From: Neolecta irregularis DAH-3
Lineage: Eukaryota
Direction: 5' to 3'
Length of the DNA stretch: 20,000 nt
Assembly (NCBI GenBank): GCA_001929475.1
Contig: LXFE01000167.1
Location: forward strand, 55,023 to 75,022
Shown: positions 1 to 20,000 of the stretch, piece after piece
Layout of the letters: every line of letters starts with the position of its first letter
Position numbering within the stretch: the stretch's first letter is position 1
Translations under genes and position numbers: made by a program
The notes under the pieces: model-generated
What the model saw: only the letters and a program-made list of their open reading frames with translations
What the model was told of the DNA's origin: nothing
The model's database searches: none

Positions 1-238
1 ATGACAAAGAAAGGCCCTGAGTTAATCTAAGGGTAAGAACAACAACACAATAAGTGAATAGCATAATAGAGTAATAGAAGTAGAGAGGAAGAAATACTAT
101 TCAGTATATGAGGTCACACCTATAGTTTCCCGGAATAATATATCACTCACCCACTGACTATAACAAGGCTGTTTTTTTCAAATACATAAGCAGGCCATTT
201 TCCTACTAAAGGGGATAATCTTCATCATTTGTGGACGC

Positions 239-1981
239 TCAAAGAGCACGCCCACCTAAAATTTCCACTTTTAGCTTTGCCATAGCTTCTTTGTAAAGTG
301 TCGGACACCTTTCGTCAATTTTGCCATCTGCCCATTCTACCTCGTTACTTCTTCCAATGCCATTGACGATAGACTGCTCGACCCATTTCTCCTGACCTTT
401 TTCTACCAAGGTCAAAGCCAACCCATCTTTTCCAGCTCGAGCAGTCCTTCCAACACGATGCACATACTGTCCGATATCTCGGGGCAGGTCGTAGTTGATC
501 ACGCGTTGTACTTGTAAATCGATTCCTCGTGCCATTAAATCGGTGCATATTAAAACATGAATTGAACCGCCAGAAAATTTTGATAGAAGCGGTTTTCGTG
601 ATGCATTATCAGAGGAATACAGCCCTGACTGAATATCGCAATATGAAAGCAACTTGTGGAGGCGGGAGGCTGTATCGGTCGACTTTGCAAATACCAGAAC
701 AGATGGCTGATTTTGTAGAAGGCTAAACAGATGTAGGGGTTTTGCATCCGTTGACACTCTGTAAAACTTTTCGCATAAGGTAGATGGAAGATACGATATT
801 AGGTCGTCATCTTTCATTCTGACATCTGAGATTATCATCCTCGGGAATGAGAGTTTCAAGCCCGTTAAGCTTTCAAGATTTCGAGTTTGAGTGGCAGAAA
901 ATATCATTTTTCTACATTTTAAAGAATGTGGGTTGGAGAGAATAGTATCATCAAATAGAGTCAAAAATGATTCAGATACCACTGAGTTTGATGAGAGCGA
1001 TGGCGAGTGGATTGCCGAGATGACGATGGCGACCCAATTTTGAAATCGTGAGTGTAGCAAACGATCTGCTTCGTCAATGATTAAGTACTGGAGATGCTGA
1101 AGCGAGAAGAAAGGAGTCGATTCAATATGGGAAACAAGGCGTCCTGGCGTTGTGATGACTATATCGAGACTTCAGATCAGCCAAGGATACTGATGATGTA
1201 AAAAACCCAGGGAAAGACTCTTGCTCCGTGACAAAAGACTTAATTCCAAAAGTGCCAACCTAAAACATTAACTGCAACTACAAAAGGAGATAATACAAGT
1301 AATCCACTTCCTCCAGCGAAAAACTCCATTACTCGATGAATTTGCATAACGAGTTCCTTCGTAGGAACCAGAATCAAAGCACGTATCCTGGGGACAGTCC
1401 GACTGGACAACGCCTAATGTCATCAGCAACTGTGTTTCTGTAAGAAGTCTCGCTTCAATAACAGGAATCCCATAACTCAGTGTTTTACCACTACCTGTTG
1501 GTGCACAAATACACAAATCTCCTGGCTCTTTCAGCAAATTCCACACTTTTGCCTGCACTGCGAATGCAAATTCCAGCTTTTCTTGCCTCAGCCTTGATAA
1601 TAACCGGGACGAGATAGCAAGATCAGAAAAAAGTATGGGTTCATTTGCATCTAGAATAATCGGATGGCGAAGCCACTCTGGCAGACCTGCCGAGCTATCA
1701 AGTTTTACGAATGCAGCTTGAGATGACTCGAGAGATAAATCTGGAAACGCTTCAAGATCACCGCTCGGTGCTGTCTCCTGTTCAGCCTCAATTGTTTTGG
1801 GTTCCTTGGCAATTTTCTCTTGCTGAGATGAATGAAATTTCGCGGTTTGAGCATCTGAAAGCCCATTGTCGTCAACTTCTACCTCTTGGTCTCTATTTCC
1901 ATCGCCATAGTCCTTTCGCTTCCTCTTTTGATTCAGTTTGTGCGGAATCTTCTTGTCTTTGGTTTTCACTGATGCAGCCAT
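239..1981 (-). CDS. DBP6: DEAD-box RNA helicase Dbp6/DDX51 (60S biogenesis), 4 exons; introns 1414-1453 (GC-AG), 1260-1296, 1170-1206
   Basis: The spliced translation gives the Q-motif (FAVQ), motif I APTGSGKT, Ia PTKEL, Ib TPGRL, DEAD, SAT, ARGID and [16 protein letters not shown] near the N-terminus and GDLCICAPTGSGKTLSY..P are typical of Dbp6. Confidence 0.88.
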
Positions 1982-2062
1982 CTATTCTTCTTCACAAAGA
2001 AGCGTAAATGAGATGGATGCTATTGGCTTTTCATGACATCCCCAACCGACATCTGGTTTCCC

Positions 2063-2074
2063 TCACGTGATTGG
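2063..2074. promoter_or_regulatory. Palindromic E-box TCACGTGA followed by ATTGG (inverted CCAAT) in the 150-bp divergent DBP6/SDA1 promoter
   Basis: The sequence tcacgtgattgg lies near the middle of the region between the ATGs at 1981(-) and 2132(+). It matches the bHLH (Cbf1-like) consensus. Function is inferred. Confidence 0.45.
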
Positions 2075-2131
2075 TAACTCGCCTCTAAAATATTTCCTAT
2101 CGGCCAAGGACCTTGCCATTGATTCGACGGA

Positions 2132-4454
2132 ATGGTCAAACGTTCTCGTGCAGCGTTGTTGCCGACGAACCTACCGCATCTACAGAACCTCACAAAGCGA
2201 GATCCACTATCATATACTGAAGAATTTCGTCAACAATGGAATCACTACTTAGCGACTCTAGATGTTTTCCTTGCAAACCCCACAGAAAACGCCGATAGTT
2301 TCGCTGAAGTCGTAGGCTTCATCGCACAGGTAGCTACTTGCTTTCCTGTGGAAACATCAGACTTTCCTCATGATCTTGTACGTTTGCTCAAAACACACCA
2401 TGAAATGCTACTACCAGAACTGCGCGAAAAACTTGTCAAATCTCTCGTAATGCTGCGAAATAAAGGGGTGATAGATTCCCTCACTCTCTTGCAGTCACTT
2501 TTCCCTCTTTTAATCGCTACCCATTCAAAGACACTTCGTCAGCATCTCTATGCGACTATCTCCTCAGATATCCGAACTTCAAACTCGAAGGCCAAAAACC
2601 ATAAACTCAACGGAACCATCCAGAGCATGTTGTTTAATCTTCTCGCAGAGCAAATTCCCTCTGGGGTTTGGGCGACAAAGCTTGTCAGGGAGATGTGGAG
2701 GAGAAATATCTGGAATGATTCCCGAACTGTGGAAATTATGAAAGAAGCTTCGCTGCATTCTAATACAAGGATTGTGGTGGGTGGGGTGCGATTCTTTTTG
2801 GGACATGATGAGGAGGAAAGCGATGAAGAAGAAGATTCTATCGACGTTAAACGGCTTATCCATCAGGCTGGCATCAATAAGAAAAATCACGGTCGCGATA
2901 GTAAAATTTCCAAAGCAATTGCTACTGTCAAAAAAGGACCACCCTTACTCTTCCTTTGCTAACAATGCAGCGTGAGAAGAAGAAAAATAAAGGCGATCTA
3001 TTCAACTTCTCTGCCTTACACATATTAAACAATCCTCAAGGATTTGCAGAGTCTTTATTCACAAAGCACCTATCGAAGTCTACAAAACTGTCATTAGAAC
3101 ATAGACTTCTTGTTCTACAACTTCTATCACGATTAATCGGCGTTCACAAACTTACCATATTAGGTGTATATTCGTATCTACAAAAGTAAGCACTCATAGC
3201 AGATGTTAACTTATATCAATAGATATCTCACTCCTCACCAACGAGATGTCACTCATTTTCTTGCTTGCGTAGCTCAGGCGAGCCACGAATTTATTCCACC
3301 TGATGTTATTAGTCCTGTTATTAGAAAAATTGCGGATGAATTTGTCACAGGCGGTGTTGCTAGCGAAGTCGTCTGTGCTGGGTTTGCTGATTTTCAAATT
3401 CACAATTGACAGAAGCCTGAATGCAATTAGAGAGATTTGTGCCCGTTCGCCTTTGTCCCTTTCCGAAGATATGTTGCAGGATCTCACTGAATACAAGTCT
3501 TCGAAGGATAAAGGTGTGATGATGGCTTCGCGAAGCTTAATTGGGCTCTATCGAACGGTTGCTCCGGAAATGCTCAAGCGGAGAGACCGAGGGAAAATAG
3601 TTAGCATGGGAATGGAAAATAGTGCCGCAAATTGGAGGTTTGGGGATGAGCGTGGCGTTCAAAGGGGTATAGATGGATTGGAACTTCTCGAGACAGAAGG
3701 TATTGAAGCTGAAATCGATGACGAAAAAGGTAAGAACATTGTTTCCTATTAATTCTAACTGTAGGATGGGAAAAGTGGAATGTTGAAAAAGATGCAAGCG
3801 ATAGCGATGGGTCAAGCGGCTGGATCAATGTCGGAAGTGACAACATTGATATCAATATTTCGGACAGTGACGATGAAACACAAAATGCTGAAGGCGATCA
3901 AGATACCGAGAGCAATGTGAAGCTAACAGGAACTGAAGGGCTTCACAGTATCGCAACAACGAGGGTATCTGGTCCATCCTTGATAGGCTAATCATAGATA
4001 CTCACACCTGCCGATTTTGCAAGACTGTCTGAGCTCCGTGAAAAGTCTGCCGTCGATAGGCAGTTAGGAAAGCCTTCCAAGTAATTTTCTTTCGTATTTA
4101 TTACTTATTCATCAGGCGTCTACCGGAATTAGAATTTGTGGATAACACAGCTATTGAGGGCCCTCGAAAGAAAGTCAGAGCGACATATGCTGAGCGAATG
4201 CAGAGTGTACAAGAAGGGCGAGAAGGCCGGGAGAAGTTCGGTAGTCGAAAAGGAAATCGAGAAGAGAACGGCAGGAGCACCACTAATCGACAAAAAGCAT
4301 TGTTTCCCCATTCTTAGTCTGCTAACGGTGTCAGGCCCGTAAGAAGAACTTCATGATGATTGTGCACAAGAAGGAAGTCAAAGGCAAAGTAAAGGTATCG
4401 CTTATGGATAAACAAAAAGCCCTGCGAGATCATAAAGTGAAGAAGTCGAAATAG
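2132..4454 (+). CDS. SDA1: Sda1 (SDAD1) pre-60S maturation/export factor, 8 exons; introns ~2936(or 2927)-2970, 3186-3222, 3382-3415, 3730-3764, 3965-3997, 4081-4115, 4297-4334 (GC-AG)
   Basis: The spliced protein contains the N-terminal NLPHLQNLTKRDPLSYTEEF, then NFSALHILNNPQGFAE, YLTPHQRDVT, LNAIREIC.R.P, ILTPADF and STTNRQKARKKNFMM, all characteristic of Sda1. Stop TAG at 4452-4454. Confidence 0.93.
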
Positions 4455-4544
4455 ACGACAGTTATTATTATACATGCACAAAAATGAAACCACCAGTAGA
4501 CTCTTGAAATTTGTCTATAGCTTTATTTTGCTTTCGGCGTTTTA

Positions 4545-6926
4545 TCAACGCCTTAACGACTTTTTCTGAGGTTTCTTTTTAGAATCCGTTCGATCACATG
4601 TTGTCTTCTTGTAGCTTCGTTTCTCCACAGCAAGCATCTTCTTCCGTTTCTTGCTGCTCAATTTTTCTTTCGACTTCGTAGGACCATTTACTTTCGCTAA
4701 GGATTAGTCCACGAAAAGTAAGATGTGAGACCATCGGAGACTTTCTTATCGTTTGCTTTTAAAAACCATGTCCTTGCAGGGCGACTCCTTATCTCGGCTT
4801 CATGTTTGACGAAATTCTCACCCTTCTGAAGCTCCATTTCGGCCTGGCAAAGCTATATGTTGGTTAATTTCTTGTAGAGTTTAGAATACAGCCTTCTCTT
4901 CTTTCTCTTCCACTAAAGTTGCGTCCACATCTTCCGCCAACTTTGCTAAACGGACAGCCCATTTTTCCAGTCCCGTTGCATCCAGAGTTCGACTTCTGAC
5001 ATCGCCCTTTTGAGCGTCGGCGCTCTTGACTGCAAGTTTAACAATTTTACGGTCAGCTTCCCCAGCAAGGGTAACCGCGCAACCATTTCGTCCAGCTCGA
5101 GCAGTTCGACCCACCCTATGGAGATACATATCGTGTGACTGCGGTGCCTCGTAGTTAATGACAACATCAATCCCTTTGATATCGAGACCACGCGATGCAA
5201 GATCGGTGGCGAGCAAAAAGTCAACTCTCCCATCTCGGAACTGCTCTAATGCAGTAACTCGTTGTTCTTGGGATAGAGAACCGTGGAGATCGGCAGCCTT
5301 AAACCCCAAAAGTCCAAAAATAATGCGCATACGGTGAGCCATAACTTTGGATCTGAAAAAGACAAGAACTCTATTCTTGTAGATAGATGAAGCAAGCAAC
5401 AAAAGCATGGCCGAACGCAAGTGTTCTTTCTGCGGTCTTATTCGAATGAATTCCTGGGTTAAAGAGGAGGCAACACTATGCTTGGGATCGACGAGCAGAC
5501 GGACAGGCTTATTGAGAGAAAGTCGAATAAGGCTGTCAATCTGCCAGGATTAGTACGCGACTATGAACACCCGCTGGTACATCTTCTGTCATTGTCGCAG
5601 AGAATAACATTGTCTGCCGCGACTTGGGACAAAGTCGTATGATTTCGTCAAGTTCTTTGGCAAAACCATCCTCAAGCATCCTTTAGACTTGAGTAAATTC
5701 TTGAGAAGATTACATACCGATCGGCTTCGTCTATGACCATGATTTCGATATTTTCGATCGTAAAGCCGGTCGAGTTGCGAGCATGATCAATAAATCGTCC
5801 AGGAGTGGCAATAACAACGTCTGGCTTTTTCCGCAAGTCAAGCTCCTGAGTCTTTAGAGACAGCCCGCCCAAAATGTCAGTTTCTACGGGAAACTTGGTA
5901 ACAAACCCACACAAAGGCAGAAAGTCACATCGGTGTAAGTGGCTAGACGAATAGCTACACTGTGGCATTGCATAGCCAACTCTCGGGTTGGGCACATGAT
6001 CAATACCCTTGAAGTGGGTACTTTCTTGGGCCGGTATAAGAGCCGTTCAAGTATGGGGACAATGAAAGCTGCAGTTTTCCCAGAACCTGTGACTGCACCA
6101 CCCACAACATCTTTCCCAAGAAGTGCAATAGGTATAGTCTTCTGCTGAATTACCGTCGGTGTAGAGAAACCAACAGAGGATAGACCCTTCAAGATTGGTC
6201 TCGATAAATTCATATTGTTGAAGGATGTAACCGTGACATTGCTATCTTCGGATGGACCTGCAAAGTACTCCTGTCTTCGCGCGGTTTCTTCTGCAGTTTC
6301 AGGTTCTGATCCTGAAGCAATGTCATCAGGATGTTCGAAGGGAACTGCTATTGACCCATCAGAGTCCGAGTTACGATCTTCGTCGATATCTTCTTCCGAA
6401 ATTTCATCAGGTTCATCCCTAGTTTTGACGCCCATTCCAAACCCGTCTGCCGCTAAGCCATTAGATTAATTCAAATATTGTTCATGCCGATATCTTCATC
6501 ATCAAGAGCAAAGTTTCCAAATGCCTCGCTCTCATCTTCCCATTCATATGATATCTCATCACTAACTTCTGGACCGTGTTCTTCAACAGATTCTATGAGG
6601 AGATGTGTTCCTTGAGCTGATCGATGTCGCTTAATGATGTCCTCGATGTTGATATCTTTTTTTCTCTTGGTCTTCATTGCATCCTTTGCCTTATCAAATC
6701 CCCACTCCTGCATAGTCCCTAGATCCTGTCTTCCATATCCCGCAGCATCGAAGTCAAAATCTAGGTCGATATCTGCACATTTTCTCTTCTTGGTGGCATT
6801 TTCCTCAGGGAGCACTTCATGGCTCGAGTCCTCGCTTGCAGATAGCTCGGACTCTTCGTCGTCCTCTATAGTCAAAACAAAGTCATCAGCCTTTGCGCGC
6901 AGTTTTCTGGACGTATTTGTAGACAT
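4545..6926 (-). CDS. DRS1: DEAD-box RNA helicase Drs1/DDX27 (60S biogenesis), 7 exons; introns 6453-6487 (GC-AG), 5869-5906 (apparent GT-GG), 5681-5717, 5541-5580, 4853-4889, 4697-4731
   Basis: Acidic N-terminus with DFVLTI, then [77 protein letters not shown] and the C-terminal EI.SRP.RTWF. The exact 3' end is less certain. Confidence 0.92.
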
Positions 6927-7072
6927 TAATGGAAACTAGCATGAATTTTATTTTTGTTTCAAGTCTCGGTTTGGTCACGCCGAATTGTCTACAACATCGA
7001 ACTTTGGCAGAGAAGGAAACACTCATAGCTTCAGGCTAACAAAGCCTTCCGATCATCCTCGGATTCTTATTC

Positions 7073-10000
7073 ATGGAGAAATTCCAACTGCTCCCTTCGG
7101 ATATCGAGTCTAAGCTGCTCGAGCTAGAGTACGATTTTCAGCAAGGCGACATAACCGAGCAAGGCTACAAAAAAGTACACGTATCTGTACAAGCTTTCGT
7201 ACTCACATACAGCGGAAATCCGCTCTTCTTTTATCTGTAAAGGAGGACCCCGTAATTGCGGCTGGTGAGGGACAAACCAATTTTTCAAATGACAGCAACA
7301 GTACGAGCACGGTATTTCAACATCTAATTGCTTCTCATTGCTGACTGCCTCTAGGATTTCGCCCAAGCCTCTCCTAATAACCGCCCAGTATCCCATCTGT
7401 CTCTGGAGATGCCTGATTATCGTTTCAACCCTAGCACCTTTGATCTTCGTTTGTAAATCTTCCTATCAAAGGTCTTACGAGAAAGAATTTGATGACAATG
7501 ACTTGACCTATAATCGCATTCATAACACCTATACTGAACGCGCAAGAACTGAAGACTACGAAGAGATCGACGACGATAACAGTAATTCTCGTTATATAGC
7601 TAGCATACTGAAATTTTTATAGCAGTGGCCTACCAGCGTAAAATATTCGAAGGCTCTCCTCACAAAGGCATTCTTAATATCCTTGAACCACGAGACATCC
7701 CATTCTCAATCTTCGATCCTCATAATGAAAATATCCCCTTGTCGAAATTTGACAACCTAGCTGCGATATTGCGTTATAGGGGTCAAACAATACCCAAGAA
7801 ACCTGCTTTTCTAGTTCTAGATTCAAAAGGAAAAGAGGTTCACACAATGACATGGGAAAAGATTGCATTGCGTGCAGAAAAGGTTGGTCACGTTATTCGG
7901 GAAAAGAGCGGCCTATATCGAGGTGATCGTGTGGCCCTAGTTTATCGCGATAGTGAAGTCGTTGAGTTTGTCGTTGCCCTTCTTGGTTGCTTCATTGCGG
8001 GAGTAGTAGCGGTCCCAGTCAATAAACCAGAAGACTACGAGGAGCTGAACTTTATTCTTACCTCTACACAAGCACACTTGGCTCTGACAACTGACAACAA
8101 CTTGAAGGCTTTCCAACGGGGATTGAGTGCTGCCAAAATACCATGGCCCAGAGGAGTCGAGTGGTGGAAAACAAACGATTTTGGCAGTTTCCATCCTAAG
8201 AAGAAGGAAGAGCTTCCTGTATTTTATCGAAAAGTAGCTTTTCGCTAATACCAAGGCACTACAAGCTCCTGAACTTGCATACATTGAATTTTCAAGATCT
8301 CCTACGGGCGAACTACGGGGTGTTGTGATATCTCATCGGACTATCTTGCACGCTATGTCTAGCTTATTGGCTGTAATATTTTCTGTTCCAGGACAGAAAC
8401 AAGACTCGCCAGCAGAACATATGCGTGATAAACACGAAAACCCTGTTATTGGTACTGGGAGCGGAGAAGTACTAGTGACGTATCTCGATCCCCGCCAAAG
8501 TGTCGGAATTCTCTTTTCAGTACTTATGACTGTTTATGGTGGATACACGACAGTATGGACAAAACCTGGAGCTGTGGCAACTCCAGGTCTTTTTGCCAAT
8601 ATTGTTACGCGATATAAAGGTTTGAGCCATCAATTCGCATAGTCTCGTTTGACTCCAAGCATCCCTTGTTTTGGCTGATTATCCGGGGTTGAAAACAGTG
8701 GCATACAACTACCAGAACGATCCATTAACCACTCGGAATTTCTCTAAGAAGCATCCTGTCGACTTTTCTTCAGTTCGCCTGTGTTTCATCGACTGCCAAA
8801 ATGTAGATCCTGAGTTTCACGAAATCCTTGCCGATCGATATTTTAAGCCGCTCGGAAATCATCGTGCGTGGGACATTGTTGCGCCAATGCTCTGTCTTCC
8901 AGAGCATGGCGGCATGGTTATAACAGTCAGAGATTGGCTCGGGGGCCAAGATCGCATGATGCCGGACGGCCCAGCACTATTAGACGAAGGCGATGGTCTC
9001 ACTGACGTCCTTCTCAATAAAGAAGCTCTCAAGACGAACGAGGTGATTGTCATAGCAACTGGAGCGGAGGCGAAGACAAGAACAGGGGAACCTGGTACTG
9101 TCAGGATCGGCGCTTTTGGCAATCCCCTCGCGGACGCTACTCTCGCTGTTGTAGACCCTGAGATTGGCGTTATTTGTCCTCCACATATGATTGGTGAGAT
9201 ATGGGTACCAAATTTTATTTCAACGACCTTATCGATATAGGTAGATTCACCATCATTAAGCGCTGGATTTTGGGCATTACCAAAACATACATCTGATATA
9301 TTTCATGCGAAACCTCTGACAAGACGCCCGGATGGCGGCACAGAAATATATAGACAAGAGTTCCTACGAACCGGATTTCTGGGCTGTACTATTGAAGGAA
9401 AAGTCTTTGTATTGGGCATGTATGAGGATCGGCTACGCCAAAAGGTTGAATGGGTCGAAGATACCCAAGATATTATCGAATACCGTTATCATTACACCAG
9501 TCATTTGGTCACTACTATCATGAAAAATATAAAAGGCGTTTTTGATTGGTACCAGCACTTCCTTTCTAATATTTAACTCGATTATAGTGGCGCTTTCGAT
9601 ACTTTTGTGAATGAAGAGCATTTGCCAGTTATAATCATCGAAAGTCCTGTGGCTTCGACTACACCCATCACGCCATCATCTCCTCCAAAGCCACTCGATG
9701 TCACTCTCCTATCAAAATTAGCAGAACGAACAATCGAAATTTTACTTGACGAGCATCATGTCCGTGTTTATTGCGTTCTCCTTACTGCGCCCAATACTTT
9801 GCCGCGGGTCTTCAAAAATGGGCGAAAAGAAATTGGAAATATGCTCTCACGTAAAGAATTCGAAGCTGGAGCACTCCCTTGTGTATATATCAAATTCGCT
9901 GTCGAAAGGGCTGTGTTGAATTTGCCTATTGGTGAGGATCCAGTTGGTGGAGTTTGGAGCCCAGAGGCAACGTACCACCGACAGGAATCGCTCGCTTTCG

Positions 10001-12220
10001 AGGAACGCCAGTATAGTGGAGTTGATCAACGTGATATTGTTATTGACGAAAGAACATCACTGCAGTTGAACACATTTGAGAGTATTGTTGATCTGCTCCA
10101 ATGGAGAGTTTCTCGTCAAACGGAAGAACTTTCCTACTGCACCATTGACAGTCGAGGCAAAGAAGGCAAAGGTACGACTTGGAAGAAATTGGATATGAAA
10201 ATTGCGGCCGTTGCCCACTACCTCAAAACGAAGGCCAATATATTCTCTGGGGAGCATGCTGTGCTGATGTATACGCACTCAGAAGACTTCGTCTATGCAA
10301 TACATGCATGCTTTTGTTTGGGTATTACAGCAATTCCAATAGCACCCGTCGATCCTAACCGTCTTTCCGAGGACGTCCCTGCTCTGCTTAGTGTTATACG
10401 CGACTATAGCATCAAGGCTATATTGGTGAATGCGGATATTGAGCATTTAATCAAGGGAAAAGCAATTTCTCAACACCTGAAACAGTCTGTTGTTGCGGCT
10501 CGTCTCACCTTGCCTCCTATATATAATACATCTAAACCACCGAAACAGATTAAAGGCTGCAAAGAACTGGGAATGACGATCCGCCATGAATGGGTCCTGC
10601 CATCGTATCCAGCGTTGATTTGGGCTTATTGGACACCGGACCAACGAAGAATAGCAGTACAACTCGGGCATGATACAATCTTATCATTGTGTAAAGTACA
10701 AAAGGAAACCTGTCAGATGGTCAGTTCGCGACCTCTTCTTGGTTGTGTACGAAGTACGAGTGGCATTGGGTTTCTCCATACTTGCTTAATGGGTATTTAC
10801 GTTGGTACAGAGTTGCTGAGGAATTTGAGAAATGACATATACAGGAACCTCGACATACTTGGTTTCACCTGTGGATTATGCGGCAAACCCAGCCCTACTT
10901 TTGAATTGTATGGCTCGGTACAAAACCAAGGACACATACGCTACTCCCCAGATGCTGGACCATGCAATCCAGACAACTCCAGTCAAAGGAATCTCATTGC
11001 ATGAAATAAAAAACCTCATGATTTCATTTGAAGGAAGACCTCGAACCAATATGTGTAGGGGGTCTCTACAGTTTTGTGCTGACATATATAGTTCAACTTG
11101 TCAGAACGCACTTTTCGTCCGCATATCTAGACTACACGGCCATCAATACAACGTATAGTCATGTCCTAAATCCTATGATCGCAACTCGATCTTATATGTG
11201 CATCGAACCTATTGAATTATATCTGTCCGCACGAGCACTTCGTCGCGGGGTTATAGAAGTCACCAGTCCAGATGAAGATCGGTTTGGTTTATTAGTTCAC
11301 GACTCTGGCATGGTATGATTGACCAAGACTGATTAGTTTGATTCAATGCATAGGTTCCTGTGTCTACCCAGGTAGCTATTGTCAATCCTGGGACATGCTG
11401 TCTCTGTCGTGTAGGCGAGTTCGGTGAGATATGGGTTGCATCTGATGCTTGTGCAAAAAGCTTTTATGGTTCTCGAGATGCCTTTGATCTCGAGAGATTT
11501 CGAGGTAGATTAGTTGATGGAGATCCACGGATTATCTATGTTCGTACGGGTGATCTCGGTTTTTTGCATAACGTATCGAGACCCATTGGACCAGGGGGCG
11601 CTGTTGTCGATATGCAAACTTTATTTGTGTTAGGCAGTATCGGCGAAACGTTTGAGGTAAATGGCCTCAACCACTTCCCCGTCGATATTGAACATACCAT
11701 TGAACGATCTCATAAGAATATTGTAGGGGGTGGAAGGTTAGTACCTCCATCTTAACCCGCAATCTCACGTTCAAGTGCTGTTTTCCAGGCTGGGGGAAGC
11801 GTTGTTGTCCTAGTTGAAGTGGTGAAGGCCGAGCATTTGGCTTCTCTAGTTCCTGTAATTGTCAATGCGATACTCGACGAACACCAACTGATCGTCGATA
11901 CTGTTGCATTTGTTGCTTTGGGTGAATTTCCCAGGTCTCGACTTGGCGAAAAACAACGAGGCAAGATATTAGCGAATTGGGTGTCAAGGAGATTGTATGT
12001 CTCAATGTTTTTCCTAGCTGTCTACTCACAAGATAGATACCCGGTTGCAAGATATGCTGTTCGAGAGCTAGAGCGATCGGACAACAGTGGGCCTGAAAGT
12101 GCCACAGATATAACTCCAAACCAAGAGGATCAAAAATTATTTCCAGAGGGATACAAGGCCGTCCCGGATGGTTCAGAACCGTTCGTACAGGGTCTTGGTA
12201 TTGATGCGTTCATTCGTTAA
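7073..12220 (+). CDS. DIP2/Cmr2/Cps1-family protein: N-terminal DMAP1-binding domain plus two fatty acyl-AMP-ligase-like (AMP-binding) domains; about 14 exons; introns 7175-7212, 7312-7354, 7449-7485, 7582-7622, 8219-8255, 8620-8659, 9205-9240, 9549-9587, 10805-10844, 11055-11091, 11313-11353, 11737-11775, 11995-12036
   Basis: The N-terminus LLELEYDFQQGDITEQGYKKRK is DMAP1-binding-like. The A-domain motif variants are AYIEFSRSPTGELRGV, GEIWVDSPS, FLRTG.LG, then GEIWV and YVRTGDLGFL in the second domain, and PRSRLGEKQRGKI at the C-terminus. The exons in 7213-7622 are the least certain. Confidence 0.88.
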
Positions 12221-12322
12221 CGACCCACGAGAAACTGGGCAATGTATAGGTGTTTTTTTCCTCGCTCTTTTGAGGCGTTCGGTTGTAGTGAAGGTTAGAT
12301 ATATTGTCATTTAGAGCGATAT

Positions 12323-13067
12323 TTAAAGCACGGTACTATTTTCCACTACCCATTGCATTCCTTTGGCAAGATTTTTGCCGGTGACTGCACTACATGGCAG
12401 TATATGGTGATTATGTGTTTTTATATTGCGTAGATCGAGTCTCTGTGCACGGGTCATCTTGATGAAATCTCGAAATAGCATACATTTTGTATTTCACTGC
12501 ATTGCATACCGCCGGCAATGTCTGTCTTGTTACAAAGTACGAGAAGACCGGCTCCCATGAGGCGCTGCAAGGTTTCAGCATCCATATATTAATACGAGAA
12601 ATACTTCCTCCTGAAGCAGATTATGAAGCTCGTGTCTGCAATCTTCAATGCGAAGACGGTCTGTAGAATCAACGACCCACACTACAACATCTGTTTTTTC
12701 AAAGTAATTCCTCCAATAACCACGTAGAGATTTCTGGCCGCCTACATCCCCTTGGATAAGTTCACAGGCGACAACAGAACACAATACAAATATTGAGTTT
12801 GTAACCCTGAAATTCAAGGCTTTTGATATTGAACCCGAGTGTTGGACTTTTCAAATAAGATTACATGGTTACACATGTATATTTCTCAAACCTGACTGTT
12901 GAAATATCTTCCCCGCTGATCTTTTTCAGGATTGTAGTCTTGCCTATAAAACCGGTAAACTGACCATCGATATAAAGATGAATACCCGCGGAATCAAGCC
13001 CGAGCATTAAGACTCTGAGTTCCTTCTCTTTCAGACGCTGTTTTTTCAAAATTGTATGTAAGCCCAT
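12323..13067 (-). CDS. ARL2: ARF-like small GTPase Arl2/Alp41/Cin4 (tubulin folding), 6 exons
   Basis: The spliced translation is [35 protein letters not shown]...SPTLGFNIK...[21 protein letters not shown]...NKTD...CSAVTGKNL. It has G1-G5 motifs and the Arl2-specific GQKSLR.YWRNYFE. Confidence 0.92.
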
Positions 13068-13138
13068 ATGTTGATGTAGGAGATGTAGATTTTGTCCGAT
13101 CAACCATCCTCACCTCCACCCAAAATTGTAACCACAGC

Positions 13139-13436
13139 ATGGAAAGAGCAGGCGCCAAAGGTCTCTCAAGACCAGTCCCTTTTGCTATGGTCTATATTTG
13201 TGCAGGTTCGTGTTCCTTGAAGGCACAGATGTCTGACCAGAGACTGCCGGGCCAAAATATCTATTCAGTCAGGAGAATCTGTTCGGTGCAGGGATTGCGG
13301 TCATCGTGTAATGTATGTTTTCAACTGGTAACAGGCAGTTTTGGTCTAATTTATAGGTACAAACAGCGGACAAAACGAGTGGGTGAGTACTTTTCCTGCT
13401 ATTGAACTCATTACAGTTCAATTTATGGCCCGCTAA
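13139..13436 (+). CDS. RPC10: RNA polymerases I/II/III shared subunit RPABC4 (Rpc10/Rpb12), about 60 aa, 4 exons; introns 13206-13242, 13313-13356, 13383-13416
   Basis: The spliced protein is MERAGAKGLSRPVPFAMVYICADCRAKISIQSGESVRCRDCGHRVMYKQRTKRVVQFMAR. It has the YICxxC...RCxxCGHR zinc ribbon and the KxRTKR.VQFxAR C-terminus. The ORF track does not recover it as such. Confidence 0.93.
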
Positions 13437-13707
13437 ATTCCCGATCATAGAAGTGCGTTGTGTTGGCCCAAGTCTATGTGACCATGAGCCGGGGATCTGG
13501 GGCTAGGGCTTTATGAATACATTTGTAGGTATAACCACTTGGAGTGATCGTAAGTAGTTTAGTATCCTACCGTGCACAACTGACTTGAACTCCAAAATGC
13601 AGATTTTTGTAAAATTTAGCAATATTGGCCTTATGCAAATTTATTTCTATTTCCATCATACAAAACGTGACGCTAGGATATACTGATCGCAAATCGTGCA
13701 ATCTCAG

Positions 13708-14657
13708 ATGGTTGGTATAAATCAACCTTCCAACCAAATCAAGTATGCATATTCCATCCGAATTAGTCATTCTTAATGACAGGCTTACAAATGTTTCCAT
13801 TGTACGACTTCGAAAGGGTGGGAAACGGTTCGAGGCTGCCTGTTATAGGAATAAAGTATTGGAATGGCGGTCAGGCGTGTATGCTATATCTCGAGACTGT
13901 GGCGCTCACTGGTACCAGAGAGTCTGATATTGATGAAGTATTGCAGATACACAGTGTCTTCATCAACGTGGGTAAAGGGCAGGTTGCCTCACAAGAAGAT
14001 CTCAGAAAATGTTTTGGTTCAGATGACATTGAAAAGATTCTTCTTGAAGTAAGTTTAACAATACCGTGTGCTGAATGCTCACGATCAAGATCCTCAAGAA
14101 AGGCGAACTGCAAGTTGGCGAGAAGGAAAGATCACATCAAATGGAGAATCTACAAAAGGATATTATTCTGACAATATCCTCTAAATGCGTTGACCCCCGT
14201 ACGAAGCGGCCTTATACAGTCGGAATCATCGAAAAGGCGATTGGCGAAATTGGATTTAGCATAAATATTGGAAAAAGTGCAAAGTCTCAAGCATGTTGTT
14301 GAGTCATTCTGGTCCTAATTCCCAGGCTTTAGAAGCGATCAAGCAACTCCAAGAAAAGGCCATTCTCCCTATAACACGCGCCAGAATGAGGGTTCGTATA
14401 ATCTGTGATATGAAGGAAGGCAAACGATTACACGAGAGATTGGTAGCCCTCGCGGCTGATATCGAAAGTGAGGATTGGAGTAATTCCTACGAAATGGTAC
14501 ATTTGATACAGTTTGATACTGAGCCCTGTAGATAGCTTCAATTGATCCTGGAAACTACCGAGCCATTGGAGATCTTCTCAGGGAGGAGAGTCACGGTAGG
14601 GGTCAGGTGGAAGTTTTGGACCTGCGAGATGCTGTCGACGGGGATGAAGTCTTTTGA
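13708..14657 (+). CDS. SDO1: Ribosome maturation protein Sdo1/SBDS, 6 exons; introns 13743-13782, 13879-13918, 14049-14089, 14291-14325 (GC-AG), 14497-14531
   Basis: The spliced protein contains [47 protein letters not shown]...[35 protein letters not shown] and IDPG.YR, which are SBDS family signatures. Confidence 0.95.
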
Positions 14658-15047
14658 GTAGAAAATTGAAGCAGACTGTGAATACGATATTGGAGTAATA
14701 TAAATATTCATCAAAAGTCAAGGGAAAATCGATAGTTGTATCCGGAACCTCTTCCATCCTTCTCAGTATTGATGTCTGCTGCGCCCATTATTATATTTCT
14801 GCATGAGGGAGTGGAATGAAGTAGATCAATTTTCTCAGATCTCACCTCATCTTTGCTCCATTTACTATTCTCGGGAACTGTGGTAAAGAGCTGAAGAACG
14901 ACAACCATTCTTCAAGGCCTTGTTGCTTTAGAAACAAGTTTTATATCTTGCAAGATTCATTGAACCTTTTGATTACGGAGAGTAAGCTCAACGCCAAAAG
15001 TATAATAAGACCAGGTAAACCCAAGTGTTGTAACTCCGTACAGGGAC

Positions 15048-15071
15048 ATACCTAGCCTGAAGGCTAGGTAT
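15048..15071. repeat. Perfect inverted repeat (10-bp stem, TGAA loop), followed by a 14-nt AT palindrome at 15070-15083
   Basis: ATACCTAGCC-TGAA-GGCTAGGTAT, then ATAATATATATTAT. Confidence 0.8.
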
Positions 15072-15499
15072 AATATATATTATGCCACCAACGCCTGGTT
15101 AGTGTATTGGTTGGGTTATCCTTACACTTTCAGCGAGATATCATCCTCTGAACATTGATGAGTTTAGAGGTCAATTTCTCAAGTGTCCTGAATAATACAT
15201 CTTGTTAAATTAGGATCTTAGCTTGAAAACAACGGTAAGCCAAGTGTGTTTCAAAGGAATATAGGCTATTGTACTATAATGAATATGTAAGAAAATAATC
15301 ACGCTATAGGCATCAATAATGGATCAAATCCGTAAATAACCCTATATTATCATAATTAGAACGGTAAAAAAGAGCTTCGCTAGAGAAGGGTTAACTAGAT
15401 TGAAAATTCCGACAAGAGATGTTTTTAGATGACACGAGTATGCTATCGCTCTAGAATTTGTATTGAAAAACTAGAATTTCTTGAAAACAATTGAATACT

Positions 15500-17689
15500 C
15501 TAGTCGCTGTCTGAAGATTCCGAGTCGCTTGGGTCCTCTTCGCTTTCGCCAGAGCTGGAATCATCGTCAGAGCTTTCCTCCGTCTTTCTAGATTTTCTGA
15601 CTGGTTGGCCTTTCATGTGATTTAATTGGCCGGCTATCGAATCTAGGGTGAGAAACATACTCCAAGGAACGAACCCTCATCAGGCTCAGAAATCTCATCA
15701 TCTGGGACGATCTCTTGCAGTTTGCTAGCTTCTTCGATATGAAGCTGCACGTTCAAGATATGATCAGTGCCGAGATAACTGTCACTTTTGATATAACCCT
15801 GGAAAGTATACACACCAGGACTTTGGGGAACTTGAAACTGAAGGCTCATAGTCTCGACTTGAGAACCAACACTGGGAGCAAGGGTTGGCGGTACAATTAG
15901 TCTATCCTGCTTGGCGTCGCTGATGAAAATCCAATAACGGGGAATATGTTGCTTGGGATAAAGTGGAGCATGTGCTTGCTCGTTCTTGTCTGGTTTTTTA
16001 CTCTTTGACAATATTTGATGTGTTTCCGCGTTTTCCGCGTCCTTGTCAACTAAATCCGATTCAGCAACAGGTATCTTTTGTCCGGGAACAAGAGTTCGTG
16101 CGCGAACGATAAACTGGACAATGGCGCCAGGTGCAACAATATTGTCACCGGGGACTTTATATAAGCAAAAGTCAGAATGGGCATACCTTTGAAGTAAGAG
16201 TTGACGACATCAAGTAGTGGGATTTGTTTTGCAACGCTCATTGCCTCATTGTAGGCCTTGTCATCTAAATCCTCGAGTAAGAATCTCCGTTCAGAGTCTT
16301 CAAGTGACATCAAATCATCCACAGTCTGAATATCCGGCCGCCGACCGTGTATTTTGTCAACAATGTCTCTGGTGATGCCCGTGATTTGCAAGAGCGGGGA
16401 GCCACCGATAGGAATTGCTTGAATGATACTCTGGGATAGATTCATGGCGGTCAAGATTGGTTGCAAGTATCCGAATGCAAGGGCAATAGTTAAAAGACCT
16501 CGCTGGAGTCGGAGCGCATTGTCCAATAGAACATGTTGATCTAACCATTAAAAGAATTGAAGACATGCATACCCTTTTCCAAATCCTTTGATTGCAGTTG
16601 CACTCTGTTCAGATGGGCAGAGAGTAAAGCGAGCGACTTTTTAGCCCATGCTTGATCTTTTCCTTTGACGTTAAGGGAACTGTCTGCCCGATGAGCCAAA
16701 GTCTTGACCTGCAGCTCTGAGAGACCGTTGTTCCTGTACGCGACTCTATATTCATCGCTCAAAGCAATCATGTCCGTTGCCGTGCCCGGGTCAATATGAT
16801 CGCTGAAATTGCGAAAAAAAGTTTCGGCAGATCTGATTCGAATACCGTCTTTTGTAAGTTGTTTACTGCCATTCCACCATCGTCCCTAGCGGTCAACATA
16901 TGGTTGAGGGAAAAACATACAACGTAATAAGGAAGCAAAACACCAATCAACAATGCATATAGTCCCAAAACATAAGCACTGTTTTGGCCTTCAATAATCC
17001 ATTTTGGAAGAGCAATGCCGACGCTAAAGTCTTGTTTGCCGTCAGGATGACCGAATTCTTCAAAATTCCTTCGAATGTCATCGTCAGTTAGACTGCAGGT
17101 TAACACAGTCTATTTGGCAGACGCACGCTTTATAAGCTTTAGTCAGCTCTACAAAATGGGCCACGAGGTCTTCCATGGTTTGATTTTCCAAGGGCTTGGC
17201 TTTGTCCGGGTGGCTATTTCAGTGGATGTGCGCAAGAGGACGGTACAATTTCAGACTTGCACGTTTGTAATGAGAGCGGATTTGTTGCGGGGTAGCGGAC
17301 TGTAGTGAAAACAAGGACTAGTAAAGAGATACCAGAGAAATGCCGAGAATTTTGTAGGGATCCCAAAAGATGCTTTCGATTTTGACGGTGGCGATGAGGT
17401 ATGCCATGTACCCAAACAAAGCCCAACCCGCGGTCAGGAGAACCATTCTAGGGGTGAGAAGCATTGCGGGTGGGCGATACTTTTTAGTGAGTTTGAATGA
17501 AGTGGCGGCGAGTTTCAGGGAGGAGTATTTCTTGGAGCAGGTGGAACAGGAGCATGTAGGGGGATTGAGATGGGAGCCTGCGGGGGGCACGAACAGCCTG
17601 TAGGTAGCAGGAAACAACAGGAGGGCCAAAAAGGTGAGGATAAAGTAGGGAAAGAACTGGGCGTTCTCGTCATAGTTGTACTGGGACAT
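15500..17689 (-). CDS. SEC63: Sec63 ER translocon J-domain protein, 9 exons (8 GT-AG introns of about 32-35 nt)
   Basis: N-terminus MSQYNYDENAQFFPYFILT plus TM segments, then WDPYKILGI, J-domain KF|HPDK, TKAYKALTD...FGHPDGKQ.FSVGIALP, the Sec63/Brl domain with KSDSYLGTD, and an acidic C-terminal tail. Stop TAG at 15502-15500. Confidence 0.95.
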
Positions 17690-17731
17690 TGTGGTGGAGG
17701 TTGAAATAAGAGAACCAATTTTAATTTTCTA

Positions 17732-19214
17732 TCAAAGAGCCTTGGTACGAGGAAAGCGTGCGCTGTAGATAGCATCCAACAGGGGACTAGCAGCAACCTG
17801 TCGCCCACCAAACCAACGACCGTTTAATCCCAAGATTGCATTTTCACCAGAGGAGATCTTTTCAAATTTTACATAAATTTCGCCGCCTTCGTCGACGTGG
17901 ATGTGGACTACTTTGCCGTATTTTTCTGTACATTCGGCGCGAACGTCGTCTTCGAGTTCGCGGAGGGAGTCGCTTGTTTCCCTGAATGTTAGCGGGCGCG
18001 ACCGGGGGCAGGTACTCGAGAGGATCAAACATGTTTTTGAGCAGGATGCAGCGGGAAGCGACGGTTGTTTCGATCTTGGGTTTGGTGTCCTTGTTTGCTC
18101 TGTGGACGGCCATGGGGCCTGCAGCCTGGCTGGTGGGGGCCGGTTCGCGGGCGAGTTTTTTCATGAGAGCTTCGCGGGAGATGTTTTGAAAGGAGACGCC
18201 TCCTGTTTCCGAGTCGTCGAGATTGGACTTGTCTTTTGAGCCGGTGTGGCGAGCCGAGTCTCTGCGGTCGTCGTAGTCGTCTCTGGCGCGGTCTGCGGGG
18301 GTGTCGTGGTCGCGGTCTTCGAATCTAGCAAGTTGAGCAGATGTTGATTCATTCGTAAACTTATCGCCTCCAAGACCCACTCTGATGGGGCGACCGGCGA
18401 GCTCGGTGCCGTTGAGTTTCTCGAGGGCTTCGCGGGCGGAGGAGGGGTCTTTAAACTGGACGTAGCCGTGGCCTCTGCTGCGGGTGGTGTCTGGTTCGGT
18501 CTGCAGGCAGACGCTCTCGAGCTCGCCAAAGGCCTCAAACACAGTCTTGAGGTCGTCTTCGGTGAGGGAGAAGTGGATGTTTCCGATGTAGAGCCGGTGG
18601 AAGGGGGCGTCGCCGGCGCTTTTCCCGAGCAGTTCGAGGCGGGCCTGTCTGTTCTTTTCTGCTTCAGTGAGCTGTGCGATGACTGGGATGCCCAGCAGAC
18701 GCTGGCCGGTCATGTTTATAGCCTTCTTGACCGAGTCTTCGTGTCTAAACTCGACATAGCCGACGCTGGCGGTCAGCGGCGGTGCATCCGCGCACACATA
18801 CCCTTTGGAGCGCCCCGAGACTCTGTCCTTTACGATCTGGGCGTCTCGCACGGGGCCGGCCTTGTCGAAGAAGGCGATCAGTTCCTTTGTGCGCAGCCGT
18901 GCGGCGAGCTGCTGCACAAAGACTGTTCTGCGGTCGCGCTCGTCTTCGGTGGGCGGCGGACTCGGGGGCCTTGACTGTCAGCGGCGCAGCAGGAGCGCGA
19001 ACCTGGACGGTTCTCTGCGGCGGTAGTCTCTGCGGTCGTCGTAGCGCCTGCGGGTGGGATCGTCGTGGCGGGGGCGATCTCTGCTGCGCGAGCGGCGCCG
19101 GTCTCTGCTGCGGGAACGGCGCCGGTCTCTGCTGCAGGCGCGGGCGGGAGGACCTCTGGGTGAGCCTTTTTTGAAAGGGGCTTCTACGAGGGCTTCCGTG
19201 TCGATGGCAGACAT
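17732..19214 (-). CDS. RBM39/CAPER-like (S. pombe Rsd1) splicing factor: RS domain, two RRMs and a C-terminal UHM; introns 18970-19002, 18766-18801, 17982-18015
   Basis: RS/RD-rich N-terminus, then EDERDRRTVFVQQLAARLRT, RNP1 SKG|VGYVEF, TEAEKNR, HRLYIGNIHFSLTE, SRCILLKNMFDP, EDDVRAEC..KYG and the UHM LNGRWFGGR. Confidence 0.9.
19074..19135 (-). repeat. About 2.5 copies of a 24-nt coding repeat (SRDRRRSR) in the RS domain
   Basis: Minus strand AGCAGAGACCGGCGCCGTTCCCGC / AGCAGAGACCGGCGCCGCTCGCGC / AGCAGAGATCGC. Confidence 0.7.
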
Positions 19215-19299
19215 CAGGGAGGCGGAGGGCAGCGGCGGCTGGGGGGGGTATGGGCAAAGGCCCTTAATTATTATAGAGCTATGTACCTAATTACACAGG

Positions 19300-20000
19300 C
19301 TAGCCCGACTGGGACGCGGCGACGTAGGCGTTGAGCGCATCGCGGGCGGCGCCGTCGCAGATGCTTGCGCGGGCGAGGGCGGCGGCGGTCTTCCAGCAGT
19401 CGGTGCGCCCGGCGGCGACCAGCAGCGCCGCCGCGTTGATGAGCACAAAGTCGAGCAGCGCGCCCTGCTCGGCGCCGTCGAGCAGCGCCGCGAGCGTCTG
19501 CGCGTTGTGCGCGGGCGAGCCGCCGGCGACCGCAGCCAGCGGGTGCGCGGCGACGCCAAACGCCTGCGGCGACAGCGTGAAGCAGCTCAGCGTGTTGTTG
19601 CGCACCCGGCAGACGTGGGTGGGGCCCGCGGGGGAGATCTAGGGTTAGTTAGGGTTAGGGTTAGGGTTAGGGCACGACCTCATCAAGGCCGTCCGCGCCG
19701 CAGACCACCAGGCCGTCGCGGCCCAGGCGCAGCAGCGCGTCTGCAAACGGGCGCAGCAGGCGCTGCGAGTGCACGCCGAGCACGCAGGCGCGGATGTTTG
19801 CCGGGTTGAGCAGCGGGCCGAGGGCGTTGAAGATCGTGGGGAACGGCAGCTGTCTGCGCAGCGCCGCGATGTCTGCCAGCGCCGGGTAGCAGGCCGGGGC
19901 ATACAGAAACGCAAACGGCGCGGCCAGCATGGCCTCGAGCGCAGCGGGCGACGGCGACAGCGAGCCGCCCAGCGCCGCCAGGATGTCTGCCGAGCCGCTC
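19300..20000 (-). CDS. TRP4: Anthranilate phosphoribosyltransferase (3' part; the gene continues past the window); intron 19639-19678
   Basis: SGSADILAALG, FAFLYAP..YPAL..IAALRRQLPFPTIFNALGPLLNP, GLDE|ISP and DFVLINAAALL are TrpD/Trp4 signatures. Removing 19639-19678 joins ORFs 19667-19930 and 19300-19605 in frame. Confidence 0.93.
19639..19672 (+). repeat. Interstitial telomeric repeat tract CTAGGG-TTAG-(TTAGGG)4 forming the body of the TRP4 intron
   Basis: The + strand reads ctaggg ttag ttaggg ttaggg ttaggg ttaggg. TTAGGG is the ancestral fungal telomere repeat. Confidence 0.92.

Follow-up and report, generated by a model that had tools for sequence, protein, structure and literature searches.

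GC-AG and other putative non-canonical introns in four 60S-assembly genes within one Neolecta irregularis window

Introduction

GC-AG introns are already known as such; they make up about 1% of the introns of animals, plants and fungi, and their donor sites usually have a strengthened context, AG/GCAAGT (the slash marks the end of the exon). A connection between ribosome production and splicing is also known. In Saccharomyces cerevisiae the introns of ribosomal-protein genes respond to starvation and stress, as shown experimentally: These are canonical GT-AG introns. Co-regulated ribosome-biogenesis genes of yeast may also sit next to each other.

GC-AG introns represent 1.009% of the introns in annotated fungal genomes (PMC7072748, Table 1). 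The same paper also covers lineages with a relaxed donor position +2: GA-AG introns are found in Eurytemora affinis and Oikopleura dioica, and in one species they amount to 3.2% of the supported junctions (PMC7072748). The genome paper of Neolecta irregularis reports that RNA reads were generated from fruiting bodies (PMC5309816); the words intron, splice, RNA-seq and transcriptome do not occur in its main text.

A first-pass annotation of one stretch of the N. irregularis genome reported GC-AG introns in each of four genes involved in 60S assembly, and in no other gene nearby. Here we describe a computational analysis of these introns, their splice signals and the genes which surround them.

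Materials and Methods

The window is the whole stretch of DNA that was analysed: 20,000 nt of contig LXFE01000167.1 from N. irregularis DAH-3, with ten genes. The final gene models were built on homologs, on PDB and Pfam coordinates and on manual coordinates. Ab initio modelling served only as a guide: A longest-ORF search, a stop-driven chain and two Viterbi versions mis-called several introns. CTRAY was scored as a branch motif at distances of 4-16 nt from the intron's 3' end.

The six genes outside the 60S set were used for comparison. At least 16 of their 32 junctions are confirmed by homologs or profiles: nine in DIP2, five in ARL2, one in TRP4 and one in SEC63. The five ARL2 junctions form two groups, which were checked for net colinearity. 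The other junctions of the comparison set were placed by reading frame, by the usual intron length and by known sequence motifs.

An Rfam search of the whole window gave no matches. A chimeric contig, considered as the source of the GC-rich end, was ruled out: The rise in GC is gradual and SEC63 is intact across it.

Results

The window contains 53 introns, with lengths of 32-45 nt (median 37). DBP6, SDA1, DRS1 and SDO1, the four 60S genes, contain 21 of them, and the six other genes contain 32. Their positions are shown in Table 1, together with those of the introns which have unusual ends.

Table 1. Genes of the window and introns with deviant ends. Dots separate the first and last position; intron types marked "by homology" are putative.
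Feature	Description	Position	Strand	Remarks
DBP6	DDX51-type DEAD-box helicase gene, 3 introns	239..1981	-	public dbp6 protein of N. irregularis 100% identical
DBP6 intron 1	GC-AG, 40 nt	1414..1453	-	donor gaa/GCGAGA, branch CTGAT
SDA1	gene, 7 introns	2132..4454	+	matches yeast Sda1 (PDB) and 35 aligned homologs
SDA1 intron 1	GG-AG by homology, 35 nt	2936..2970	+	donor aaa/GGACCA, branch CTAAC
SDA1 intron 7	GC-AG, 38 nt	4297..4334	+	donor aaa/GCATTG, branch CTAAC
DRS1	DDX27-type DEAD-box helicase gene, 6 introns	4545..6926	-	public drs1 protein 100% identical from M at 6435 onward
DRS1 intron 2	GT-GG by homology, 38 nt	5869..5906	-	donor tgg/GTTTGT, branch CTGAC
DRS1 intron 1	GC-AG, 35 nt	6453..6487	-	donor tcg/GCATGA, branch CTAAT
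DIP2-like	gene, 13 GT-AG introns	7073..12220	+	public protein mapped exactly
ARL2	gene, 5 GT-AG introns	12323..13067	-	constant offset of 2 to Arf profile, three exons
RPC10/RPABC4	gene, 3 GT-AG introns	13139..13436	+	exon 2 matches Zn_ribbon_RPAB4; open model
SDO1 (SBDS)	gene, 5 introns	13708..14657	+	exons colinear with human SBDS over introns 2-5
SDO1 intron 4	GC-AG, 35 nt	14291..14325	+	donor caa/GCATGT, branch CTAAT
SEC63	gene, 7 GT-AG introns	15494..17689	-	open model; junction 5 continuous in Sec63 profile
RBM39-like	gene, 3 GT-AG introns	17741..19214	-	open model; RRM_1 and RBM39linker matches
TRP4, 3' part	1 GT-AG intron (19639-19678)	19303..20000	-	cut by window end

GC-AG introns are found in 4/21 cases in the 60S genes and in 0/32 cases elsewhere. 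Our recount agrees with the first-pass annotation for the four genes; it had given none of about 33 for the others, where the zero holds and the correct total is 32. Two further introns probably have deviant ends as well, one GG-AG and one GT-GG. With them the local set would comprise six introns, 6/21 against 0/32, and 47 introns of the window are canonical. GC-AG introns are indeed concentrated in the four 60S genes of this window, and the two added introns strengthen the pattern.

All four GC-AG introns lie where they had been proposed, with GC and AG as their coding-strand ends. They have U2-type branch motifs, and their removal restores conserved protein sequence. In DBP6, the GC model retains the residues VIE, which are present in 59 of 59 homologs; the public annotation uses a GT donor instead, with a 49 nt intron, and these residues are missing. 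In SDA1 intron 7, the upstream exon stops at residue 725 of yeast Sda1 and the downstream exon begins at 726/727, with no indel relative to homologs, and all GT-AG alternatives measure at least 134 nt. DRS1 exon 1 (6926..6488, 146 aa), which the public model omits, matches the N-termini in 31 of 119 homologs. For the intron that follows it, GT-AG alternatives which keep the frame are all 110-116 nt long, compared with a maximum of 45 nt for introns in the window. In SDO1, the exons meet at residues 153/154 of human SBDS; frame-keeping GT-AG alternatives exist (38 and 41 nt), which would cut out conserved residues aligned with SBDS.

The two other candidates were identified by comparison with homologs. 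SDA1 2936-2970 would be a GG-AG intron: With the GT alternative, which begins at 2927 and measures 44 nt, VKK is deleted, three columns that are all occupied in 34 of 35 homologs. DRS1 5869-5906 would be a GT-GG intron, for which the annotated GT-AG alternative is 5894-5928. When the disputed segment is compared with 60 homologs, the GT-GG model has an identity of 301/530 and the alternative 120/530; the GT-GG model also gives a segment with the same length as in the homologs. The public annotation avoided 4/4 non-canonical junctions in DBP6 and DRS1, the two affected genes with retrieved public models, so published statistics would under-count introns of this kind.

In the comparison genes, nine DIP2 junctions are located in well-aligned regions and show no indels relative to 30 homologs, and the exons joined by the TRP4 intron abut at positions 154/155 of the Glycos_transf_3 profile. 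We have also looked at the site of SDA1 intron 7 in 80 metagenomic SDA1 loci: 53 carry no intron at this position and 27 lack the flanking motifs, with a best identity of 56% to the Neolecta model. In the same scan, a helicase similar to DBP6 or DRS1 was present on only one of the 80 loci, and DIP2 on two.

The GC donors had been expected to be weak, in view of their missing AG/GCAAGT context. This context is indeed absent from all four GC-AG introns, whose exon base at -1 is a, a, g and a. The expected weakness is not borne out. At positions +3 to +6, the GC donors have 2, 2, 3 and 4 matches to GTAAGT/GTATGT, while the canonical mean is 2.4, and G at +5 is found in 3/4 of them and in 25/47 canonical introns. 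The canonical GT donors of the window are themselves degenerate past GTA, varying at +3 to +6. The branch site is where the difference appears: CTRAY is present in 6/6 non-canonical introns, always 7-9 nt from the 3' end, and in 14/47 canonical ones (Fisher 0.0017). Position +2 aside, the splice signals of the GC-AG introns do not look weaker than those of their neighbours. It had also been proposed that retention disrupts the reading frame, which is correct: The lengths of the four introns (40, 38, 35 and 35 nt) are not divisible by three.

Several estimates of chance may be given for this distribution, all of them only nominal because the gene grouping was picked after the data had been seen: Fisher one-sided probabilities are 0.020 for the GC-AG introns and 0.0024 for all non-canonical introns, a placement of one GC-AG intron per 60S gene has a probability of 0.0022, the gene-level split (at least one non-canonical intron in 4/4 60S genes and in 0/6 others) corresponds to 1/210 by hand calculation, and among introns with CTRAY the split of 6/11 in 60S genes and 0/9 elsewhere gives about 0.012, also calculated by hand. 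At the annotated fungal rate of 1.0%, at least four GC-AG introns among 53 have a probability of 0.002. Five of the six non-canonical sites are found between 1414 and 6487, in the contiguous DBP6-SDA1-DRS1 block, which contains 16 of the 53 introns. The link with 60S genes is thus confounded with position, because three of these genes adjoin and five of the six sites belong to a single 7-kb block.

Discussion

Our preferred reading, to which we assign a probability of about 55%, is that these are ordinary short introns, efficiently recognised, whose deviant ends are tolerated given a strong branch site; the link with 60S genes would most likely be a small-sample pattern. The four GC-AG introns would be genuine U2-type introns of N. 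irregularis. Their donors, as far as can be judged by reading, are unlike the U12 consensus. The tiny and nearly fixed intron size, together with the degenerate GT donors, suggests recognition of the whole intron as one unit, which would involve its length in combination with the branch site and the 3' end. A consensus CTRAY most likely makes up for the mismatched base, whether at donor +2 or at acceptor -2. The six deviant introns are probably spliced constitutively and with good efficiency, judging from their sequence signals, and would not be rate-limiting. Their restriction to 60S genes is most likely a pattern spotted post hoc in a small sample. A raised rate in the whole species would be the simplest account of 4/53 introns compared with 1.009%, and appears more probable than a switch which acts on a regulon.

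Some observations count against coincidence. The chance that all six deviant introns fall among the 21 is 0.0024, it is 0.020 for the four GC-AG introns and 0.0022 for their distribution of one per gene. All 13 introns of DIP2, which adjoins the block, are canonical, nine of them verified. When only introns with CTRAY are compared, the split is still 6/11 against 0/9.

A regional cause is an unlikely explanation. The history of the DBP6-SDA1-DRS1 block would have allowed substitutions at splice ends to be fixed, for example because selection was weak, through linkage or because mutation was locally biased, and SDO1 would be unrelated background. The location of five of the six sites at 1414-6487, in three genes with 16/53 introns, fits this suggestion, and each deviant end differs by one substitution from a form that is common in the window: GTACCA is found three times (compare GGACCA) and GTATGT six times (compare GCATGT). 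On the other hand, the proteins of the block are intact and conserved, its GC content is ordinary (41-47%) and the substitutions are of mixed types (T to C, T to G, A to G). The same feature is seen in SDO1, at a distance of 7 kb, DIP2 beside the block has none, and the tight tie to strong branch sites suggests selection, not decay.

A regulatory switch seems to us quite improbable. The non-canonical introns of ribosome-biogenesis genes would be deliberately sub-optimal, and low spliceosome capacity or scarce nutrients would cause their retention, followed by frameshift, mRNA decay and a joint drop of 60S factors. The presence of all six non-canonical introns in four 60S genes (0.0024, or 0.020 for GC-AG alone), with at least one in every 60S gene and none in the six others (1/210), agrees with such a switch, as does the frame shift expected if any of the four GC-AG introns is retained. 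However, the grouping was made post hoc, from a scan of very many windows, and function is confounded with position, three of the genes being adjacent. The signals do not look weak either: The branch motif is present in 6/6 cases and the donors are average or better. The comparison set also has to be considered, as the 16 of its 32 junctions that were placed by reading frame, intron length and motifs may conceal non-canonical ends. A plausible but wrong GT-AG alternative was available in each of DBP6, SDA1 and DRS1.

The switch would be a new idea, since our literature search on GC-AG introns and ribosome biogenesis gave no paper on this link, as judged by titles and abstracts. No paper joining Neolecta with GC-AG was found in the search; PMC8476143 names Neolecta once and does not mention GC-AG. 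A related proposal, that 60S-assembly genes of N. irregularis are marked as a class by introns with non-canonical ends (GC or GG at the donor, GG at the acceptor) which depend on a perfect branch site, offering a handle at the level of splicing, is likewise quite improbable.

An artefact, due either to base errors in a draft assembly of uncultured field material (wild fruiting bodies, N50 16 kb, PMC5309816) or to wrong gene models, such as the homology-based GG-AG and GT-GG calls beside frame-keeping GT-AG alternatives, is very improbable: The reported coverage is 199-fold (PMC5309816), random errors would have to fall on six splice dinucleotides and yet keep about 5,000 codons open, and would also have to single out introns with consensus branch motifs, and the four GC-AG junctions give the homolog sequence exactly.

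Returning to tolerated ends with strong branch sites, what is unusual in this window is the density of such introns (4/53, or 6/53), the absence of the usual compensation at the donor and the strict tie to consensus branch sites. Should the raised rate extend to the whole genome, the rules for splice ends would be exceptionally relaxed in this fungus, with systematic consequences for the public gene models of Neolecta. Among the models of this window, that of DBP6 lacks three conserved residues, and in that of DRS1 the first exon is lost and the second intron appears to be wrong. If it were the restriction to ribosome-assembly genes that proved true genome-wide, regulons would have a mark of a new kind, and a class mark of this type would provide a splicing-level handle on ribosome production, with assembly factors and not ribosomal proteins as its targets.

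Comparison with Known Systems

The arrangement of the genes recalls that of adjacent ribosome-biogenesis genes in yeast: DBP6, SDA1 and DRS1 follow directly on one another, with SDO1 at a distance of 7 kb. The difference is that the promoter motifs of yeast were not found here. The PAC core has no matches in 1982-2131, 6927-7072 and 13437-13707; in the same three promoter regions there is one RRPE-like core, at 13611, upstream of SDO1.

The ribosomal-protein introns of S. cerevisiae share with our case the idea that ribosome production is tied to splicing, applied here to 60S assembly genes. In our case the genes code for assembly factors, the putative mark is the dinucleotide at the end of the intron, and the proposal comes from sequence analysis.

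E. affinis and O. dioica resemble N. irregularis in the use of donors other than GT and GC, although here a GG donor is accompanied by a GG acceptor, both of them putative. The introns of those species are supported by RNA-seq and have conserved flanks, while ours come from the sequence of a single window.

Another known system is that of the U2-type GC-AG introns, with the same GC and AG ends, an ordinary branch motif and a junction which restores the coding sequence exactly. Here they represent 4/53 introns locally and do not have the AG/GCAAGT donor context. Compensation apparently takes place at the branch site: CTRAY is present in 4/4 of these introns, compared with 14/47 canonical ones.

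Intron inventory

We have built gene models for all ten genes of this compact, intron-rich 20-kb fungal window. They contain 53 introns of 32–45 nt (median 37). The 60S biogenesis genes have 21 (DBP6 3, SDA1 7, DRS1 6 and SDO1 5), the other six genes have 32 (DIP2 13, ARL2 5, RPC10 3, SEC63 7, RBM39 3 and TRP4 1). The first-pass annotation had reported four GC-AG introns restricted to the 60S genes. This observation is confirmed and extended: Re-reading of the sequence and the gene models give the same coordinates and donors, and the restriction holds in the window. Comparison with homologs adds two other non-canonical introns, both in the same four genes.

Introns with non-canonical ends and other features of the window
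Feature	Position	Strand	Ends	Length	Remarks
DBP6 intron	1453..1414	-	GC-AG		donor GCGAGA
SDA1 intron 1	2936-2970	+	GG-AG	35 nt	CTAAC branch motif; predicted from homology
SDA1 intron	4297-4334	+	GC-AG		donor GCATTG
DRS1 intron 2	5906..5869	-	GT-GG	38 nt	CTGAC branch motif; predicted from homology
DRS1 intron	6487..6453	-	GC-AG		donor GCATGA
SDO1 intron	14291-14325	+	GC-AG		donor GCATGT
DRS1 annotated intron, rejected	5928..5894	-	GT-AG
Public DBP6 model	1414-1462	-			three conserved residues missing (homology)
Public DRS1 model	5869-5928	-			intron replacing conserved segment (homology)
Public DRS1 model	6435-6926	-			146-aa exon 1 missing (homology)
Spacer between SDO1 and SEC63 3' ends	14658-15493			836 bp	no modelled gene
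GC gradient	17200-20000				about 45% to about 72%
TRP4 intron	19639-19678	-			telomere-type repeats

Evidence for the introns

In DBP6, the GC model includes three residues after motif I which are present in all 59 aligned homologs; they are lost in the public annotation, where the intron begins at a GT 9 nt further upstream and is 49 nt long. At the SDA1 GC-AG junction the upstream exon ends at yeast Sda1 residue 725 and the downstream exon starts from 726/727, with no indel in the alignment with 35 homologs. All frame-keeping GT-AG alternatives are at least 134 nt long. The exons flanking the SDO1 intron meet at human SBDS residues 153/154; two GT-AG introns that also keep the frame, one of 38 nt and one of 41 nt, were rejected, as they would delete conserved residues aligned with SBDS. 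The DRS1 junction lies in a poorly conserved acidic region. Of 119 homologs, however, 31 have N-terminal parts similar to the 146-aa exon upstream of it (E ≤ 1e-3), and the only GT-AG alternatives are 110–116 nt long. In the public DRS1 protein the initial methionine lies 18 nt beyond this intron, which is why the first exon is missing from it. In all, there are three places where homology supports another model than the public one.

The two further introns are inferred from the sequence of homologs. In SDA1, a GT alternative (donor GTCAAA, 44 nt) deletes three columns filled in 34 of 35 homologs. These columns have a hydrophobic-basic-basic pattern, which VKK in the window fits, and keeping VKK requires the GG-AG intron. 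Its donor, GGACCA, is one substitution away from GTACCA, found three times in the window. In DRS1, the annotated GT-AG intron cuts a segment matching the homologs and puts an unrelated one in its place. The GT-GG model agrees with the homologs in length, and over 60 homologs its identity in this segment reaches 301/530, whereas the annotated model has 120/530. A run of G leaves these boundaries ambiguous by one base in either direction.

The other junctions are modelled as canonical. SDO1 introns 2, 3 and 5, SDA1 introns 2, 3 and 5 and DRS1 introns 3–5 are confirmed as GT-AG. All 13 annotated DIP2 introns are GT-AG; nine of their junctions lie in well-aligned regions, indel-free against 30 homologs. 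The offset of ARL2 to the Arf profile is constant at 2 over three exons, which rules out a net indel over introns 1–3 or over introns 4–5. The Sec63 profile is continuous across SEC63 junction 5, and Glycos_transf_3 positions 154/155 abut at the TRP4 junction. For the other junctions of SEC63, RBM39 and RPC10 and those at the DIP2 N-terminus, the models rely on reading frame, known motifs and typical intron length. TRP4 has one intron in the window, made up almost wholly of about four CCCTAA repeats; the CTAAC within them occupies the expected branch position.

Splice signals

The GC-AG introns had been considered weak, by a mammalian yardstick. Compared with the window's own introns they are not. 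Canonical donors are degenerate (n=47: +3 A in 34, +4 T in 26, +5 G in 25, +6 T in 22). From +3 to +6, the GC donors have 2, 2, 3 and 4 matches to GTAAGT/GTATGT, close to the canonical mean of 2.4, and three of the four have +5 G. All six non-canonical introns have a CTRAY motif with its branch A 7–9 nt from the 3' end. Among the 47 canonical introns, just 14 show CTRAY within 4–16 nt of that end (Fisher, 0.0017). Compensation looks to be at the branch site, not at the donor. A strong branch motif in deviant introns argues for selection for good recognition.

Interpretation

On the best-supported reading, the introns are genuine and of U2 type, probably spliced constitutively, and the association with 60S genes is coincidental or regional (probability about 0.55). 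In this species, very short introns of constrained length would tolerate deviant end dinucleotides if their branch site is consensus.

GC-AG introns are 4/21 in the 60S genes against 0/32 elsewhere (one-sided Fisher, 0.020), every 60S gene having one (0.0022), and all non-canonical introns are 6/21 against 0/32 (0.0024): These values are nominal, since the gene class was defined post hoc, the scan spans very many windows and three of the four genes are direct neighbours. Ascertainment is also uneven: DBP6, SDA1 intron 1 and DRS1 intron 2 had plausible GT-AG alternatives exposed by homologs alone, and in the other genes such a check covers 16 of 32 junctions. As the three genes are adjacent, five of the six sites fall within 1.4–6.5 kb, and function and place are inseparable. 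A regional history of the DBP6-SDA1-DRS1 block is an unlikely rival explanation. Slightly less probable is the regulon-level switch first proposed, in which putative regulated introns of 60S genes would be retained: The nominally strong enrichment and the frameshifts that retention would cause favour it, but its premise of weakness fails. An artefact is very improbable.

Genomic context and comparison with other fungi

Public proteins of N. irregularis DAH-3 are 100% identical to three long exons (dbp6, drs1 and the DIP2-like DMAP1-binding/AMP-binding protein), all on the same 75-kb contig. The genome paper (PMC5309816) describes a 14.5 Mb draft (44% GC, N50 16 kb) at 199-fold coverage, with DNA and RNA from wild fruiting bodies; the words intron, splice, RNA-seq and transcriptome are absent from its main text. 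The GC rise, smooth over the SEC63 5' end, RBM39 and TRP4, is a steep natural composition gradient, not an obvious assembly chimera; genes within it are intact and retain short introns with CTRAY motifs. The SDO1-SEC63 spacer is long compared with others nearby (51–271 bp), and neither it nor the rest of the window has Rfam matches.

Between 239 and 6926, DBP6 and SDA1 are divergent and SDA1 and DRS1 convergent direct neighbours; SDO1, at 13708-14657, lies 7 kb off. A metagenome scan with the SDA1 alignment gave 80 loci, with at most 56% identity to the Neolecta model. At the site of SDA1 intron 7, 53 are uninterrupted and 27 lack the flanking motifs, and none has the DBP6-SDA1-DRS1 neighbourhood. 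The DRS1-DIP2 neighbourhood seems common to Saitoella complicata (consecutive locus tags, one contig), and a DIP2-like gene adjoins SDA1 in two unrelated fungal metagenome contigs, which hints at an older SDA1-DIP2 neighbourhood.

Among the papers searched, none combines Neolecta with GC-AG and, judging by titles and abstracts, none is on GC-AG introns in ribosome biogenesis. In annotated fungal genomes GC-AG introns are 1.009% of the total, according to Table 1 of PMC7072748; at this rate, the nominal probability of at least four among 53 introns is 0.002.

What the first reader, a model, noticed from the sequence alone, without database searches (positions are those of the whole stretch)
19639..19678. 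A spliceosomal intron made of telomeric repeats, in which the telomere sequence supplies the branch point and acceptor
Seen: on the coding (-) strand the sequence between codons GAT-GAG (DE) and ATC-TCC-CCC (ISP) of the conserved TrpD GLDEISP motif is GTCGTG-(CCCTAA)4-CTAA-CCCTAG. It is 40 nt long, and 34 nt are telomere-derived. It must be removed, because it contains an in-frame TAA and shifts the frame. Established: the fungal branch-point consensus is (R)CTRAY and TTAGGG is the ancestral fungal telomere unit, so C-strand repeats are natural CTAAC branch points. The two deviations from a pure repeat are the ones splicing would favour. The 2-nt deletion creates ACTAAC next to the 3' end, and CCCTAA>CCCTAG creates the YAG acceptor. 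Inference: the intron was gained or rebuilt by capture of telomeric DNA (telomerase addition or NHEJ filler at a break). Alternatively, an existing CTAAC seeded telomere-like expansion. The G-strand points toward the GC-rich right side, as a right-arm telomere would. Its five GGG runs could also form a G-quadruplex on the template strand or bind Myb-type telomere proteins.
Basis: partly seen in the sequence, partly recalled or inferred. Interest (0 to 1): 0.85.

Follow-up and report, generated by a model that had tools for sequence, protein, structure and literature searches.

The report
Spliced intron built from telomere repeats
A tryptophan-synthesis gene of the fungus Neolecta irregularis is interrupted by a real, spliced 40-base intron made almost wholly of telomere repeats, which supply its splicing signals; whether they created the intron or overwrote an older one is still open.

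Summary
Confirmed. On the - strand, 19678..19639 reads GTCGTG-(CCCTAA)4-CTAA-CCCTAG between GAT GAG and ATC TCC of a trpD/TRP4 gene. The Pfam PF00591 match runs from profile position 154 to 156 across it. A transcript-like contig of run X2 lacks exactly 40 of the 43 bases masked there. It also lacks six other GT..AG segments of 33-36 nt. DNA contigs of run X1 lack none. The intron is therefore real and spliced.

The organism is Neolecta irregularis, because the neighbouring rsd1 exon is 100% identical to its annotated protein. The gene is fungal, not a bacterial transfer.

The intron fits the local rules: a weak 5' site, CTAAC with its branch A 6 nt before the AG, and no RNA structure. Four perfect units at 53% GC sit where neighbouring introns are 67-69% GC and trpD GC3 is 0.89-0.96. 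This argues that the tract is young.

Six basidiomycete-like genomic ORF fragments read straight through GLDE|ISP and carry an intron 8 codons downstream instead. No ascomycete gene structure could be obtained, so de novo gain versus rebuilding of an older intron stays open. Native telomeres, genome-wide copies and raw reads could not be checked.

The parts
19639..19678 (-). 40-nt GT..AG spliceosomal intron, phase 0, between codons GAG (E) and ATC (I) of the GLDE|ISP motif of trpD
   Evidence: Sequence. The Pfam match is continuous across it. X2 record 6 has 3 letters where the window has the 43 masked letters 19639-19681, so 40 nt are absent.
19673..19678 (-). 5' splice site GTCGTG, the only non-telomeric part of the intron. 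A second GT at +4 would give an in-frame 37-nt alternative.
   Evidence: The local validated 5' sites are GTGCGT, GTACCG, GTATCT, GTACCT, GTATGT and GTTCGC.
19649..19672 (-). Four perfect CCCTAA units (telomeric C-strand in the pre-mRNA sense). They carry upstream CTAAC motifs.
19644..19649 (-). ACTAAC, the most likely branch-point motif. The inferred branch A is at 19645, 6 nt before the 3' end. It is made by the truncated unit CTAA (19645-19648).
   Evidence: Sequence. The spacing compares with 7, 7 and 8 nt in the three validated introns that have CTRAC. The branch A was not mapped.
19639..19644 (-). CCCTAG, the last telomere-like unit, which ends in the TAG acceptor
19679..20000 (-). Upstream trpD exon. 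It is cut by the window end and ends in ...VVCGADGLDE.
   Evidence: PF00591 positions 47-154. Hits to solved structures. Fungal best hits.
19300..19638 (-). Last trpD exon (ISPAGPTHVCRV...SQSG) with its TAG stop at 19300-19302
   Evidence: PF00591 positions 156-252. X2 record 6 covers 19239-19638.
19652..19672 (+). GGG(TTAGGG)3 G-quadruplex-type motif on the template strand of trpD. A fifth GGG run lies at 19642-19644.
   Evidence: Regular-expression scan. Sequence only; no structure was tested.

Best explanation
The 40 bases are a genuine minimal U2-type intron of the Neolecta irregularis trpD (TRP4, anthranilate phosphoribosyltransferase) gene.

Shown. It is bounded by GT and AG. Its removal restores the conserved GLDE-ISP sequence. 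It is absent from a transcript-like contig and not skipped in the DNA contigs.

Inferred mechanism. In this fungus introns are about 33-44 nt long and have a weak 5' site, so recognition rests on short length, a CTRAC branch motif 6-8 nt from the AG, and the AG itself. The telomeric C-strand CCCUAA offers CUAAC every 6 nt, five times in all, the last as ACUAAC with its A 6 nt from the end. The last unit ends in UAG. The C-rich RNA has no secondary structure. Telomere repeats plus six bases (GTCGTG) therefore make a complete intron.

Inferred origin. The tract is a young interstitial telomeric sequence that entered in one step when a DNA break was repaired with telomeric DNA. The DNA could have come from telomerase extension of the + strand 3' end ...GATCT, or from capture of a telomeric DNA or cDNA fragment, with CACGAC as filler on the far side. 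The break lay either inside an older intron at this site, whose ends GT... and ...AG survived (in my estimate somewhat more likely), or in the exon itself, which would make a new intron.

The confidence of 0.6 is for the whole statement including the one-step insertion origin. For the part 'real, spliced intron' alone I would give about 0.9.
For: Real intron. The Pfam match runs 47-154 then 156-252 with no residue missing. All 14 named fungal homologues printed with the motif show GLDE followed directly by I/L-S.

Splicing. X2 record 6 maps 19239-19638 to its letters 1-400 and 19682-20000 to letters 404-722. The same run skips six other segments of 33-36 nt with CT..AC ends on the + strand (GT..AG on the - strand). 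X1 shows 0 joints.

Fit to local introns. The seven intron sequences are listed. CTRAC with its A 7, 7 and 8 nt from the end occurs in 3 of the 6 other introns, against 6 nt here. The folding energy is 0.0 kcal/mol, against -0.4 to -9.1 for the other six.

Young tract. Four perfect units at 53% GC sit in a zone where the three nearest validated introns have 67-69% GC. GC3 is 0.888 and 0.955 in the two trpD exons.

Not an ancestral position in at least one large fungal group. Six ORF fragments called on genomic contigs (P0379, P0347, P0334, P0342, P0226, P0337) read straight through GLDE-ISP. They diverge, or in P0337 carry a 19-residue in-frame insert, after ISPxGxT[HWED], 8 codons downstream. 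Their nearest named relatives are basidiomycetes. Neolecta is continuous at that downstream site.

Precedent. In mammals short telomeric arrays appear suddenly at repaired breaks, with in-register bases and random filler (PMC7215372, passages). About 26% of Neolecta introns were inferred to be independently acquired (PMC7940399, passage).
Against: The joint row for this intron was dropped by the tool's repeat mask. The 40-nt removal is read from contig coordinates, not from a printed joint.

X2 is labelled 'DNA?'. Its transcript nature is inferred from its joints. It comes from the same study as X1, which may be the source of the window, so there is only one study.

The X1 contigs stop inside the tract, at 32 and 39 letters beyond the unmasked flanks. 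No single re-assembled DNA contig spans it, and the repeat number (4) rests on the original assembly. Why they stop is unexplained.

No empty orthologous locus from a close relative was seen. Basidiomycetes are very distant, and no ascomycete gene structure was obtained.

Only one base (T) at the presumed break is in register with the repeat. The AG..AG flank is demanded by splicing anyway, so neither counts as a repair signature.

The telomere unit of Neolecta itself was not seen. TTAGGG is reported for Taphrina, Pneumocystis and Saitoella (PMC7857110, passage), but Schizosaccharomyces differs.

Perfect repeats can also be kept uniform by slippage or by selection, which weakens the age argument.
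Confidence: 0.6

Rival explanations
1. De novo intron gain. The telomeric DNA plus 6 nt of filler was inserted into an uninterrupted trpD exon, and the insert was spliceable at once or after one or two changes. No intron existed here before. (This is a sub-case of the one-step insertion origin in the best explanation, so its confidence overlaps with that one.)
For: 34 of the 40 nt are telomeric and nothing resembling an older intron interior is left. No coding residue is lost or added. Six basidiomycete-like genomic fragments have no intron here. About 26% of Neolecta introns were inferred to be lineage-specific (PMC7940399, passage). Local 5' sites are weak, with G at +5 in 3 of 6, so little more than GT is needed.
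Against: It needs GT and AG to fall exactly at the two ends of a random insertion in an essential biosynthetic gene. A break inside an existing intron needs far fewer coincidences. No ascomycete or Taphrinomycotina gene structure was available, so absence of an older intron is not shown. [quoted passage not shown]
Confidence: 0.3
2. Stepwise microsatellite growth. An ordinary old intron ended by chance in CTAAC-CC-TAG, about 1.5 telomere-like units. Replication slippage then multiplied the hexamer. No telomeric DNA or telomerase was involved.
For: Branch motif plus pyrimidines plus TAG gives CTAACCCTAG without any telomere. Local introns end in GCTAACATTCAG and GCTGACCGCCAG. The truncated CTAA unit looks like a slippage error. 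TRF reports 13% indels.
Against: Adding about 24 nt to a 33-36 nt intron should give about 58 nt and leave the old interior in place. Here only GTCGTG is non-telomeric and the total is 40 nt, so extra deletions are required. For mammalian interstitial arrays, sudden insertion rather than slippage was found (PMC7215372, passage). None of the other validated introns or the scan candidates in the window ends in CTAACCC, though the sample is small.
Confidence: 0.15
3. Assembly artefact or dead gene. Telomeric reads were wrongly joined into trpD, or the gene is a pseudogene broken by a telomeric insertion.
For: The re-assembled X1 contigs break inside the tract. No 100% match to either trpD exon was returned from the protein collection, so the gene seems to lack a public gene model.
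Against: Both X1 contigs carry further letters (32 and 39) past the exon edges instead of joining exon to exon, and X1 shows 0 joints. The transcript-like contig joins the exons precisely in frame. Both exons are intact and open, match PF00591, and end in a normal stop. The tract has the wrong orientation to be a telomere at the left end of the right-hand contig. The public model of the neighbouring rsd1 also mishandles a tiny intron, which can explain a missing trpD model.
Confidence: 0.03
4. A maintained functional element. The double-stranded TTAGGG array is kept because it binds a Myb-type factor (Teb1/Tay1/Tbf1-like), or forms a G-quadruplex on the template strand, and so tunes trpD transcription or splicing. 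This is not exclusive of the origins above.
For: Four perfect units persist in a strongly GC-driven zone. There is a canonical G3N3 motif at 19652-19672 on the + strand. S. pombe Teb1, a homologue of the TTAGGG-type telomere-binding protein Tay1, acts as a transcription factor for several essential genes, including histone genes (PMC7857110 and PMC12449055, passages).
Against: It is a single locus in mid-gene, not in a promoter. No binding, expression or conservation data exist. Youth of the tract explains the perfection equally well.
Confidence: 0.08

Closest known systems
Short interstitial telomeric sequences inserted at repaired double-strand breaks (primates, rodents, horse; PMC7215372, passages read)
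   Same: It is a short head-to-tail TTAGGG array at an internal site. It is perfect distally and irregular at one junction, has a few non-telomeric filler bases on one side, and has at least one base in register at the presumed break.
   Different: It lies inside the coding region of a gene, where that paper reports none for human. It survives there because the array, plus 6 nt, is itself the whole intron. It is in a fungus. No empty orthologous locus was available to show sudden insertion.
Intron gain through error-prone break repair with inserted DNA (model in PMC3020277, passages read; Daphnia cases recalled, not read)
   Same: If this is a gain, a foreign fragment was inserted at a break and flanked by a short direct repeat (AG..AG).
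   Different: The donor would be telomeric DNA, which brings its own branch motif. The gain itself is not shown here, and the 2-nt repeat is required by splicing in any case.
Ordinary tiny introns of Neolecta irregularis (six validated at 17093-19002 in this window)
   Same: GT..AG ends, a weak 5' site, a CTRAC-type motif 5-8 nt from the AG, a very short length, and removal in the same transcript-like run.
   Different: It is 40 nt against 33-36 nt. It is low-complexity, has five redundant branch motifs, has no predicted structure, and has 53% GC where neighbouring introns have 67-69%.
Introner-type, transposon-derived introns
   Same: Introns that arise by insertion of ready-made spliceable DNA.
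   Different: There are no terminal repeats, no element body and no second copy in the window. Genome-wide copy number could not be tested.

Membership tests
U2-type spliceosomal intron | GT at the 5' end and AG at the 3' end | tested here: met
   GTCGTG...CCCTAG at 19678..19639 on the - strand.
U2-type spliceosomal intron | Absent from mature transcripts, present in DNA | tested here: met
   X2 record 6 keeps 3 of the 43 masked letters, so 40 nt are absent. X1 DNA contigs show 0 joints. Caveats: the joint row was masked by the tool, there is one study only, and these are contigs rather than raw reads.
U2-type spliceosomal intron | Branch-point motif upstream of the acceptor, with a mapped branch A | tested here: inconclusive
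   ACTAAC lies at 19649-19644 with its A 6 nt from the end, which matches the local spacing. The lariat branch was not mapped.
U2-type spliceosomal intron | Removal restores an open frame and the homologous protein | tested here: met
   PF00591 positions 47-154 and 156-252. GLDE-IS is contiguous in homologues.
Interstitial telomeric sequence inserted at a repaired break | Several head-to-tail telomeric units at a non-terminal site | tested here: met
   (CCCTAA)4 plus two imperfect units, with trpD exons on both sides.
Interstitial telomeric sequence inserted at a repaired break | The units equal the organism's own telomere repeat | not testable with these tools
   No genome is held. TTAGGG is reported for Taphrina, Pneumocystis and Saitoella, and Neolecta is not named (PMC7857110, passage).
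Interstitial telomeric sequence inserted at a repaired break | An empty orthologous locus in related species shows one-step insertion | tested here: inconclusive
   Six basidiomycete-like genomic fragments are uninterrupted here, but they are too distant. No close relative was found in metagenomes: 41 loci, none above 48% identity.
De novo intron gain | Intron position absent in sister lineages, or polymorphic within the species | not testable with these tools
   No ascomycete gene structures could be reached. Cluster look-ups gave only spliced annotated proteins.
Introner-like element | Many near-identical intron copies across the genome | not testable with these tools
   There is one copy only in 20 kb. 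The whole genome is not held.
TrpD / anthranilate phosphoribosyltransferase (PF00591) | Significant match to the family profile and to solved enzymes; placed with fungal orthologues | tested here: met
   7.4e-23 and 7e-17 against a cut-off of 27 bits. 25 solved-structure sequences matched. In the tree it sits inside a set of 23 rows with all 13 named fungi, SH-aLRT 99 (quick method; the query's composition was flagged as odd).

The most novel reading that the evidence does not exclude
A break in the coding sequence of an essential biosynthetic gene was healed with telomeric DNA. Because the telomeric C-strand carries the fungal branch motif CTAAC and is one step from a TAG acceptor, the patch was spliceable and became a new intron. 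Telomerase or telomeric DNA would then be a direct source of new spliceosomal introns in fungi with tiny, branch-point-defined introns. If the 6 nt GTCGTG prove to be copied from the telomerase RNA just 5' of its template, the enzyme itself would be implicated.
Probability: 0.3. Interest if true: 0.8.

Novelty: new variant of a known kind. Interest (0 to 1): 0.55.

Why it matters
How new spliceosomal introns arise is a long-standing question with few clean examples. Here the whole interior of a working intron has an identifiable donor, the telomere repeat, and that donor supplies the splicing signals by itself. This gives a concrete, testable route in which break repair with telomeric DNA yields a spliceable insert. 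It would also explain how an insertion that is normally lethal in an exon can be tolerated. It answers for one case the question raised in PMC7215372 of whether telomeric repeats in introns affect splicing: here they are compatible with splicing and probably direct it. It also shows how little sequence a Neolecta intron needs. If the intron turns out to be old, the case shrinks to an interstitial telomeric array inside an intron. That is a known kind of event in mammals, noteworthy here only because the array has become the intron's functional core.

Tried and rejected
1. Bacterial transfer of trpD. A search with the downstream exon returned only bacterial-type proteins of about 338 aa, none above 50% identity, and the named ones were Rhodobacterales. 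A search with the upstream exon gave fungi as the best named hits (Sporobolomyces 51%, Saitoella 50%). The 54-row tree put the gene inside the fungal set. The bacterial hits are best explained by the Ala/Arg-rich composition forced by GC3 of 0.89-0.96. Rejected.

2. No RNA holder was listed by the run search. Parts of the stretch without X2 cover were not used as evidence.

3. Whole-genome checks were impossible because no genome is held. These were (CCCTAA)n in other introns, contig ends, position relative to chromosome ends, and the telomerase RNA gene.

4. The metagenome search for close relatives gave 41 loci, none above 48% identity and none a near relative.

5. The search of 1.84 billion representatives gave 5050 hits at E up to 0.001. 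The best identity was 59% and no close relative appeared.

6. Cluster look-ups for genomic fragments of ascomycete orthologues returned only annotated proteins for Saitoella and Tortispora, so they say nothing about intron positions.

7. P0370 ends 1 residue after the DE. It is bacterial-like, so it is probably a contig end and not an intron.

8. The Rfam scan of the window gave 0 matches.

9. Telomerase RNA flank idea. The passages of PMC3592445 gave no template-flank sequence.

10. Literature. None of the listed or read papers describes an intron made of telomeric repeats. Subscription journals and supplements were not searched.

11. The rough intron scan gave 27 candidate rows, including alternative boundaries at the same sites. 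It was used only as a rough guide to intron length (about 33-44 nt) and branch spacing.

12. One search failed on a frame error and was repeated with corrected coordinates.

Full report
THE OBSERVATION. On the - strand the window reads ...GGC CTT GAT GAG / GTCGTG CCCTAA CCCTAA CCCTAA CCCTAA CTAA CCCTAG / ATC TCC CCC.... The interruption is 19639-19678 and is 40 nt long. Of these, 34 nt are telomere-like. Read through, the frame hits TAA after GAG GTC GTG CCC, and 40 is not a multiple of three. Tandem Repeats Finder reports 19640-19672 with period 6 and 5.8 copies. (CCCTAA)3 with up to one mismatch occurs only here, with 0.00 expected and 0 of 200 shuffles matching. No other telomeric 9-mer exists in the 20 kb.

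THE GENE. The upstream exon (19679-19999) matches Pfam PF00591 at profile positions 47-154 (E 7.4e-23). The downstream exon (19303-19638) matches positions 156-252 (E 7e-17). The match is therefore seamless once the 40 nt are removed. The upstream exon also matches 25 distinct solved anthranilate phosphoribosyltransferase sequences, best 1v8g at 4.3e-20. In all 14 named fungal homologues printed with the motif, GLDE is followed directly by I/L-S.

THE ORGANISM. An exon of the neighbouring gene is 100% identical to 'RNA-binding protein rsd1 [Neolecta irregularis DAH-3]' (P0086). A passage of PMC5309816 describes that genome as 14.5 Mb with 44% GC.

IS IT SPLICED? The run search found two runs from one study. 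X1 may be the source of the window. X2 is labelled 'DNA?'. When laid on 17000-20000, the X2 contigs skip six segments of 33-36 nt with CT..AC ends on the + strand, which is GT..AG on the - strand. X1 skips none. X2 therefore behaves as a transcript assembly.

The tool masked 19639-19681 as a repeat and dropped one joint row there. Its table of pieces still shows that X2 record 6 aligns 19239-19638 to letters 1-400 and 19682-20000 to letters 404-722. Three letters stand for 43, so 40 nt are missing. The only canonical solution is removal of 19639-19678 with GAG retained.

The X1 contigs end inside the tract, with 32 and 39 further letters beyond the unmasked flanks, instead of joining exon to exon. 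The DNA therefore does hold something between the exons. However, no re-assembled contig spans the tract, and I could not see raw reads. This is one study and contigs only, so nothing can be said about how complete the splicing is.

HOW IT FITS THE LOCAL SPLICING RULES. The six other validated introns are 33-36 nt long. Three lie in rsd1 and three in the downstream DnaJ/Sec63-like gene. Their 5' sites are GTGCGT, GTACCG, GTATCT, GTACCT, GTATGT and GTTCGC, with G at +5 in only 3 of 6. Three of the six have CTAAC or CTGAC with the branch A 7, 7 and 8 nt from the end. The other three have near variants (TTAAC, CTGAA, TTCAC). A rough scan of the rest of the window suggests introns of about 33-44 nt (27 candidate rows including alternative boundaries).

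The telomeric intron has GTCGTG and five CTAAC motifs. The last is ACTAAC with its A 6 nt from the end, followed by TAG. Its RNA has no predicted structure (0.0 kcal/mol, against -0.4 to -9.1 for the other six). The telomeric C-strand plus six bases thus meets every local requirement.

First, a pure CCCTAA-CCCTAG end would also place CTAAC at the same distance, so the 2-nt deletion only improves the base before the motif and changes the length from 42 to 40. Second, the exon ends in AG, so the insert can be drawn 2 nt to the left, and the G of the 'mutated' CCCTAG may then be original exon sequence.

NOT A BACTERIAL TRANSFER. The downstream exon found only bacterial-type proteins, none above 50% identity. 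The window climbs from about 43% to 72% GC over its last 3 kb. This raised the idea of a transferred gene whose introns must all be new. The idea fails for four reasons.
- The upstream exon's best named hits are fungi: Sporobolomyces, Saitoella, Microbotryum and Tulasnella.
- The best representatives include Ceraceosorus and Tilletiaria.
- A 54-row tree places the gene in a set of 23 rows with all 13 named fungi, with SH-aLRT support of 99, apart from the Rhodobacterales (quick method; the query's composition was flagged as odd).
- The GC rise is regional. rsd1 GC3 is 0.62-0.82 and its introns in the zone have 67-69% GC.

AGE OF THE TRACT. trpD GC3 is 0.888 and 0.955, which shows strong GC pressure. 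Even so, the intron has 53% GC and four units without a single change. Unless slippage or selection keeps them uniform, the tract is much younger than the composition of its surroundings.

IS THE INTRON POSITION OLD? Only indirect evidence was reachable. The protein collections hold ORFs called on genomic contigs of eukaryotes, and these run into introns. Six such fragments were found: P0379, P0347, P0334, P0342, P0226 and P0337.
- All six read straight through GLDE-ISP and then diverge after ISPxGxT[HWED].
- P0337 carries a 19-residue in-frame insert, starting VS and ending Q, exactly there when compared with P0475.
- P0379 shares a 90% cluster with the Kockovaella protein.
- The nearest named relatives of all six are basidiomycetes.

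Basidiomycetes therefore have an intron 8 codons downstream and none at the Neolecta site. Neolecta has none at theirs. Among 364 homologues, none shows a break at the DE. P0370 ends 1 residue later but is bacterial-like. Annotated, already spliced proteins say nothing on this point, and no ascomycete gene structure could be obtained. [quoted passage not shown] The position is thus not universal in fungi, but gain in the Neolecta lineage is not shown.

ORIGIN. Three routes remain.

(a) Telomeric DNA patched a break inside an older intron, and only its ends survived. This needs the fewest coincidences and I rate it somewhat ahead.

(b) The same patch was placed in the exon and created the intron. 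I put this at about 0.3.

(c) Stepwise slippage from a chance CTAACCCTAG. This would leave the old interior in place and give about 58 nt, unlike the 40 nt with only GTCGTG left. I put it at about 0.15.

Routes (a) and (b) mirror the mammalian interstitial telomeric arrays, which appear in one step at repaired breaks with in-register bases and random filler (PMC7215372, passages). [quoted passage not shown]

On the + strand the layout is ...GAGATCT, then AGGG TTAG (TTAGGG)4, then CACGAC, then CT, then CATC... A 3' end ...ATCT could have been extended by telomerase, with an early mis-step (TTAG-TTAGGG), and then joined through six filler bases. This is inference. One in-register base and an AG..AG flank are not a signature. 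The species' own telomere unit was not seen. TTAGGG is reported for Taphrina, Pneumocystis and Saitoella (PMC7857110, passage).

OTHER IDEAS. The + strand, which is the template strand, carries a G3N3 quadruplex-type motif at 19652-19672. Four TTAGGG units could also bind a Myb-type factor (passages on Teb1). Neither was tested. An artefact or pseudogene is unlikely (about 0.03), given intact exons, in-frame joining in transcripts, and the wrong orientation for a contig-end telomere.

NOVELTY. In ten literature searches and the passages read, I found no report of a spliceosomal intron whose body is a telomeric array. Subscription journals and supplements were out of reach. I rate it a new variant of known kinds (interstitial telomeric sequence; tiny fungal intron), with moderate to high interest. 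The interest would rise sharply if relatives show an uninterrupted exon.

LIMITS. No genome was held. There was one run search and one read-laying run.

Noticed in passing
window 17000-20000: There is a steep composition gradient, from about 43% GC over the first 17 kb to 70-72% at the right end. GC3 reaches 0.888 and 0.955 in the trpD exons and 0.62-0.82 in rsd1, and introns in the zone have 67-69% GC. It is a regional, isochore-like GC zone in a 44% GC genome. It is compatible with GC-biased gene conversion in a break-rich region, but its cause is unknown.
   Followed up: partly
window 18766-18801 (- strand): The public rsd1 protein (P0086, 471 aa) keeps a 36-nt in-frame intron as 12 residues (YVCADAPPLTAS) inside the first RRM. 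The transcript-like contig removes it, which gives KGVGYVEF. Tiny in-frame introns seem to escape the annotation.
   Followed up: yes
window 19300-20000 (- strand): Neither trpD exon found a 100% match among proteins of at least 189 or 197 aa, although the neighbouring rsd1 did. The trpD gene seems to have no full-length public gene model, perhaps because of the odd intron.
   Followed up: partly
proteins P0379, P0347, P0334, P0342, P0226, P0337: Basidiomycete-like trpD genes share an intron 8 codons downstream of GLDE, after ISPxGxT[HWED]. It is visible as read-through in ORF fragments, and in P0337 it is 57 nt long and in frame. Neolecta lacks it.
   Followed up: yes
window 19639-19681, run X1: The re-assembled DNA contigs of X1 stop inside the 24-nt perfect repeat, although a 31-base word should bridge it. 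Depth also drops from 335 to 110-151 to the right. This could reflect repeat-number variants, words shared with telomeres, or GC bias. It is unexplained.
   Followed up: no
window 18900 and 19510: There are two single-base differences (T>G, C>T) between X2 and the window in 3 kb. X2 is therefore not the same haplotype or individual as the assembly, yet it splices the same sites.
   Followed up: no
window 19078-19135: There is a 24-nt tandem repeat of 2.4 copies with 94% matches. It encodes the repeated SRDRRRSR arginine/serine stretch at the N-terminus of rsd1.
   Followed up: no
window 7604-11004 (+ strand): ORF pieces with AMP-binding and Mug62 domains lie in series. They are probably one multi-exon Mug62-like gene, or two. 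DEAD-box helicase genes lie at 239-1981 and 4881-6465, and SDA1 at 2123-2962.
   Followed up: no
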